Positions 1-64,000 of a DNA stretch of 64,000 bases are shown here, piece by piece (positions within the stretch are counted from its first letter, which is position 1; every line of letters begins with the position of its first letter). A program made the translations under genes and the position numbers. This DNA is from Bordetella parapertussis. GTDB lineage: Bacteria > Pseudomonadota > Gammaproteobacteria > Burkholderiales > SG8-39. Under the pieces are notes generated by a model. It saw only the letters and a program-made list of their open reading frames with translations, was not told the origin of the DNA and searched no databases. The DNA lies in assembly GCA_945862265.1 (NCBI GenBank), contig CAMAXP010000015.1, forward strand, positions 25,384 through 89,383, given 5' to 3'.

Positions 1-1524
1 CTGGAAAAAGGCTCCGAGATCGGCGCCCACATCCTGTCGGGGGCCGTCATGGACCCGCGCGCAATGGACGAGCTATTCCCCGACTGGAAAAGCATGGGCG
101 CCCCGCTCACGACGCCGGTCTCCGAGGACCGGTTCATGTTCCTCACCGAGACCGGGGCGACGAAGACCCCGAACTGGATGCTGCCTGGATGCTTCCAGAA
201 CCATGGGAATTACATCATCAGCCTGGCCAACGTGACCCGCTGGCTGGGCCAGCAGGCCGAGGCGCTGGGTGTGGAGATCTTCCCGGGCTTTGCCGCCGCC
301 GAGGTGCTCTACCACGAGGACGGCTCGGTCAAGGGCGTGGCCACTGGCGACATGGGCGTGGGCCGCGACGGCAAGCAGACCGACGCCTACCAGCAGGGCA
401 TGGAACTGCATGCCCGGTACACATTCTTTGCCGAAGGCTGCCGCGGCAACCTCGGCAAGCAACTCGAAGCCAAGTTCAACCTGCGCAAGGACGCCGACCC
501 GCAGGTGTACGGCATCGGTCTCAAGGAGCTCTGGGAGATCCCGCCAGAGAAGCATAAGCCAGGACTGGTCGTTCACACGGCCGGGTGGCCTCTGGACGCG
601 CACACCTATGGCGGTTCCTTCCTGTATCACATGGAGAATAACCAGGTGGCGGTTGGCTTCGTGGTGGGCCTGGGCTACACGAACCCCTACCTTTCCCCGT
701 ACGAAGAATTCCAGCGCTACAAGACGCACGCATCGATCCGCGGCTTCTTCGAAGGCGGCAAGCGCATCGCCTACGGCGCCCGCGCCATTGCGGCAGGCGG
801 CCTGCAGTCGCTCCCGAAACTGACTTTCCCGGGCGGTGCGCTGCTCGGCGACGATGCAGGGTTCCTGAACGCCTCGCGCATCAAGGGCAGCCACTGTGCG
901 ATCAAGTCCGGGATGATGGCGGCGGAGGCTGCCTTTGACGCCGTGGTGGCAGATCGTCGGTCGGACGAACTCACCGCTTATCCCGAGGCCTACAGCAAAT
1001 CGTGGCTGTTCGACGAACTCTATCGCGCCCGCAACTTCAAGCCGTGGATGGCCAAGGGCCTTTACCTGGGCACGCTGATGGTCGGCGTCGACCAGGTCGT
1101 GTTCGGCGGCAAGGCGCCGTGGACGCTGCACCACGACCACTCAGACCACGAAACGCTGAAGAAGAAAACCGAAGTCGAGCCCATCAAGTACCCAAAGCCG
1201 GACGGGGTGCTCACCTTCGACCGCCTGTCCTCGGTCTTCATCTCCAACACCAACCACACTGAAGACCAGCCGATCCACCTGACGCTCAAGGACGCGAGCG
1301 TTCCGGTCAACGTCAACCTCGAACTTTACGACGCGCCCGAGCAGCGCTACTGCCCGGCCGGCGTCTACGAGATCATGCGCGACGACAACGGCGCCAATCC
1401 GCGCCTGCAGATCAACGCGCAGAACTGCGTGCACTGCAAGACCTGCGACATCAAGGACCCGACCCAGAACATCGTCTGGGTCACGCCCGAGGGCGGCGGC
1501 GGGCCGAACTACCCGAACATGTGA
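1..1524 (+). CDS. Electron transfer flavoprotein-ubiquinone oxidoreductase (ETF-QO), 5' end outside window
   Basis: Frame 1 is open from base 1 (LEKGSEIGAHILSGAV...) to TGA 1522-1524. The C-terminus ...YCPAGVYE...CVHCKTCDIKDPTQNIVWVTPEGGGGPNYPNM is the ferredoxin-like 4Fe-4S end typical of ETF-QO. GC3 is high. Confidence 0.9.
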   Translation: MEKGSEIGAHILSGAVMDPRAMDELFPDWKSMGAPLTTPVSEDRFMFLTETGATKTPNWMLPGCFQNHGNYIISLANVTRWLGQQAEALGVEIFPGFAAAEVLYHEDGSVKGVATGDMGVGRDGKQTDAYQQGMELHARYTFFAEGCRGNLGKQLEAKFNLRKDADPQVYGIGLKELWEIPPEKHKPGLVVHTAGWPLDAHTYGGSFLYHMENNQVAVGFVVGLGYTNPYLSPYEEFQRYKTHASIRGFFEGGKRIAYGARAIAAGGLQSLPKLTFPGGALLGDDAGFLNASRIKGSHCAIKSGMMAAEAAFDAVVADRRSDELTAYPEAYSKSWLFDELYRARNFKPWMAKGLYLGTLMVGVDQVVFGGKAPWTLHHDHSDHETLKKKTEVEPIKYPKPDGVLTFDRLSSVFISNTNHTEDQPIHLTLKDASVPVNVNLELYDAPEQRYCPAGVYEIMRDDNGANPRLQINAQNCVHCKTCDIKDPTQNIVWVTPEGGGGPNYPNM

Positions 1525-1538
1525 GCAAGGAGGCCGGC

Positions 1539-1664
1539 GTGGCAGCGGATGCGGGCACAGGACCGAAAAAATACGCGAGCATGGCGGAGTTCTACCCGTT
1601 CTACAGCTTTGCAGGCGACTGGGTGATGTGGTCGGAGATCCTGCGCGGCAAGATCAAGTTCTGA
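1539..1664 (+). pseudogene. 41-codon mini-ORF, possible internally deleted relic of a DUF962/Mpo1-like membrane protein gene
   Basis: An AAGGAGG motif at 1528-1534 precedes GTG 1539. The product is VAADAGTGPKKYASMAEFYPFYSFAGDWVMWSEILRGKIKF*. The head (xFxEFYPFY) and tail (GDxxMWxxxLxGK) resemble the two ends of DUF962 proteins as I remember them, with nothing in between. Confidence 0.3.
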
Positions 1665-1737
1665 TCAAGGCTGCTACACCAGCATCCGACAGTACGCCCG
1701 CGCTTCGTCATGGCCGGGTCGTCCTTGGCTCAAGCCG

Positions 1738-3063
1738 CTACACGGTGCGCATCAGCATCCAGGCGATGAAGCGCATCAGGAACTCCGGCATCAGGGTGTA
1801 GATGTAGATTGCGACCAGTGCATTGAGGACGCCCACCACCAGGTAGAGCTGAGGCAGCGTGAGGCCGGCGTGCAGCAGTACTGCTGCCATCACGGAAGCC
1901 ACGACCATGAACAGCGCATTGAGGATGTTGTTCGCCGCGATGATGCGTGCCCGGTGCGAAGGCTCGCAACGTATCTGAATGAGGGCGTACAACGGCACGC
2001 TGTAGAACCCGCCGAACATGGCCAGCAGGAAAAGGTCGGCCATGATCCGCCAGTGTGAGTGGTCGGCCATGAACGCCCCCAACCCTTCCATGCCGCCCGA
2101 CGGCGCCAGCCCGCTGCTCGCGAACCACAGGTCAATAGCGAAGACCGTCATGCCGATCGACCCGAACGGCACCAGCCCGATCTCCACCTTGTGCCCGGAC
2201 ATGCGCTCACAGAGCAACGACCCGATGCCGATCCCGATCGAAAAGATCGCGAGAAGCAGTGTCACCACGTTCTGGTCGCCACCGAGCGTCTCCTTGGCGA
2301 AGCCCGTGAAGCTGGTGAGGAAGATCGAGCCGAAGAACCACAGCCATGAGATCCCCAATAGTGAAAGAAAAACGCTGCGGTTCGTGCGCGCGTGTCCCAG
2401 GTTCGCGAGGGTTTCCGTGACCGGGTTCCAGTTGACCTTCAGGCCGGGCTCCGCAGCGGGCGAGACAGGCACAAACCCCGCTGCCACCCGGCCGACCACA
2501 GCCAGCAGAATCGACACCAGCGCCACCCAGTGCGGCCCCGTCCCGGGAATCCCGACCAGGACGCCGCCGGCAATCGTGCCGAGGAGGATCGCGACAAACG
2601 TGCCCATCTCGACCATGCCGTTGCCGCCAGTGAGTTCCTCCTCGCGCAGGTGCTGCGGCAGGTAGGCGTACTTCACCGGGCCGAACAGCGTCGAATGCAG
2701 GCCCATCAGGAACACGCCTGCGAGAAGGAGCGGCACGATCTTCCAGAAGAATCCCGCGGCGATCGCCAGCATGATCGCGATCTCGAGGTTCTTCACCAGG
2801 CGGATCAGAGCCGCCTTGTCGTACTTGTCGGCGAGCTGGCCCGCGGTGGCCGAGAACAGTACAAAGGGCAGGATGAAGATGCCGCCGATCACCGCGCCCG
2901 CGGATTTCGGGTCCATGCCGCCCCACTCCGCCGCACTGTAGGTGGCGAGCACGGTAAAGGCGAACTTGAATACGTTGTCGTTCCCCGCCCCGAAAAACTG
3001 GGTCAGGAAGAACGGCAGGAAGCGCCGCTCCTTCAGCAGTGCGAACTGGCTGTTTGTGCCCAA
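1738..3063 (-). CDS. MFS transporter (LplT-like major facilitator)
   Basis: Polytopic hydrophobic product (...RRFLPFFLTQFFGAGNDNVFKFAF...ATAGQLADKYDKA...). The 546-aa ORF in the track overlaps the upstream acyl-CoA dehydrogenase. There is no in-frame ATG after that gene's stop, so I place the start at in-frame TTG 3063 (MGTNSQFALLKERRF...). The start is uncertain. Confidence 0.8.
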   Translation of the reverse strand: MGTNSQFALLKERRFLPFFLTQFFGAGNDNVFKFAFTVLATYSAAEWGGMDPKSAGAVIGGIFILPFVLFSATAGQLADKYDKAALIRLVKNLEIAIMLAIAAGFFWKIVPLLLAGVFLMGLHSTLFGPVKYAYLPQHLREEELTGGNGMVEMGTFVAILLGTIAGGVLVGIPGTGPHWVALVSILLAVVGRVAAGFVPVSPAAEPGLKVNWNPVTETLANLGHARTNRSVFLSLLGISWLWFFGSIFLTSFTGFAKETLGGDQNVVTLLLAIFSIGIGIGSLLCERMSGHKVEIGLVPFGSIGMTVFAIDLWFASSGLAPSGGMEGLGAFMADHSHWRIMADLFLLAMFGGFYSVPLYALIQIRCEPSHRARIIAANNILNALFMVVASVMAAVLLHAGLTLPQLYLVVGVLNALVAIYIYTLMPEFLMRFIAWMLMRTV

Positions 3064-3074
3064 GGGCGGGCGCC

Positions 3075-4865
3075 TCAGGCGGCCAGCATGTCCTCTTCGG
3101 ACACCGCCATGACTCCGGCGGAGCCGCTCACCATGGTCGCCGCGAGACCGGGCGCCTGCACTAGGACGTGGTCCGCATAGAAGCGGGCCGTGGTGATCTT
3201 GGTCTTGTAGAACGCGGCATCCCCCCCACCCTCGGCCAGCTTCTTCTCGGCCACCAGCGCCGAGCGGGCCATCTGCCAGCCGCCGCAGACGATGCCCATG
3301 AGCTTGAGGAAAGGCACGGCGCCGGAAAACACCGCCTTGGGATCGGTGCCTGCGGTCGCAACGATGTAGTCCACGCATTCGCCTACCGCCTTCGTGCCGG
3401 CAGCCAGCGTCGCGCGGACGACCGCCACGTCCGCATTCTTCGAGGCGGCCAGCTTGGCGTCGAGCGCCGTCATCATCTGCAGCCAGCCCTTGATCGTCAC
3501 TCCGCCTTCGCGGGCGATCTTGCGGCCGACCAGGTCATTGGCCTGGATGCCGGTGGTGCCTTCGTAGATCGTCGTGATGCGCGCATCACGCAGGTGCTGC
3601 GCGGCGCCGGTTTCCTCGATGAAGCCCATGCCGCCGTGGATCTGCACGCCGAGCGACGCGACATCAATGCCGGTCTCGGTGCTCCAGCCCTTGACCACCG
3701 GGATCATCAGTTCGGCAAATGCCTGGTTCTGCTGGCGTGTCGCCTTGTCCGGATGGCGGTGAGCCGCATCCATCGCGCCCGCGACCACATAGGCCAGCGC
3801 GCGCATCGCCTCGGTCTGCGACTTCATCAGCATCAGCATGCGGCGCACATCGGGGTGGTTGATGATCGCCACCGTCTTCGCGCCACCGGCGAGGTCGTTG
3901 CCCTGCATGCGATCCTTCGAGTAGGCGAGCGCCCGCTGGTAGGCGCGCTCGGCAATCGCCACGCCTTCCATGCCCACGCCAAAGCGTGCGGCATTCATCA
4001 TGACGAACATGTACGACAGGCCCTTGTTCTCCTCGCCCACGAGGTAGCCCACTGCGTTGTCGAACACCATCACCGCCGTCGGGCTCGCATGAATGCCGAG
4101 CTTGTGCTCGATCGAGGCACATACAGCCGTATTGCGCTCTCCGAGCGAGCCGTCCGGTTTGACCATGAACTTGGGCACCACGAAGAGCGAGATCCCCTTG
4201 ACCCCCGGAGGCGCATCCGGCGTGCGCGCGAGCACGAGATGCACGATGTTCTCCGTCATGTCGTGCTCGCCGTACGTGATGAAGATCTTCTGGCCGCTGA
4301 TGCGGTAGTGGTCCCCTTCCCTCACCGCCTTGGAGCGCAGCAGCGCGAGGTCGGAGCCCGCCTGCGGCTCGGTCAGGTTCATCGTGCCCGTCCAGGCGCC
4401 CGACACCATCTTGTCGAGGAAGGTCTTCTTCAGCTGGTCGCTGCCGCAGAGCAGCAACGCCTCGATTGCGCCCTGCGTGAGCAGCGGGCAGAGCGAGAAC
4501 GCCATGTTGGCCGAGGTCACCATCTCGGTCACCGGCGTGGAGACGAGCTTGGGCAGGCCCTGCCCGCCCCACTCGGGATCCAGCGGCAGGCCGTTCCAGC
4601 CGCCTTCGACGAACTGCTTGTAGGCTTCCTTGAAACCCTTGGGCGTCTTCACCGCGCCGTCCTTCCACTGCGACCCCTCCTGGTCGCCCGTCCAGTTCAG
4701 TGGGTCGAGCACCTCTGTGGTGAACTTGGCCGCTTCCTCCAGGATGGCGTCGACGGTGTCCGGCGTGGCGTCCTCGCATCCCGGGAGTTTGGCCACCTCG
4801 GCCATCCCGGCGAGTTCGTTCAGGACGAACTTCATGTCTTTGAGTGGGGCGGTGTAGGCGCTCAT
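3075..4865 (-). CDS. Acyl-CoA dehydrogenase, long (~596 aa) type with C-terminal extension
   Basis: The N-terminus MSAYTAPLKDMKFVLNEL... and the internal ...TEPQAGSDL...FITYGEHD...IHGGMGFIEETGAAQHLRDARITTIYEGTTGIQ are ACAD signatures. The gene sits next to etfAB. Confidence 0.9.
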   Translation of the reverse strand: MSAYTAPLKDMKFVLNELAGMAEVAKLPGCEDATPDTVDAILEEAAKFTTEVLDPLNWTGDQEGSQWKDGAVKTPKGFKEAYKQFVEGGWNGLPLDPEWGGQGLPKLVSTPVTEMVTSANMAFSLCPLLTQGAIEALLLCGSDQLKKTFLDKMVSGAWTGTMNLTEPQAGSDLALLRSKAVREGDHYRISGQKIFITYGEHDMTENIVHLVLARTPDAPPGVKGISLFVVPKFMVKPDGSLGERNTAVCASIEHKLGIHASPTAVMVFDNAVGYLVGEENKGLSYMFVMMNAARFGVGMEGVAIAERAYQRALAYSKDRMQGNDLAGGAKTVAIINHPDVRRMLMLMKSQTEAMRALAYVVAGAMDAAHRHPDKATRQQNQAFAELMIPVVKGWSTETGIDVASLGVQIHGGMGFIEETGAAQHLRDARITTIYEGTTGIQANDLVGRKIAREGGVTIKGWLQMMTALDAKLAASKNADVAVVRATLAAGTKAVGECVDYIVATAGTDPKAVFSGAVPFLKLMGIVCGGWQMARSALVAEKKLAEGGGDAAFYKTKITTARFYADHVLVQAPGLAATMVSGSAGVMAVSEEDMLAA

Positions 4866-4933
4866 CTGTGCACTCCTAAAAGAACGACCGGGGAGGTCTG
4901 AGGAGGGGCACAGCGCCCCTCTTCTCGTCTCGT

Positions 4934-5869
4934 CTACTTGTTCAGTTCCTCGATCACCTGCGGCACGACCTGGAAAAGGTCGCCCACGATGCCGTAGTCG
5001 GCCACCGAGAAGATCGGCGCTTCTTCGTCCTTGTTGATGCAGACGATCACGCGGCTGTCCTTCATGCCGGCGAGGTGCTGGATCGCGCCCGAGATGCCGA
5101 CAGCGATGTACAGGTCCGGCGCCACGATCTTGCCGGTCTGCCCCACCTGCCAGTCGTTCGGCACGAAGCCTGCATCCACGGCGGCGCGCGAGGCGCCCAT
5201 CGCGGCGCCCAGCTTGTCTGCCAGCGGTTCGAGGATCTTGAAGTTGTCGCCCGAGCCCATGCCGCGCCCGCCCGAGACGATGATCTTCGCCGCAGTGAGT
5301 TCCGGACGCTCGGACTTGGACACCTCGCGGCTGATGAACGAGGACAACCCGCTGTCCGCGGCCGCCGCAACGCTTTCCACCGCGGCACTGCCGCCTTCGG
5401 CCGCCACCGCATCGAACCCGGTGGTGCGCACCGTGATGACCTTGATGGCGTCGGACGATTGCACCGTCGCGAGCGCGTTGCCGGCGTAGATCGGCCGCAC
5501 GAACGTGTCGGGCGACTCGACCGCGACGATCTCGGAGATCTGCTGCATGTCGAGCAGCGCAGCGACGCGCGGCATCACGTTCTTGCCGTTGGACGTCGCG
5601 GGCGCGAGAACGTGCGAGTAGCCTTTGGCCAGGCCCACCACCACCGCCGCGACGTTCTCAGCGAGGAAATCGGCGAGCTGCGGGGCATCCGCGTGCAGCA
5701 CCTTGGTGACACCGGGGATCTTCGCCGCGGCCGCCGCCGCGCCGGCCGAACCGCCGCCGGCCACCAGCACGTGCACTTCGCCGCCGATCTTCGCCGCAGC
5801 GGCCACCGTGTTGAGCGTTGCGACCTTGATCGACGCGTTGTCGTGTTCCGCAATGACCAGGCAGCTCAT
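4934..5869 (-). CDS. etfA: Electron transfer flavoprotein alpha subunit
   Basis: [15 protein letters not shown]...[11 protein letters not shown]...[50 protein letters not shown] is the canonical EtfA FAD-binding C-terminal half. Confidence 0.95.
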
Positions 5870-6618
5870 GAAATCACCTTCGCTTCGTTACGCAGTTTGG
5901 CGACCAGCGCGGCCGCGTCGGGCACCTTGATGCCGGCATTGCGCTTGGCTGGCTCGACGACCTTCAGCGTCTTCAGGCGCGGCGCGACGTCCACGCCGAG
6001 CGCATCGGGCTTGATTTTCTCGAGCGTCTTCTTCTTCGCCTTCATGATGTTCGGCAGCGTCACGTAGCGCGGCTCGTTGAGGCGCAGGTCGGTGGTGACG
6101 ATCGCCGGCAGCTTGATCGAGATCGTCTCCAGGCCGCCGTCCACTTCGCGCGTCACCTGGGCCTTGCCGTCGGCCACGGTGAGCTTCGAAGCGAAGGTCG
6201 CCTGCGACCAGCCCATCAGCGCGCCCAGCATCTGGCCGGTCTGGTTGGAATCGTCGTCGATGGCCTGCTTGCCGAGGATCACCAGCTGCGGCGACTCCTT
6301 GGCGCAGACGGCCTTGAGCAGTTTCGCCACGGCCAGCGGCTGCAGTTCGACGTCGGTCTCGACCAGGATCGCACGATCCGCGCCGATCGCAAGCGCCGTG
6401 CGCAGGGTTTCCTGGCAGGCCAGCGGCCCGCACGAGACGGCGATGATCTCGGTCGCGACACCGGCTTCCTTGAGCCGGACGGCCTCCTCGATCGCGATTT
6501 CGTCGAAGGGGTTCATGGACATCTTCACGTTCGCGGTCTCGACGCCGGTGCCGTCGGACTTCACGCGCACCTTGACGTTGTAATCCACCACGCGCTTCAC
6601 GCTGACGAGGACTTTCAT
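5866..6618 (-). CDS. etfB: Electron transfer flavoprotein beta subunit
   Basis: Start taken at internal ATG 6618 ([46 protein letters not shown]...). The stop overlaps the etfA start by 4 nt (ATGA). Confidence 0.95.
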
Positions 6619-6712
6619 GTTTTTTTGGGGAGGGAAAAGGTTAAGGGTTGCGAAAAAATCAGGCCACGGATTATACCGCCCGGGGTGCCCGGCGGCGCGT
6701 TTCAAACGCCCC

Positions 6713-6874
6713 TCATTTGCCCCGCGCGGTGTCCATGACAAGCCGGGTCAGCAGGTACAGCCGGGGCTCCACCGTGTCGAGGTCCACGTACTCCTTCTCC
6801 GAGGGGTGGTACCCGTACCCTGCCAGCCCGAAACTCTCGACCGTGGCCGAACAGCAGGGCAAGCAGGGTCGCAC
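6713..6874 (-). CDS. Candidate unlisted small ORF (53 codons) or C-terminal gene remnant
   Basis: GTG 6874 to TGA 6713 encodes [53 protein letters not shown]. Nearly every third codon position is G/C, unlike the other frames here. It is below the ORF-track size cutoff. Confidence 0.3.
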
Positions 6875-6959
6875 TGATTCGCACTTCCGAATTCATGGGA
6901 TTCTCTCCCGCTGGAATTGCGATTATAGTGCTGCGACCCTTCCTAACGTGCCCTCCTCC

Positions 6960-7325
6960 ATGCCGACGCCAGGACCTGAACAAACCTACAAGGACAAGCT
7001 CGCCCAGGGCGCATTCGAAATCCAGAAATGCGCCGGCTGCGGGCAGCACGTCTTCTACCCGCGTGTCGTCTGCCCGCACTGCGGCGTGGACAAGCTGGAC
7101 TGGGTCAAGGCCAGCGGCTCGGGCACCGTGTACTCGACCACCGTCGTGCGCCGAAAGCCCGAGGCCGGCGGCGATTACAACGTCGCCCTCATCGACCTTG
7201 CGGAAGGCCCGCGCATGATGAGCCGCGTGGTGGGCGTGGAGCCCACCGCTGTCAAAATCGGCATGAAAGTCCGGGCGCGCATCGCCCCCGAGACCCTTGT
7301 CGAATTCACCCCGGACCAGCCCTGA
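6960..7325 (+). CDS. Zn-ribbon/OB-fold protein (DUF35 family), thiolase partner
   Basis: Internal ATG 6960. The product carries two CxxC pairs (CAGCGQHVFYPRVVCPHCG), followed by an OB-fold-like region. It lies directly upstream of a thiolase-like gene and is coupled to it (TGATG). Confidence 0.85.
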   Translation: MPTPGPEQTYKDKLAQGAFEIQKCAGCGQHVFYPRVVCPHCGVDKLDWVKASGSGTVYSTTVVRRKPEAGGDYNVALIDLAEGPRMMSRVVGVEPTAVKIGMKVRARIAPETLVEFTPDQP

Positions 7326-8497
7326 TGCCAAACACCAAGGATCTGCGCGGCTCGGTCGCGATTGCCGGAGTCGGCCTTGCCGCCTGCGGCGAAGCCCCCG
7401 GCTGGACCGAAAACGAAATCATGGCCGCGGCCGCGCAAGCCGCCCTCGCCGACGCCGGCCTCACCACGCGGGATGTGGACGGCCTCGTCTGCGCGAGCGT
7501 CAACGGCTTTCTCACCGGGTTGTCGGTGGCCGAGCAGCTCGGCATCCACCCGAAATTCACCGATTCCACCTGTGTGGGCGGCTCCTCCTTCGTGGGCCAC
7601 CTGCTGCCCGCGGCGATGGCGCTCAACTACGGCCTGTGCGACGTGGTGCTGGTCACCTATGGGTCGAACCAGCGCACTGGTGTGGGCCGGGGGGAAGGCG
7701 GCAAGTACAAGATGGCGCTCGACCCGCAGGCCTTCGAGCACCCGTACAAGCCGTTCAACCCGATGTCTTCCTACGCATTGGCTGCGGCCCGCCACATGCA
7801 CCAGTACGGCACGACGCGCACGCATCTCGCCGAAGTGGCCGTGGCCGCGCGCAAGTGGGCGCAGCTGAACCCCGAAGCCTTCTCGCGCGACCCGCTGTCG
7901 ATCGAAGACGTGCTGAAGGCGCGCATGGTGTCGGACCCGCTCAGCGTCCGCGATGCGTGCCTGGTCACCGACGGCGGCGGCGCCTACGTGCTCGTGCGTG
8001 CAGACCGTGCGAAGAGCCTGAAGAAAAAGCCCGTCTACATGCTTGGCTGTGGCTCGGCGCACTGGCACCGCCAGATCTCCTCGATGCCCGACCTCACGGT
8101 GACTGCGGCCTCGGAGTCGGGCCCCCGTGCGTTCGAGATGGCCGGCCTCAAGCCCTCGGATGTCGACTTGCTTGAACTCTACGACGCGTTCACCATCAAC
8201 ACGATCCTGTTCCTCGAGGACCTGGGCTTCTGCAAGAAGGGCGAAGGCGGCGCGTTTGTCTCCGGCGGGCGCATCGCCCCCGGTGGCAGCCTGCCGGTCA
8301 ACACCAACGGTGGCGGCCTTTCGTGCGTGCACCCCGGCATGTACGGCATGTTCCTGATCGTCGAAGCGGTGCGCCAGTTGCGCGGCGAAGCCGGCGACCG
8401 CCAGGTAAAGAATCCCGAAGTCGCCCTTGCCCACGGCAACGGCGGCGTCCTTTCAAGCCAGATCACTGCACTCTTCGGTACGGAGGCAACGCTATGA
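7325..8497 (+). CDS. Thiolase-like protein, SCP-x / lipid-transfer-protein type
   Basis: MPNTKDLRGSVAIAGVGLAACGEAPGWTENEIMAAAAQAALADAGL... and C-terminal ...NTNGGGLSCVHPGMYGMFLIVEAVRQLRGEAG are thiolase-fold signatures. The ATG overlaps the DUF35 stop. Confidence 0.9.
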   Translation: MPNTKDLRGSVAIAGVGLAACGEAPGWTENEIMAAAAQAALADAGLTTRDVDGLVCASVNGFLTGLSVAEQLGIHPKFTDSTCVGGSSFVGHLLPAAMALNYGLCDVVLVTYGSNQRTGVGRGEGGKYKMALDPQAFEHPYKPFNPMSSYALAAARHMHQYGTTRTHLAEVAVAARKWAQLNPEAFSRDPLSIEDVLKARMVSDPLSVRDACLVTDGGGAYVLVRADRAKSLKKKPVYMLGCGSAHWHRQISSMPDLTVTAASESGPRAFEMAGLKPSDVDLLELYDAFTINTILFLEDLGFCKKGEGGAFVSGGRIAPGGSLPVNTNGGGLSCVHPGMYGMFLIVEAVRQLRGEAGDRQVKNPEVALAHGNGGVLSSQITALFGTEATL

Positions 8498-9273
8498 CCG
8501 ACCTTTCCAACGTCAAGATCCCCTCGCTGCGCTCAAAAGTCAGCGAGTCCGAATGGCAGGCCCGCATAGACCTGGCAGCCTGCTACCGCCTGATCGCGCA
8601 CTTCGACATGAACGACCTGATCTACAACCACGCCACCGCGCGTGTGCCGGGCGAGGAAGGCCACTTCCTGATCAATGCGTATGGCTACGCCTACGAGGAA
8701 GTCACCGCGTCGTCGCTGGTCAAGATCGACTTCGACGGCAACATCGTGCACGACTCCGGAACGGGCTACGGCATCAACCAGGCCGGGTTCGTGATCCACA
8801 GCGCGGTCCACCGCGCCCGCCAGGACGTGGGCTGCGTGATCCACACGCATTCGCCGGCCGGCATGGCCATCTCCGCGCTCGAGTGCGGGCTTCTGCCGAT
8901 CACGCAGAACGCGATGTTCTTCGGCCAGGTGGGATACCACGACTACGAAGGCCCCGCCATTGATCTGGACGAGCAGAAGCGGCTGGTCCGCGACCTCGGC
9001 ACGGCCTCCACCCTGATCCTGCGCAACCACGGCCTGCTGACCGCCGGCACCACGGTGTGCGAAGCCTTCGTCGTCATGCACTGGCTGGAAAAGGCCTGCC
9101 AGGCGCAGGTCATGGCGATGTCCTGCCAGAGTCCGATGAACAAGGTGAAGGACGCCGTCGTGAAACTCACCAACGACCGCTACGCCCCGGGCCAGCGGCG
9201 CAAGATCACCGAACTGGAATGGCCGGCCCTGCTGCGCATGCTCGACCGCCGCGATCCTTCTTTCAGGGGCTAG
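8494..9273 (+). CDS. Class II aldolase/adducin family protein
   Basis: Contains ...AACYRLIAHFDMNDLIYNHATARVPG...FVIHSAVHRARQDVGCVIHTHSPAGMAIS..., with the HTH metal-ligand motif of class II aldolases. ATGA overlap with the thiolase gene. Confidence 0.9.
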   Translation: MTDLSNVKIPSLRSKVSESEWQARIDLAACYRLIAHFDMNDLIYNHATARVPGEEGHFLINAYGYAYEEVTASSLVKIDFDGNIVHDSGTGYGINQAGFVIHSAVHRARQDVGCVIHTHSPAGMAISALECGLLPITQNAMFFGQVGYHDYEGPAIDLDEQKRLVRDLGTASTLILRNHGLLTAGTTVCEAFVVMHWLEKACQAQVMAMSCQSPMNKVKDAVVKLTNDRYAPGQRRKITELEWPALLRMLDRRDPSFRG

Positions 9274-9292
9274 GCTTTTGGAGAACGGAAAC

Positions 9293-10198
9293 ATGCTCAA
9301 GGACAAGGTCATCGTAGTCACGGGCGCGGGGGGCGGCATCGGCCGCGACTTCGCGCATGCCATGGCGGCCAAGGGCGCCAAGGTCGTCGTCAATGACGTC
9401 GGCGCCTCGGTCTCTGGCGAGGGCAAGGATGTGGGCCCCGCGCAGCGGGTGGTCGACGAGATCAAGGCCAAGGGCGGCGTGGCCGTCGCAAACACCGACA
9501 GCGTGGCGGAGTGGGAGGCCGCCAACCGGATCATCAAGACCGCGATTGACGCCTTCGGGCGCATCGACGTGGTGGTGAACAATGCCGGGATCCTGCGCGA
9601 CCGGTTCTTTTTCAACATGTCGATCGAGGAATGGAAGGCCGTGATCGACGTGCACCTGAACGGCAGCTTCTACGTGGCGCGCGCAGCGGCCCCCTACTTC
9701 AAGAGCCAGGCCTCGGGCCGCTACATCAACATGACCTCCACCTCCGGGCTGGTGGGCAACTTCGGCCAGGCCAATTACTCGGCCGCCAAGATGGGCATCG
9801 TGGGGCTGTCGAAATCCATGGCGCTCGACATGGCCAAGTACAACGTCACCTCCAACTGCATCTCGCCGTTTGCGTGGAGCCGCATGATCGGCACCATCCC
9901 CGCCGAGACGCCCGACCAGCAGGCGCGCGTCGAAAAGCTCAAGTCGATGGAAACCGCCAAGATCGCCCCGCTTGCCGTCTACCTCGCGAGTGACGCCTCG
10001 CAGGCCGTCACCGGGCAGATCTTCGCCGTGCGCGCCAACGAGATCTTCCTGATGAGCCAGAGCCGGCCGCTGCGTTCGGTGCACCGCTCGGAGGGCTGGA
10101 CGCCGGAGACCATCGCCGAGCACGCCATTCCGGCGATGCAGGCGCACTTCTACAAGCTCGACCGCTCGCAGGACGTCTTCAGCTGGGATCCCACGTGA
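9293..10198 (+). CDS. SDR-family oxidoreductase resembling the (3R)-hydroxyacyl-CoA dehydrogenase part of multifunctional enzyme type 2
   Basis: KVIVVTGAGGGIGR (TGxxxGxG), NNAGILRD and YSAAK motifs. The track ORF begins at TTG 9278. I prefer ATG 9293, which follows GGAGAA. Confidence 0.9.
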   Translation: MLKDKVIVVTGAGGGIGRDFAHAMAAKGAKVVVNDVGASVSGEGKDVGPAQRVVDEIKAKGGVAVANTDSVAEWEAANRIIKTAIDAFGRIDVVVNNAGILRDRFFFNMSIEEWKAVIDVHLNGSFYVARAAAPYFKSQASGRYINMTSTSGLVGNFGQANYSAAKMGIVGLSKSMALDMAKYNVTSNCISPFAWSRMIGTIPAETPDQQARVEKLKSMETAKIAPLAVYLASDASQAVTGQIFAVRANEIFLMSQSRPLRSVHRSEGWTPETIAEHAIPAMQAHFYKLDRSQDVFSWDPT

Positions 10199-11073
10199 TC
10201 GACTACGCAAAACTCAAGGCACGGCCCTTTCCCGACACGGTGCAGACGTACACCGCCAAGGACACCATGCTCTACGCGCTGGGCCTGGGCTACGGCCACG
10301 ACCCGATGGACGAGCAGCAACTGCAGTTCGTCTACGAGAAGAACCTGAAATCGCTGCCCACGATGGCCGTGGTGATCGGCTACCCCGGCTTCTGGATGAA
10401 GAACCCCGACTCCGGCATCGACTGGGTGAGGCTGGTGCACGGCGAGCAGTCCCTGACCGTCCACAAACCGCTGCCCATCGCCGGCACGGTCATCGGCACC
10501 AACCGGATCACGGCAGTGGTCGACAAGGGCCAGGGCAAAGGCGCGCTGGTGTACCAAGAGCGCACGCTGACCGACAAGGCCACCGGGGACCTGCTCGCCA
10601 CCATCAACCACCTGACCTTCTGCCGCGCAGATGGCGGCTTCAGCGAGCAACCTGGCAACGGCCCCAAGGGCGGCGACCCGATGCCCGCGCCCAAGCCCGC
10701 AGTGCCGGACACTGCGCCGCAGCTGGTCTGCGACCTGCCCACGCTGCCGCAGGCGGCCCTGATCTATCGACTCTGCGCGGACGACAACCCGCTGCACGCC
10801 GAACCCGCCGTGGCCAAGGCCGCCGGGTTCCACCAGCCTATCCTGCACGGCTTGGCGACCTATGGCGTCGCCGGCCACGCGCTCCTCAAGACCTGCTGCG
10901 ACTACGACCCCACGCGCCTGAAATCGCTGTCGGTGCGGTTCTCCTCGCCCGTGTTCCCCGGCGAGACCATCCGCACCGAGATCTGGCGCGAAGGAAACTG
11001 CGTGCAGTTCCGCGCCCGCTCCGTGCAGCGCGACATCGTGGTGCTGTCGCACGGCACGGCTGAGATCGGGTAA
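10195..11073 (+). CDS. MaoC-like (R)-specific enoyl-CoA hydratase, double hot-dog hydratase-2 type
   Basis: N-terminal ...YTAKDTMLYALGLGYG... and C-terminal ...YRLCADDNPLHAEPAVAKAAGFHQPILHGLATYG... hot-dog motifs. The GTG start overlaps the SDR stop (GTGA). Confidence 0.9.
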   Translation: MIDYAKLKARPFPDTVQTYTAKDTMLYALGLGYGHDPMDEQQLQFVYEKNLKSLPTMAVVIGYPGFWMKNPDSGIDWVRLVHGEQSLTVHKPLPIAGTVIGTNRITAVVDKGQGKGALVYQERTLTDKATGDLLATINHLTFCRADGGFSEQPGNGPKGGDPMPAPKPAVPDTAPQLVCDLPTLPQAALIYRLCADDNPLHAEPAVAKAAGFHQPILHGLATYGVAGHALLKTCCDYDPTRLKSLSVRFSSPVFPGETIRTEIWREGNCVQFRARSVQRDIVVLSHGTAEIG

Positions 11074-11085
11074 AAGCCCAGCTTC

Positions 11086-12045
11086 ATGCGGGTGTTGATG
11101 CTCGGGACCGGTGCGTTGGGCGGATTGTTCGCCCACCACCTCCTGCTTGGCGGCGCGGAAGTCTGCGCGCTCGACATCTGGCAGGAGCACGTCGAGGCAA
11201 TCTCCCGCGACGGCCTGCGCCTCCAGGTCGACGGCCGGGAGATCGTGTCGCCGCTCAGGCGCGCCACGACCTCGCCTCAGGACGCAGGCATCGCAGACCT
11301 GGTCGTGCTTTTCGTGAAGGGCTACGACTCACGCGAGGCGCTCGCCTCCGTACGCCCTGCCGTCGCGCCGCATACGGCCTTCGTGACGCTGCAAAACGGG
11401 TTGGGCAACCCACAACTCGTCCGCGAAATGTTTCCCGCAAACCCTGTGCTGTTCGGGCTGACCACGCTTACGAGCGATGTGCTCGGTCCGGGCCGGATCG
11501 AACCGCGCTCCACGGCCTCCGGCGTGACCGATGTCTGGGCACTCGATGCCGGCGACACCGCGCCCCTGCAGTCGTTCGTTGCCCTGCTCAACCGCGGCGG
11601 CATCAGCGCGCGCGTAAATCCCCAGATCGAGCTCAGCGTCTGGAAAAAACTGGTCGTGAACTGCGCGCTGAACGGGTTGTGCGCGGTCACGGACCTCAAC
11701 TGCGGCCAGATGGATGACGAGGAAGCCATGCGCCAAGTGCTCGACGGCATTGCCGACGAGGTCTCGCTGCTGGCACGCAGCAAGGGTATAGCCCTCGACG
11801 CGGCGCTCGCTCGCAGCTTCCTCAAGGAAGTCACCGAAGCCTCGCGCGAGCACTATCCATCAATGGTGTACGACGTCCGCCGCCGCCGGCGAACGGAAAT
11901 CGAGAACATGAACGGCGCGATCGTTCGCGAATCCGAGCAGCGCGGGCTGGCTGCCCCGTTCAACCGTGTGGTGTACGGATTGGTCCGGGCCGTGGAGGGC
12001 AGCTATACGTCAACGCGAGCTCGCCACCCGGCCGAATTCGGGTGA
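11086..12045 (+). CDS. Ketopantoate reductase (PanE/ApbA) family oxidoreductase
   Basis: MRVLMLGTGALGGLFA Rossmann N-terminus, ...LQNGLGN..., and C-terminal ...YPSMVYDVRRRRRTEIENMNGAIV... typical of the family. Its role as a true PanE is not implied. Confidence 0.85.
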   Translation: MRVLMLGTGALGGLFAHHLLLGGAEVCALDIWQEHVEAISRDGLRLQVDGREIVSPLRRATTSPQDAGIADLVVLFVKGYDSREALASVRPAVAPHTAFVTLQNGLGNPQLVREMFPANPVLFGLTTLTSDVLGPGRIEPRSTASGVTDVWALDAGDTAPLQSFVALLNRGGISARVNPQIELSVWKKLVVNCALNGLCAVTDLNCGQMDDEEAMRQVLDGIADEVSLLARSKGIALDAALARSFLKEVTEASREHYPSMVYDVRRRRRTEIENMNGAIVRESEQRGLAAPFNRVVYGLVRAVEGSYTSTRARHPAEFG

Positions 12046-12108
12046 CGCGCAAGATCCACCTCACTACGTTCCATTAGAATCGGACCATGGGCGGTTTCAG
12101 GGAATTCG

Positions 12109-12243
12109 ATGCGTAAGGCACTACTCCTCGCGGTCGGCGCGTCGCTGTTGATGGCGTTCGTGCTCGGCGCCCTGCTCCTCAAGAGCGAGAAGGCGCCGCC
12201 CGAGCCCGCTGCCCGCAACAGCGCCAACAAGCCTTGCCTGTAG
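12109..12243 (+). pseudogene. 44-codon relic copy of the 5' end of the dsbA-like gene at 13906
   Basis: MRKALLLAVGASLLMAFVLGALLLKSEKAPPEPAARNSANKPCL* matches MRKPLLFAAGAVLLLAFVLGALLLKSEKVPPEPTAHNSAN... of the intact gene. At the DNA level a 72-bp block differs by only 3 mismatches. Confidence 0.65.
12157..12228. repeat. Direct repeat copy A (72 bp, 69/72 identical to 13954-14025)
   Basis: Aligned by eye: ttcgtgctcggcgccctgctcctcaagagcgagaagg[c/t]gccgcccgagccc[g/a]ctgccc[g/a]caacagcgccaac. Confidence 0.9.
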
Positions 12244-12288
12244 ACGCTCCCGGGGGAGTTTTTATGCGCGAAATGGAAACTCCTTGAG

Positions 12289-13029
12289 ATGCCCGGCTGG
12301 CGCAGCCTCTCGCTCCCCGCCCTTGCGCTGGCCGTGGGCGTGGCGGCCTGGACCGACGGCGATACGCCGGCTCTGGCGATCTGCGCCCTGAGCTTCTGGC
12401 ACTACTACCTGTACTGGCTGGCCTACCGCTACGGCGCGGTTCCGATGGCCGATTTCCAGCGTGACGCAGTCGCCGCCAAGACCGTCTCACTCCTTGCGCT
12501 CGGGTATGCCTACTTCACCGCGCCGCTGGACTTAGTCTCGCTGGCCGTGGTCGGAGGGGGATTCCTCCTGAATGCCGTGGCCGCCCGCGCCCTCGGTCGG
12601 GATCGAACCTACTATGGCTACGAACTCGGTGGCGTGCCGCAACAGCACGTCGCGGCCTTCCCATACTCCTGGATCCCGCATCCCATGCTGCTGGGAAACA
12701 TGGCCGCTTTCGGCGGCACGCTGCTCAACGCGGGATTCTGTGAGCAGTGGTGGCCCCTGGCCGGCGCCCACGTGGCCCTGAACCTGGGGTTGCTGGTCAT
12801 GGAGGCGGTGGTCACACCCCTGCGCGGTACGGTGCCCCCCGCTACGCGCCATCCCCTGCCGGCGACCGGCCTGGCTGCGGCCGCGGGAGCGGCGGCCGGC
12901 GCGGCGGGCGCGTCCCTGGCGGACGCCGCCCTCTGGACCGGGGCGGTCGTCGGCGCGGCCGCAGGCGCACATGCAACTGTCATGTACTTCTGGTATTCCT
13001 CGCCGCCATCGAAAGGAGGAATCCCATGA
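12289..13029 (+). CDS. Polytopic membrane protein, PEMT/ICMT-like phospholipid methyltransferase family (tentative)
   Basis: Several hydrophobic segments. The motif TYYGYELGGVPQQHVAAFPYSWIPHPMLLGNMAAFGG resembles the PEMT signature (GDYFG...V..FPF....NPMY.G). The C-terminal tail is Ala/Gly-rich. GC3 is high. Confidence 0.55.
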   Translation: MPGWRSLSLPALALAVGVAAWTDGDTPALAICALSFWHYYLYWLAYRYGAVPMADFQRDAVAAKTVSLLALGYAYFTAPLDLVSLAVVGGGFLLNAVAARALGRDRTYYGYELGGVPQQHVAAFPYSWIPHPMLLGNMAAFGGTLLNAGFCEQWWPLAGAHVALNLGLLVMEAVVTPLRGTVPPATRHPLPATGLAAAAGAAAGAAGASLADAALWTGAVVGAAAGAHATVMYFWYSSPPSKGGIP

Positions 13030-13874
13030 GTGATGCAGCGCGACTCGACAAGGTGGACACTTACCCGGCAGGACGCCCGAAAGCAATGAAGCGATTCCCG
13101 GCCACTTTAGGCCGGTTCAACACCCCTGAAGCCCGCGCGACCATGGACGCCTTGGTGGCGTGGATCGAGGAGTGCTACCGGGAAGACCTCCTGCTGCGGC
13201 CCTCGAAGCACGTCTATGTCCGCAAACTGCCCGCCGAAGTCATCGCGCAGGTCGACCGGCTGCGCAACAGCGACGTGATCCGGGACGCCATCCTCGGGCA
13301 GTTCGACCCCGACAGCGTGATTACTCCGATGCCGCACACCGACGAACTGTATCTCTCCCACTACAACAAGGACTTCGGCGGCGACCAGGGGCTCTACAGC
13401 AAGCACTACGACGGCAACCTGCGCTTCGTCCCCCTCGGCGCCGTCGTCCGCGCGCTGATCTACCTGCAGTCCGACGCGACCTACAAGGTGGTCTTCGGCG
13501 ACAGCAAGGTCGAGAAGGCGTTCACGACCTACGAGTTCGGGTTGCTCGACTTCCACCGCGAGTTGCACTGGGTCGAAGGCGAGTACAACCCCGACGACCA
13601 GCAGCGCATCCTGCTCAAGTGCAACTACATGATCGCCCCGCGCAACGCAGGCTTCCTCGCCCGCGCCGTACTCGCCGCCAACACCGGCGTGTTCTACGTG
13701 GTGAAGGCGGCGATGGAGTACTCCAAGAGCCCGAAGAACCCGCTGCAGGTCTTCGTGGGCCTGCTGTGCAACGTGTTCCGTGTACTGAACAACGTCCACC
13801 CGCTCGTTCCGCTCGCGTTGATCGCCGCGGTCGTGGCCGGACTGTGCTGGGGGATGGGGCGCCTGCTAAGCTAG
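13026..13874 (+). CDS. Uncharacterised 282-aa protein with C-terminal hydrophobic segments
   Basis: ATG 13026 overlaps the upstream stop (ATGA). GC3 is high throughout. I recognise no family. A possible H-x-D...H arrangement (KHYDGN ... FHRELHWVEG) is present, and the C-terminal stretches FLARAVLAANTGVFYVV and LVPLALIAAVVAGLCWGMG are hydrophobic. Confidence 0.7.
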   Translation: MSDAARLDKVDTYPAGRPKAMKRFPATLGRFNTPEARATMDALVAWIEECYREDLLLRPSKHVYVRKLPAEVIAQVDRLRNSDVIRDAILGQFDPDSVITPMPHTDELYLSHYNKDFGGDQGLYSKHYDGNLRFVPLGAVVRALIYLQSDATYKVVFGDSKVEKAFTTYEFGLLDFHRELHWVEGEYNPDDQQRILLKCNYMIAPRNAGFLARAVLAANTGVFYVVKAAMEYSKSPKNPLQVFVGLLCNVFRVLNNVHPLVPLALIAAVVAGLCWGMGRLLS

Positions 13875-13905
13875 CCGCCCATGATCTGCGATTCCTGGAA
13901 AATTG

Positions 13906-14550
13906 ATGCGCAAGCCACTGCTCTTCGCCGCCGGCGCTGTCCTGCTGCTCGCCTTCGTGCTCGGCGCCCTGCTCCTCAAGAGCGAGAAGGTGCCGCCCGA
14001 GCCCACTGCCCACAACAGCGCCAACCTCGTGCGCATGCATTCGCCCACGCTGGGCAACGCCGATGCGCCGGTCGTGATCGTGGAGTTCCTCGATCCCGCC
14101 TGCGAAACCTGCAAGGCGTTCTACCCCGTGGTCAAGAAGCTGATGCAGGACAACCCCGGCCGGATCCGGCTGGTGCTGCGCTACGCCCCCTTCCACAAGG
14201 GCTCCGACAAGGTGGTTGCGATGCTGGAAGGCGCGCGCAAACAGGGCAAGTTCTGGCCCGCTCTGGAAGCCCTGCTGGCGACGCAGGCCGACTGGGCGCC
14301 GCATCACACGGCCCAGCCGGACCTGGCCTGGCGGCACTTGGAGGGCCTGGGCCTGGACCTCGCGCAGGTGCGTGCAGACATGGCCTCCCCCGGCGTCGCC
14401 CAGGTGATCGCCCAGGACCTGGCCGACAGCCGGGCGCTCGACGTCACCATGACCCCGGAGTTTTTCGTCAACGGCCAGCCGCTGCCCAGTTTCGGCTACG
14501 AGCAGCTGCGCAAGCAGGTCGAAGCGGCGCTCGCCGCGTCCCGCCGCTAG
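13906..14550 (+). CDS. DsbA-family thiol:disulfide oxidoreductase, N-terminally membrane-anchored
   Basis: The N-terminal anchor LLFAAGAVLLLAFVLGALLL is followed by a thioredoxin-fold region with the CxxC motif (FLDPACETCKAFYP). The tail is ...TPEFFVNGQPL.... Confidence 0.85.
   Translation: MRKPLLFAAGAVLLLAFVLGALLLKSEKVPPEPTAHNSANLVRMHSPTLGNADAPVVIVEFLDPACETCKAFYPVVKKLMQDNPGRIRLVLRYAPFHKGSDKVVAMLEGARKQGKFWPALEALLATQADWAPHHTAQPDLAWRHLEGLGLDLAQVRADMASPGVAQVIAQDLADSRALDVTMTPEFFVNGQPLPSFGYEQLRKQVEAALAASRR
13954..14025. repeat. Direct repeat copy B (inside the intact dsbA-like gene)
   Basis: See copy A at 12157-12228. Confidence 0.9.
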
Positions 14551-14552
14551 CC

Positions 14553-14681
14553 GTGGACATCGAACGCTTCAAGCTGCAGGACGACATCACGCTCACCTAC
14601 GAGGTGCTGGAGGCGAAGTTCGAGCAAGAGCTCTGCCGCGTATGCCGCCTCTGGTGGCAAAGCCTGCCGGTCGCACCATGA
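14553..14681 (+). CDS. Candidate 42-codon ORF or gene-fragment remnant
   Basis: GTG 14553, 2 nt after the dsbA-like stop. The product is VDIERFKLQDDITLTYEVLEAKFEQELCRVCRLWWQSLPVAP*. GC3 is high in this frame, and it forms the tail of a longer, implausible track ORF (13881-14681). Confidence 0.25.
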   Translation: MDIERFKLQDDITLTYEVLEAKFEQELCRVCRLWWQSLPVAP

Positions 14682-14715
14682 CCGCTTACGTTCAAACTTC
14701 GGAGCAGCCCAAGCC

Positions 14716-16221
14716 ATGGCCCGCATAGCAATCGGTGGCTTTCACCACGAAACCAACTGCTTTGTCGACTCGCGCACCGACTTCGCCTATTTCGCCTCCC
14801 ACCGCGACCGGCCGCCTCTCGTGTATGCCGAAGACATCGTCAAGTGGCTCACCGGGACCACATTCGCCATGGCCGGGTTCATGCAGGACATGCAGTCGCG
14901 CCACATGCTGGTGCCCCTGCTGTGGACCAGCGGGGGAGCGGGCGGCATGGTGACCCGCGACGCCTTCGAGCGCATCGCCTGCAGCCTGGTGGGCTGCCTG
15001 TCGCAGGCCATGCCGGTGGACGCGGTGTACCTGGACCTGCATGGCGCGATGGTCACGGAGGACTTCGAGGACGGCGAGGGTGAACTCCTGCGCCGCGTGC
15101 GCGCAGCGGTCGGACCCGGCGTCCCCGTCGCGGTCAGCCTGGACTACCACGCCAACGTCACGCCCCAGATGGTCGAGTTCTCGGATGCGATGATCGCGTA
15201 TCGCACCTATCCCCACGTAGATCGCGTTGAGACTGGCCAATACGCGGCCAAGGCGACGGAGGCCCTCCTCGAACGAGGGCGGCCCGTGGGCCGGGCACTG
15301 CGCAAAGCCCCCTTCCTGATCCCGCTGAACGGACAGTGCACCCTCGTCGAGCCGTCGCAGGGCATCGTCGCGCACTCGCACGTCGTTGAGGACGGGCTGG
15401 TCAACCTGTCCTACTTGGCGGGCTTCCCGCCCTCAGACCTGCACTGGTGCGGCCCGTCGGTGGTCGCCCACGCTTGGACCCAGGCCGCTGCCGATGACGC
15501 TGCGGACCGAATGCTGGAGGCAATCGTCGCGGAGGAAGCGAACTTCGCGGAAACGATGGTCACTCCCGAAGAAGGCGTGGCGCGGGCGATTCGCACGGCG
15601 CGCACCGCGGCCCGTCCGGTGGTCCTCGCGGACACTCAGGACAATCCCGGTTGCGGCGGTACCGCCGATGCAACCGGCCTGCTCAAGGCACTGGTGTCGG
15701 CCGATGCGCAAGGTGCGGTCCTGGGCTTCCTGTGCGACGCGCAGGCGGCTGCTGCGGCACATGCCGCCGGCCAGGGCGCGAAGGTGTCGCTGGCGCTGGG
15801 TGGCCGCTCCGGTCCGGCGGGTGTGACACCGATGGAAGCGGAGTTCACGGTGACGCGACTCGGCGACGGCCGGTTCAGGACCGACGGTGCGGTATCGGGC
15901 GGCAGGGACATCGATGTCGGCCCCATGGCCCTGCTCACGCTGGGTGGCGTCAGCATTGCAGTGACCAGCAAGCGCCTGCAAGCCTACGACCAGGCGGGGT
16001 TTCGCCACGTCGGCATCGAACCGTCGGCGCAGAAGATCCTCGCGCTGAAAAGCACCTGCCACTATCGGGCGGAGTTCGAGCCGATCGCCGAGGAAGTGAT
16101 CGTAGTGCTGGCGCCCGGCTACTACCTCGCCGATCCGACCCTCTATCCATTCGCCAGGCTGCGCCCGGGCGTGCGCCTCAAGCCGCTCGGCCAGGTGTTT
16201 GCGGGACCTGTTCGGGCCTAG
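14716..16221 (+). CDS. M81-family metallopeptidase (MlrC/microcystinase C-like, DUF1485)
   Basis: MARIAIGGFHHETNCF...VDAVYLDLHGAMVTE...SLDYHANV...IAYRTYPHVD are characteristic MlrC N-domain motifs. Confidence 0.85.
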   Translation: MARIAIGGFHHETNCFVDSRTDFAYFASHRDRPPLVYAEDIVKWLTGTTFAMAGFMQDMQSRHMLVPLLWTSGGAGGMVTRDAFERIACSLVGCLSQAMPVDAVYLDLHGAMVTEDFEDGEGELLRRVRAAVGPGVPVAVSLDYHANVTPQMVEFSDAMIAYRTYPHVDRVETGQYAAKATEALLERGRPVGRALRKAPFLIPLNGQCTLVEPSQGIVAHSHVVEDGLVNLSYLAGFPPSDLHWCGPSVVAHAWTQAAADDAADRMLEAIVAEEANFAETMVTPEEGVARAIRTARTAARPVVLADTQDNPGCGGTADATGLLKALVSADAQGAVLGFLCDAQAAAAAHAAGQGAKVSLALGGRSGPAGVTPMEAEFTVTRLGDGRFRTDGAVSGGRDIDVGPMALLTLGGVSIAVTSKRLQAYDQAGFRHVGIEPSAQKILALKSTCHYRAEFEPIAEEVIVVLAPGYYLADPTLYPFARLRPGVRLKPLGQVFAGPVRA

Positions 16222-17990
16222 CCCAGTCGCGCCAGCGCGTCGTCGATGATCGCGAGCGCCTCCGCCAGGGTGTCGGAAACACGGTTGCGGTCGCGCACCG
16301 ACTGGGTCTCGAGCATCCAACGCTCCTCGCCTTCGCCAAGCCTGGCCAGGCGCTCGAGGTCGTAGAGTCCCGGAATCATCGTGGTCTGGGGCGTATACCC
16401 ATAGGGGTCGTGCCCGTACTTTCCGATTGCGGAACTCATCAGCGGCACAGTCAACCGGCTGATTCGTTTCATCGCCCGGTTAAGCAGCAACGCCGCCACC
16501 TCATTCCCGGCGCCGCCCTCGAACGCAGCACGCACACCCGCCGCCCTGGCGTCGAATCGCCGCGCGGCCTCGCTGAAGGCCTGTGCGCACTCCAGAACAC
16601 GGGCGAGGCCGACCGACGAGCCGGACTTTTCGAGTTCCTGCAGCCGCTTCACCACCTGCTCGGCGACCGGCAGATACGTGAACGGGAGCACCGGCGCCGT
16701 GCACAGCTCCCACAGGTACGCCGCATAGACGCGCATGTGCGGCTGCATGAAGTCCCAGTCGAGCTTGTCGACGGTGCACTCGATGGAGTGGTGCCACCAG
16801 CCGCGCGTCGCGAGCGCCGTAGCCTTCAGCTCCACCTCGGTGAAGGCGCCCTCGCCCTGGAACATCGGGACACCGATGCCGATGAAAGATGCGTCGCCGC
16901 TCTTGGCCACCCGCTTCCACGAAATCTCGCGCTCGCCGAGGAGGGATCGCTCCTCGCGCTGGTGGAAGCTCTTCAGTTCGGCATTCGAAGTGGTGTGCCA
17001 AATCGTCGTGCCGAAGCACGACGGCTGGTCGATCTGCAGGTAGGCGCAGGCATGGTCGCGCAGCTTGTCCCAGTGGTGGTCCGCGAACCAGGCCGACCCG
17101 GCCATCGTGCCGGTCTCGTGTGCCGTCCAGAACCCGAACAAGAGGCCGCGGCGCAGCTTGCTTTCGTGCTTCTTGAACACGCGTGCGAGCTCGATCATGC
17201 AGGAATTCCCCGCCGCATTGTCGGTCGCCGCCTCTCCCGGCCAGGAGTCCTGGTGCCCGCCGACCATGACGAAGTCGCCGGGCTCAGGGCTGTTCGGGGC
17301 GGGCAGTTCCGCCACCGTGATCTGGACCGGGCGCCAGCCGTTGACCACGTGGGTACGAAACCAAACCTTCACGGGGCCCGCGGCGCACATCTCCTTGAGC
17401 TTCAATCCCGCTACGCGCGCAATGCCTATGCACGGGATGGTCGGCATTTCGTCCTTGAAATTGCCGGGCGTGGGGTTGCCCCAAACCGGCTTGACCGAAC
17501 CGAACGGGACCGCCTCGTTTTCCGGGCCGCCCCAGTTCATCATCACTGCGCCGATGGCACCCTTGATGCCGGCGATGCGCTGCTTCTCGTGCCGCGCAGG
17601 CGAGTAAGACAACTCGGTGAGGACGATCTTGCCGCGTACGTCCACGCCCTCGAAGTCGGCGTAACTCCCCGAGCCCACGTACACCAACTCTCCCGAAAGG
17701 CCCTCGGGCATGGTCTCGAGGCTGTGGCCCAGGGTATTGGCCTGGATCGTGATTGCATTCGGCGACTGGACGCGAAACTCCGCATGTTCCGGGAAGCTGA
17801 CAATGGCGGGCAATTCATGGATGACCGTATCGGCGATGCCGACTTCCAGCATCGCGTCGCGACTGTACTCGGCCATGCGCCGGCCGTTCACGGACCCGGC
17901 CGCGCGATGCGGGATATCGCGAACGATCCTCTCCACGTTGGCGCGCACATGGGCCGCCGAGACTTCCTCGATCACCTGCGCCTTCGACAT
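16218..17990 (-). CDS. M28-family metallopeptidase with PA domain (glutamate carboxypeptidase II-like architecture)
   Basis: PA-domain-like insert (...YVGSGSYADFEGVDVRGKIVLTE...) and zinc-ligand region ...MVGGHQDSWPGEAATDNAAGNSCMIELARV...FGFWTAHETG.... Confidence 0.85.
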   Translation of the reverse strand: MSKAQVIEEVSAAHVRANVERIVRDIPHRAAGSVNGRRMAEYSRDAMLEVGIADTVIHELPAIVSFPEHAEFRVQSPNAITIQANTLGHSLETMPEGLSGELVYVGSGSYADFEGVDVRGKIVLTELSYSPARHEKQRIAGIKGAIGAVMMNWGGPENEAVPFGSVKPVWGNPTPGNFKDEMPTIPCIGIARVAGLKLKEMCAAGPVKVWFRTHVVNGWRPVQITVAELPAPNSPEPGDFVMVGGHQDSWPGEAATDNAAGNSCMIELARVFKKHESKLRRGLLFGFWTAHETGTMAGSAWFADHHWDKLRDHACAYLQIDQPSCFGTTIWHTTSNAELKSFHQREERSLLGEREISWKRVAKSGDASFIGIGVPMFQGEGAFTEVELKATALATRGWWHHSIECTVDKLDWDFMQPHMRVYAAYLWELCTAPVLPFTYLPVAEQVVKRLQELEKSGSSVGLARVLECAQAFSEAARRFDARAAGVRAAFEGGAGNEVAALLLNRAMKRISRLTVPLMSSAIGKYGHDPYGYTPQTTMIPGLYDLERLARLGEGEERWMLETQSVRDRNRVSDTLAEALAIIDDALARLG

Positions 17991-18014
17991 TGTTTCTCCT
18001 TGATTGCCTTCTGG

Positions 18015-18992
18015 TTACTTCGCCGGCGGGAATGCCGCCGCGAGTTTCGGGCCGATGTTCTTCTCGAAATTGCGCATGCTTTCCCTGATCGCCTCCGGGC
18101 CGGTGAACACGGGCTGGTACGCGAGCCTCTTCGACGCTTCGACGAATTCCGGATCCTTGACCGCCTGCTCGATGGCCGTCGAGATGCGCCTGGCAAGTTC
18201 GGGAGGCATGTTGGGCGGCCCCCAGAAATCAAAGCCGAACACGGGGATGTCGTACATGATTCCGAGTTCGACGAACGTCGGCACATCGGGCATCTCGGGC
18301 ACGCGGTTGGGGAAGGCGACTGCAAGGCCGCGGGTCTTCCCGGCGCGCAGGTTGGGGAAGACCTCGGAAGGTTGCGCAACCCGGTATTCGACGTGACCGC
18401 CGAGCAATGCGGTGCCGCTCGGACCGCCGCCGGCAAACGGCACGTACGTGACGTCAATCCCGGCGCTCCTCGCGGTTTCAATGACGATGAGGTTCATCAT
18501 GCCGCCGGGCGCCGGCCCGCCGACGCTCAGTTTCCCCGGGTTTTTCTTTGCGTAAGCCACCAACTCGACCCAGTTCTTGAACGGCGCGTCCGCGCGCGCC
18601 TCCAGCATTCCCCACGGCATCCGGCCGGTCTGGCCGAGGATGGTCAGTTGATCCCAGATCTTGGCGTCGTAGATCCCGGAGTAGTAGTAGCCCATCAGCG
18701 CCACGTGTCCGGCGAGCATCAGGGTATGGCCGTCCGGCGCAGCCTTCATCAGGTCATTGACCGCGATCTTGGTGGAGGCACCCGCGAGGTTCTCGACCAC
18801 GACCGTGCCTCCCAGGACCTTGCCCAGCGGCCGCTGGATGGCGCGCGCGGACAGGTCGTTGGCGCCGGCGGCGGCGAAAGGCACGATGACCCGGATAGGC
18901 TTACCCGGATAGCCCTGGGCCAGGCAGGCGTGCGCAGATCCCCACAAAATGGCGCCGGCCAGCGCGATACGCAATGTCTTGCAGACTTTCAT
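18015..18992 (-). CDS. Bug-family (TctC-like) tripartite tricarboxylate transporter substrate-binding protein, copy 1
   Basis: Signal peptide, then YPGKPIRVIVPFAAAGANDL... and ...APDGHTL.... About 325 aa, typical Bug length. Confidence 0.9.
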   Translation of the reverse strand: MKVCKTLRIALAGAILWGSAHACLAQGYPGKPIRVIVPFAAAGANDLSARAIQRPLGKVLGGTVVVENLAGASTKIAVNDLMKAAPDGHTLMLAGHVALMGYYYSGIYDAKIWDQLTILGQTGRMPWGMLEARADAPFKNWVELVAYAKKNPGKLSVGGPAPGGMMNLIVIETARSAGIDVTYVPFAGGGPSGTALLGGHVEYRVAQPSEVFPNLRAGKTRGLAVAFPNRVPEMPDVPTFVELGIMYDIPVFGFDFWGPPNMPPELARRISTAIEQAVKDPEFVEASKRLAYQPVFTGPEAIRESMRNFEKNIGPKLAAAFPPAK

Positions 18993-19007
18993 GGCAATTC
19001 CCTTGGG

Positions 19008-19991
19008 TCAGGTGGTGAGAACGATCTTGCCGACGTGAACACCGCTGTCGAAATACTCGTGCACCCTCGCCGCCTCGTGAAGAGGATGTACCGAGTCGAT
19101 CAGGGGTGCAATCGGATTGCGCGCAGGCAATTTGGGCCAGACCTGTTCGAGGAGATCGCTGGCAATCACGCCTTTCTCGTCCGGGGTCCGCCAGCGCAGG
19201 CTCGCCCCGAAGATCGTGCCGCGCTTTTTCAGGAGCGTGCTCATGTCCAGCGCCGCATGCTTGTCGGAGCCCTGGGTCGCGAGGTGAACCAGCCTGCCCT
19301 CCACCGCCATGCAATCCAGGCAGCGCTGGACGTAGTCCCGGCCCACGATGTCGACGATGACGTCCGCGCCACGTCCGCCGGTGATTTCGAGCACCCGTGA
19401 AACGAAATCCTCACACTTGTAGTCGATCGCATGGCTCGCGCCGATGGAAACGCAGGCCGCGCACTTTGCCTCGCCGCCCGCAGTCGCAATCACCGTCGCG
19501 CCGAAAGCCCTGCCGAGCATTGTCGCCGTCGAACCGATGCCGCTGGTACCGCCGTGCACGAGCAGCGTCTCGCCGGCCGACAGGCGCGCGCGCCGAAAGA
19601 CGCTGTCCCACACGGTGAACATGTTCTCAGGCAGGCCCGCTGCCTCGACTGCAGTCCATCCGGCGGGGATGGGCAGCACCTGCTGCACTGGCGCGGTGGC
19701 GTACTCGGCATAGCCGCCGCCCGCCAGCAGCGCGCACACGGGATCGCCGACCCGCCACCGCGTCACCGCCGTGCCAACGGCCGCGACTGTACCTGCGACT
19801 TCGAGACCGGGGATATCCGAAGCGCCCGGAGGCGGGGGATGGAACCCGCGGCGCTGCAGCGAATCGGGGCGACTAACTCCGCTCGCCTCGACCCGGATCA
19901 GGATTTCGCCTGCGGCCGGAACAGGCACCGGGCGCGTAACGGAGCGCAGCACGTCCGGCGGCCCGAAGCGCGCCATCTCCACGACTTGCAT
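19008..19991 (-). CDS. NAD(P)H:quinone oxidoreductase (zinc-independent MDR, Qor/PIG3 type)
   Basis: Start at internal ATG 19991 (MQVVEMARFGPPDVL...). Contains ...GGYAEYA..., ...VHGGTSGIGSTA... and ...HVGKIVLT. The upstream 149 codons of the track ORF are Arg/Pro/Ala-rich and implausible. Confidence 0.9.
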   Translation of the reverse strand: MQVVEMARFGPPDVLRSVTRPVPVPAAGEILIRVEASGVSRPDSLQRRGFHPPPPGASDIPGLEVAGTVAAVGTAVTRWRVGDPVCALLAGGGYAEYATAPVQQVLPIPAGWTAVEAAGLPENMFTVWDSVFRRARLSAGETLLVHGGTSGIGSTATMLGRAFGATVIATAGGEAKCAACVSIGASHAIDYKCEDFVSRVLEITGGRGADVIVDIVGRDYVQRCLDCMAVEGRLVHLATQGSDKHAALDMSTLLKKRGTIFGASLRWRTPDEKGVIASDLLEQVWPKLPARNPIAPLIDSVHPLHEAARVHEYFDSGVHVGKIVLTT

Positions 19992-20079
19992 CGTTTCCGG
20001 AAGAACCATCGGCAAAACTCCCGCCAATCCACTCACGACAGAGCGCGGTGCGTTTTTTGATCCTATCTCATTGGTTCGC

Positions 20080-20094
20080 ACGGGTGTTACCCGT
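20080..20094. promoter_or_regulatory. 15-bp inverted repeat ACGGGT-GTT-ACCCGT in a divergent promoter region (candidate operator)
   Basis: Perfect 6+3+6 palindrome read directly. It lies between the divergent starts at 19991 (-) and 20143 (+). Confidence 0.25.
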
Positions 20095-20142
20095 TTTGCA
20101 GGAACGGCAGATATACCCGTATCCGGGGAGTAGAATCTTTTC

Positions 20143-21171
20143 GTGAAACCGCTCTTTGCCGTCCACCAACCTCTTCCCTTCCGTCGCACGGTATTGGCGT
20201 GTGTTGCTATTGCGCTAGCGCTCGCAGCAGGGCCGGCTCTGCCGCAATCGAGAGCAGAGACACCGGAAGCGTGGCCGACCAAGCCGGTGAGATTCATTGT
20301 GCCGTTTGCCGCGGGCGGCGGCACCGATATCGTCGCTCGCCTGCTGGGCAGTGCACTTGAGGGACAGCTGGGCCAAAGGGTCCTGGTGGAAAACCGGGTC
20401 GGGGCCCAGGGCGCCCTTGGAGCGCAGGCCGTGGCCAAGGCGCCGCCCGACGGCTATACGGTTCTGGTCGGGTCGATCGGCACGCAAGCGGTAAACCAGT
20501 ATCTCTACCCGAGCCTGCCCTATGACCCGGTTCGCGATTTCGCGCCGGTGACCGTGCTGACGAAGACCAATACCGTGCTCACCGTCTCGTCGAACGCCCC
20601 GTTCAAGACGCTCGCTGAACTGATCCAATACGCGAAGGCGAACCCGGGGAAGCTGAACTACGGCATCCCGGCCGTGGGGGATGCTGGCCACCTGGCTTTC
20701 GAGCAGTTGAAGCACGATGCGAACATTCCCGCCATGGGGATTCCGTACAACGGCGTGCCGGCGGCCATGACGGATGTGGTCGGCGGCCGGCTCGATTTTC
20801 TCGTCACGGCCGTGGTGGCGCAGAACGCGCTGATCTCCGCGGGCAAGCTGCGCGCGCTCGCCGTCACCGGGGCCGAGCGCTCGCCCGCCCTGCCCGATGT
20901 GCCGACCATTGCGGAGTCCGGATTTCCCGGCTTCGAGGCCAGCAGCTGGTCGGGGCTGTTCATGCCGGCAGGCACGCCTCCTGCCATCGTCGCCAGGCTT
21001 TCGGCGGCGGTTGCGCAGGCCTACAGGCAGCCCGAACTCCTCGCAAGCATGAAAGCCCGCGGGTTCGAGCTCGCTTCGCTGACGCCGGAAGAGTTCACCT
21101 CGTTCGTCGCCGCGCAACGCGTCAAATGGTCGAAAGTCATTCGGGATGCCAGGATCAAAATTGAACAATAG
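20143..21171 (+). CDS. Bug-family (TctC-like) substrate-binding protein, copy 2
   Basis: GTG start, signal peptide, then WPTKPVRFIVPFAAGGGTDIVARLL... and ...APPDGYTVLVGS.... Confidence 0.9.
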   Translation: MKPLFAVHQPLPFRRTVLACVAIALALAAGPALPQSRAETPEAWPTKPVRFIVPFAAGGGTDIVARLLGSALEGQLGQRVLVENRVGAQGALGAQAVAKAPPDGYTVLVGSIGTQAVNQYLYPSLPYDPVRDFAPVTVLTKTNTVLTVSSNAPFKTLAELIQYAKANPGKLNYGIPAVGDAGHLAFEQLKHDANIPAMGIPYNGVPAAMTDVVGGRLDFLVTAVVAQNALISAGKLRALAVTGAERSPALPDVPTIAESGFPGFEASSWSGLFMPAGTPPAIVARLSAAVAQAYRQPELLASMKARGFELASLTPEEFTSFVAAQRVKWSKVIRDARIKIEQ

Positions 21172-21183
21172 CAAGGTCGTCCC

Positions 21184-22239
21184 ATGCCCGTGAGTGCGCC
21201 TTCCGCTGCCGACACCATCCTCGTCTGGGGCGGCGGCGCCATCGGCGGGACACTGGCCGCCTACTGGGCGCGCGCCGGTGTGCCGGTCGTCCTTGTCGAC
21301 ATCGTCGAAGCACATGTCGAGGCGTGCCGAACCGGCGGGCTGCAGATCGAAGGATCGATCGAGAATTTCACCGTCCGGGTTCCCGCGGCAACGCCCGCGG
21401 AGTTGAAAGGCGTCTATTCCCGCATCGTCCTCGCGGTGAAGGCGCAGCACACTGCGGCAGCGCTTGAGGACCTGCTTCCCCACCTCGCCGCGGACGGCTT
21501 CATCCTCTCGGCGCAAAACGGGCTGAACGAGATCCTCATCGCCGAGAAGGCGGGCAGCGAACGGACCATGGGCTGCTTCGTCAATTTCGGCGCCGACTGG
21601 CTCGGGCCGGGAAAGATCATGTATGGCGGTCGGGGCGAGGTCGTCGTCGGCGAAATCGACGGCCGGACGCGGCCGCGCACGGTCGAGATGCATCGCCTGT
21701 TGTCGATCTTCGAGCCCGACGCGGTCCTGACCGACAACATCTACGGCCACCTCTGGGGCAAGCTCGCCTTTGCGGCCATGCTTTTCGCAACGGCACTCAA
21801 CAACGACACAATGGACGACAACTTTGGTGACCCGGCCCGCTTCCCGGTGTTTGACGCGCTCGGGCGCGAAGTCATGGCCGTCGCGCGCGCGCGCGGCATC
21901 ACAGCCATGCCCCTGACCGGGTTCGATCCGGCCGCCTTCGCCGCCGGCAGCCCGGAATCGGCCGCGCGCGCCTGCATTGCGGTGCTTTCGCAGCGCCGGC
22001 GCAACAGCGCCAAGAAGCACTCCGGGTTCTGGCGCGACCTCTCGGTCCGCAAGCGCCGCACCGAGATCGACCAGTTGATGGGCGCGGTAACCGCACTTGG
22101 CGACGAAACAGGGGTTCCCACGCCGGCAATTCAAACCCTGATCGGGCTGGTTCACGACATCGAGGACGGCCGCCGCGAACTGTCCGCGTCCACCTTCGGG
22201 GGCCTGCTCGCCCAGTGCACCCCAAAGGCGAGGGCCTGA
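21184..22239 (+). CDS. Ketopantoate reductase (PanE/ApbA) family oxidoreductase, second paralogue
   Basis: ILVWGGGAIGGTLAAYWA Rossmann motif, ...SAQNGLNE..., and C-terminal ...KHSGFWRDLSVRKRRTEIDQLMGAV.... Confidence 0.8.
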   Translation: MPVSAPSAADTILVWGGGAIGGTLAAYWARAGVPVVLVDIVEAHVEACRTGGLQIEGSIENFTVRVPAATPAELKGVYSRIVLAVKAQHTAAALEDLLPHLAADGFILSAQNGLNEILIAEKAGSERTMGCFVNFGADWLGPGKIMYGGRGEVVVGEIDGRTRPRTVEMHRLLSIFEPDAVLTDNIYGHLWGKLAFAAMLFATALNNDTMDDNFGDPARFPVFDALGREVMAVARARGITAMPLTGFDPAAFAAGSPESAARACIAVLSQRRRNSAKKHSGFWRDLSVRKRRTEIDQLMGAVTALGDETGVPTPAIQTLIGLVHDIEDGRRELSASTFGGLLAQCTPKARA

Positions 22240-22241
22240 CC

Positions 22242-23072
22242 ATGGCGACACACACAAAACTGCCCGACGAATTCCGCTGCGCGGTCACGCTCGGTGTCGA
22301 CTTCGACGGCCCCAGCCACGAGGTCGGGCGCGGCATCGCGCCCCTGGGCACGCACTCGTGGGGTCGTTATTCGGCGCGGTGCGGCATCCCCCGCCACATC
22401 GAAATGCTGACCCGCCAGGGCGTACCCTGCACCTTCTTCGTGCCGGGCTACGACGCGCAATGCCATCCGGACACCGTGCGTGCGATCGACGCCGCAGGCT
22501 TCGAGGTCGCCGCCCACGGATACCTGCACGAAGCCTGGGACCTCGGCGCGGAAGAGGAAACCCTGCTCCTGCACCGGACCGACGAAATCCTGAGGGATCT
22601 CCTCGGCAAGCCGATCCTCGGCTGGCGCTCGCCGTCCGGCCGCAAGACCGCCAATACCATGCGCGTCCTCAAGGCCCTGGGCTACCTCTACGACTCGAGC
22701 GACAAGGACTACGACCTGCCCTACCGGCTGCGCTTTGGCGAGGCCGGGGAAGACTGCATCCTGGAACTCCCGAACAATACCTACAGCCTCGACGATTTCC
22801 CGTTCTTCAAATTCAGCTTCACGCCGCCCTCTGAAGTGCTGGCACAATGGAAATCCGAGTTCGACGCCATCTACGCCTCCGACCGGTTCATGGTGCTGAC
22901 GGTGCATCCGCGCTCGGGCTGGGGTTCGGGCACGCCTGCACGCACCTGGATCCTCGAACAGATGATCAGCTACATGAAGGAACACGCGGGCGTCCGCTTT
23001 TTTTCTTCCGGCCAATTCGCACGCTGGTGCATCGATCATCCGCAGCACCTCGAAGAGGTACGCGTCCCATGA
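22242..23072 (+). CDS. Polysaccharide deacetylase-family protein (PuuE-like divergent NodB fold), copy 1
   Basis: ATG 22242 lies 2 nt after the upstream stop. Contains ...VTLGVDFDG..., ...FFVPGY..., ...AAHGYLHE... and ...YLYDSSDKDYDLPY.... Confidence 0.85.
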   Translation: MATHTKLPDEFRCAVTLGVDFDGPSHEVGRGIAPLGTHSWGRYSARCGIPRHIEMLTRQGVPCTFFVPGYDAQCHPDTVRAIDAAGFEVAAHGYLHEAWDLGAEEETLLLHRTDEILRDLLGKPILGWRSPSGRKTANTMRVLKALGYLYDSSDKDYDLPYRLRFGEAGEDCILELPNNTYSLDDFPFFKFSFTPPSEVLAQWKSEFDAIYASDRFMVLTVHPRSGWGSGTPARTWILEQMISYMKEHAGVRFFSSGQFARWCIDHPQHLEEVRVP

Positions 23073-23950
23073 AGCCCCATCCCTGGCCAGGTGACACCCG
23101 CTGCGTGGTGTTCGTCTCCGTCAACTTCGATGCCGAGGCTTTCGACCTCAAAACGACCAGCGAGGATCGCCTGTACGGGCGTTTCTCCTACGGCCGCTAT
23201 GGCGTGCGCGCAGGCCTGCCGCGCCTGCTGAAGATGCTCGAGCGCCGCTCGATTGCGGCCACCGCGTTCGTCACCGCGAGCGACGCCACGCGCCATCCCG
23301 AAGCAATCCACGCCCTGCGAGACGCCGGTCACGAGATCGCCTCACGCGGCGCGGACCTCACCCCCCTGACCGAACTCAAGGACAAGGAACGCGACGCACT
23401 GCAAGAAGGGCGTGACGTGCTGGCGCGGATCGCCGGGCGCCCGCCCCGCGGATTCCGGGCGCCAGGAGGAGAACTCGGTCCCCGCAGCCTCGCGCTGCTT
23501 GCGGAACTCGGCTTTGCGTACGACTCGTCGTTCCAGGACGACGACCATCCCTATGTGATCGCACCGACCGGCTCGACCCGACTGGCCGAATTGCCGACCG
23601 TGCAGGCGCTGGACGATTCGTTCGTGTTCTCTGCGCGCCATACGCACGCACGGGTCATGAAGATCTGGCGGGAGGAGTTCGACGCGCTGTACCGTGAAAA
23701 CTGCCTCGTACCGCTCACGCTGCACCTGCGCGGCGACGTTGGGTCCACCCGGGCGGCGCGCATCGCGGCGCTGGAGGAGTTGCTTGCCTACATGGCCAGC
23801 CGGCCCGGCGTGCGATTCATGACCGGCGGGCAACTCGCAGACCTGGCGCTCGCCTCCACCGCGTCCGCCGAGGATGACCCGCTCGCACCGCACGCGGCGA
23901 CTCTCGCCGTAACACCGTACCGCGGCGATCTGGCCGTCAAGCCGATCTGA
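23069..23950 (+). CDS. Polysaccharide deacetylase-family protein (PuuE-like), copy 2
   Basis: ATGA overlap with copy 1. Contains ...VFVSVNFDAE..., ...GHEIASRG... and ...FAYDSSFQDDDHPY.... Confidence 0.85.
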   Translation: MKPHPWPGDTRCVVFVSVNFDAEAFDLKTTSEDRLYGRFSYGRYGVRAGLPRLLKMLERRSIAATAFVTASDATRHPEAIHALRDAGHEIASRGADLTPLTELKDKERDALQEGRDVLARIAGRPPRGFRAPGGELGPRSLALLAELGFAYDSSFQDDDHPYVIAPTGSTRLAELPTVQALDDSFVFSARHTHARVMKIWREEFDALYRENCLVPLTLHLRGDVGSTRAARIAALEELLAYMASRPGVRFMTGGQLADLALASTASAEDDPLAPHAATLAVTPYRGDLAVKPI

Positions 23951-24702
23951 TGCGCATGCACGGCCGAAAAGTGCTGGTGACGGGAGGCGCCTCCGGCATC
24001 GGCCTCGCGACCGCGCGCCGCTTCGTCACAGAGGGCGCGCGGGTGGCGCTGCTCGATCGCGACGCGGGGCGGCTCGCCGAAGCGGCCCGCGAACTGGGCG
24101 ACGCGGCCTTCACGGCCTGCGCCGACGTCACAAGCGAGGCGGAAGTACAGGCTGCGGTCGATGCCTCCGTCCGGGCGCTTCAGGGCCTCGACGGCCTCGT
24201 CAACGCGGCGGGCATAAGCATCTGGCGCGCGTTCGCAGAACTCACCCACGCCGAATGGAGGAAGGTGCTTTCGATCAACCTCGACGGCCCGTTCATCGTG
24301 TCCCACGCGGCCCTGCCGGCCCTGAAGGCGGCGGGACGGGCGACCATCGTGAACATCGCCTCCGGTGCGGGCCTGCAGCCGCGCCAGAACTTCAGCGCCT
24401 ACTGCGCGTCGAAGGGCGGACTGGTGATGTTTACCAAAGCGATCGCAATGGACCTGGCGGCGGACAACATCCGCGTGAACGCCGTATGCCCGGGAATCGT
24501 GATGACGCCGCTGGTGGAGCGCAATCTCGCCCTGAACGCGGATCCCGAAGCCGCCTACCAGCGCTACATCTCGCGCAACCTGATGAAGCGGTTCGGCACC
24601 GCGGAGGAGGTCGCCGACGCGGTACTGTTTCTCAGCGGGCCCGAATCCTCATTCATCACCGGCTCGGCCCTCAGCCTGGACGGCGGCTCGGTCTTCCACT
24701 GA
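23950..24702 (+). CDS. SDR-family oxidoreductase (classical, 3-oxoacyl reductase-like)
   Basis: KVLVTGGASGIGLA, NAAGI, YCASKGG and PGIVMTP motifs. The start overlaps the previous stop by 1 nt. Confidence 0.9.
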   Translation: MRMHGRKVLVTGGASGIGLATARRFVTEGARVALLDRDAGRLAEAARELGDAAFTACADVTSEAEVQAAVDASVRALQGLDGLVNAAGISIWRAFAELTHAEWRKVLSINLDGPFIVSHAALPALKAAGRATIVNIASGAGLQPRQNFSAYCASKGGLVMFTKAIAMDLAADNIRVNAVCPGIVMTPLVERNLALNADPEAAYQRYISRNLMKRFGTAEEVADAVLFLSGPESSFITGSALSLDGGSVFH

Positions 24703-24716
24703 CCCGCCGGGGCGCT

Positions 24717-25832
24717 TCAGCCCGCGGCAGCCGCTTTCGGGGCCGCCGCATCGGGCAACCCCACCAACTGGTATTCCGATTGCGTGGGCGGACCGGCTGC
24801 GATGTGCAGCGCGTCGTTCTTCGGGTCGAAGATCAGAGACGCGATGGTCATGGTCGGTTCGTGTCCTGGATAGTCGTGCGGCGTGCGGCAGATCGCCCGC
24901 GGTGCGCCGAATTCGTCACGCAGCACCGCCTTGATGTCCTCGATCGTGATCGCGCCGATCTTCGGCTCGAGCAGCTGGCGCGCGCGGAAATCCCGGTAGA
25001 GCGTATCGCCCGTGTAGAACTTGGTCGCGCCGGTCGCCTGCGCCACCACCGACTGGAAGTGGTTCGAGTGCGTCAGCAACCCGCGTTCCGGGTACACGAC
25101 GTACACGTTGTCCGGCGTGGTCTCGAAATCGATCGCGACGCCATCGCGGTGTGCGATCAGGTAGTTGCCCGAGGCGCCGCGCGGCGCGAGCGCGAGCGAG
25201 TCGATGGCCTCGTAGTAATGCCGGGAATGCAGGATCCTGCGTCGCAGGATCGGAATCGGTACCCCAGCGCGGCCGCGGTCGTGCGTCGACACCAGCAGGT
25301 TGCCGCACACCAGGACACCGTGCTCGTTGAACCCGTCGCGACCCACCATGCCGGCCTCGACGACCATGGTCAGCGCCGGTTTATCCTTCTGTCGCACACG
25401 CAGCACGACGACCGACTCGATGGCCGGGCAGCGCCAATCCCAGTTCTTGCCGATCAGGATGTTTCCATCCCGGGTCGCCTCCGGCAACGCCACCACGGTC
25501 GTGCATTCGGTGGCCGGCTTTGTGCCGCCCAGGCTGCCGTACAGGATCTCGGTCCGGCAATTGACTGCGATCACGTGCTCGAGGCTTTGCTTCGATCCTG
25601 CGGCAATCCCTTTCAGTTCGAGCATGATGTCTGCATCGATCGACTCGATTTGAGCACCGTAAGCACGCGCCCTCTCACCGACCTCTTCGAGCGTGAGCTT
25701 TGCCTGGCGGACAAACGCCGGCAGGTAATGCTCCACCGTCTTGGCAACTCGATCCGCGGCCGCTGCACCATGCTGGCGCCCGCATTCGTAAGCGTCGCCC
25801 TCGAGGCTGAATACCGGAAAAGGCTGGTGCAT
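24717..25832 (-). CDS. C45-family peptidase / acyl-CoA:6-aminopenicillanic-acid acyltransferase-like Ntn hydrolase
   Basis: Contains ...GDAYECGRQHG... and the putative self-processing site ...KPATE|CTTVVA (Cys110), followed by ...ILIGKNWDW.... Confidence 0.85.
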   Translation of the reverse strand: MHQPFPVFSLEGDAYECGRQHGAAAADRVAKTVEHYLPAFVRQAKLTLEEVGERARAYGAQIESIDADIMLELKGIAAGSKQSLEHVIAVNCRTEILYGSLGGTKPATECTTVVALPEATRDGNILIGKNWDWRCPAIESVVVLRVRQKDKPALTMVVEAGMVGRDGFNEHGVLVCGNLLVSTHDRGRAGVPIPILRRRILHSRHYYEAIDSLALAPRGASGNYLIAHRDGVAIDFETTPDNVYVVYPERGLLTHSNHFQSVVAQATGATKFYTGDTLYRDFRARQLLEPKIGAITIEDIKAVLRDEFGAPRAICRTPHDYPGHEPTMTIASLIFDPKNDALHIAAGPPTQSEYQLVGLPDAAAPKAAAAG

Positions 25833-25888
25833 GTCTGCATCCTGTTGACTGTCCAGCCTTCATTGAAGCACCATCGGCTGTAGTTGTC

Positions 25889-26296
25889 ATGATTCAACGA
25901 CGTTTTCAGGCCTCCACCATGACCACCCGCAAAGAGCTGGAAGAAGACCTGGCAAGGGCCAAAGCCGCCTACGACAAGGCGGTGACCAACCTTGACGCCA
26001 CTTCCACCCGCATGAGCGCCCTCGCCGCCCGCAACAAGGCGGCCGACGCGCTGGCGAGCCTCGCCGCAGGGGCCTCTTCGCCCGAGATCGAGCGCAGGCA
26101 GCTCGGTGCGGACCGCCGCAAGGCCGTGTCCGACTGGTCCAAGGCCGTCGAAGACCGCAGGAAGGCGCTCTACGACCGGCGCAATCCCGGCGCTGACCTC
26201 GCGCAGGCCGAGCGCGACCTTCAGAAGGCCGACGATGACCTGCGGCGCGCCACCGAAGTCCTCGAGCAGCTCGAGCGCGAGTTGGGGCCGGGCTGA
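25889..26296 (+). CDS. Hypothetical coiled-coil protein (135 aa; start may be ATG 25919)
   Basis: GC3 is high. The sequence is Ala/Arg/Asp/Lys/Glu-rich with a heptad-like pattern (KELEEDLARAKAAYDKAV...AERDLQKADDDLRRATEVLEQLERELG). No family recognised. The opposite-strand ORF is an Arg-rich shadow. Confidence 0.6.
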   Translation: MIQRRFQASTMTTRKELEEDLARAKAAYDKAVTNLDATSTRMSALAARNKAADALASLAAGASSPEIERRQLGADRRKAVSDWSKAVEDRRKALYDRRNPGADLAQAERDLQKADDDLRRATEVLEQLERELGPG

Positions 26297-26331
26297 TCCC
26301 CTTCGCGCTTTCCCCCCCGCCGGCTGCGGCC

Positions 26332-26778
26332 GTGGAGCCCCAGCGCGCAGGCCGGCGCACGGTCATCGTCACCCTGTTTCCGCAGCCGGGCAGCCTGCCC
26401 GACGAGATCCGCCCGATGTACTTCGCGTGCTGCTACCTCGTCGAGTCGCGCCGGTTCGACTTCATCGATCCGCGCGACAAGAAGGACGTGGCACGCCTGG
26501 TGGCGCGCCTCAAGGACGCGACCGAAGTTGTGACGCATGGCGGGGAGGATTTCACGCTGCGCGTCCTGCGCGAGCACCACGGGCTCGCCGGCCCCGTACC
26601 GGCAAAAGGACGCCACACGGACCTTGCCACCGTCCCGGGCGTCCCTCCCCTCAGGATCGGTGCCGGTGTATCGGCCTACGACCCCGAAAACCGCCGGCAC
26701 GCGCGCGAGGCGTGCCAGGCCAGCGCCCGCCAGCTCCTCCAACTGTGGCTGCGCCAACGGGCCGGGGTGCTGCGCTAG
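26332..26778 (+). CDS. Hypothetical 148-aa protein, faint RNase H-fold/exonuclease-like pattern
   Basis: GTG start and high GC3. The segment ...EVVTHGGEDFTLRVLREHHGL...GRHTDLATV resembles the (Y/H)NGxxFDxxxL ... HxDL pattern of RNase H-like 3'-5' exonuclease folds, but the first DxE motif is absent (VIVTLFP). Confidence 0.55.
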   Translation: MEPQRAGRRTVIVTLFPQPGSLPDEIRPMYFACCYLVESRRFDFIDPRDKKDVARLVARLKDATEVVTHGGEDFTLRVLREHHGLAGPVPAKGRHTDLATVPGVPPLRIGAGVSAYDPENRRHAREACQASARQLLQLWLRQRAGVLR

Positions 26779-26843
26779 CCTTACAATTGCAGTCCTGACG
26801 ATCCGGCCGCAGAGCCCGGACCCGTACCCCATAGGAGGAGACC

Positions 26844-27839
26844 ATGAAGACCCTGATCCGTACGACTGCGGGCGTGACCGCAGCACTCGCTACGCTTGCG
26901 CTGCTTTCCGGCCCGGCGTTTTCGCAGGCCTTTCCATCCAAGCCGATCAAGTACATCGTCCCCTTCGCCCCGGGCGGCCCGACCGACACGTTCTCGCGCG
27001 CGCTCACCGGGCGCCTCGCCGAGCAGATGGGCCAGCCGGTCGTGGTGGAAAACATTCCCGGCGCCGGCGCCGCGATCGGCATGGACCGCGTGGCCAAGTC
27101 CGCACCGGACGGCTACACCATCGGCCTTGCCACCACAGGCACGCACGCCATCAACCCGGCGCTCTACGGCCCGCGCCTATCCTACAACGCGCTGAAGGAC
27201 TTCAGCCCGCTGTCGATCGCGGTCGGCTACATCAACATCCTCGTCGTGAACCCGAACGTCCCGGTGAAGTCGGTGGGCGAACTCGTCGCCTACGCCAAGG
27301 CCAACCCGGGCAAGGTCAACTTCGGCTCCGCCGGCAACGGTTCCTCCAACCACCTCTCGGGCGAGCTGCTCAAGTCGCTGACCAGCGCGCCGATGCAGCA
27401 CATCCCCTACAAGGGCTCGGGCCCTGCGCTGGTGGACGTGATCGGCGGGCAGCTCACCTTCATGTTCGATTCGCCCTCCACGGTCGTCCCGCAGCTGCGC
27501 GGCGGCAAGATCCGCGCGTTGGCTGTCACGACGGCAAAGCGCAGCGCCCACGTGCCGGAGATCCCCACCATGGACGAGTCCGGCTTGCCCGGCTATTCGG
27601 AGGCCGGCAGCGACCTCTGGTACGGCATCGTCGGCCCGGCCGGCATCCCACGCCCCGTCGTGGACAAGCTCAACGCCGAGATCGTCAAGGCGCTGCGCTC
27701 GCCCGAGCTGGCCGAGCGCCTCAAGGTGCAGTTCCTCGACGCGTGGCCCACCACGCCGGAGGAATTCCAGAAGGTGATCGAATCCGACTATGCCAAGTGG
27801 GGCAAGATCGTCCGGGCCTCGGGCGCCAAAGTCGACTGA
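26844..27839 (+). CDS. Bug-family (TctC-like) substrate-binding protein, copy 3
   Basis: AGGAGGA ribosome-binding site, signal peptide, then FPSKPIKYIVPFAPGGPTDTFSRAL... and ...APDGYTIGLAT.... Confidence 0.9.
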   Translation: MKTLIRTTAGVTAALATLALLSGPAFSQAFPSKPIKYIVPFAPGGPTDTFSRALTGRLAEQMGQPVVVENIPGAGAAIGMDRVAKSAPDGYTIGLATTGTHAINPALYGPRLSYNALKDFSPLSIAVGYINILVVNPNVPVKSVGELVAYAKANPGKVNFGSAGNGSSNHLSGELLKSLTSAPMQHIPYKGSGPALVDVIGGQLTFMFDSPSTVVPQLRGGKIRALAVTTAKRSAHVPEIPTMDESGLPGYSEAGSDLWYGIVGPAGIPRPVVDKLNAEIVKALRSPELAERLKVQFLDAWPTTPEEFQKVIESDYAKWGKIVRASGAKVD

Positions 27840-29608
27840 TGGCCGCCAACCCGATCCACCTGCATTCGGCCGCGTCCGCGGAGCAGCCACTGCTGCCTGA
27901 CGCGCACGGCGCCAACCTCTTCTCGGCCGACCCGTCGTATCGCAGCCTGCTCGCGCTCTACCTCGAGCCGAAGCTGCTCGCCCACCTGCTGCCGCACTTC
28001 GAACGACTGGGCGCACTGGCGGGCGGACCGCTCGACGATTTCGCGCTCACCGCCGACAAGAACCCGCCGGTCCTGCACCACCGCAGGCGCAACGGCGAGA
28101 TGGCGCAGTGGATCGAGAAGCACCCGAGCTACGGCAGCCTCGAGGAGGTTGCGTTCGGCGAGTACGGTCTGGCGGCGATGTCGCATCGCGGCGGCGTGCT
28201 GGGCTGGCCCGACAAGATGCCGCCCGCGGTCAAATATGCGCTGACCTACGTCTACGTGCAGGCCGAATTCGGGGTGTGCTGCCCGCTGTCGATGACCGAC
28301 GCCGCCGCGCGCACGATCTCCAAGTTCGCGGACCCGGCGCTCGCCGCGCGCTACCTGCCGGGCCTCACCGCGCAGGACATGGATCTACTGACGCAAGGCT
28401 CGATGTTCATGACCGAACAGGGCGCGGGCTCGGATGTGGGCGCCACGCTGACGCGCGCGGTGCCCTCGGGAAAGAACTGGCTGCTCTACGGCGACAAGTG
28501 GTTCTGCTCGAATGCCGATGCGGGCGTGGCCCTCGTTCTTGCGCGCCCCGATGGCGCGCCGGCCGGCACCAAGGGCTTGTCGCTGTTCCTCCTGCCGCGG
28601 CTGCTGCCCGACGGCACGCCCAACAACTACACCATCGTCCGCCTCAAGGAAAAACTCGGCACCCGCGCGATGCCCAGCGGCGAAATCACGCTGCAGGGCG
28701 CCACCGCCTACATGGTGGGCGACCCGCAACGGGGTTTCGTGCAGATGGCGGACATGATCAACATGTCCCGGCTCTCGAACGGCATGCGCGCCGCAGGCAT
28801 GATGCGCCGCGCGCTGACCGAAGCGCTGTATATCTCCAATCATCGCAGCGCTTTCGGCAAGACCTTGATTGAACTGCCGCTCATGCGCCGCCAGCTGATG
28901 AAGCTGATGCTGCCCACCGAGGCCGCGCGCTCGGTGATGTTCTATACCGCAGCGGAACTGGCCAAGGCCGATGCCGGCGACGAGGCAGCCCGCAAACGCG
29001 TGCGCATCCTCACGCCACTCATCAAGTTCCGCGCCTGCCGCGACGTGCGGCGCGTGACCGGCGACGCGATGGAAGTACGCGGGGGCGCGGGCTACATCGA
29101 GGAATGGAGCGACGCGCGGCTGGTACGCGACGCCCACCTCGGCTCGATCTGGGAAGGCACCAGCAACATCGTCGCGCAGGACGTACTGCGCGCTGTCAAA
29201 CGCGAAGGCGCACTGGAGGCCTTGCGTCCCGTGCTCGAAGCGATGGTTGCCGGTGTAGAGAACGCCGCGCTGCGTTCGACCCTCGCCGGGGCCGTCGCCC
29301 GCGCCTGCGATTTCGCCGCTGCGACCGCCGCCTCAAACGACGCCGCCCACGCGCGCCAGGCCGCCACCGGCCTCTACTACGCCGCGGCCGCCGCGATCCT
29401 CGCATCCGAAGGCACGCAACTCGCCAGGAACGGTGACGCCCGCCGGCTGCTCCTCGCAGCGCTGGCCAACGAGCATCGCCTGCGCGCGCGCGACCCGCTC
29501 CGGGCCACGCGCGGCGCCTTCGAAGGCCTCGTCGCCGACGCGCTGCTGCCCGAAACACCTGTCGCACCGAGTACGGTCGACACCCTGCTCAACGAATTCA
29601 AACTCTGA
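27839..29608 (+). CDS. Acyl-CoA dehydrogenase family protein, AidB-like (~589 aa)
   Basis: The ATG overlaps the Bug stop (TGATG). Contains ...MTEQGAGSDVGA..., ...YGDKWFCSNADA... and ...MEVRGGAGYIEEWSDARLVRDAHLGSIWEGTSNI.... The 1023-aa track ORF is an artefactual upstream extension. Confidence 0.85.
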   Translation: MAANPIHLHSAASAEQPLLPDAHGANLFSADPSYRSLLALYLEPKLLAHLLPHFERLGALAGGPLDDFALTADKNPPVLHHRRRNGEMAQWIEKHPSYGSLEEVAFGEYGLAAMSHRGGVLGWPDKMPPAVKYALTYVYVQAEFGVCCPLSMTDAAARTISKFADPALAARYLPGLTAQDMDLLTQGSMFMTEQGAGSDVGATLTRAVPSGKNWLLYGDKWFCSNADAGVALVLARPDGAPAGTKGLSLFLLPRLLPDGTPNNYTIVRLKEKLGTRAMPSGEITLQGATAYMVGDPQRGFVQMADMINMSRLSNGMRAAGMMRRALTEALYISNHRSAFGKTLIELPLMRRQLMKLMLPTEAARSVMFYTAAELAKADAGDEAARKRVRILTPLIKFRACRDVRRVTGDAMEVRGGAGYIEEWSDARLVRDAHLGSIWEGTSNIVAQDVLRAVKREGALEALRPVLEAMVAGVENAALRSTLAGAVARACDFAAATAASNDAAHARQAATGLYYAAAAAILASEGTQLARNGDARRLLLAALANEHRLRARDPLRATRGAFEGLVADALLPETPVAPSTVDTLLNEFKL

Positions 29609-29619
29609 AACCAAAGAAG

Positions 29620-30843
29620 ATGCCTGGCCCACTTTCGCATATCCGCGTACTCGACCTTTCCCGCGTGCTGGCCGGCCCCTGGGCCGCGCAGAACCTCGCC
29701 GACCTCGGCGCCGAAGTCATCAAGGTGGAGCGCCCCGGAACGGGCGACGACACACGTGCCTGGGGCCCGCCCTACATCAAGGATGCCCACGGCAACGACA
29801 CGCCCGAGGCCGCCTACTACTCCTCGGTGAACCGCAACAAGAAGTCCGTGACCCTCGACATCGGCAAACCCGAAGGCCAGGCCATCATCCGCGAGCTCGC
29901 CGCCAAGTGCGACGTGCTGATCGAGAACTACAAGCTCGGCACGCTGAAGCGCTACGGCCTGGGGTACGAAGACCTGAAGGCAACCAATCCGCGCCTGATC
30001 TACTGCTCGGTCACCGGCTTCGGCCAGGACGGCCCCTATGCGCCGCGCCCCGGCTACGACTTCATCTTCCAGGGCATGGGCGGGCTGATGAGCATCACGG
30101 GCGAGCGCGACGGCGAGGTCGGCGCGGGCCCGATGAAGGTCGGCATCGCGATCACCGATGTGCTGACCGGCATGTACGCGAGCCTCGCGATCAGCGCGGC
30201 GATCACGCATGTGGAGCGCACGGGACAAGGCCAGTACATCGACACCGCACTGCTCGACACGCTGGTGGCCTTCAACGCCAACCAGGTGGTGTCCTACCTC
30301 GCCTCCGGCGTGATTCCGCAGCGCTGGGGCAACGCGCACCCGCAGGTGGTGCCGTACGAAGTCTTCGCGACCTCGGACGGCCACCTGATCCTCGCAGTAG
30401 GCAACGACGGCCAGCACGCGCGCTTCTGGAAAGTCGCGGGCCGCCCCGAGATCGCAGAGGATCCCCTGTTCAAGACCAACTCGCTGCGCATCATCAACCG
30501 CAAGGCGCTGATCCCGCTGATCGCCGAGGTCATGAAGACGCGTACGAAGAATGAATGGCTCGAACTGCTCGAGTCCGCGACCGTCCCCTGCGGCCCGATC
30601 AATAACATGAAGGAAGTCTTCGAGGATCCGCAGGTACAGCATCGCAAGCTCCGCGTCGACATGCCGCATGCGCTTGGTGGCATCGCACCTGTCGTGGCGA
30701 GCCCGATGCGCTTTTCGGAGACGCCGGTCGAGTACCGCATCGCCCCGCCGCTGCTCGGGTCCTTCAACGAGGAGGTCTACCAGGGCCTGCTCGGCAAGAC
30801 CGCGGCGGAAATGGAAAAGCTCAAAGCCGCAGGCATCGTATGA
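29620..30843 (+). CDS. Family III CoA-transferase (CaiB/BaiF family), copy 1
   Basis: Contains GPLSHIRVLDLSRVLAGPWAAQNLADLGAEVIKVERPGTGDDTR... and ...YDFIFQGMGGLMSITG.... Confidence 0.9.
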   Translation: MPGPLSHIRVLDLSRVLAGPWAAQNLADLGAEVIKVERPGTGDDTRAWGPPYIKDAHGNDTPEAAYYSSVNRNKKSVTLDIGKPEGQAIIRELAAKCDVLIENYKLGTLKRYGLGYEDLKATNPRLIYCSVTGFGQDGPYAPRPGYDFIFQGMGGLMSITGERDGEVGAGPMKVGIAITDVLTGMYASLAISAAITHVERTGQGQYIDTALLDTLVAFNANQVVSYLASGVIPQRWGNAHPQVVPYEVFATSDGHLILAVGNDGQHARFWKVAGRPEIAEDPLFKTNSLRIINRKALIPLIAEVMKTRTKNEWLELLESATVPCGPINNMKEVFEDPQVQHRKLRVDMPHALGGIAPVVASPMRFSETPVEYRIAPPLLGSFNEEVYQGLLGKTAAEMEKLKAAGIV

Positions 30844-32015
30844 CGGATTCGCTCCCCTACGCGGGCCTTCGCGTCCTCGACATTTCCCAGGGCCTCGCGG
30901 GCCCCTACTGCGCGGGACTGCTCGGCGCGCAGGGCGCCGAGGTCACCAAGATCGAACCACCTTCGGGCGACTGGATCCGCAACGCAGGTGGCGGCAAGGA
31001 AGGCATGACTTCGCTCGCCATCATGGGCAGCGCGGGCAAGCGCTCCGCCTGCATCGACGCCACCAAGCCCGAAGGCCGCGCGTTGATCCTGAAGATGGCG
31101 CGGCAGGCCGACGTGTTCGTGCAGAACTTCCGTCCGGGCGTGATCGAGCGCCTCGGGTTCGCCTACGATGTGCTGTCGAAGGACAACCCCAAGCTCGTCT
31201 ACGTGTCGATCACGGGCTTTGGCGGCAGCGGCCCGGATGCGAAGAAGCCCGCCACCGACTCCGTGCTGCAGGCCTTCACCGGCATTGCGCGCATCAACCG
31301 GGACGCCGACGGGACGCCGCGGCGCATCCCCTTCCTCGTGCCAGACACGGTCACCGGCGTCTACGCTGCGCAGGCCACCGGCGCGGCGCTGTTTGCGGCC
31401 GCGCGCACCGGTCGCGGCCGGCACGTGCAGGTTTCGCTGATGGACGCATGCGCCGCGCTGCAGAGCGCGCCCATCCTCGACGCCGCACTTAGCGACGGCA
31501 CGCCGCCGCTTCCGCCGACGATCCCGGCCGGGATCTTCAGGACGACGGACGGCTACATCACCGTCACCAGCATGAACGAGACCATGTTCACCTCGCTCCT
31601 CAAGGTGCTCGACATCGAGTTCCTCGCCACCGACCCTCGCGTGGCGCAGATGGCGGAGCGGCAGAAGAACGGGCCGCTCGTGAACCTCGAGGTCTCCAAG
31701 CGGCTCGCCACCGGGACCACGGCGCACTGGATAAAGGTGCTGGCCGAGGCCGACGTGCTCTGCGCCGAGGCGCAGGACTACGCCGGCTTTCGCGCTTCGC
31801 CGCAGGCCGTGCACATGGGGACGTTTCTCTCCGTGGACCAGCCGCCGTACGGCCCCGTGCCGCTGCCGCGCATGCCCGGCGGCCTCAGCGACTGGCCGAT
31901 GGGGCCTGCGCCACGCGCAGGTGAGCACACCTTCGAGATCCTGGCAGAGGCTGGGGTGTCCGAGGCTGAGTGCCAGGCGCTCGCCGCGGCGGGTGTAGTC
32001 AGGCAGGCCCAATAG
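30840..32015 (+). CDS. Family III CoA-transferase (CaiB/BaiF family), copy 2
   Basis: Contains LPYAGLRVLDISQGLAGPYCAGLLGAQGAEVTKIEPPSGDWIR.... ATGA overlap with copy 1. Confidence 0.9.
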   Translation: MTDSLPYAGLRVLDISQGLAGPYCAGLLGAQGAEVTKIEPPSGDWIRNAGGGKEGMTSLAIMGSAGKRSACIDATKPEGRALILKMARQADVFVQNFRPGVIERLGFAYDVLSKDNPKLVYVSITGFGGSGPDAKKPATDSVLQAFTGIARINRDADGTPRRIPFLVPDTVTGVYAAQATGAALFAAARTGRGRHVQVSLMDACAALQSAPILDAALSDGTPPLPPTIPAGIFRTTDGYITVTSMNETMFTSLLKVLDIEFLATDPRVAQMAERQKNGPLVNLEVSKRLATGTTAHWIKVLAEADVLCAEAQDYAGFRASPQAVHMGTFLSVDQPPYGPVPLPRMPGGLSDWPMGPAPRAGEHTFEILAEAGVSEAECQALAAAGVVRQAQ

Positions 32016-32017
32016 AG

Positions 32018-33022
32018 ATGCGTGCACTGGTCTGCAAGGCGTTCGGCGATTACCACTCCGCGGTCACGGTGGAAGACATCCCCGCACCGGCGCTGCCAGC
32101 ACGCGGCGTGCGCGTGGCGGTGGACTATGCCTCCGTGTCGTTTGCGATGAGCCTGTGGATCGCGGGCAAGTACCAGCGCAAACCCCCGCTCCCCTTCACG
32201 CCCGGCACCGAAGTCACCGGCACCGTGCTCGAAACCGCGCCCGGCGTCACGGCGTGCAAGGCCGGCGACCGCGTGCTCGCGCTGCTCGACTGGGGCGGGT
32301 TCGCCGAAGAGGCCTGCGCGACCGAGCACACCGTCTACAAGCTGCCGGATGACATCGACACCGGCAGCGCGCTGCACCTCGGCATTTCCTATGGCACGGC
32401 CTACGGCGGTCTCGTCTGGCGCGCCAGCGTGCAACCGGGCGAGACGCTGCTGGTGCTGGGCGCCTCCGGGGCGGTGGGCCTTGCGGCGGTGGAACTGGGC
32501 AAGGCGCTCGGCGCGCGCGTGATCGGTGCCGCAGGCGGCCCGGCCAAGTGCGCCCAGGCCAGGGCCCACGGCGCGGATGTGACGATCGACTATTCGCAAG
32601 AAGACCTGCGCGAAGCAGTGCGCGCCGCCACCCAGGGCCGCGGCGTGGAGTGCGTGTTCGACCCGGTGGGCGGCGAGCACTTCGACGCGGCGCTGCGCTC
32701 GCTTGCGCTCGAGGGGCGGCTGGTGTCGATCGGGTTCGCCTCCGGCACCATCCCGCAGATCCCCGCCAACGTGCTGCTCGTCAAGAGCATCTCGGTGCTG
32801 GGATTCAATTTCGGCACCTACGTGGGCTGGTCGCCCGGCGACGGGCGCGAACTGCACGAGCCGCGCGTGCGCGCCGCTTACCGGAAGATCTTCACCTGGG
32901 CCTCCATCGGGCGGCTGTCGCCCGTGCTGGCCGAGACCTTCCCGCTCGAGCGCTATGTCGAAGCCCAGGACGCGGTGATGTCGCGCCGCGCGCTGGGCAA
33001 GGTCGCCCTGAAACTGCGGTAA
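32018..33022 (+). CDS. NADPH:quinone oxidoreductase-like MDR family protein
   Basis: Internal ATG 32018 (MRALVCKAFGD...). Contains ...GETLLVLGASGAVGLAAVELGKALGARVIG... and ...ALGKVALK. Confidence 0.9.
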   Translation: MRALVCKAFGDYHSAVTVEDIPAPALPARGVRVAVDYASVSFAMSLWIAGKYQRKPPLPFTPGTEVTGTVLETAPGVTACKAGDRVLALLDWGGFAEEACATEHTVYKLPDDIDTGSALHLGISYGTAYGGLVWRASVQPGETLLVLGASGAVGLAAVELGKALGARVIGAAGGPAKCAQARAHGADVTIDYSQEDLREAVRAATQGRGVECVFDPVGGEHFDAALRSLALEGRLVSIGFASGTIPQIPANVLLVKSISVLGFNFGTYVGWSPGDGRELHEPRVRAAYRKIFTWASIGRLSPVLAETFPLERYVEAQDAVMSRRALGKVALKLR

Positions 33023-33036
33023 CGGAGGAAGTCCCC

Positions 33037-33993
33037 ATGCGCCTGCTGCTGGTCCTGCTTATATCGACTCTGACCCCGAATTTTGCGTGGGCCCAATCGT
33101 GGCCGCAGAAACCGATAAGGATGGTGATTCCCTACCCGCCCGGCGGCCCCACCGGCGTGATGGGGCGGCTGGTCGCCACCAAGCTGCCGGAACTCCTCGG
33201 CCAGCCGGTGATCGTCGACAACAAGCCCGGCGCGAGCGGCCAGATGGGCGCGGCGGAGGTGGCCAAGGCTGCTCCCGACGGCTACACCTTCCTCACCAAC
33301 GCCTCGATCCACGTGATCAACCCGCACGTGTACTCCAAGCCTATGGTCGACCCGATCCGCGAGTTCACGCCGGTCGCGCTGATCGGCGTGGTGCCGCTGG
33401 TGATGGTGGTACCGCCCATGCAGCCTGCGAAGGATGTCAAAGAGTTCATCGCCTGGGCGAAGGCCAACCCCGGCAAGGTGAACTTCGCCTCGGCCAGCTC
33501 CGCCTCCGCGCAGCACCTCGCCGGCGAGCACTTCAAGCAGGTCACCGGCATCGACATGCAGCACGTGCCCTACAACGGCAGCGGCCCGGCGCTTGCGGAC
33601 CTCGTTGGTGGCCACGTGCAGCTGATGTTCGACTCGCTGCCCTCGTCGATGAGCTTCATCCGCAGCGGCAAGCTGAAGGCGCTGGGCGCCTCCAGCACCA
33701 AGAGGCTCGCGGTGCTGCCCGACGTCCCCACGCTGATCGAGGCCGGCGTGCCCGACTTCGACCTCACGACCTGGTATGGCGTCTGGGCGCCGGTCGGCAC
33801 GCCGAAGGACATCGTTGCGCGCATGAACGCCGAGATCGTCCGCCTTGTGGTGATGCCCGACATGAAGGAAAAACTCGCCGGCCTGGGCGTGGAAGCTTCA
33901 GCATTCACGCCGGAGCAGTTCGCCGCCTTCAACCGCACCGAATACGAACGCTGGGGCCGCATCGTGCGCGCCGCGAACATCAAGCTCGACTGA
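33037..33993 (+). CDS. Bug-family (TctC-like) substrate-binding protein, copy 4
   Basis: Signal peptide MRLLLVLLISTLTPNFAWA, then WPQKPIRMVIPYPPGGPTGVMGRL... and ...APDGYTFLTN.... Confidence 0.9.
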   Translation: MRLLLVLLISTLTPNFAWAQSWPQKPIRMVIPYPPGGPTGVMGRLVATKLPELLGQPVIVDNKPGASGQMGAAEVAKAAPDGYTFLTNASIHVINPHVYSKPMVDPIREFTPVALIGVVPLVMVVPPMQPAKDVKEFIAWAKANPGKVNFASASSASAQHLAGEHFKQVTGIDMQHVPYNGSGPALADLVGGHVQLMFDSLPSSMSFIRSGKLKALGASSTKRLAVLPDVPTLIEAGVPDFDLTTWYGVWAPVGTPKDIVARMNAEIVRLVVMPDMKEKLAGLGVEASAFTPEQFAAFNRTEYERWGRIVRAANIKLD

Positions 33994-34010
33994 ACCCGCC
34001 TCTTCGCTGA

Positions 34011-34976
34011 ATGGACCGCGTCCTCGTCACCGACCCGATCGACCCTGCCGGCATCGCGCTGCTGGAAAAGTCAGCTGAAGTCGTCCGCCCACCGGACACC
34101 CGCGTGGAGACCTTGCGCGCGCTGAGCCGCGAGGTCGACGCGCTGCTGATCCGCAGCAAGCTGCCCGACGACCTCTTCGACACCGCGCCGCGCATCCGTG
34201 CGGTCTGCGTGCACGGTTCGGGCACGGACCTCGTCAACCTTGCTGCCGCGAGCGAACGCGGCGTAATGGTGGCCAACGTCCCCGGCGGCAACGCGCAGTC
34301 CGTGGCGGAGTACTGCCTGATGGCGATCCTGCTGCTCGCGCGCAACTTCCGTTCCATCGACCGATCGCTGCGCAGCGAAGCCTGGGACACCGCCCGCGCC
34401 GAAGACAAGGCCGCGCTGGAGCTCGACCGCAAGACGCTCGGCATCGTCGGCGTCGGCCACATCGGCAAGCGCCTCGCGAAGATGTGCGGCCAGGGCCTCG
34501 ACATGCGCGTGCTCGGCCACCAGCGCCGGCTCGACGCGCTGCCGGCCGGCGTCGAAGGCGTGCCGCTCGAGAAGCTCCTGGCCGAATCCGACTTCGTCGT
34601 GCTGACCTGCCCGCTGACGCCGCAGACGCGCCACCTGATGAACGCCACGCGCCTCGCGATGATGAAGAAGACCGCATTCCTAGTGAACGTCGGCCGCGGT
34701 CCCGTGATCGATGAGGCGGCGCTGGTCGCAGCGCTGCAGGCCAACGTCATCGCCGGTGCAATGCTCGACGTCTATGAGCACTACCGGCTCGAGCCCGGGC
34801 ATCCGCTGTTATCGCTACCAAATGCGACTCTGACCCCACATCTTGCAGGCTCCACGCGCGAAGCGCGCGCCCGCGTGAGTTGCTTCGCGGCCCAAGAGGT
34901 GCTGCGCATGCTGTCGGGACAGTACCCCAGAAACCTAGTCAATCCGGAGAGGAAACCATGGCATCCAAAGACCTGA
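34011..34976 (+). CDS. D-isomer-specific 2-hydroxyacid dehydrogenase family protein
   Basis: Contains ...LGIVGVGHIGKRLAKM... (NAD-binding site), ...FVVLTCPLTPQTRHLMN..., ...FLVNVGRGPVIDEAAL... and ...LTPHLAGST.... Confidence 0.9.
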   Translation: MDRVLVTDPIDPAGIALLEKSAEVVRPPDTRVETLRALSREVDALLIRSKLPDDLFDTAPRIRAVCVHGSGTDLVNLAAASERGVMVANVPGGNAQSVAEYCLMAILLLARNFRSIDRSLRSEAWDTARAEDKAALELDRKTLGIVGVGHIGKRLAKMCGQGLDMRVLGHQRRLDALPAGVEGVPLEKLLAESDFVVLTCPLTPQTRHLMNATRLAMMKKTAFLVNVGRGPVIDEAALVAALQANVIAGAMLDVYEHYRLEPGHPLLSLPNATLTPHLAGSTREARARVSCFAAQEVLRMLSGQYPRNLVNPERKPWHPKT

Positions 34977-36112
34977 AGATCGTAGACATCAAGGCGTACC
35001 CCACGTCCTTCCCCGTCCCCAAGAGCGCGCAGGTCACACTCGGCATCGGCACCGCCATCAAGCGCGACGCAGTAGTGGTCAAGGTGACGACTGCGGGCGG
35101 CCTGGTAGGCTGGGGCGAGTCGCACCACGGCCGCGCACACACTGCGGTGGCAAAGCTGATCGAGACCACGCTGAAGCGGCTGGTGGTGGGCATGGACGCC
35201 TCCGACGTCGTTGGTGTTTGGGGCAAGATCTACAAGATGCAGCTCGGCAGCCACGGCATGGGTGCCGGATGTTGCCTTGCGATGAGCGGCATCGACTGCG
35301 CGCTGTGGGACATCCGCGGCCAGGCGGCCGGCATGCCGATCTACAAATTGATCGGTGGCGCCTATCGCGGCATCCCCGCCTACGCGGGCGGCGTGTCGCT
35401 CGGCTACCAGCCCCCGCAGGAGCTGATCGCCGAACTGAAGCCCCACCTCAAGGCCGGCTACAAGGCGGTCAAGCTGCGCATCGGCGACAACCCGAAGAAC
35501 GACCTGATGCGCATCCGCGCCGTGCGCAAGGCCATCGGCGACGACATCGCGATCCTGACCGACGCCAACACCGGCTACACGGTGAACGACGCGCGCGCCG
35601 TGATGCCCGCGATGGAAGACCTGAACGTGGCCTGGCTGGAGGAGCCTTTCCCCGCGCACGACTACGCGAGCTATGCCCTTGCTGCCACGTTCTCCAGCAC
35701 GCCGCTCGCGGCCGGCGAGAACCACTACACCCGCTTCGAGTTCAACCGCGTGATCGAGGACGGCTCGATCACCGTGCTGCAGCCCGACCTCTCCAAGACC
35801 GGCGGCCTCACCGAGGCGCTACGCATCGCGCACATGGCTTCGGCCTACAAGCTGTCGATCAACCCGCACAGCTCGATGACCGGCATGAACCACGCGATCA
35901 GCATCCACTTCCTCGCCGGGATCGACAACGGCGGCTACTTCGAGGGCGATGTGTCCAAGGCCAACAAGTTCCGCGACGAGCTCTGCTCCACGCCCTACAA
36001 GGTGGACAAGGACGGCAAGGTCTGGCCGCTGGACAAACCGGGCCTCGGGCTCGAGGTGGACGAGAAGTTCCTGATCAAGCACCCGCCGATCGAAGGGCCG
36101 GGTTACGTCTAG
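34967..36112 (+). CDS. Enolase-superfamily enzyme (mandelate racemase/muconate-lactonizing enzyme family)
   Basis: ATG 34967 follows GGAGAGGAAACC. Contains ...VGWGES..., ...KLRIG..., ...ILTDANTGY..., ...WLEEP..., ...AAGEN... and ...VLQPDLSKTGG... (metal and catalytic motif positions). It overlaps the upstream gene by 10 nt. Confidence 0.9.
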   Translation, partial: KDLKIVDIKAYPTSFPVPKSAQVTLGIGTAIKRDAVVVKVTTAGGLVGWGESHHGRAHTAVAKLIETTLKRLVVGMDASDVVGVWGKIYKMQLGSHGMGAGCCLAMSGIDCALWDIRGQAAGMPIYKLIGGAYRGIPAYAGGVSLGYQPPQELIAELKPHLKAGYKAVKLRIGDNPKNDLMRIRAVRKAIGDDIAILTDANTGYTVNDARAVMPAMEDLNVAWLEEPFPAHDYASYALAATFSSTPLAAGENHYTRFEFNRVIEDGSITVLQPDLSKTGGLTEALRIAHMASAYKLSINPHSSMTGMNHAISIHFLAGIDNGGYFEGDVSKANKFRDELCSTPYKVDKDGKVWPLDKPGLGLEVDEKFLIKHPPIEGPGYV

Positions 36113-36142
36113 AATGACCCCATAAATACGAGAGGAGACATC

Positions 36143-37132
36143 ATGAAACTGCACACCCTCAAGGCCCTGGGGGTCGCCACTGCGGCCCTCGCTTTCTGCG
36201 CACTGGCTTCCACCCAGGCCGCCGCGCAGGCCTGGCCGGCCAAGCCCATCCGCTGGGTCGTGCCCTACACGCCCGCCGGTATCACCGACAACGGGACGCG
36301 CATCGTGCTGCAGAAGGTGCAGGAGCAGACCGGTTGGAACTTCGCGATCGAGAACAAGCCGGGCGCGAACTCCCTCATCGGCGCGGGCGAAGTCGCCCGC
36401 GCGCCGGCGGACGGCTACACGTTCCTGACGGTGATCGGCGCGCACGCGGCCAACGCCACGCTCTATGCCGGCAAGATCCCGTTCGACCCGGTGAAAAGCT
36501 TCGCGCCGGTGTCGCTTGCCATGGTCGCACCGCTCATCATGACGGCAACCAACGCGCTGCCCGCCAAGGATCTGAAGGAGCTGATCGCCCACGCCAAGGC
36601 CAACCCGGGGAAGATATCGTTCGGCTCCTCCGGCATCGGCGCCGCGGCGCACCTGACCACGGAGTGGCTCAAGCAGATCGCCAGCGTCGACATGGTTCAT
36701 GTGCCGTACAAAGGCACGGCGCCCGCGCTGCAGGACCTGATGAGCGGCAACATCCAGATCCTCGTCGACACCCCGAGTTCGCTGATGCCGCACATCAAGG
36801 GGGGCAAGATCAAGGCGCTCGGGATGTTCTCCGCGCAGCGCCTCGCCAGCGCCCCCGAAGTGCCCACGCTGGCCGAGGCCGGCGGACCGCCGATGGAATC
36901 CTCGACCTGGCTGCTGTTCCTCGCCCCGGTCGGCACGCCGCGCGACCTCGTCACGCGGCTGTCCACCGAGGTCGCCAAGGCGGTCAACGCCGCCGATGTG
37001 AAGCCGAAGCTCGAGGGCATGGGCATCATCACGGTCGGCAGCACGCCCGAGGCGGCCGGCAAGTTCCTCAACGACGAGATCGCCAAGTGGGCCAAGGTGA
37101 TCCAGGTCGCCGGGGTCAAGGCAGAGCAATGA
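36143..37132 (+). CDS. Bug-family (TctC-like) substrate-binding protein, copy 5
   Basis: Signal peptide, then WPAKPIRWVVPYTPAGITDNGTRIV... and ...PADGYTFLTV.... Confidence 0.9.
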   Translation: MKLHTLKALGVATAALAFCALASTQAAAQAWPAKPIRWVVPYTPAGITDNGTRIVLQKVQEQTGWNFAIENKPGANSLIGAGEVARAPADGYTFLTVIGAHAANATLYAGKIPFDPVKSFAPVSLAMVAPLIMTATNALPAKDLKELIAHAKANPGKISFGSSGIGAAAHLTTEWLKQIASVDMVHVPYKGTAPALQDLMSGNIQILVDTPSSLMPHIKGGKIKALGMFSAQRLASAPEVPTLAEAGGPPMESSTWLLFLAPVGTPRDLVTRLSTEVAKAVNAADVKPKLEGMGIITVGSTPEAAGKFLNDEIAKWAKVIQVAGVKAEQ

Positions 37133-38151
37133 TGTACTCATACCGGTACACCAACTGCCATGTGAGCGGCTCACAGGCTGGACTTTATAAACTAAAAGTC
37201 GGACTTTTGTGCCTCGCTGCCCTTGTTACCGCGCCGTTTGCGCAGGCGCAGCCCTTCCCTTCCAAGCCCATGCGGATCATCGTGCCGTTTGCTCCCGGCG
37301 GCGCTACGGACGTACTCGCGCGGATGTTCGGCGGCGAGATGCAGAAGCACTGGGGCCAGCCGGTGGTGGCCGAAAACAAGCCCGGCGCGGGCGGCAACAT
37401 CGGCGCCGAACTGGGTGCCAAGGCCGCGCCCGACGGCTACACGCTCACGCTGGTGGCGCACGGCTTCATGTCGGTGAACCCGCATGTGTACAAGAGCCTC
37501 GGCTACGACTCGATCCGCGACTTCGCGCCCGTCACCCAACTGGTGGACGCGCCGCTGCTGCTGGTGGTGAACCCCTCGGTGCCGATCAAGTCGGTAAAGG
37601 AATTCGTCGACTACGGCAAGGCTAACCCCGGCAAGCTCGTGATCGGCAACGGGGGCTCCGGCACGGCGCAGCACCTCGCCGGGGAGCTGCTCACCAGCAT
37701 GGCCGGCATCCAGGCCCTGCACGTGCCTTACAAGGGCAGCGCGCCCGCCACCACCGACCTCCTCGGCGGCCAGACCCAGGCCCAGCTCGACAACATGGTG
37801 ACCTTCGTCTCGCACGTCAAAGCCGGGAAGCTGCGCGCCATCGGCGTGTCTTCCGCGAAGCGCGCAGAGCTCTTTCCCGACGTGCCGACAATCGCCGAGG
37901 CGGGCGTGCCGGGCTATGAGTCGGGCACCTGGTACGGCATCGCCGCCCCCGCCGGGACACCCGCCGACATCGTGGTCCGGATCAATGCCGAAATCGTGCG
38001 CACCATGAAGCAGCCCGAGATCGCGGCCAAGCTCGCCGAGATGGGGCTGGTACCGGTGGGGAACACGCCGGAGCAGTTTGCCTCATTCATCAAGGTGCAA
38101 CGCGAGATGGCAGGCAAGCTCGTCAAGCAGGCCGGGTTGCCGCAGCAGTAG
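37129..38151 (+). CDS. Bug-family (TctC-like) substrate-binding protein, copy 6
   Basis: Contains FPSKPMRIIVPFAPGGATDVLARMF... and ...APDGYTLTLVA.... The start at ATG 37129 gives an ATGA overlap with copy 5 but an odd 20-aa pre-signal extension. In-frame GTG 37162 is an alternative start. Confidence 0.85.
   Translation: MMYSYRYTNCHVSGSQAGLYKLKVGLLCLAALVTAPFAQAQPFPSKPMRIIVPFAPGGATDVLARMFGGEMQKHWGQPVVAENKPGAGGNIGAELGAKAAPDGYTLTLVAHGFMSVNPHVYKSLGYDSIRDFAPVTQLVDAPLLLVVNPSVPIKSVKEFVDYGKANPGKLVIGNGGSGTAQHLAGELLTSMAGIQALHVPYKGSAPATTDLLGGQTQAQLDNMVTFVSHVKAGKLRAIGVSSAKRAELFPDVPTIAEAGVPGYESGTWYGIAAPAGTPADIVVRINAEIVRTMKQPEIAAKLAEMGLVPVGNTPEQFASFIKVQREMAGKLVKQAGLPQQ
37194..37208. promoter_or_regulatory. 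Perfect 15-bp palindrome AAAAGTC-G-GACTTTT (copy 1 of 2), GntR/FadR-style GTCnGAC core
   Basis: Read directly. It sits in an AT-rich patch. A near-identical palindrome and similar upstream flank (TAAA-n-TAAAAGTCnGACTTT) occur at 49830-49843. Confidence 0.3.
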
Positions 38152-38169
38152 CCCGCCAAGGGGAATGCA

Positions 38170-38637
38170 ATGAAACTGTCGTTTGTCACGGTGGCCCGGC
38201 TGTTTGCGGCGCTTGCCCTGTTCGCTTGTGGCACCGCGCAGGCCGCCGACGTGCGCGTGATGATCTAGGCCGGCTTCTACCACGCGTACCACGAGATGTC
38301 GCCCGCGTTCGAGAAGGCCTCCGGACAGAAGCTCGTCACCATCCGCGGGCCTTCGCTCGGTGATTCGCCAGAAGCCATCCCCAACCGCCTCAAGCGGGGC
38401 GAGGCCGTCGACGTCGTCATCATGGTCGGCGCGTCGATTGACGACCTCACGGGCCAGGGCCTCGTGCGCGCCGGCGCCGCCAAGCCGGACATCGGCAGCG
38501 TGGACGCGTTCAAGCAAACGCTGCTCGGCGCCAAGGTGGCCAATGCGGACGGCGCTGCGGCGCTAATGAAGTGCCTGGCGTCGAGCGAGGCGGCGCCCCA
38601 TATGACGAAAGCTGGGTTGGGGCCGTTGGCGAAGTAG
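38170..38637 (+). pseudogene. Eroded periplasmic substrate-binding protein gene (ModA-like/PBP type) with in-frame TAG and internal deletions
   Basis: ATG 38170 encodes the signal peptide MKLSFVTVARLFAALALFACGTAQAADVRVMI. An in-frame TAG follows at 38266-38268. The same frame then continues AGFYHAYHEMSPAFEKASGQKLVTIRGPSLGDSPEAIPNRLKRGEAVDVVIMVG.... The total is about 155 codons, against the ~260 I expect for this family. Confidence 0.7.
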
Positions 38638-38695
38638 GGAATAAATATCTTTCTGCGCTCCTCAGCGCCTGCGCCGCCTCCTCCGTCGACCACTT

Positions 38696-38983
38696 GTGGT
38701 TTATCCGCGCATCCAGCGCTGGATCCCGGCGGGCGCTTCGTGGCACTATGGGCGCCCCTACAAACCACCCCTACCGAACATATTCAGTTTCCTGCTCAAG
38801 AAGAAGGTCGCGAACATCGCAGAAGAAGCGCAAACCATCGTGCGCCGCACGGGCGGCGCCACCGGCACCATACTGGCCCTCGGCGCCTACGACGTCGACC
38901 CGCGCCTCCTGATGTTCGTGGTCCAGGTCGCCAAGGACGCGGACCGCGAACACGAAGGCAACTGGGCATTCCGCTTCAGCTAA
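38696..38983 (+). CDS. Orphan 95-codon ORF, possibly a gene fragment
   Basis: Only the distal part (...NIFSFLLKKKVANIAEEAQTIVRRTGGATGTILALGAYDVDPRLLMFVVQVAKDADREHEGNWAFRFS*) looks protein-like. No family recognised. It lies in a compositionally mixed gap. Confidence 0.3.
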   Translation: MVYPRIQRWIPAGASWHYGRPYKPPLPNIFSFLLKKKVANIAEEAQTIVRRTGGATGTILALGAYDVDPRLLMFVVQVAKDADREHEGNWAFRFS

Positions 38984-39046
38984 GCGTTACACTCTCCCCC
39001 GAGATCCGCACCAATGCGGACGCGTCAACCACCGTAGGAGAACTGC

Positions 39047-40006
39047 ATGAAGTCCATCATCCGATTTGCCCTGGCCGCCCTGCTGGCGGCCCCGCTCGCC
39101 CTGCACGCCCAGGCCTGGCCCACGAAGCAGGTCCGGATCATCGTGCCTTTTCCTCCGGGCGGCTTCAACGACACCTTCGCACGCATCCTCGCGCAGGACC
39201 TGCCGAAGACCCTGGGCCAGCCAGTGATCGTCGAGAACAGGCCTGGCGGCGGTTCGGTCATCGGTACCGAGCTCGCCGCCAAGTCGGCCCCTGACGGTTA
39301 CACGCTGTTCGTCGGCGCACTGCCCTTCTCCGTGGTGCAGAGCCTGTACAAGACATCCTTCGACGTGACAAAGGATTTCGCCCCGATCACGCTGGCTGGG
39401 GTGTCGGACAACATGCTGGTAGCGCACCCGTCCTTCCCGGTGAATTCGGTGCAGGAACTCATCAAGCTCGCGAAGGAAAAGCCCGGCCGCATCAACTACG
39501 GATCGTCCGGCGCCGGCACCTCCGTGCACCTGTGCATGGAGTTGTTCAAGTCGATGACCGGGACCTTCATGACGCACATCCCCTACAAGGGCAGCGCGCC
39601 CGTGGTCGCAGACCTCATCGGCGGGCAGGTGGACATCATGTTCGACAACCTGCCGAACGTGATCCAGCACGTGAAGGCCGGGCGCATGAAGCCGCTGGCG
39701 GTGTCAGGACCGAAGCGCTCGCCCCTCGCGCCGGAGGTGCCCACCGTGGTCGAGGCCGGCGTCCCCGGATTCGAGGTCACGGTCTGGTTCGGCCTGCTCG
39801 CCCCCGCCGGGACGCCGCGCGAGATCATCCAGCGCCTCAACGCCGAGAGCACGAGGATCATCAGTTCTCCCGAGGTCACCGACAAGTTCGTCAAGCAGGG
39901 CGTCGAGCCGCGGCCGGGCACGCCAGAACAGTTCGGCGAGCTGGTCAGGACCGAGGTCTCGCGCTGGGCCAAGGTGATCAAGGACGCCGGCATCAAGAGT
40001 GAATAG
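39047..40006 (+). CDS. Bug-family (TctC-like) substrate-binding protein, copy 7
   Basis: GGAGAA ribosome-binding site, signal peptide, then WPTKQVRIIVPFPPGGFNDTFARIL... and ...APDGYTLFVGA.... Confidence 0.9.
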   Translation: MKSIIRFALAALLAAPLALHAQAWPTKQVRIIVPFPPGGFNDTFARILAQDLPKTLGQPVIVENRPGGGSVIGTELAAKSAPDGYTLFVGALPFSVVQSLYKTSFDVTKDFAPITLAGVSDNMLVAHPSFPVNSVQELIKLAKEKPGRINYGSSGAGTSVHLCMELFKSMTGTFMTHIPYKGSAPVVADLIGGQVDIMFDNLPNVIQHVKAGRMKPLAVSGPKRSPLAPEVPTVVEAGVPGFEVTVWFGLLAPAGTPREIIQRLNAESTRIISSPEVTDKFVKQGVEPRPGTPEQFGELVRTEVSRWAKVIKDAGIKSE

Positions 40007-40092
40007 ACTCAGCGAATAAATGAGCTGCCCGACATCCGGCGCCGCACCGAAGTCGAAGCCTCCGAACACCTGAAACCGAAACGGAAAGGACC

Positions 40093-41247
40093 ATGACCGA
40101 CCAGAACCACCCCGAAGTACGCGACGCAGTGCGGGCCCTGTGCAAGGAATTCGATTCCGCCTACTGGCAGAAGATCGACGCGGATCGCGCCTATCCCGAG
40201 GCCTTCGTGGATGCATTGACGAAAGCCGGCTGGATGGCTGCGCTGATCCCAGAGGAGTACGGCGGTTCGGGCCTCTCCCTCACGGAAGCCTCGGTGATCA
40301 TGGAAGAGATCACCCGCACCGGCGGCAACGCGGGCTGCTGCCACGGCCAGATGTACAACATGAACACGATCCTGAGGAACGGCTCGGATGCGCAGAAGAA
40401 GAAATACCTGCCCAAGATCGCCTCGGGCGAGCTGCGCCTGCAGTCGATGGGCGTGACCGAGCCGACGGCCGGCACCGACACCACCAAGATCAAGACCGTC
40501 GCCGTGAAGAAAGGCGACAAGTACGTCATCAACGGCCAGAAGGTGTGGACCTCGCGCCTGCAGCACTCCGACTTGATGATCCTGCTCGCGCGCACCACGC
40601 CGCTGGCGGAAGTGAAGAAGAAATCCGACGGCATGTCGATCTTCCTCGTCGACGTCAAAGCCAACTGGGGCAAGGCCCTGCAGGTCACGCCGATCCGCAA
40701 CATGGTGAATCACGAGACCAACACCGTGTTCATCGACAACCTCGAGGTCCCGGTCGAGAACCTGATCGGCGAAGAGGGCAAGGGCTTCAAGTACATCCTC
40801 GACGGCCTGAACGCCGAGCGCATCCTCATTGCCGCCGAGTGCATCGGCGACGGCTACTGGTTCACCGAGAAGTCGGTGAACTACTCCAAGGACCGCATTA
40901 TTTTCGACCGCCCCATCGGCCAGAACCAGGGCATCCAGTTCCCGATCGCGCGCGCCTACGTGAACATCCAGGCTGCTGACCTCATGCGCTACAAAGCGTG
41001 CACGTTGTTCGACGCTAAAAAGCCGTGCGGGGCTGAGGCCAACATGGCCAAGATGCTCGCAGCAGATGCCTCATGGGAAGCGGCCAACGCCTGCCTGCAG
41101 ACGCACGGCGGGTTCGGCTTTGCGGCGGAATACGACGTGGAGAGAAAGTTCCGCGAGACGCGGCTGTACCAGGTGGCGCCGATCTCGACGAACCTGATCC
41201 TGTCGTTTGTGGGCGAGCACGTCCTCGGGATGCCGAGGTCGTTCTAG
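40093..41247 (+). CDS. Acyl-CoA dehydrogenase (~384 aa, short/medium-chain architecture)
   Basis: Contains ...IPEEYGGSGL..., ...MGVTEPTAGTDT..., ...INGQKVWTSR... and ...THGGFGFAAEYDVERKFRETRLYQVAPISTNL.... Confidence 0.9.
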   Translation: MTDQNHPEVRDAVRALCKEFDSAYWQKIDADRAYPEAFVDALTKAGWMAALIPEEYGGSGLSLTEASVIMEEITRTGGNAGCCHGQMYNMNTILRNGSDAQKKKYLPKIASGELRLQSMGVTEPTAGTDTTKIKTVAVKKGDKYVINGQKVWTSRLQHSDLMILLARTTPLAEVKKKSDGMSIFLVDVKANWGKALQVTPIRNMVNHETNTVFIDNLEVPVENLIGEEGKGFKYILDGLNAERILIAAECIGDGYWFTEKSVNYSKDRIIFDRPIGQNQGIQFPIARAYVNIQAADLMRYKACTLFDAKKPCGAEANMAKMLAADASWEAANACLQTHGGFGFAAEYDVERKFRETRLYQVAPISTNLILSFVGEHVLGMPRSF

Positions 41248-42530
41248 TTCCCGAACCGCGCCGCTGAAAACGGCGCGGGATCTACAAAGGGCGTCTCGCC
41301 CGTCACCATCTCGGCGATCATCCGGCCGGTCACCGCGCTCAGCGTCAGCCCGTGGTGCGCGTGGCCGAAGGCGAACCACAGGTCCTTGTGCTTCGGTGCA
41401 GGGCCGATCACCGGCAGCATGTCCGGCGTGCAGGGGCGGGAGCCCATCCAAGGTTCCTTATCGATGCGCTCGGCTAACGGAAACAACTCCCTCGCGATCG
41501 GCTCGGCCCGACCCAGTTGCACGGGCGTGCGGATAGCGTCGCGCCGCGCGAACTCGGCGCCGGTGGTGAGGCGGATGCCCGCGCGCATCGGCGCGAGGAA
41601 ATAGCCCCGCTCGGTGTCGAGCACCGGCATGTTCAACTTCGCATCGCCCGCCGCACGGTAATGCATGTGGTAGCCGCGCTTCACCGCCAGCGGAAAGGCG
41701 TAGCCCAGCCTGCGCGTGAGCGTGCCGGCCCAGGGCCCCAGCGCGATCACCGCCCGCCCCGCTTCGACAGGCTCCTGCGCGGTACGTAGCGTCCACCCGC
41801 CTGCGCTGCGCGCCTCGAGGGTCGCGGCATTGCCCTGCAGGAATTCGCCGCCCAGCCGCTTGAAAAGATCGAGGTAGCCCATGGACAGGCCGTGCGGATC
41901 GTCCACGCGGGTCGGGTCGGTCCAGTTCAGTGCGCCCACAAGCACAGGCGCGAGATGCGGCTCCGCCGCCTGCAGCGCGGCTGCGTCGAGCACGCGGTAG
42001 TTGAGGCCGAACTCACGGTTCCAACGCTCGGCTTCGGCCAGGCGCCGGTCGCGCTCGGCGTTGGTGCGGAAGACCTTCATCCAGCCGCCGCGCTGGATGA
42101 AGTGCGTTGCGCCCGCCTCCTCCGCCAGCGCGTCGTGTTCGGTCACGCAGTGCTCGATCAGCTTGGCGTACTTGCGCGCGACCTCGGCGTGGCGCGCCGG
42201 CCGCGAGTAATGCCAGTACTTCCAGAGGAAAGGCGCGAGTTCGGGCAGCGCGGACGGGTGGTAATGCGCGTCGATGGTCCGGTTCATGCCGTAGCGGACC
42301 AACGCGCCGTAGTCGTGCGGGAAGCCGTAGGGATAGACGCCTTCGCGCTGGATCAGGCCGGCGTTGCCGAAGGAGGTTTCCTCGCCCGCACCGCGGCGGT
42401 CGAGCAGCACGACCGAACGACCGCGCTTTTGCAGGTGAACCGCCACGCAGAGGCCGACAATGCCGGCGCCAAGGACCACTACATCGCACTGCTTCACCGC
42501 TGGGCCGCTCCCGCTGAATCGGGGACGCAC
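41244..42530 (-). CDS. FAD-dependent oxidoreductase (DadA / D-amino-acid dehydrogenase-like)
   Basis: Contains DVVVLGAGIVGLCVAVHLQKRGRSVVLLDR (GxGxxG plus acidic end) and ...FGHAHHGLTLSAVTG.... The GTG start at 42530 is uncertain. Confidence 0.85.
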   Translation of the reverse strand: MRPRFSGSGPAVKQCDVVVLGAGIVGLCVAVHLQKRGRSVVLLDRRGAGEETSFGNAGLIQREGVYPYGFPHDYGALVRYGMNRTIDAHYHPSALPELAPFLWKYWHYSRPARHAEVARKYAKLIEHCVTEHDALAEEAGATHFIQRGGWMKVFRTNAERDRRLAEAERWNREFGLNYRVLDAAALQAAEPHLAPVLVGALNWTDPTRVDDPHGLSMGYLDLFKRLGGEFLQGNAATLEARSAGGWTLRTAQEPVEAGRAVIALGPWAGTLTRRLGYAFPLAVKRGYHMHYRAAGDAKLNMPVLDTERGYFLAPMRAGIRLTTGAEFARRDAIRTPVQLGRAEPIARELFPLAERIDKEPWMGSRPCTPDMLPVIGPAPKHKDLWFAFGHAHHGLTLSAVTGRMIAEMVTGETPFVDPAPFSAARFGN

Positions 42531-42578
42531 CGCGCTGTCGCGGGCCCCCGGATGCTTGCGAGTCTAGCCCAGATGCCG

Positions 42579-42598
42579 AAAACCGGGGTCTGTCCCCG
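42579..42598 (-). terminator. Weak candidate intrinsic terminator after the last Liv-type permease gene
   Basis: On the minus strand: CGGGG-ACAGA-CCCCG followed by GTTTT, immediately after the stop at 42600. The stem is only 5 bp. Confidence 0.35.
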
Positions 42599-42599
42599 A

Positions 42600-43517
42600 T
42601 TACTTCTTGATGCGGGCGGCGATTTCGCCGACGACGCCGCGGCGGAAGAGGAGCACGCAGATCACGAAGATGACGCCGGTGATCACGGTGACCCAGCCTT
42701 CGAGGAAGGCGAGCTGGTTCTGCAGGGTGACGACGATGAACGCGCCCACTGTCGGCCCGAGGATCGTGCCCATGCCGCCGAGCAACGTCATCAGCACCGC
42801 CTCGCCCGACATCGACCAGTGCACGTCGGTCAAAGTCTCGAACTTGAACACCAAAGCCTTGGTCGCGCCGGCGAGTCCTGACAGCGCGCACGACAGCACA
42901 AATGCGAGCAGTTTGTATTTGTCCACGTCATAGCCGAGCGATAGCGTCCTGGCCTCGTTCTCGCGGATGGCCTTGAGCACCTGGCCGAACGGCGAGTGGA
43001 TCGTGCGGTAGATGATCCAGAAGCCGCCGATGACGATGGCGTAGGTGAAGTAGTACATGGCCATGTCGTCATCGAGGCTGACGAGGCCCAGCAGCGTCTG
43101 GCGCGGGATGCCCTGCAGCCCGTCCTCGCCACCGGTGAACGGCGCCTGCAGGTAGATGAAGTACAGCATCTGCGAGAAGGCCAGCGTGATCATCGCGAAG
43201 TAGATGCCCTGGCGGCGGATGGCGAGCGACCCGACGAGGTACCCCAGGCCCGCGGAAGCCGCGACGCCGGCGAGGATCCCGACCTCAGTGGGAAATCCCC
43301 AGACCTTGACCGCGTGGCCGCAGACGTAGCCCGCGGTGCCGAGGAACATCGCGTGACCGAACGACAGGAGTCCCGTGTAGCCCAGCAGCAGGTTGAAGGC
43401 GCTGGCGAAAAGCGCAAAACACAGCGCCTTCATAAGGAAGATCGGGTACACCACCGCCGGGGCCGCGAGGCCGGCGACGAACAGGATGCCGTAGAGGAGC
43501 TTCTTGTTGTTTTCCAT
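42600..43517 (-). CDS. Branched-chain amino acid-type ABC transporter permease (LivM type)
   Basis: Contains ...LLLGYTGLLSFGHAMFLGTAGY... and ...LSLGYDVDKYKLLAFVLSCALSGLAGA.... Confidence 0.9.
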   Translation of the reverse strand: MENNKKLLYGILFVAGLAAPAVVYPIFLMKALCFALFASAFNLLLGYTGLLSFGHAMFLGTAGYVCGHAVKVWGFPTEVGILAGVAASAGLGYLVGSLAIRRQGIYFAMITLAFSQMLYFIYLQAPFTGGEDGLQGIPRQTLLGLVSLDDDMAMYYFTYAIVIGGFWIIYRTIHSPFGQVLKAIRENEARTLSLGYDVDKYKLLAFVLSCALSGLAGATKALVFKFETLTDVHWSMSGEAVLMTLLGGMGTILGPTVGAFIVVTLQNQLAFLEGWVTVITGVIFVICVLLFRRGVVGEIAARIKK

Positions 43518-43523
43518 GGCGCC

Positions 43524-44411
43524 CTACTTCTCCTTGCCGAACAGGCCGGCGGGCCGCACGAGCAGCACGATCGCCATGATCACGAACACCACCGTCGAGG
43601 AGGCTTCCGGGTAGAACACCTTGGTGAGGCCCTCGATCACCCCGAGGCCGAGGCCCGTCAGGATCGAGCCGAGGATCGAGCCCATGCCGCCGATCACGAC
43701 CACCGCGAACACCACGATGATGATGTTGGCGCCCATCAGCGGGTTGATCTGGATGATCGGCGAGGCCAGCACACCAGCAAAGGCCGCCAGCGCCACGCCG
43801 AAGGCATAAGTGAGCGTCACCATGCGCGGGACGTTGACGCCGAAGGCCTGCGTGAGGGCGGCGTTCTCGGTGCCGGCCCGGAGGTAGGCGCCGAGCTTGG
43901 TGCGCTCGATCACGTACCAGGTGGCGAAGCACACCACCAGCGACGCGGCCACGACCCACGCGCGGTAGATCGGCAGGATCATGAAGCCGAGGTTGGTGGC
44001 GCCACGCAGCTCGTCGGGCACCTGGTAGGGCTGGCCGGAGACGCCGAACTGCTGGCGGAACAGGCCTTCAAGGATCAGCGCGAGGCCGAACGTGAGCAGC
44101 AATCCGTAAAGGTGGTCGAGCTTGTAGAGCCAGCGCAGCATGGTCTTCTCGATGACCACACCGACGACTCCGACCGCCAGCGGCGCGATGACAAGCGCGA
44201 ACCAGTAGTTGAGGCCGAGGTAGTGCATTGTCATCCAGGCGCCAAAGGCGCCCAGCATGTAGAAAGTGCCGTGGGCGAAGTTCACCACGTTGAGCAGCCC
44301 GAAGATCACCGCCAGCCCGAGGCTGAGCATGGCGTAGAACGAGCCGTTCACCAGCCCGAGCAACAGCTGGGACAGGAAGGCCTGGAGCGGGATGCCGAAG
44401 ATTTCAGTCAT
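43524..44411 (-). CDS. Branched-chain amino acid-type ABC transporter permease (LivH type)
   Basis: Contains ...LLLGLVNGSFYAMLSLGLAVIFGLLNVVNFAHGTFYMLGAF.... Confidence 0.9.
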   Translation of the reverse strand: MTEIFGIPLQAFLSQLLLGLVNGSFYAMLSLGLAVIFGLLNVVNFAHGTFYMLGAFGAWMTMHYLGLNYWFALVIAPLAVGVVGVVIEKTMLRWLYKLDHLYGLLLTFGLALILEGLFRQQFGVSGQPYQVPDELRGATNLGFMILPIYRAWVVAASLVVCFATWYVIERTKLGAYLRAGTENAALTQAFGVNVPRMVTLTYAFGVALAAFAGVLASPIIQINPLMGANIIIVVFAVVVIGGMGSILGSILTGLGLGVIEGLTKVFYPEASSTVVFVIMAIVLLVRPAGLFGKEK

Positions 44412-44514
44412 TTTCTGTACGCGCGCAAACGCGCGCGTTGAACGGCGATTTCCGTCCGTTCCAACGCGCGCAGTTCAATGGGCACGCAGTTTTCAAAGCG
44501 TGTCCCAATTGAAC

Positions 44515-45726
44515 CTACTTCTTCACCATCGGGCAGCGCGAGGCGGACATCGGCTGGAAAGCCTCCGCCGCGGGGATCGTCGCCTTGAGGGTGTAGTAGT
44601 CCCAAGGGTACTTGGACTCGGACTGCTTCTTCACCTGCATGAGGTACATGTCGTGGATCATGCGGTTGTCGTCGCGCAGCTTGCCGTGGCGCAGGAAGAA
44701 GTCGGACACGTCCATCTTCTTCATCGCCGCAACCACCGCCACAGCGTCGTCCGTGCCGGCCGCCTTGACCGCCTTGAGGTAGTTCATGGTCGCCGAGTAG
44801 ACGCCCGCGTGGATCATGCTCGGCATCTTCTTCATCTTCTCGAAGAAGCGCTTGGAGAACGCGCGGTTCTGGTCGTCCATGTCCCAGTAAAAGCCGTCGG
44901 TCAGCAGCATGCCCTGCGCCGTGTTCAGGCCCAGGCTGTGGATGTCGGTGATGAACACCAGCAATCCGGCCAGGCTCTGGTTCTTGGTGATGCCGAACTC
45001 GTTGGCGGCCTTGATCGAGTTGATCGTGTCGCCGCCGGCGTTGGCGAGGCCGACGATCTTGGCCTTGGAGCTCTGCGCCTGCAGCAGGAACGAGGAGAAG
45101 TCCGCGGCGTTGAGCGGGTGGCGCACCTGTCCGACGACCTTGCCGCCGGTGGCCTTGACCACGTTGGCCGTGTCGGATTCGAGCGAGTGGCCGAACGCGT
45201 AGTCGGCGGTCAGGAAGAACCAGGTGTCGCCGCCGGTCTTCACGATCGCCTTGCCCGTGCCGTTCGCCAGCGCGAAGGTGTCGTAGGCGTAGTGGATCGT
45301 GTGCGGGTTGCAGTCCTCGTTGGTCAGACGGGTCGAGGCGGCACCGACGTTCATGATCAGCTTTTTCTTCTCGTTGGCGACCTTGCCGGTGGCGATGCCG
45401 ACCGCGGAGTTGAGCGCGTCGGTGACCATGTCCACCTGGTTGCGGTCGAACCACTCGCGCACGCGGTTGGCGCCCGTCTCGGCGTTGTTCTGGTGGTCGG
45501 CCGACACGAGCTCGATCTTCGCGCCGAGAACCGTCTTGCCGAAGTCGTCGATCGCCATCTGCGCGGCGACGGCCGAGCCCTGCCCGCCGAGGTCCGAATA
45601 CAGGCCGGACATGTCGGTCAGCACGCCGATCTTCACCACGCCGTCCGACACTTTCTGTTGTGCCACCACCGGCGCGGCCAGCGCGAACGCGCCGGCGACG
45701 ATTACCGTCATTAGTTTCAGTTTCAT
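44515..45726 (-). CDS. Liv-type (Leu/Ile/Val-binding family, PBP type I) ABC substrate-binding protein
   Basis: Start at ATG 45726, preceded by GGAGG. Signal peptide MKLKLMTVIVAGAFALAAPVVA, then ...VKIGVLTDMSGLYSDLGG.... Confidence 0.9.
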   Translation of the reverse strand: MKLKLMTVIVAGAFALAAPVVAQQKVSDGVVKIGVLTDMSGLYSDLGGQGSAVAAQMAIDDFGKTVLGAKIELVSADHQNNAETGANRVREWFDRNQVDMVTDALNSAVGIATGKVANEKKKLIMNVGAASTRLTNEDCNPHTIHYAYDTFALANGTGKAIVKTGGDTWFFLTADYAFGHSLESDTANVVKATGGKVVGQVRHPLNAADFSSFLLQAQSSKAKIVGLANAGGDTINSIKAANEFGITKNQSLAGLLVFITDIHSLGLNTAQGMLLTDGFYWDMDDQNRAFSKRFFEKMKKMPSMIHAGVYSATMNYLKAVKAAGTDDAVAVVAAMKKMDVSDFFLRHGKLRDDNRMIHDMYLMQVKKQSESKYPWDYYTLKATIPAAEAFQPMSASRCPMVKK

Positions 45727-45746
45727 TTTCCTGCCTCCGTTGAAAT

Positions 45747-46460
45747 TCATACGCCCAGGTACTCGTGCAGCATGCCCATCTTGGACTCCAGCTCGGCCGC
45801 CGCGAAAGTTTCGGCGATCCGGCCATGCTCCATGACGTAATGCCGGTCGGCCAGCGGCGCGGCAAACCGGAAATTCTGTTCCACGAGCACGATGGTGAAT
45901 CCGCGCTCCTTCAACTGGCCGATCACCCGGCCCAGGGTCTGCACGATCACCGGGGCGAGGCCTTCGGTGATCTCGTCGAGCAGGAGCAGCCGGGCGCCCG
46001 TGCGCAGGATGCGGGCCATCGCAAGCATCTGCTGCTCGCCGCCCGACAGGCGCGTGCCCTGGCTGCCGCGCCGCTCGTACAGATTGGGGAACATCGCGTA
46101 GATCTCGTCCACCGACAGCCCGCCTTTCTGGACCTCGGGCGGAAGAAGCAGGTTCTCTTCCGCGGTGAGGCTCGAAAAAATTCCGCGTTCCTCGGGGCAG
46201 TAGCCGATGCCGAGGTGCGCGATCTGGTGCGTGGCAAGCTCGGTAGTCTCGACGCCGTTGACCTTGATGGACCCCTTGCGCTCGCCTACCAGCCCCAGGA
46301 TCGATTTGAGCGTGGTCGTGCGCCCTGCGCCGTTGCGGCCGAGCAGCGTGACTACCTCGCCCTGGTGCACCGTGAGGTCCACCCCGTGCAGGATGTGCGA
46401 CTCGCCGTACCAGGCGTTGAGGCCGCTGATGGAGAGGGCCGCATTTTTACCCTCCGCCAT
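45747..46460 (-). CDS. ABC transporter ATP-binding protein (LivF type)
   Basis: Walker A GRNGAGRTT, signature LSGGEQQML and Walker B LLLLDE. Confidence 0.9.
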   Translation of the reverse strand: MAEGKNAALSISGLNAWYGESHILHGVDLTVHQGEVVTLLGRNGAGRTTTLKSILGLVGERKGSIKVNGVETTELATHQIAHLGIGYCPEERGIFSSLTAEENLLLPPEVQKGGLSVDEIYAMFPNLYERRGSQGTRLSGGEQQMLAMARILRTGARLLLLDEITEGLAPVIVQTLGRVIGQLKERGFTIVLVEQNFRFAAPLADRHYVMEHGRIAETFAAAELESKMGMLHEYLGV

Positions 46461-47212
46461 CAGTGCACCGTGCCCATGTAGGCTTCGATCACGCCCGGGT
46501 TCTTCGAGACCTCGGCATACGGCCCTTCGGCCAGCACGGCGCCGCGCTGCAGCACGGTGATCGTGTCACAAATGCCCGACACCACGCCCATGTTGTGCTC
46601 GACCATCAGGATGGTGCGTCCCACCGAGACCTTCTTGATCAGGTCTTTCACCCGTTGCACGTCCTCGTGGCCCATGCCGGCGGTGGGCTCGTCGAGCAGC
46701 ATCAGCTCGGGCTCCATCGCGAGCGTCGTGGCGATTTCCAGCGCGCGCTTGCGGCCGTACGGCAGTTCCACCGTAAGCGTCTGCGCAAATGCGCCGAGGT
46801 CGACCGACTCGAGCAGGACCATCGCCTTCGCGTCGAGCGAAGACAGCACCCGCTCGGATTTCCAGAAATGGAACGAGTTGCCCATATTGCGCTGCAGGCC
46901 GATGCGGACATTCTCGAGCACCGTGAGGTGCGGGAACACGGCGGAGATCTGAAACGAACGGATGATGCCGCGGCGCGCAGTCTGCGCGGGCTTCTCGGTC
47001 GTGATGTCGACGCCGTTGTACAGGATCTGGCCGGAGGTCGGCGGCAGGAACTTGGTCAGCAGGTTGAAAAAGGTGGTCTTGCCCGCGCCATTGGGGCCGA
47101 TCAGCGCGTGGATGGTCCCGCGCTTCACCTTGAGGTCGACCCCATTGACGGCGACGAAGCCCTTGAACTCCTTCGTCAACCCTCGGGTCTCGAGGATGAT
47201 GTCTCCTTCCAT
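46460..47212 (-). CDS. ABC transporter ATP-binding protein (LivG type)
   Basis: Walker A GPNGAGKTT, LPYGRKRALEIA and Walker B LMLLDEP. A 1-nt stop/start overlap joins it to the LivF-type gene. Confidence 0.9.
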   Translation of the reverse strand: MEGDIILETRGLTKEFKGFVAVNGVDLKVKRGTIHALIGPNGAGKTTFFNLLTKFLPPTSGQILYNGVDITTEKPAQTARRGIIRSFQISAVFPHLTVLENVRIGLQRNMGNSFHFWKSERVLSSLDAKAMVLLESVDLGAFAQTLTVELPYGRKRALEIATTLAMEPELMLLDEPTAGMGHEDVQRVKDLIKKVSVGRTILMVEHNMGVVSGICDTITVLQRGAVLAEGPYAEVSKNPGVIEAYMGTVH

Positions 47213-47311
47213 GGTTCTCTTTTTTATACAGCGGGGAGCAACCTCCCCGGCTGGGCGCGTAGTGTGCCCGTTGCGATGCGGGAAAACAACCCTTCCAGAG
47301 GCAATTGCCGG

Positions 47312-48106
47312 CTACTTTTTCCAGTCCGGCGCACGCTTGCCGATAAACGCATCCATGCCCTCCCGGCCCTCGGCGTGCGCGAAGCTGGCGGCGATGACGC
47401 CGCCGGCCAATTCGTAGGCCTGGTCCACGCCCAGGTCCATCTGCCGGTAAAACGCGGCCTTGCCTGCCGAAATCGTCGCGGGCGGTTTGGCAGCGATCTT
47501 CGCAGCCAGTTCGTGCACTGCAGCATCGAGGCCGTCCGCCGGAACGACCCGGTTCACCAAGCCCCATTCCAGCGCCTTTTTGGCGTCCAGCAGGTCGCCG
47601 GTCAGAAGCATTTCCATTGCATGCTTGCGCAAGAGGTTCCGCCCGATCGGCACGCCGGGGGTAGAGCAGAAGAACCCCCAGTTCACGCCGGGAGTCGTGA
47701 ATTTCGCCGATTCAGAGGCGATCGCGAGGTCGCACTGCGCGGCCAGCTGGCAGCCGGCCGCCGCGGCCGCGCCGTGCACGCGCGCGATCACCGGCTGCGG
47801 CAGGCGCTGGATGGACAGCATCATCCGGTTGCAGGTCTCGAAGAGGCTCGCGATCTTGCCTGCGTCTCCGAGGCCCTGGATTTCCTTGAGGTCGTGGCCG
47901 GCACAGAAGCCCTTGCCCGCCCCGGCCAGCACGACCACGCGCACGCTTGCGTCGCCGGCAATCGCATCGAACGCCGATTGCAGGGCGCCGAGCATCTCGA
48001 GGGTCAGCAGGTTCATCTGCGCGGGCCGGTTCAGCGTGAGGGTTGCGATGCCCTCGCGATCCTCGCGCAACAGCACGGGCGGCAGGGGTGCATTCACAGC
48101 GTTCAT
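47312..48106 (-). CDS. Enoyl-CoA hydratase/isomerase (crotonase) family protein
   Basis: Contains ...IATLTLNRPAQMNLLT..., ...VVVLAGAGKGFCAGHDLKE... and ...ARVHGAAAAAGCQL.... Confidence 0.9.
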   Translation of the reverse strand: MNAVNAPLPPVLLREDREGIATLTLNRPAQMNLLTLEMLGALQSAFDAIAGDASVRVVVLAGAGKGFCAGHDLKEIQGLGDAGKIASLFETCNRMMLSIQRLPQPVIARVHGAAAAAGCQLAAQCDLAIASESAKFTTPGVNWGFFCSTPGVPIGRNLLRKHAMEMLLTGDLLDAKKALEWGLVNRVVPADGLDAAVHELAAKIAAKPPATISAGKAAFYRQMDLGVDQAYELAGGVIAASFAHAEGREGMDAFIGKRAPDWKK

Positions 48107-48116
48107 GGAGCCTCCC

Positions 48117-49751
48117 CTACTCGATCGCGGACGCGGACTTGGCCTGCGCGCGCAGCATGAATTTCTGGATCTTGCCGGTCGAGGTCTTCGGCAGCAGGCC
48201 GAACACCACCTTCTTCGGCGCCTTGAAGCGGGCCATGTACTTGCGGCAGAACTCGATGACCTCCTCTTCGGTGGCCGTCGCTCCCGTCTTGAGCTCCACG
48301 AACGCGCACGGCGTCTCGCCCCATTGGGGGTCGGGCTGCGCCACCACGGCCGCGGCCATCACCGCTGGATGCCGGTACAGCACATCCTCGACTTCGATGG
48401 ACGAGATGTTCTCCCCGCCCGAAATGATGACGTCTTTCGAGCGGTCCTTGATCTTCACGTAGCCGTCGGGGTACATCACCGCGAGGTCGCCCGAATGGAA
48501 CCAGCCGCCTCCGAAGGCCTCCTTCGTCGCGGCCGGGTTCTTGAGGTAGCCCTTCATCGTGATGTTGCCGCGGAACATGATCTCGCCCATGGTTTCGCCA
48601 TCGGCGGGCACCGGCTGCATGGTCTCGGGGTTCATCACCGTGACGGCTTCCTGCACCACGTAGCGCACGCCCTGCCGGCCGTTCAACTGCGCCTGCTCGC
48701 CGGGCGGCAGGGCCTCCCACGACTCGTGCTTGGCGCAGACGGTCGCCGGGCCGTAGACCTCGGTCAGCCCGTACACGTGCGTGATCGAGAAACCCATCTG
48801 CTCCATCCCCTCGAGGATCGCGGCCGGCGGCGCCGCGCCCGCGACGAGGCAGCTCACCTTGTGCCGGATGCCCTTCTTCAGCTCTTCCGGCGCGTTGATC
48901 AGCGTCTGGTGCACGATCGGTGCGCCGCAGTAGTGGCTCACCTGGTGCTCGCGGATGGCGTTCAGGATCGGTGCGGCCTCGACCTTGCGCAGGCAGACGT
49001 TGGTGCCCGCGTTGGCCGCGATGGTCCACGGAAAGCACCAGCCGTTGCAGTGGAACATCGGCAGGGTCCACAGGTAGACCGCGTGGTGGGGCATGGCCCA
49101 GGTGATGATGTTGCCGAGCGCGTTGAGGTACGCGCCGCGGTGATGGGTCACTGCGCCCTTGGGGTTGCCGGTGGTGCCGGAGGTGTAGCCGAGCGCAATG
49201 GCCTGCCACTCGTCGGCCACCCCGCCCCAAGGGTGCGCGGGATCGCCCTCGGCCAGCAGGGCTTCGTAGTCCTTCTCGCCCAGCAGCTTGCCGCCGCTCG
49301 CGGCCGGGTCGTCGACGTCGATGACCACCGGGCGGTTCTTCGCCAGCGCGAGCGCCTTCTCGACGATGGGCGAATACTCCCGATCGGTGATCAGCAGCTT
49401 CGCGCCGCCGTGGTCGAGCATGAACGCGATGGATTCGGCATCCAGGCGCGTGTTGAGCGCATTGAGCACGGCGCCGGTGACCGGCACGCCAAAATGGGCC
49501 TCATACATCGGCGGCGTATTGGGCAGCATCACGGCGACGGTATCGCCCGCGCCGATGCCGCGCCTCACCAGCGCCGAGGCCAGGCGCCGGCAGCGCGTGA
49601 AGGTTTCCTTCCAGGTGTAGCGCTGGGCGCCGTGGATCACTGACGTACGGTCGGGATAGACGCCGGCCGCGCGCTCGATGAAGGTCAGCGGCGTCAGCGG
49701 CGCGTAGTTGGCCGTGTTGCGGTCGAGGTCCTGCTCATAGGGATTGCCCAT
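48117..49751 (-). CDS. AMP-dependent acyl-CoA synthetase/ligase
   Basis: Contains ...LGYTSGTTGNPKGAV... (AMP-binding motif), ...WFHSGDLAVMYPDGYVKIKDRSKDVIISGGENI... and ...PKTSTGKIQK. Confidence 0.9.
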   Translation of the reverse strand: MGNPYEQDLDRNTANYAPLTPLTFIERAAGVYPDRTSVIHGAQRYTWKETFTRCRRLASALVRRGIGAGDTVAVMLPNTPPMYEAHFGVPVTGAVLNALNTRLDAESIAFMLDHGGAKLLITDREYSPIVEKALALAKNRPVVIDVDDPAASGGKLLGEKDYEALLAEGDPAHPWGGVADEWQAIALGYTSGTTGNPKGAVTHHRGAYLNALGNIITWAMPHHAVYLWTLPMFHCNGWCFPWTIAANAGTNVCLRKVEAAPILNAIREHQVSHYCGAPIVHQTLINAPEELKKGIRHKVSCLVAGAAPPAAILEGMEQMGFSITHVYGLTEVYGPATVCAKHESWEALPPGEQAQLNGRQGVRYVVQEAVTVMNPETMQPVPADGETMGEIMFRGNITMKGYLKNPAATKEAFGGGWFHSGDLAVMYPDGYVKIKDRSKDVIISGGENISSIEVEDVLYRHPAVMAAAVVAQPDPQWGETPCAFVELKTGATATEEEVIEFCRKYMARFKAPKKVVFGLLPKTSTGKIQKFMLRAQAKSASAIE

Positions 49752-49829
49752 GCCGATCTCCTCCTTAGTTTTCCAGAATCAACATGCCGACTTGCCGGAT
49801 GATCGCTCCTGCAGCCGATCTCATTAAAT

Positions 49830-49843
49830 AAAAGTCAGACTTT
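49830..49843. promoter_or_regulatory. Palindrome AAAAGTC-A-GACTTT (copy 2 of 2), ~86 bp upstream of the acyl-CoA synthetase start and abutting the dnaQ stop
   Basis: Read directly. Same core and similar flank as 37194-37208. Confidence 0.3.
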
Positions 49844-50562
49844 CATGCGTCCGCGCCATCCCCGCTCAGCGTGCGCCACAGCGTGCGCCCCTTGGATTCC
49901 TTGTCGATCTGGGCGAGGATCTTTTCGTGCTCGGCCAGCTCCTCCCGGCTCGCGCGCAGTACCGCCAGCTGCGAGGCGTCGAAGGTGGCGGTGCCGCCGC
50001 CGACGGTGGGCGGCGAGTCGGTCTCGACGATCAGGCTCTCCTGGCCGCGCGACATCGCGAGGAACACCTCGGCCAGCAGCGACGCGTCCAGCAGTGCGCC
50101 GTGCAGCGTGCGGTGCGAGTTGTCCACGCCATAGCGCTCGCACAGGGCGTCCAGCGTGTTCTTCTTGCCCGGATGCAGCTCCCGCGCGCGAAGCAGCGTA
50201 TCAATCACGCCGGGGCAATGGTCCGATAGCTTGCCGAGCCTGGCGAGCTGCAGCTCCTGGTTGAGGAACTCCACATCGAACGACGCGTTGTGGATGATGA
50301 GCTCGGCGCCGCGAACGTACTCGACGAAATCGCGACCGATCTCGGCGAATTTCGGCTTGTCGGCGAGGAACTCGGAGGACAATCCGTGAACCCTTTCGGC
50401 GCCCGGGTCGCTGGGGCGGCCCGGGTTCAGGTAGGTGTGGAAGCGGTTCTCGGTCACGTGCCGGTCGAGGATCTCGATGCAGCCGATCTCCACCACGCGA
50501 TCGCCCATGCGCGCGCTGAGGCCCGTGGTCTCGGTGTCCAGCACGACAAGGCGCAATGCCAT
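49843..50562 (-). CDS. dnaQ: DNA polymerase III epsilon subunit (3'-5' proofreading exonuclease)
   Basis: Exo motifs VVLDTETTGL, ...IIHNASFDVEFL... and ...HGALLDASLLAEVFL.... Confidence 0.95.
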   Translation of the reverse strand: MALRLVVLDTETTGLSARMGDRVVEIGCIEILDRHVTENRFHTYLNPGRPSDPGAERVHGLSSEFLADKPKFAEIGRDFVEYVRGAELIIHNASFDVEFLNQELQLARLGKLSDHCPGVIDTLLRARELHPGKKNTLDALCERYGVDNSHRTLHGALLDASLLAEVFLAMSRGQESLIVETDSPPTVGGGTATFDASQLAVLRASREELAEHEKILAQIDKESKGRTLWRTLSGDGADA

Positions 50563-50563
50563 C

Positions 50564-51013
50564 TCAATCGCTCCTGGGCTGTTCGATGCCCATGTTGGCC
50601 AGTTCGTCCGCGCGCTCGTTGCCTGGGTTGCCCGAATGCCCCTTCACCCAGCGCCAGTCGATTTTATGCCCCTGCGTCGCCGCGTCCAGCCGCTTCCAGA
50701 GGTCCTCGTTCTTGACCGGCTTCTTGTCGGCCGTCTTCCAGCCGCGCCGCTTCCATGAGTGTATCCACTCCGAGATGCCCTTCTGGACGTATTGCGAGTC
50801 GGTGTACAGCACCACCGTGCAATGGCGCTTCAGCGACTCCAGCGCGCTGATGACCGCCATCAGCTCCATGCGGTTGTTGGTGGTCAGCGGCTCGCCGCCG
50901 AAGAGCTCCTTTTTCTTGCCGTGGGCGGTGAGCAGTGCCCCCCACCCGCCCGGACCGGGATTGCCCTTGCAGGCGCCGTCGGCGTAGATCTCAACTGTGT
51001 CTTCAGGCGTCAT
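50564..51013 (-). CDS. rnhA: Ribonuclease HI
   Basis: Internal ATG 51013. Contains ...[22 protein letters not shown]..., ...[12 protein letters not shown]..., ...YTDSQYV... and ...[18 protein letters not shown]. Confidence 0.95.
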
Positions 51014-51755
51014 GGGGCTGGTTCGCGTGTCCGTTCGAGTTGGTGACCGGCGCAAGGGCGCGCGCCTTCACGCGCTCCCGCCGCCAGGCCGGGGGGACGA
51101 GGCGCATGCCCGCCGTGCGCTTGACCGCGCGCACGACATAGACGCCGCCCGCGATCGGCCACCAGCGGGCGCCCGCCTTCTCCATGAAGGCAAACCGCGA
51201 CAGCCATGTGTCGCTGGCGAGCGGCGGCGCGTAGCAGCCGAACATGCCGCCGTTGATCTCGAAGCCGAGCAGGCGCAGCCAGTCCTTGAGGCGCAGGAGC
51301 CCGATCATGTGGGCGTTCCAGGGCCGCTGCGAATCGCGCCGCGACAGCGACTGCTTCAGGCCCCACAGCGACAGCGTGTTGAAGCCGGAGATCACGACCT
51401 GGCCTTCGGGCATCAGCACCCGCTCGGCCTCGCGCAGCACGTGGTGGGGGTCGGCGGAGAACTCCAGAACGTGCGGCAGCACGAGGAGGTCGATGCTGTT
51501 GGAGGCGATGGGCATCTGCAGCGGGTCCGCGACCACCGTCGCCCCGGGTTCGAGGGCCAGCGGGAACCGGTACGAGATCCGGTTGCGGCGCAGGAAATCG
51601 ATACCCGGCAGCCCGACCTGGACCGCCCGGAACCCGAAAACATCCTCTACGGCGCTGTCAATCTGGCCGAGTTCCCAGTCGAGCACATAGCGCCCCTGCG
51701 GAGTTTCGAGCCAATCCGCGAGCGCCGGGGAGACGGCGGGAGCTACAATGGGCAT
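51003..51755 (-). CDS. Class I SAM-dependent methyltransferase-like protein (the conserved gene between gloB and rnhA)
   Basis: Internal ATG 51755 ([28 protein letters not shown]...). Contains ...[39 protein letters not shown].... It overlaps the rnhA start by 11 nt. Confidence 0.8.
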
Positions 51756-52520
51756 ATGACAAATATCGTTCCGCTGAAGGCGTTCAAGGACAACTATATC
51801 TGGACGCTGCGTAGCGCCACGCACGCTGTGGTGGTCGACCCGGGTGAAGCGCAGCCCGTGCTCGACTACCTCGCAGCCGAGGGCCTGCAGCTTGCCTCCA
51901 TCCTTGCCACGCACCACCACGCCGACCACGTCGGCGGGATCGCAGAACTGCTGCGTTCCCACCCCTGTCCGGTCTACGGCCCGAAAAACGAGCCGATCCC
52001 GACGCTCACGCACCCGGTGTCCGAAGGCGACCGGGTGCTCATCCCGGAAATCGGCGCCGAATTCGCGGTGCTCGACATCCCCGGGCACACCCGGGCACAC
52101 ATCGCCTATTATGGCTTAGAGTCCCTTTTCTGTGGCGACACGCTCTTCGCCTGTGGTTGCGGCCGCGTGTTCGAAGGCACCCCGGCGCAGATGTACGCCT
52201 CGCTCGGCAAGCTGCTTGCCCTGCCTGACGAGACGCTCGTCTACTGCGGGCACGAATACACGCTCGCCAACATGCAGTTCGCCAAGGCCGTCGAACCCGC
52301 CAACGCGGCGCTCGCCGCGCGCGAGAAGCGCGACCAGGCGCTGCGCGAGCGTGGCCTGCCGACGCTGCCCTCCAGGCTCGGCGACGAGAAGGCCACCAAC
52401 CCCTTCCTGCGCTGCCGCGAGCCCGCAGTCATCGAATCCGCGAACAAGTACCTCGGCTCGCGGATGGCGGACCCGCTGAGCGTGTTCACCGCCATCCGCG
52501 AGTGGAAGAACGGGTTCTAG
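51756..52520 (+). CDS. gloB: Hydroxyacylglutathione hydrolase (glyoxalase II)
   Basis: Contains MTNIVPLKAFKDNYIWTL..., ...ILATHHHADHVGG... (metallo-beta-lactamase HxHxDH), ...GHTRAHIAYY... and ...CGHEYTLAN.... Confidence 0.9.
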   Translation: MTNIVPLKAFKDNYIWTLRSATHAVVVDPGEAQPVLDYLAAEGLQLASILATHHHADHVGGIAELLRSHPCPVYGPKNEPIPTLTHPVSEGDRVLIPEIGAEFAVLDIPGHTRAHIAYYGLESLFCGDTLFACGCGRVFEGTPAQMYASLGKLLALPDETLVYCGHEYTLANMQFAKAVEPANAALAAREKRDQALRERGLPTLPSRLGDEKATNPFLRCREPAVIESANKYLGSRMADPLSVFTAIREWKNGF

Positions 52521-54139
52521 TGCGGGTCTCCTTCAAAGGCAGTGTCGCCCGCACTATAGGGGTGATGGCCTTCGGGGTGATGGCCTTCGCCCTGCTCGGC
52601 GGATGCGCGTCGATTCCCGAGGTCCCGGGCACACCGATCGCGCCGGTGGCAAAGAAGGAACCGCACGTTACCTTCCAGGGCGGCACCACGCCGCCGCCGG
52701 CCTTTGAGCCCACGAAGCCTCCCGTCGCGGCCCCAGATCCCAAGCCCCTCGATGCCACACGCCTGCCGCCCTTCGACGGCGAGAAGCATGTGGTCAAGGA
52801 GCCGCTGCGCGGCGTGGCCACCGTCGATCGCACGGTGCAGCCCGATGACCTGTGGGAGCGCATCCGCGCGGGCTTCTCGATGCCCAACCTCGAGGGACCG
52901 ATCGTGCAGGACCGCACCGCGTGGTACGCGGCGCGCCCCGAATACCTCAAGCGTACGCTCGAGCGCAGCCGGCGCTACCTGTATCACATCGTCGAGGAGC
53001 TCGAGAAGCGCGGCATGCCCACCGAACTCGCGCTGCTGCCGATGGTGGAGAGCTCGTTCAACCCCATGGCCTACTCGCGCGCGCACGCGTCCGGCCTTTG
53101 GCAGTTCATTCCCGGCACCGGCAAGCGCTACGACCTCGCCCAGAACTGGTGGTACGACGGCCGGCGCGACATCGTCGCCTCCACCTCCGCCGCACTGGAC
53201 TACCTCAAGGACATCTACGAGATGAACGGGGACTGGCACCTGGCGCTGGCGTCCTACAACTGGGGCGAGAACGCCGTGGCCAAGGCCATGGAGCGGAACC
53301 GTGCCGCCGGTCTGCCGATCGATTACTCCAGCCTGCGCATGCCGGAGGAAACCCGGTATTACGTGCCCAAGCTCCAGGCGCTGAAGAACATTGTCGCCAA
53401 CCCGGCGCCGTTCGGCTTCGTGCTCGACCCGATCCCCAACCAACCCTACTTCGCCACCGTCACGCGGGAGCGCGACATGGACATCCGGCTGGCGGCGAAG
53501 CTGGCGGAGATGCCGATCGACGAGTTCCTCGCGCTGAACCCGGCGTTCAACCGCCCGATCATCCCGGCCGCGGTCAACGCCCGGATCGTGCTCCCGGCGG
53601 ACAAGGTGGAGCTCTTCCACGCCAACCTGCAGAAATACGACAACAAGGCGATGGTGTCCTGGCAGGCCTACCACCCCAAGGCCGGCGAAAAGCTCGAAGC
53701 GATCGCCAAACGGTTTGGTGTCGAGGTGGCGCAACTCCGGGAGGTCAACGGGATCAACGCCCGAACCCGCGGGATGCCTGCGATCCTGGTGGTCCCGATG
53801 AATGGCGCGTCGATCGACACCGGCGCCCGGCTGCCCCTGATGTACGCGCCGCCGATCCCTGTGGTGACGCCTCGTACCCTGGTCCATACGGTCAAGGCCG
53901 GGGAAACCCTGATCTCGATCGCCGGGCGCTACAAGGTCACTCCTGACGACTTGCGGCGCTGGAACCCGATCGGCCGGCTGACGGTGGGGCAGCAACTCAG
54001 GATCCAGATGGCCAGCCCCGCACCTACCCCGGCCCCGGTGGTTCGAACCTCCAAAAAAATAACAAATAAATCCTTTCAAGTCAAAGGAAAGCCGACAACT
54101 TCTAAAGTAAAAAGTAAAGACAAAAAGCAGCCTCACTAA
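52520..54139 (+). CDS. mltD: Membrane-bound lytic murein transglycosylase D-like lipoprotein with LysM repeats
   Basis: Lipobox LLGGC. SLT domain ...LPMVESSFNPMAYSRAHASGLWQFIPGTG...ASYNWGENAV.... Two LysM-like repeats (...GEKLEAIAKRFGV...; ...HTVKAGETLISIAGRYKV...). The start is ambiguous among GTG 52502, GTG 52520 and internal ATGs. Confidence 0.85.
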   Translation: MRVSFKGSVARTIGVMAFGVMAFALLGGCASIPEVPGTPIAPVAKKEPHVTFQGGTTPPPAFEPTKPPVAAPDPKPLDATRLPPFDGEKHVVKEPLRGVATVDRTVQPDDLWERIRAGFSMPNLEGPIVQDRTAWYAARPEYLKRTLERSRRYLYHIVEELEKRGMPTELALLPMVESSFNPMAYSRAHASGLWQFIPGTGKRYDLAQNWWYDGRRDIVASTSAALDYLKDIYEMNGDWHLALASYNWGENAVAKAMERNRAAGLPIDYSSLRMPEETRYYVPKLQALKNIVANPAPFGFVLDPIPNQPYFATVTRERDMDIRLAAKLAEMPIDEFLALNPAFNRPIIPAAVNARIVLPADKVELFHANLQKYDNKAMVSWQAYHPKAGEKLEAIAKRFGVEVAQLREVNGINARTRGMPAILVVPMNGASIDTGARLPLMYAPPIPVVTPRTLVHTVKAGETLISIAGRYKVTPDDLRRWNPIGRLTVGQQLRIQMASPAPTPAPVVRTSKKITNKSFQVKGKPTTSKVKSKDKKQPH

Positions 54140-54241
54140 GCCACTGCCCGGCTCCCGCCGGGCGCAAAAACCCCTTGCAGGCCACCGGGACAAGTCTAGA
54201 ATCAGTCTCCCGGTTTTCGATTTACCCCCTCCCCGACCGCC

Positions 54242-54805
54242 ATGACTCCAGCCCTGCGCCGGACAGCTTTCCTCTTATTCACGGCTTCCTGGTCGCTGTG
54301 GCCGGCCGCGGCCAGCGCGGATCCGCTGCTCTTTTTCCTGATGAGCGCGGCCAAGCAGATTGCGTCCTCGGCCTACGACAAGGCCGCCAGGGATGCCGCA
54401 GCGGCCCCCGTGCCGAAGCCATCGACCACCTATCCGGGCACCACGGTCGAACCGGAACTGCTGCGCCGGGTCATCAACGAAAGCTTTGCCTACCTCTCCC
54501 AGTCCCGGCGAGACGAGATCTTCGACAGCCTGAATGCCAAGCTGCTCGACCCGAGCGTGGCCGGAACGCGCGCCACGCTGATCGAGTTCTTCCTCGACCG
54601 GGCGCTGGCCGTCCGGGCCGCCCAGATCGAACTTGCCAGGCTTTCGGAAGCGGACAAGCGCCGGCTTGCCCGGCAGTTCAGGCAGGAGACGGCCGGGCTC
54701 GCGGACGAGGATCGCAAGCAACTGCTCGAACTGCTGGAGCAGCACCTGCTGCCCGTCCCCGCCGACCTGAACGAGCTGCTGCTCGCGCAGCTGCAAGAGC
54801 GCTAG
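54242..54805 (+). CDS. Hypothetical secreted protein (187 aa)
   Basis: Signal-peptide-like N-terminus (RRTAFLLFTASWSLWPAAASA), high GC3 and a helical charged C-terminal half. No family recognised. Confidence 0.6.
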   Translation: MTPALRRTAFLLFTASWSLWPAAASADPLLFFLMSAAKQIASSAYDKAARDAAAAPVPKPSTTYPGTTVEPELLRRVINESFAYLSQSRRDEIFDSLNAKLLDPSVAGTRATLIEFFLDRALAVRAAQIELARLSEADKRRLARQFRQETAGLADEDRKQLLELLEQHLLPVPADLNELLLAQLQER

Positions 54806-54823
54806 CGGAAGAACCCAGGCGCG

Positions 54824-56646
<1,823 letters not shown>

Positions 56647-56650
<4 letters not shown>

Positions 56651-58011
56651 GCCCCGCCCCCGCCGACGCGGACCCGCGGATCGAATCCGTCGCGCACGGC
56701 ATCGGCAAACAGGTTCGCCACCAGCACCAGCACGAACATGAACCAGAACGCGGCGGCGAGCGCCCACCAGACCATCGGCTCGCGCGCCATCTCGAGCCGG
56801 GCGTTGTTGATCATCGTGCCGAAGCTGGTGGTCGACGGATCCACACCGACCCCGACATACGACAGCACCGCTTCCGCCAGTACCAGCCCCGAGAAGTCCA
56901 TCACCAGCGAGATGATGATGATGTGCATCACGTTGGGCAGGATGTGCCGGCCGATGATGCGCGTGTGGCTCACGCCGAACGCATGCGCCGCCTGGATGTA
57001 CTCGAGCTCACGCAGCTTGAGGGCTTCCCCGCGCAGGAGTCGCGCAAGCCCGGTCCAGCTGGTCAGCCCGAGGATGATGCACAGGAACAGGAGGCGCAGG
57101 TCGGCGCGCTGGGCCGTGGTCGGGAACAACTCGGGGTGCGTATCGATGTAGACCTGCATCATCAGCACGCTGGCCGCGATCAGCAGCACCCCGGGGATCG
57201 AGTTGAGCGTCGTGTAGAGGTACTGGATCACGTCGTCGACCCAGCCGCGAAAGTAGCCGGCCATGATGCCTACGGCCGCGCCGAGCGGGAGCATCACCAG
57301 CGTGGTGAGGGTGCCGATCACAAGGCTCGTGCGGATGCTCTTCAGCGAGAGGTAGAACACGTCCTGGCCGACCTTGTCGGTGCCGAGCACGTGGTAGCTG
57401 CCCGACAGGGTAAAGGCCGGCGCCGCAACCGCCAGCAACAGGCCGAAGGCCAGGTACGCGGCGCCCCAGGGCACGCCGGCGTGGCGCCGCGCGAAGCCAC
57501 GCAACGCCCATCCCAGCACCACCCAGCACATGAATGCCACGGCCAGCGCCCCGAAGGCCCGGGTCGCGACATCCGATCCGTGGTCGGCTTCGTCCTTGAG
57601 GTGCGCGCCGCCATGCCGCAGGCGCGGATAATCCCTCACCGACTTCCCGCCGGGAACCTCGATGAGTTCCTTTGCGTAGAGGCGCGTCGCGAACGGCGCC
57701 GAGTAGGTCTTCTCCGAGCGGGCGCGCAGCCCGCCGACGGCGAGATCCAGGAGGCTGGTCACATCATTGGAATAGGCGACGGGCGCCGAGGGGTCCTTGC
57801 GCTCCAGTTGTAACCGGAAATGCAGCGAATCGGCGAGGCCCACCGCCAGGTAGGCCAGCAGCACGACGAGGGACATCATTGCAGCCCGGCTGGAGAACAC
57901 GCGCCGCCAGGGCGCCGCAAGGTGTTCGTGCCGTCTGCAGTAGGCGGCATAGCCGATCGTGCCCGCGACCAGCAGCCAGACCAGCACATCGGTGACGAGG
58001 ATCACCGGCAT
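56647..58011 (-). CDS. Peptide-type ABC transporter permease (YejE/DppC-like) with extended N-terminal region
   Basis: Contains ...HVLGTDKVGQDVF... and EAA-loop region ...EYIQAAHAFGVSHTRIIGRHILPN.... ATGA overlap with the ATPase gene. Confidence 0.85.
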
Positions 58012-58014
58012 CGG

Positions 58015-58992
58015 TTACTCCAACCTCACGCGAGGATCGACCAGCGTGTACGACAAGTCGGTCAGCAGCAGGCCCAGGATATAGAGCATCGACCCGATGA
58101 ACACCATCGCCCTCACCACGGCGAAGTCCTGCCCCTGGATCGCCTCGATGGTGTAGCTGCCCAGGCCCGGGATGCCGAAGAACGATTCCGACAGCAGGCT
58201 GCCCATGAACAGCAGCGGGATCACCACCACCGCGCCGGTGAGGATGGGGATCATCGCGTTCTTGAGGACGTGCCGGAACAGCACGGCGGTTTCGGCCAGG
58301 CCCTTGGCGCGCGCGGTGCGCACGTAGTCCTTGCCCATCTCCTCCAGGAACAGCGTGCGGTACCACCGGCTGCCGCTGCCAACGCCGCTCAGCACGCCGA
58401 TCATCACCGGGAGGACGAGGAACTTGGCCGCGTTCAGCCCGCTGTCATAACCGGAAATGGGCACCAGGTGCCACAGCTTGGAGGCCAGGTATTGCCCGCC
58501 GATGATGTAGAACAGCGTGGAGATCGACATCATCGCGACACACAGCACCACCCCGGCGAAATCCAGGGGCGTGGCGCGAAAGAAGGCCATGCCGAGCGCG
58601 AAGGTGATATTCACCGCCAGGCCGACGAGGAATACCGGGATGGCGAGCGCGAGGCTCGGTCCGACCCGTGCACGGATCTCGGTCGCGATGTCTCGCTTGT
58701 CCTCCGCCGCCCCGAAATCGAACACGAAGAGGCGCGCGGACTTCTCAAAGAAGATGGTTTGCGTCAGCCGCCCCGTGCCCGCGGCCGCGTCGTTCCAGAG
58801 CAGCGGGCGGTCGTAGCCACGCTCGGCCTTCCATTTGGCGATCGCCTCGGGCGTGACGCGCTTGGCGCCCAGCTGCATGCGGGCCATGTCGTCGGGCGTA
58901 TTGACCACGAAGAACAGCGCAAACGTGATCAGGTTGACCCCGATGAGGATCGGGATCGCGTAGAGGACGCGGCGCAGGATGTAGGAGAGCAT
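58015..58992 (-). CDS. Peptide-type ABC transporter permease (YejB/DppB-like)
   Basis: Internal ATG 58992 (MLSYILRRVLYAIPILIGVNLITFALF...). Contains ...YVRTARAKGL.... Confidence 0.9.
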   Translation of the reverse strand: MLSYILRRVLYAIPILIGVNLITFALFFVVNTPDDMARMQLGAKRVTPEAIAKWKAERGYDRPLLWNDAAAGTGRLTQTIFFEKSARLFVFDFGAAEDKRDIATEIRARVGPSLALAIPVFLVGLAVNITFALGMAFFRATPLDFAGVVLCVAMMSISTLFYIIGGQYLASKLWHLVPISGYDSGLNAAKFLVLPVMIGVLSGVGSGSRWYRTLFLEEMGKDYVRTARAKGLAETAVLFRHVLKNAMIPILTGAVVVIPLLFMGSLLSESFFGIPGLGSYTIEAIQGQDFAVVRAMVFIGSMLYILGLLLTDLSYTLVDPRVRLE

Positions 58993-58999
58993 CGTCGGG

Positions 59000-61117
59000 T
59001 CAGCCCTTCCCCGCCCGGCGTTCACGACGGCGATAGCTCATGACTGCAGGGACGACGAGTGCGGCAAGCGCAAGCGCCACAAGAAGCATCGGCCAGAGGA
59101 CCGGCCGGTTCCAGTCGCTGCGCAGGTTGGCGCGCGCCTGCGCGTCCACGCGGAGATACTTCAGGTTGTTGCGGGCCATGTTGTTCGGCTTGCCGTTCAT
59201 GAGCCAGCTGTGCGAGAGGCTGAATTCCTTCGGGTGGAACCCCCAGACCCAGGGAGCGTCGTGGCGGGCCACCTCGACCATGCGGTCGATGATGCGCTGC
59301 CGCTCGGGCGAGTTTGGCATGTTCTTCATCTGAGCGAACAGCGCGTCGAACTCGGGGTTTTCGTAATTCGAGGTGTTCTCGCCCTGCGCCTTGGCGCGGC
59401 TCTGCGGGCCGTGCAGCAGGAACATGAAGTTTTCCGGGTCCGGGTAGTCGGCATTCCAGCCAAGGATGTAGAGCTGCTGGCTGCCCTTGCGGATCTTTTC
59501 CTGGAACCTGTTCCAGTCGGTCTCGCGCACTTCGAGCTGGATGTCGAGCTTGGAAAACTGCTTCCTCCACCAGTCGAGCCTTGCCTTGTCGCCCGGCCCG
59601 CGTGCGACGGTATCGAGGTACAGCACCAGCGGCTGGCCGGTCTTCGCGTCGCGTCCACCGGGATAGCCAGCCTCGGCCATGAGCTTCTTCGCCTGCTCCA
59701 GGGGGCGCCGCTGCGCGCGCCCATCCTTCCACTCGTAGGCCACCGGGTTCACGCCCTCCTGCCCGTCGCGATACCCGAAGATTCCCGGCGCAAGCGGGCT
59801 CTGCGCGACGATTCCTCGACCGTTGGCGAAGATCGACAGGAATTCCTCGTAGTCGATGGCGACTGTAAGCGCGTGGCGCAGCTTGCGCGCCCGCTCCGCG
59901 GAGTCCTTGTCCTTGCCGCCGCCGACCACGGCATCGTTCCAGTTGAAGCCCAGGTACAGGATGGTGGTGGTGACCGCCGTCCGCAGCGATATCCCCCGTT
60001 TCTCCATCTCGGGGGTGAGCGCGGTCTCGCCCTCGATGGAGATGCGCACCGCCTGGTCGAAGTTGTCCGACCCGATCCCGGACACGTCGTAGTACCCCTG
60101 CAGGAACTTGTTCCAGTATGGGATGCCCTCCTTCTCGCGGCTGTAGACCACACGATCGATGAACGGCATGGTCTTGTCGGCGTCCCTGAGGAGCCCCTGC
60201 TTCGCGTCCCCTGGCTCGCCCTCCGACGGATAGGCTTCCCCGCGGAAGTTCGGGTTCCGCTCGAGCACCATGCGTGCGTTCGGGTCGTTCTCGGTGAGCA
60301 TGTAGGCCCCCGTGCCTACGGGCCACCAGTCGAGCGTGAAGTTCTTTTCAGCCATGCCGGGCTGGCTGAAGAATTTTTCGACCTCCCAGGGGATCGGGGC
60401 GAAGAAAGGCATCGCCAGCCAGTAGGCAAACTGCGGATAGCGCCCCTTCAGCCGGATGCGCAGGGTGTGGTCGTCGACCTTCTCCACGCCCTCGAGCGGG
60501 AATTCGCGCAAGTCGAGCCAGGCGTCCTTGGGCCGCTGCCCAGCGACGGCTTTCAGCTGCTTTGCGTAGGCATCAAGGCCCACGATGTATTCGCTCATCA
60601 GGCCGAAGATCGGCGAATGCAGGCGCGGGTGCGCGAGCCGCTTGATCTGGTAGATGTAGTCGTCAGCCAGCAACTCGCGGGTGCCCGGGGCCGCCAGCTC
60701 GTACGGGCTTTTCAGCCGGCCGATTGCCTCGGGGGACAGGGCCTGGTGCTGCGGATTGAACGCGGGATGGGGCTGGTAGCGGATGCCAGGCCGGATCTTC
60801 AGCTCATACTGGGTGAACTTGCCCCCTTCAAGCTCGACCGGCACCGGCACCGCGGCGGCGGTCAGCGGAACCAGCTCGTAGGGAACCTTCAAATAGTGGT
60901 ACTGCAGCAACGGCTCGTAGACCTGCTGCGTGAACTTCGCCTCGTCCTCGGTGTACGACTGCACCGGGTCGAGGTGCTTGGGCCGTTCGGCAAACGACGT
61001 GTACAGCGTATTGGTGCGGGCATCGACCGCCGCATAGGGGTCGTTCCAAACCTCGCCGCACCCAGGGGCAAGGCAGGCCGCGGCGAGCGCGAGAACCAGT
61101 GCAGGCCGGGATCGCAT
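59000..61117 (-). CDS. Family 5 (peptide/nickel) ABC substrate-binding protein (YejA-like), probable lipoprotein
   Basis: Internal ATG 61117 (MRSRPALVLALAAACLAPGCG..., lipobox-like). It is a large SBP_bac_5-like body (...LDPVQSYTEDE...GTGAYML...). The upstream 52 codons of the track ORF overlap the fabI promoter/start region. Confidence 0.85.
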   Translation of the reverse strand: MRSRPALVLALAAACLAPGCGEVWNDPYAAVDARTNTLYTSFAERPKHLDPVQSYTEDEAKFTQQVYEPLLQYHYLKVPYELVPLTAAAVPVPVELEGGKFTQYELKIRPGIRYQPHPAFNPQHQALSPEAIGRLKSPYELAAPGTRELLADDYIYQIKRLAHPRLHSPIFGLMSEYIVGLDAYAKQLKAVAGQRPKDAWLDLREFPLEGVEKVDDHTLRIRLKGRYPQFAYWLAMPFFAPIPWEVEKFFSQPGMAEKNFTLDWWPVGTGAYMLTENDPNARMVLERNPNFRGEAYPSEGEPGDAKQGLLRDADKTMPFIDRVVYSREKEGIPYWNKFLQGYYDVSGIGSDNFDQAVRISIEGETALTPEMEKRGISLRTAVTTTILYLGFNWNDAVVGGGKDKDSAERARKLRHALTVAIDYEEFLSIFANGRGIVAQSPLAPGIFGYRDGQEGVNPVAYEWKDGRAQRRPLEQAKKLMAEAGYPGGRDAKTGQPLVLYLDTVARGPGDKARLDWWRKQFSKLDIQLEVRETDWNRFQEKIRKGSQQLYILGWNADYPDPENFMFLLHGPQSRAKAQGENTSNYENPEFDALFAQMKNMPNSPERQRIIDRMVEVARHDAPWVWGFHPKEFSLSHSWLMNGKPNNMARNNLKYLRVDAQARANLRSDWNRPVLWPMLLVALALAALVVPAVMSYRRRERRAGKG

Positions 61118-61126
61118 GGCCGCAAG

Positions 61127-61132
61127 TATAAT
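61127..61132 (+). promoter_or_regulatory. Consensus -10 hexamer TATAAT, candidate fabI promoter element
   Basis: Perfect TATAAT 28 nt upstream of the fabI ATG, inside a 43-bp divergent intergenic region. No good -35 element was seen. Confidence 0.3.
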
Positions 61133-61160
61133 CGGACACGCACCAATAAGAGGAAACAGC

Positions 61161-61967
61161 ATGGGATTCCTGGCCGGAAAACGCATCCTGATCACCGGGC
61201 TGATCAGCAACCGCTCGATCGCCTGGGGTATTGCCAAGGCGGCGCAGCGCGAGGGCGCGGAACTCGCGCTCACCTACCAGACCGAGCGCTTCAAAGACCG
61301 CGTCACCGACATGGCGAAGGAACTTGGCGCCGAGATAGCGCTTCCGCTCGAAGTCGCCGATGACGCGTCGATCGCTGCCCTGTTCGAGCAGCTCGGCGGG
61401 CGCTGGGACAGGCTCGACGGCATCGTGCACTCCATAGCCTTCGCTGCCAAGGAGGCGATTGCCGGCGACCTGCTGGAAGGCTTGTCCCGCGAGAGGTTCC
61501 GCGAGGCGCTGGACATCTCGGCCTACAGCTTCCCGGCCCTCGCCAAGGCGGCACTGCCCATGCTGAGCGACCGCGCCTCCCTTGTGACGCTCACCTACCT
61601 TGGCGCAGAGCGCGTCATCCCAAACTACAACACCATGGGCCTTGCCAAGGCGAGCCTCGAGGCGAGCGTGCGCTACCTGGCCGACAGCCTCGGCGCCCGC
61701 GGTATCCGGGCCAACGCGATTTCGGCAGGACCGATCAAGACGCTGGCGGCCAGCGGCATTGCAGGCTTCGGCAAGATCCTCAAGTTCGTCGAGCAGAACG
61801 CCCCCTTGCGCAGGAACGTGACGATCGACGAAGTGGGCAATGTGGCCGCGTTCCTGCTCTCGGACCTGTCTTCCGCCATCACCGGGGAGGTGATGCATGT
61901 GGACAACGGTTTCAGCATCCTGGCCGGCGGCATGCGCGGCCTGGTCGAGGACGCCCCCTCCTCCTAG
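61161..61967 (+). CDS. fabI: Enoyl-[acyl-carrier-protein] reductase (NADH), FabI
   Basis: GAGGAA ribosome-binding site, then MGFLAGKRILITGLISNRSIAWGIAKA.... Contains ...HSIAFA..., ...YNTMGLAKASLEASVRYLA... and ...RANAISAGPIKTLAASGI.... Confidence 0.95.
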   Translation: MGFLAGKRILITGLISNRSIAWGIAKAAQREGAELALTYQTERFKDRVTDMAKELGAEIALPLEVADDASIAALFEQLGGRWDRLDGIVHSIAFAAKEAIAGDLLEGLSRERFREALDISAYSFPALAKAALPMLSDRASLVTLTYLGAERVIPNYNTMGLAKASLEASVRYLADSLGARGIRANAISAGPIKTLAASGIAGFGKILKFVEQNAPLRRNVTIDEVGNVAAFLLSDLSSAITGEVMHVDNGFSILAGGMRGLVEDAPSS

Positions 61968-61969
61968 CC

Positions 61970-63868
61970 TTACTGCGCCTTCTTTTCCAGGTTCGCCTTG
62001 TTGACCTCGACCTTGGCGCGGGCCCGCAGGCTCGCGACGTAAGCCGCGAACTGCTCTCCGCCCACCTGGCTTTCGATGCGCGCAACGGCGGCCTTGGCGT
62101 CCTTCTCTCCCTTGGCCGGGGACTCGATCACCTTGCCTACCCGGTAGATCACATACCCGCCGTCCATGCTGTAGCCGACGTGTGCAGGGAGCTTGGCCGG
62201 ATCGGCCGACAGAATCTGGCGCAGCGCCTCCGGCGGCAGGCCCTCCGACTTGGCCCGGCTTACCGCGTGCACGGCAGACCACTTGATCTCAGGCGCCTTA
62301 CCAGCCGTGAGTTCAGCGAGGCGGGCGGCGCCCTCCTGCTGCGCGAGCTTGGACGCTTCCTGGCGGCGCAGGCGGTTCTCTATATCCGCCTTCACTTCCT
62401 CGAACTTGAGCTGGGCCGCCGCGCGATGCTCGACGACGCGGGCCGACACAAGGACGTTCGGGGCGACTTCAATTGCATCGGTGTTGCGCTTGGACAGGAT
62501 AGAGTCCGACGAAAACAGCGCGCCCAGCAGCTTCGGGTTGGCCAGCATCCCGGCGGCCTTCGACGCCGCCTTGGGGATCCAGTCGGTGCGCTGGACCTGG
62601 AGCTTGAAGCGCTCCGCCGCGGGCTTGAGGCTGTCGGACTGCTCGTACGCGAGGTTGCTGAACACCTCTGCCGACTCCGCGAAGCGCCTGGTCCCCTTTT
62701 GCTTGGCCAGTTCCTTGGTCAGCTCCGCGCGGACCGTCTCCAGCGGCTTCACCTGCTCCGCCCGGACTTCGGTGACACGAATGATGTGGTAGCCGAACTC
62801 GGTTTCGACGACGTCGCTCGTCTCGCCGCTCTTCAGCTTGAAGGCCACATCCTCGAAAGGCTTCACCATCATGCCCGTGGTGACCACGCCGAGGTCGCCG
62901 CCCTTCTCTGCCGACCCGGGATCCTGCGAGTTCTGCTTGGCGAGCTCGGCGAACCTTCCAGGTGATTTGCGCAACTCGGCGAGGAGCCCCTCGGTTTTCT
63001 TCTTCGCGGCCTCCTTATCGGCGGGCTTGGCGTCCGCGGCGGCGGGGATCAGGATGTGGCTGACGCGGCGCTGCTCACCCTGCCGGTACTGGCTGGCGCG
63101 GGACGCATAGGCCGCCTTGACCTCGTCCTCGGTGACCGGATCCGCCGCGCCCAGTTGTTCCGCGGCGAGCACGAGGTACTCCGCCTTGATCATTTCAGGA
63201 GTACGGAACTCCGCCTGATTGGCTTCGAAAAACGCCTTTGCAGCGGCTTCGGTGATCGTCACCTTGCCGAGGAACCCCTCGCCCGAAATCAGCGACTCCT
63301 GCACTTCGCGCTGCTGCTCGCCCAGCGCCACCAGGCGCTCCGACACTGCTCGCGACTGGATCGCACTTCCCGCGAGGGCACGATTCAGCTGCGAGAGCGC
63401 GACGTCATAGCGAAGCTTCGACTCGAACGCAGCCGGGGTGAGGTTCTGCGCCTGCAGCAGGGCCTCGTAGCTCGCCTTGGAAAACTTCCCGTCGACCTGG
63501 AAAGGCTGCATGTTGGCGATCATCTCGCGCAGTTGGTCATCGCTGACGGTGAGGCGCGAGCGGACGGCTGCAGTAGCTATTACGCGGCGGTCCACCAGGC
63601 TGTCGAGGAGGCCTGCGCGCGTGTCGGGCGTATCGAAGCTGCTTATGTCGGCGGTGCGGCCGAGGATGCCGCGGATGCGGTCCATCTGCTGGCGCATTTC
63701 CTCGTTGAACTCGCGCGCGGTAACGCTTTGGCCGTCGACATTCGCCACGTCGTCCGCCCCTCCCGTGGAGCGGGTGTACGAATCAAGCCCGAAGAAGGCG
63801 AACGGGACCATCATGACCGCCAGGACAACCTGGATCAGGCGTTTATTCTTGGTGACGAAATCAAACAT
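61970..63868 (-). CDS. ppiD: Periplasmic chaperone / peptidyl-prolyl isomerase PpiD
   Basis: MFDFVTKNKRLIQVVLAVMMVPFAFFG membrane anchor and parvulin domain ...VSHILI...DLGVVTTGMMVKPFEDVAF...FGYHIIRV.... Confidence 0.9.
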   Translation of the reverse strand: MFDFVTKNKRLIQVVLAVMMVPFAFFGLDSYTRSTGGADDVANVDGQSVTAREFNEEMRQQMDRIRGILGRTADISSFDTPDTRAGLLDSLVDRRVIATAAVRSRLTVSDDQLREMIANMQPFQVDGKFSKASYEALLQAQNLTPAAFESKLRYDVALSQLNRALAGSAIQSRAVSERLVALGEQQREVQESLISGEGFLGKVTITEAAAKAFFEANQAEFRTPEMIKAEYLVLAAEQLGAADPVTEDEVKAAYASRASQYRQGEQRRVSHILIPAAADAKPADKEAAKKKTEGLLAELRKSPGRFAELAKQNSQDPGSAEKGGDLGVVTTGMMVKPFEDVAFKLKSGETSDVVETEFGYHIIRVTEVRAEQVKPLETVRAELTKELAKQKGTRRFAESAEVFSNLAYEQSDSLKPAAERFKLQVQRTDWIPKAASKAAGMLANPKLLGALFSSDSILSKRNTDAIEVAPNVLVSARVVEHRAAAQLKFEEVKADIENRLRRQEASKLAQQEGAARLAELTAGKAPEIKWSAVHAVSRAKSEGLPPEALRQILSADPAKLPAHVGYSMDGGYVIYRVGKVIESPAKGEKDAKAAVARIESQVGGEQFAAYVASLRARAKVEVNKANLEKKAQ

Positions 63869-63892
63869 TTTCCGATTCGATCCCAGATGTGG

Positions 63893-63919
63893 AAAAGGCG
63901 AACCGGGGGTTCGCCTTTT
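63893..63919 (-). terminator. Intrinsic terminator hairpin downstream of tRNA-Asp (symmetrical, could act in both directions)
   Basis: AAAAGGCGAACC-ggg-GGTTCGCCTTTT: a GC-rich stem flanked by an A-run and a T-run, 10 nt after the tRNA 3' end on the minus strand. Confidence 0.6.
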
Positions 63920-63928
63920 CAGGAAGGT

Positions 63929-64000
63929 TGGCGGAGTGGACGGGACTCGAACCCGCGACCTCTGCCGTGACAGGGCAGCATTCTAACCAACTGAACTACC
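63929..64000 (-). tRNA. tRNA-Asp (anticodon GTC), 5' ~5 nt outside window
   Basis: The reverse complement reads ggTAGTTCAGTTGGTTAGAATGCTGCCCTGTCACGGCAGAGGTCGCGGGTTCGAGTCCCGTCCACTCCGCCA. It shows a D-loop, the anticodon loop CT-GTC-AC, a T-arm GGTTCGAGTCC and an encoded CCA. Confidence 0.9.

Follow-up and report, generated by a model that had tools for sequence, protein, structure and literature searches.

Homology-facilitated illegitimate recombination (HFIR) joins incoming DNA through one homologous end and one illegitimate end (as defined in PMC3240628) and has been invoked to explain natural gene arrays (PMC5361080). It is described for the transformation of Acinetobacter, Streptococcus pneumoniae and Pseudomonas stutzeri and for conjugation in E. 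coli (PMC3240628; references in PMC5361080). In E. coli conjugation experiments, Campbell-type single crossovers were the commoner outcome, at 56 against 4 true homology-facilitated illegitimate events (PMC3240628). With respect to gene content, the closest described enzymes are lipid-tailoring enzymes, namely, the Fe(II)/2-oxoglutarate (2OG) hydroxylases LpxO, OlsC, and OlsD and the PEMT-related N-methyltransferase OlsG (PMC12971839). Here we compare with these systems a locus within a 64,000-nucleotide stretch of DNA (the window) that an earlier sequence-only reading had described as a two-gene cassette bracketed by a relic and an intact copy of the same dsbA-like 5′ end.

RESULTS

Architecture of the locus

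The locus consists of the following features, in which alleles with and without the two-gene cargo are called filled and empty, respectively, and the two forms of the dsbA 5′ end are called type A and type P.

11086 to 12045, plus strand: panE/apbA (2-dehydropantoate 2-reductase family), the left flank; matches Pfam ApbA and ApbA_C and TIGR00745.
12046 to 12108, plus strand: native 63-nt panE-dsbA spacer (the type A dsbA leader), collinear with the empty-site spacer with 2 fixed differences.
12091 to 12228, plus strand: left repeat copy, from repeat search and pairwise alignment.
12109 to 12243, plus strand: 44-aa stump open reading frame (ORF) that, as far as 12228, aligns collinearly with the 5′ end of the empty-site dsbA.
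12228 to 12229, no strand: J1, the illegitimate joint at which type A dsbA nt 120 meets the cargo leader; 9 filled contigs have the same junction.
12229 to 12288, plus strand: 60-nt cargo leader, seen only in filled alleles.
12289 to 13029, plus strand: PEMT-family membrane methyltransferase-like gene, 246 aa (Pfam PF04191, E = 1.3e-7).
13026 to 13874, plus strand: gene for a 282-aa protein with a predicted Fe(II)/2OG oxygenase-like fold (AF2 model, Foldseek) and no Pfam family.
13883 to 13884, no strand: J2, between the right end of the cargo-specific DNA and the start of the type P dsbA leader; homology to L018, a cargo-free sister, begins at 13884.
13888 to 14025, plus strand: right repeat copy, from repeat search, pairwise alignment and shuffles.
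13906 to 14550, plus strand: intact dsbA-like gene, type P allele (Pfam Thioredoxin_4, E = 1.5e-19; DSBA, E = 2e-8).

Repeat search and pairwise alignment indicated a direct repeat of 138 nt that was 83% identical with a spacing of 1797 nt. The sequence-only reading had claimed that the 44-codon ORF duplicates the first ~40 codons of the dsbA-like gene, and the duplicated part was confirmed as codons 1 to 40. Its further claim of 69/72 identity over the distal 72 nt (12157 to 12228 versus 13954 to 14025) also held, with three differing positions, and no match like this distal repeat was found in 100 dinucleotide-preserving shuffles of the window, such that none is expected by chance. The similarity is therefore not the background level that had been named as a possible refutation. 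The proximal part is related but more diverged, again as claimed, with 37 of the first 51 coding nucleotides identical and ~18 to 20 nt of alignable leader. Exactly two genes lie between the copies and, as had been read, they are translationally coupled, sharing an ATGA overlap. We note that the gene for the 282-aa protein starts at 13026 and not at 13028.

The cargo-specific DNA spans 12229 to 13883 (1655 nt), and J2 falls 9 nt past the stop codon of the 282-aa gene in all filled contigs; positions 13884 to 14025 belong to the incoming dsbA allele. The intact dsbA-like gene encodes a 214-aa protein that has an N-terminal membrane anchor, a CETC motif in the translation, and a match to a thioredoxin fold family.

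Empty and filled alleles in related metagenome contigs

Empty sites were found in five contigs with the same synteny (L001 and L004 to L007), where panE, a flank common to filled and empty alleles, lies directly upstream of an intact dsbA-like gene and is separated from it by 63 nt. This is the arrangement that the sequence-only reading had suggested looking for, the reductase gene followed by an intact dsbA. When aligned, the empty-site sequence was that of the window up to 12228 joined to that of the window from 14026, with no indel, and thus the segment entered at the 5′ end of dsbA. The empty sites thereby support the earlier proposal that a ~1.8-kb segment entered there by recombination and left a stump on one side and an intact gene on the other. 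From 14026 onward the window and the empty sites are collinear, which places one border in register by homology; the other border is nonhomologous, the homology to the empty sites stopping abruptly at 12228.

The filled arrangement was present in at least nine contigs from separate samples (L011 to L014, L104, and L157 to L160), all with identical J1 and J2 junctions, and therefore it arose once. Diversity among filled alleles was lowest near J1 and the methyltransferase gene (pi of 0.000 to 0.011) and below that of the flanks. A locus in a more divergent strain (P0006), for which gene order only was compared, has the gene order of the filled alleles, and its left context, EamA-panE(315 aa)-51-aa stump, differs. 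We conclude that the filled arrangement has a single origin.

The two repeat copies differ in allelic type. The stump carries the type A allele, as in the empty sites, and the intact gene carries type P, as in the sister lineages L018, L019, and L023. Moreover, the first 51 nt of the intact dsbA and its 22-nt leader match L018, L019, L021, and L023 at nearly all of 14 diagnostic sites. We conclude that the repeat copies are two alleles from two lineages and not a duplication of one sequence.

A comparison of linked single-nucleotide polymorphisms (SNPs) took in five filled contigs, the window, L011 to L013, and L104. SNPs distinct from the empty sites span dsbA (13966, 14145, 14181, 14454, 14484, 14490, 14538, 14550, and 14596), and the divergent tract to the right ends at different points among filled contigs (~14626, ~15100, and ~16725). 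In a wider comparison the strains formed a patchy 0 to 8% mosaic, and the left flank showed similar linkage: fixed differences numbered 6 in the 440 nt left of J1 versus 8 in dsbA, which is about equally dense. The right-flank tract was therefore rejected as a bounded donor block, since the mosaic is present everywhere, and was not relied on as evidence. The extended tract could reflect founder-haplotype linkage instead of imported DNA.

A stumpless donor, in which the two genes would lie beside a type P dsbA without panE and stump, was not found in any collection searched, and those type P alleles with the same linker that were looked up were all in filled loci with the stump. The closest homologues of the cargo elsewhere (89% in L015 and L016 and 87% in L017) lie in other contexts. 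In L017 the pair lies inside the SDR gene, and we read this capture and the one at codon 40 of dsbA here as two independent captures in the same operon.

Stump ORF and cargo leader

Positions 12109 to 12228 of the stump are codons 1 to 40 of the type A dsbA, and positions 12229 to 12243 are a cargo-derived read-through tail that encodes KPCL and a stop. Compared with the empty-site dsbA 5′ end, the stump has few SNPs (12169, 12208, and 12210). One could suppose that the 44-codon ORF encodes a working small membrane protein kept by selection and is more than a relic, given that it keeps its native leader, its start codon, and an intact signal-anchor helix and is open in 8 of 8 sequenced alleles. 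We consider this very unlikely. Variable codons among the 8 alleles were 1 synonymous and 2 nonsynonymous, numbers too small to decide the matter; the length differs in the P0006 strain, at 51 aa; and the ORF has no protein family match in Pfam or NCBIfam. The codon counts and the differing length give no sign that the ORF is conserved as an independent gene, a finding that, together with the absence of any empty site, would have spoken against the insertion proposed from the sequence.

The 60-nt cargo leader had no match outside filled alleles. It contains a short hairpin and T-run at 12246 to 12259, with a terminator-like score not above shuffle expectation, and, as read from the sequence, a 7-codon mini-ORF at 12264 to 12287 preceded by GGGGGAG. 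A promoter scan found no promoter-like site.

The cargo gene pair

The 246-aa protein matched the Pfam PEMT family over residues 83 to 172, at 32.4 bits versus a gathering cutoff of 25, in agreement with its initial description as a PEMT-like membrane methyltransferase, and had no NCBIfam equivalog. The 282-aa protein had no sequence match in Pfam, NCBIfam, or the PDB. Likewise, 25 members of its family gave no Pfam family even at E values up to 10 and nothing relevant in a PDB profile search. Assignment to a family at the sequence level thus failed by each of these routes, and only the fold search was informative. The AF2 model (pLDDT of 77.6 and pTM of 0.75, with low confidence at residues 116 to 127) is predicted to adopt a double-stranded beta-helix fold. 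All 50 of the 50 PDB matches listed by Foldseek were oxygenases, almost all of them explicitly Fe/2OG enzymes (OkaE, P3H1, FtmOx1, PHD2, and P4H), with a best E value of 2e-5 at a TM score of only ~0.4. H127-Y-D129, H181, and R194 were invariant in the 25 sequences with a spacing plausible for an iron triad and a 2OG-binding basic residue, H127 falling within the low-confidence stretch. The C-terminal helices probably form a membrane anchor. The protein does not match the Pfam family to which LpxO, OlsC, and OlsD presumably belong.

The 282-aa gene has the methyltransferase gene as its immediate upstream neighbor in 74 of 77 genomes spread over several phyla; this answers the earlier question of whether the two genes travel together elsewhere. 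The pair is strongly conserved, at 63 to 75% identity in amino acid sequence across Proteobacteria, Planctomycetota, Acidobacteriota, and Verrucomicrobiota. Its flanks elsewhere are unrelated, with 61 and 102 different Pfam families and none in more than 3 loci; ~20 Reyranella/Rhodospirillales loci are an exception. Variable codons in the two cargo genes were synonymous and nonsynonymous in ratios of 5/3 and 22/11, and this excess of synonymous changes suggests that the cargo is under constraint. The two genes are presumably cotranscribed. GC3 was 0.82 and 0.89, against a window range of 0.84 ± 0.05; in the comparison with the flanks proposed at the outset, GC and GC3 of the cargo were indistinguishable from their surroundings, and therefore composition is silent on foreign origin.

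The cargo is a self-contained pair that probably tailors a membrane lipid or another hydrophobic substrate, a guess of ours drawn from one family match and a fold match with a TM score of ~0.4. A broader proposal is that the pair constitutes a membrane-lipid tailoring module, self-sufficient and so far undescribed, that travels between phyla with no mobile element and is repeatedly captured by one-ended homologous recombination beside conserved genes, breaking a resident gene each time. We regard that proposal as unlikely.

A candidate origin for the filled arrangement

The reading that we favor, and to which we give about an even chance, is that the locus is the scar left when two closely related lineages of an uncultured betaproteobacterium recombined once, through one homologous and one illegitimate joint. 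One parent would have had panE, the 63-nt leader, and a dsbA whose 5′ end was type A, the arrangement of the empty-site contigs; in the other, the two-gene module would have stood directly upstream of a dsbA whose 5′ end was type P, at a distance of 9 nt plus the 22-nt leader. Homologous exchange would have occurred in register within or downstream of dsbA, and the illegitimate joint would have connected nt 120 of the resident dsbA to the position 60 nt before the start of the methyltransferase gene, such that the resident gene was cut after codon 40 to give the 44-codon stump. Because the incoming fragment would have brought a complete dsbA, function would have been kept. The likeliest form would be one-ended homologous repair or HFIR of a linear fragment. 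For example, after a break at nt 120/121, the right end might invade the donor allele, with leftward copying through the module, and the left end might be sealed without homology. Later, ordinary homologous recombination in the flanks would have carried the filled haplotype to other strains. The polarity could also be reversed, with the panE-plus-stump side incoming and the module resident. We infer, and do not observe, that the intermediate was linear and which lineage was the recipient.

The closest competitor is a Campbell-type event, which we consider possible but doubtful. A donor fragment of 1797 nt, beginning 60 nt before the start of the methyltransferase gene and ending at dsbA nt 120, would have been circularized by end joining and integrated by a single homologous crossover within dsbA nt 52 to 120; this would have duplicated the homologous segment and put the closure joint of the circle at 12228/12229. 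A single crossover would give precisely this architecture: direct repeats flank the insert, the left copy ends at a nonhomologous joint and keeps type A before nt 51, the right copy has type P there, and a near-identical 72-nt zone is available for the crossover; moreover, such duplications (109 to 950 bp) were the majority class in the E. coli experiments (PMC3240628). Weighing against the circle are the mere ~70 nt of high identity for recombination, the lack of any replication or integration function to maintain 1.8 kb in circular form, and the lack of a diagnostic site in nt 52 to 120 that distinguishes donor from recipient. Haplotype-specific SNPs also run through all of dsbA past the crossover in the five filled contigs, although linkage could explain these as well. 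A linear one-ended event and a Campbell-type circular crossover are both possible, and the data do not separate them. The sequence-only reading had offered Campbell-type or cassette-like entry as the mechanism; the former still stands as a possibility, and the latter, in the sense of an integron or transposon, is unsupported.

A different view reverses the direction of change, taking the filled form as ancestral for the species and the "empty sites" as secondary deletions by recombination between the direct repeats, with no recent insertion. A crossover in the 72-nt zone would regenerate the exact empty-site sequence, a type A 5′ end followed by the rest of dsbA, and the filled form also occurs in the more divergent P0006 strain with its different left context. 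However, the truncated type A copy must come from a full-length type A gene, which only the empty sites carry, and 8 fixed sites throughout dsbA separate the empty sites from the five filled contigs; the empty sites therefore did not arise by recent deletion from the filled haplotypes sampled. The diversity minimum at J1 and the methyltransferase gene is as expected for a younger junction of single origin, and forming the stump in the first place would still need the same kind of illegitimate event. We judge the deletion view to be quite unlikely. Least likely of all, to the point of being extremely improbable, is a site-specific mobile element, whether an integron cassette, a miniature transposon, or an integrase-driven islet that replaced the 5′ end of the gene. 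The compact insert, with 60 nt and 9 nt of noncoding flank, would suit such an element, and there is a superficial likeness to islands that enter a gene at its 5′ end and rebuild it, of which dusA-specific islands are an example. However, the "repeat" consists of homologous gene sequence, 138 nt long and diverged, and is not a short att core, and the module lies elsewhere in unrelated contexts without a common flank. As claimed from the sequence, no integrase or transposase is present, none of these families appearing in the Pfam tables for the insert or for ~8 kb on each side of it in the syntenic region. A repeat search found neither terminal inverted repeats nor attC-like palindromes at the insert ends, and no tRNA lies near the locus. 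Integron, transposon or insertion sequence, and integrase islet were thus rejected for want of a tyrosine or serine recombinase or IntI, a transposase, terminal inverted repeats with a short target-site duplication, att or attC sites, and a tRNA. A plasmid or phage vehicle was likewise rejected, as the 282-aa protein had no homologue in plasmid or phage collections. We conclude that the event is of a known kind and that the locus is an ordinary, if unusually clean, recombination scar.

DISCUSSION

Both the before and the after alleles of this locus are in public metagenomes, and a gain of genes without mobile-element machinery can be seen at its exact empty site. A complete copy of the broken gene came in with the fragment, and scars of this sort are usually inferred and not seen together with an exact empty site. 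The uncharacterized pair, one family of which is absent from Pfam and is a predicted membrane-bound 2OG oxygenase, is a reasonable target for lipid biochemistry. For annotation, we note that a short ORF duplicating a neighboring gene's 5′ end can be a recombination relic and not a gene.

Like HFIR, the locus has one homologous and one nonhomologous end, trapped foreign DNA without a counterpart in the recipient, and no dedicated recombinase. It differs in that it was inferred from natural alleles and not observed experimentally, and in that the joint lies inside the gene that gave the homology, leaving a stump beside a complete allele instead of a simple deletion. The Campbell-type lacZ duplications (PMC3240628) share with it the direct repeats that flank the insert and the truncation of one copy at circle closure, whereas here no plasmid or circular vehicle is evident and the homology would be limited to ~140 nt, of which 72 nt are near-identical. 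In the displacement of type VI secretion system (T6SS) effector-immunity modules and of Rhs/CDI toxin tips (Vibrio cholerae; PMC5361080), a module likewise enters beside a conserved anchor and truncated remnants stay behind without an integrase, and HFIR is the mechanism proposed (PMC5361080). In contrast, the cargo here is no toxin-immunity pair, a housekeeping-type dsbA-like gene serves as the anchor, and only a single round is visible, with no array. Finally, membrane-associated 2OG oxygenase-type enzymes (LpxO, OlsC, and OlsD) and a PEMT-class enzyme (OlsG) decorate lipid A, ornithine lipids, and phospholipids, and the present pair resembles them in its predicted combination of the two classes. 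The known enzymes, however, are not encoded as a fixed pair, and the likeness of the 282-aa protein to LpxO, OlsC, and OlsD is one of predicted fold and not of Pfam family.

A broken and an intact dsbA flank two coupled genes

The locus is laid out as follows, in window positions, with mlrC next after the last feature listed.

11086-12045, + strand: panE/apbA, the left flank
Between panE and the 44-codon ORF, + strand: spacer of 63 nt
12091-12228, + strand: left copy of a 138-nt direct repeat, 83% identical to the right copy
12109-12243, + strand: stump ORF of 44 codons
12289-13029, + strand: gene for a 246-aa PEMT-family protein
13026-13874, + strand: gene for a 282-aa protein, in ATGA overlap with the stop of the PEMT-family gene
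13888-14025, + strand: right copy of the 138-nt direct repeat, 83% identical to the left copy
13906-14550, + strand: gene for a membrane-anchored DsbA/Thioredoxin_4 protein, 31 nt 3′ of the 282-aa gene

Repeat search, alignment, and shuffles showed that the sequence-only reading had correctly described the stump, the repeat, and the two intervening genes. The copies differ at 3 positions in the distal 72 nt of the repeat, a match seen in 0 of 100 shuffles; proximally, identity is 37 of 51 coding nt, and the leader aligns over about 20 nt. The order and coupling of the two cargo genes also stood, and the start of the 282-aa gene was corrected to 13026. A tRNA gene cut by the window end (63932-64000, − strand; Rfam RF00005, 55 bits) is unrelated to the scar.

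Empty and filled sites occur among relatives

Close DsbA homologues (93-96% identical) were found on contigs that share the synteny of the window (ETF genes, ChsH2-like, thiolase, aldolase, SDR, MaoC, panE, dsbA, mlrC, and M28 peptidase). On contigs L001 and L004-L007 an intact dsbA lies 63 nt after panE, and alignment indicated that these empty sites follow the window up to 12228 and continue directly at its position 14026. The filled arrangement, with the stump, was found on contigs L011-L014, L104, and L157-L160, from several ENA, JGI, and NCBI samples, and at the P0006 locus of a more divergent strain in the order MaoC-EamA-panE-stump (51 aa)-module-dsbA. The empty sites support the earlier claim that the segment entered at the 5′ end of dsbA, for which a search of related genomes for such a site had been proposed as a check. 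Both the left joint of the cargo, J1 (12228/12229), and the right end of cargo-specific DNA, J2 (13883/13884), are base-for-base identical across all filled contigs, and therefore the filled arrangement has a single origin. Moreover, diversity among filled alleles is low around J1 and the methyltransferase gene, which fits a young, single-origin junction. Once formed, the filled junction would have spread by homologous recombination.

The repeat copies represent two dsbA alleles

DsbA N-termini are of two types: empty sites and the stump have type A (MRKALLLAVGASLLMAF), and filled loci have type P (MRKPLLFAAGAVLLLAF) in their intact gene. Sister lineages (L018 and L019-L022, 88-91% identical) share type P; their dsbA follows a small lipoprotein ORF plus further genes in place of the module. 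Of the 14 diagnostic sites in the first 51 nt, nearly all show the type P state in the outgroups. Because L018 becomes homologous to the window at 13884, 22 nt 5′ of the dsbA start codon, the cargo-specific DNA is 12229-13883, a total of 1655 nt made up of 60 nt, the two genes, and 9 nt. By these comparisons the repeat copies are two alleles and not a duplication of one sequence. The intact dsbA would be the incoming or alternative allele and the stump the broken allele linked to panE, which on this reading was resident.

The type A 5′ end is itself odd (about −20 to +51; window 12089-12159 versus 13886-13956). Of 51 coding sites, 14 are unlike type P, with which the outgroups agree, and divergence over the remainder of the gene is only a few percent. 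It might stem from a previous import that also brought in panE, with the crossover falling in conserved nt 52-85.

The stump retains its native leader and signal-anchor helix. Among eight alleles it has one synonymous and two non-synonymous variable codons, its length differs in the P0006 locus, and no evidence of a maintained gene was seen in this small sample, in agreement with the earlier view of the 44-codon ORF as a relic. Just 3′ of the stump stop, a 5-bp GC hairpin followed by TTTTT (12246-12259) was not above chance in a scan. A 7-codon mini-ORF, MREMETP (12264-12287), is preceded by a Shine-Dalgarno-like GGGGGAG and stops 1 nt short of the PEMT start codon. These elements could be a leftover terminator of an upstream gene of the donor or a coupling uORF.

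The cargo is a candidate lipid-tailoring pair

The 246-aa protein matched Pfam PEMT above threshold. The 282-aa protein had no Pfam, NCBIfam, or PDB sequence match, even as a 25-sequence profile, but the 50 PDB fold matches listed for its AlphaFold model (pLDDT 77.6) were all oxygenases, nearly all of them named as Fe(II)/2OG enzymes (best match, E 2e-5, TM about 0.4). H127-x-D129, H181, and R194 are invariant across 25 sequences, and three C-terminal helices are, from their position and hydrophobic sequence, probably a membrane anchor.

The 282-aa family is 63-75% identical across Burkholderiales, Geminicoccaceae, Reyranella, Hyphomicrobiales, Planctomycetaceae, Pirellulales, Bryobacterales, and Verrucomicrobiales. 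Whether the two cargo genes travel together had been raised by the sequence-only reading, and indeed in 74 of the 77 loci with room for it the PEMT-like gene is the immediate upstream neighbor. Flanks of the module elsewhere are otherwise unrelated, except in about 20 Reyranella/Rhodospirillales loci (L058, L062, L071, L075, L081, L084, L087, L089, L093, and L096-L102), where it is followed 3′ by a weak Mpo1-like membrane protein, a 575-aa class-III aminotransferase-like protein, and phosphatidylserine decarboxylase, neighbors that hint at a lipid head-group pathway. Synonymous variation exceeds non-synonymous variation in both cargo genes. Known lipid decorations employ enzymes of these two types, the LpxO/OlsC/OlsD hydroxylases and the PEMT-related OlsG (PMC12971839). 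By analogy, we propose that the cargo may be a lipid- or hydrophobic-substrate-tailoring pair.

Among filled alleles, 8/246 codons vary in the PEMT-like gene versus 33/282 in the 282-aa gene, 28/214 in dsbA, and 38/319 in panE, and variation within the 282-aa gene is concentrated at residues 14-101. In an apparent module remnant (L151:5920-6378, JGI Ga0307372_10001046), about 35 N-terminal PEMT-like residues adjoin a stretch 83% identical to residues 137-262 of the 282-aa protein, an arrangement that would be expected had the two genes been joined by an internal deletion.

The MaoC-dsbA interval is variable

The interval between MaoC and dsbA (window 11074-13905) varies among relatives, here compared for the empty sites, L018, L019-L022, L023, and the P0006 locus.

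Content of the MaoC-dsbA interval
L023: nothing
Empty sites: panE
L018: PEP-CTERM protein and two small ORFs
L019: EamA and a 76-aa ORF
P0006 locus: EamA and panE, stump, module

The interval appears to be a local hot spot of gene gain and loss in a recombining population.

Further gene relics were seen. Just after dsbA, a 42-codon ORF (14553-14681) is the relic of a SnoaL_2-family gene that is intact (135 aa) at this position in the sister lineage L021; identity over the final 25 residues is 76%, and two DNA matches cover 14565-14605 and 14604-14683. In a related MAG, at L017:7052-9382 (NCBI GCA_037975565.1), the module (77% nt identity) lies two genes upstream and replaces most of the SDR gene, of which a 117-nt fragment (window 9891-10007) remains at the left border, with a 61-aa ORF before MaoC. 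It appears to be a separate capture that again left a gene relic; reliability is moderate given frameshifts in the MAG.

No dsbB lies beside the window dsbA. Distant DsbA-like homologues (73% identical) in L008:7552-8654 are translationally coupled to a DsbB gene in a copper/RND efflux, multicopper oxidase, and MerR/MerT locus, and because of this coupling and setting we suggest that the family usually serves oxidative folding in the envelope in connection with metal stress.

Mechanism of insertion

Empty sites might instead be secondary deletions, as recombination between the repeat copies could regenerate them. We consider this improbable: at 8 fixed dsbA sites the filled contigs compared are distinct from the sampled empty sites, a type A fragment can be truncated only if a full-length type A gene existed before, and diversity is lowest at the junction. 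For insertion into an empty site, the two ends tell different stories, as the right side was joined in register by homology and J1 was joined without homology, followed by 60 nt that match nothing else. One homologous and one illegitimate end define homology-facilitated illegitimate recombination (PMC3240628), which has also been invoked for T6SS module displacement that leaves orphan fragments (PMC5361080). Exactly the observed structure would result from a break at dsbA nt 120/121 whose right end was repaired on a donor allele, with leftward copying through the module, and whose left end was closed without homology. An alternative is a Campbell-type single crossover, in which a circularised 1797-nt fragment undergoes exchange within dsbA nt 52-120, and in E. 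coli experiments such duplications were commoner than true homology-facilitated illegitimate events (PMC3240628). SNP tracts may fit either route. In the five filled contigs compared, drawn from strains that are a 0-8% mosaic, fixed differences from empty sites run through the whole of dsbA, and the divergent tract ends on the right at about 14626, 15100, or 16725 depending on the contig. Linkage in the 440 nt left of J1 is similar to that right of the insert.

No integrase or transposase lies within about 8 kb of the insert, as had been noted from the sequence, no terminal inverted repeats were found there by repeat search, and there is no tRNA near it. Comparison of GC and GC3 between cargo and flanks, a check proposed by the sequence-only reading, gave no compositional anomaly, and no homologue of the 282-aa protein was found in plasmid and phage collections. 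The event is of a kind already known, in which illegitimate and homologous recombination combine and no mobile-element machinery takes part. What is new here is the cleanness of the example and its cargo, an uncharacterised, widely transferred two-gene module.
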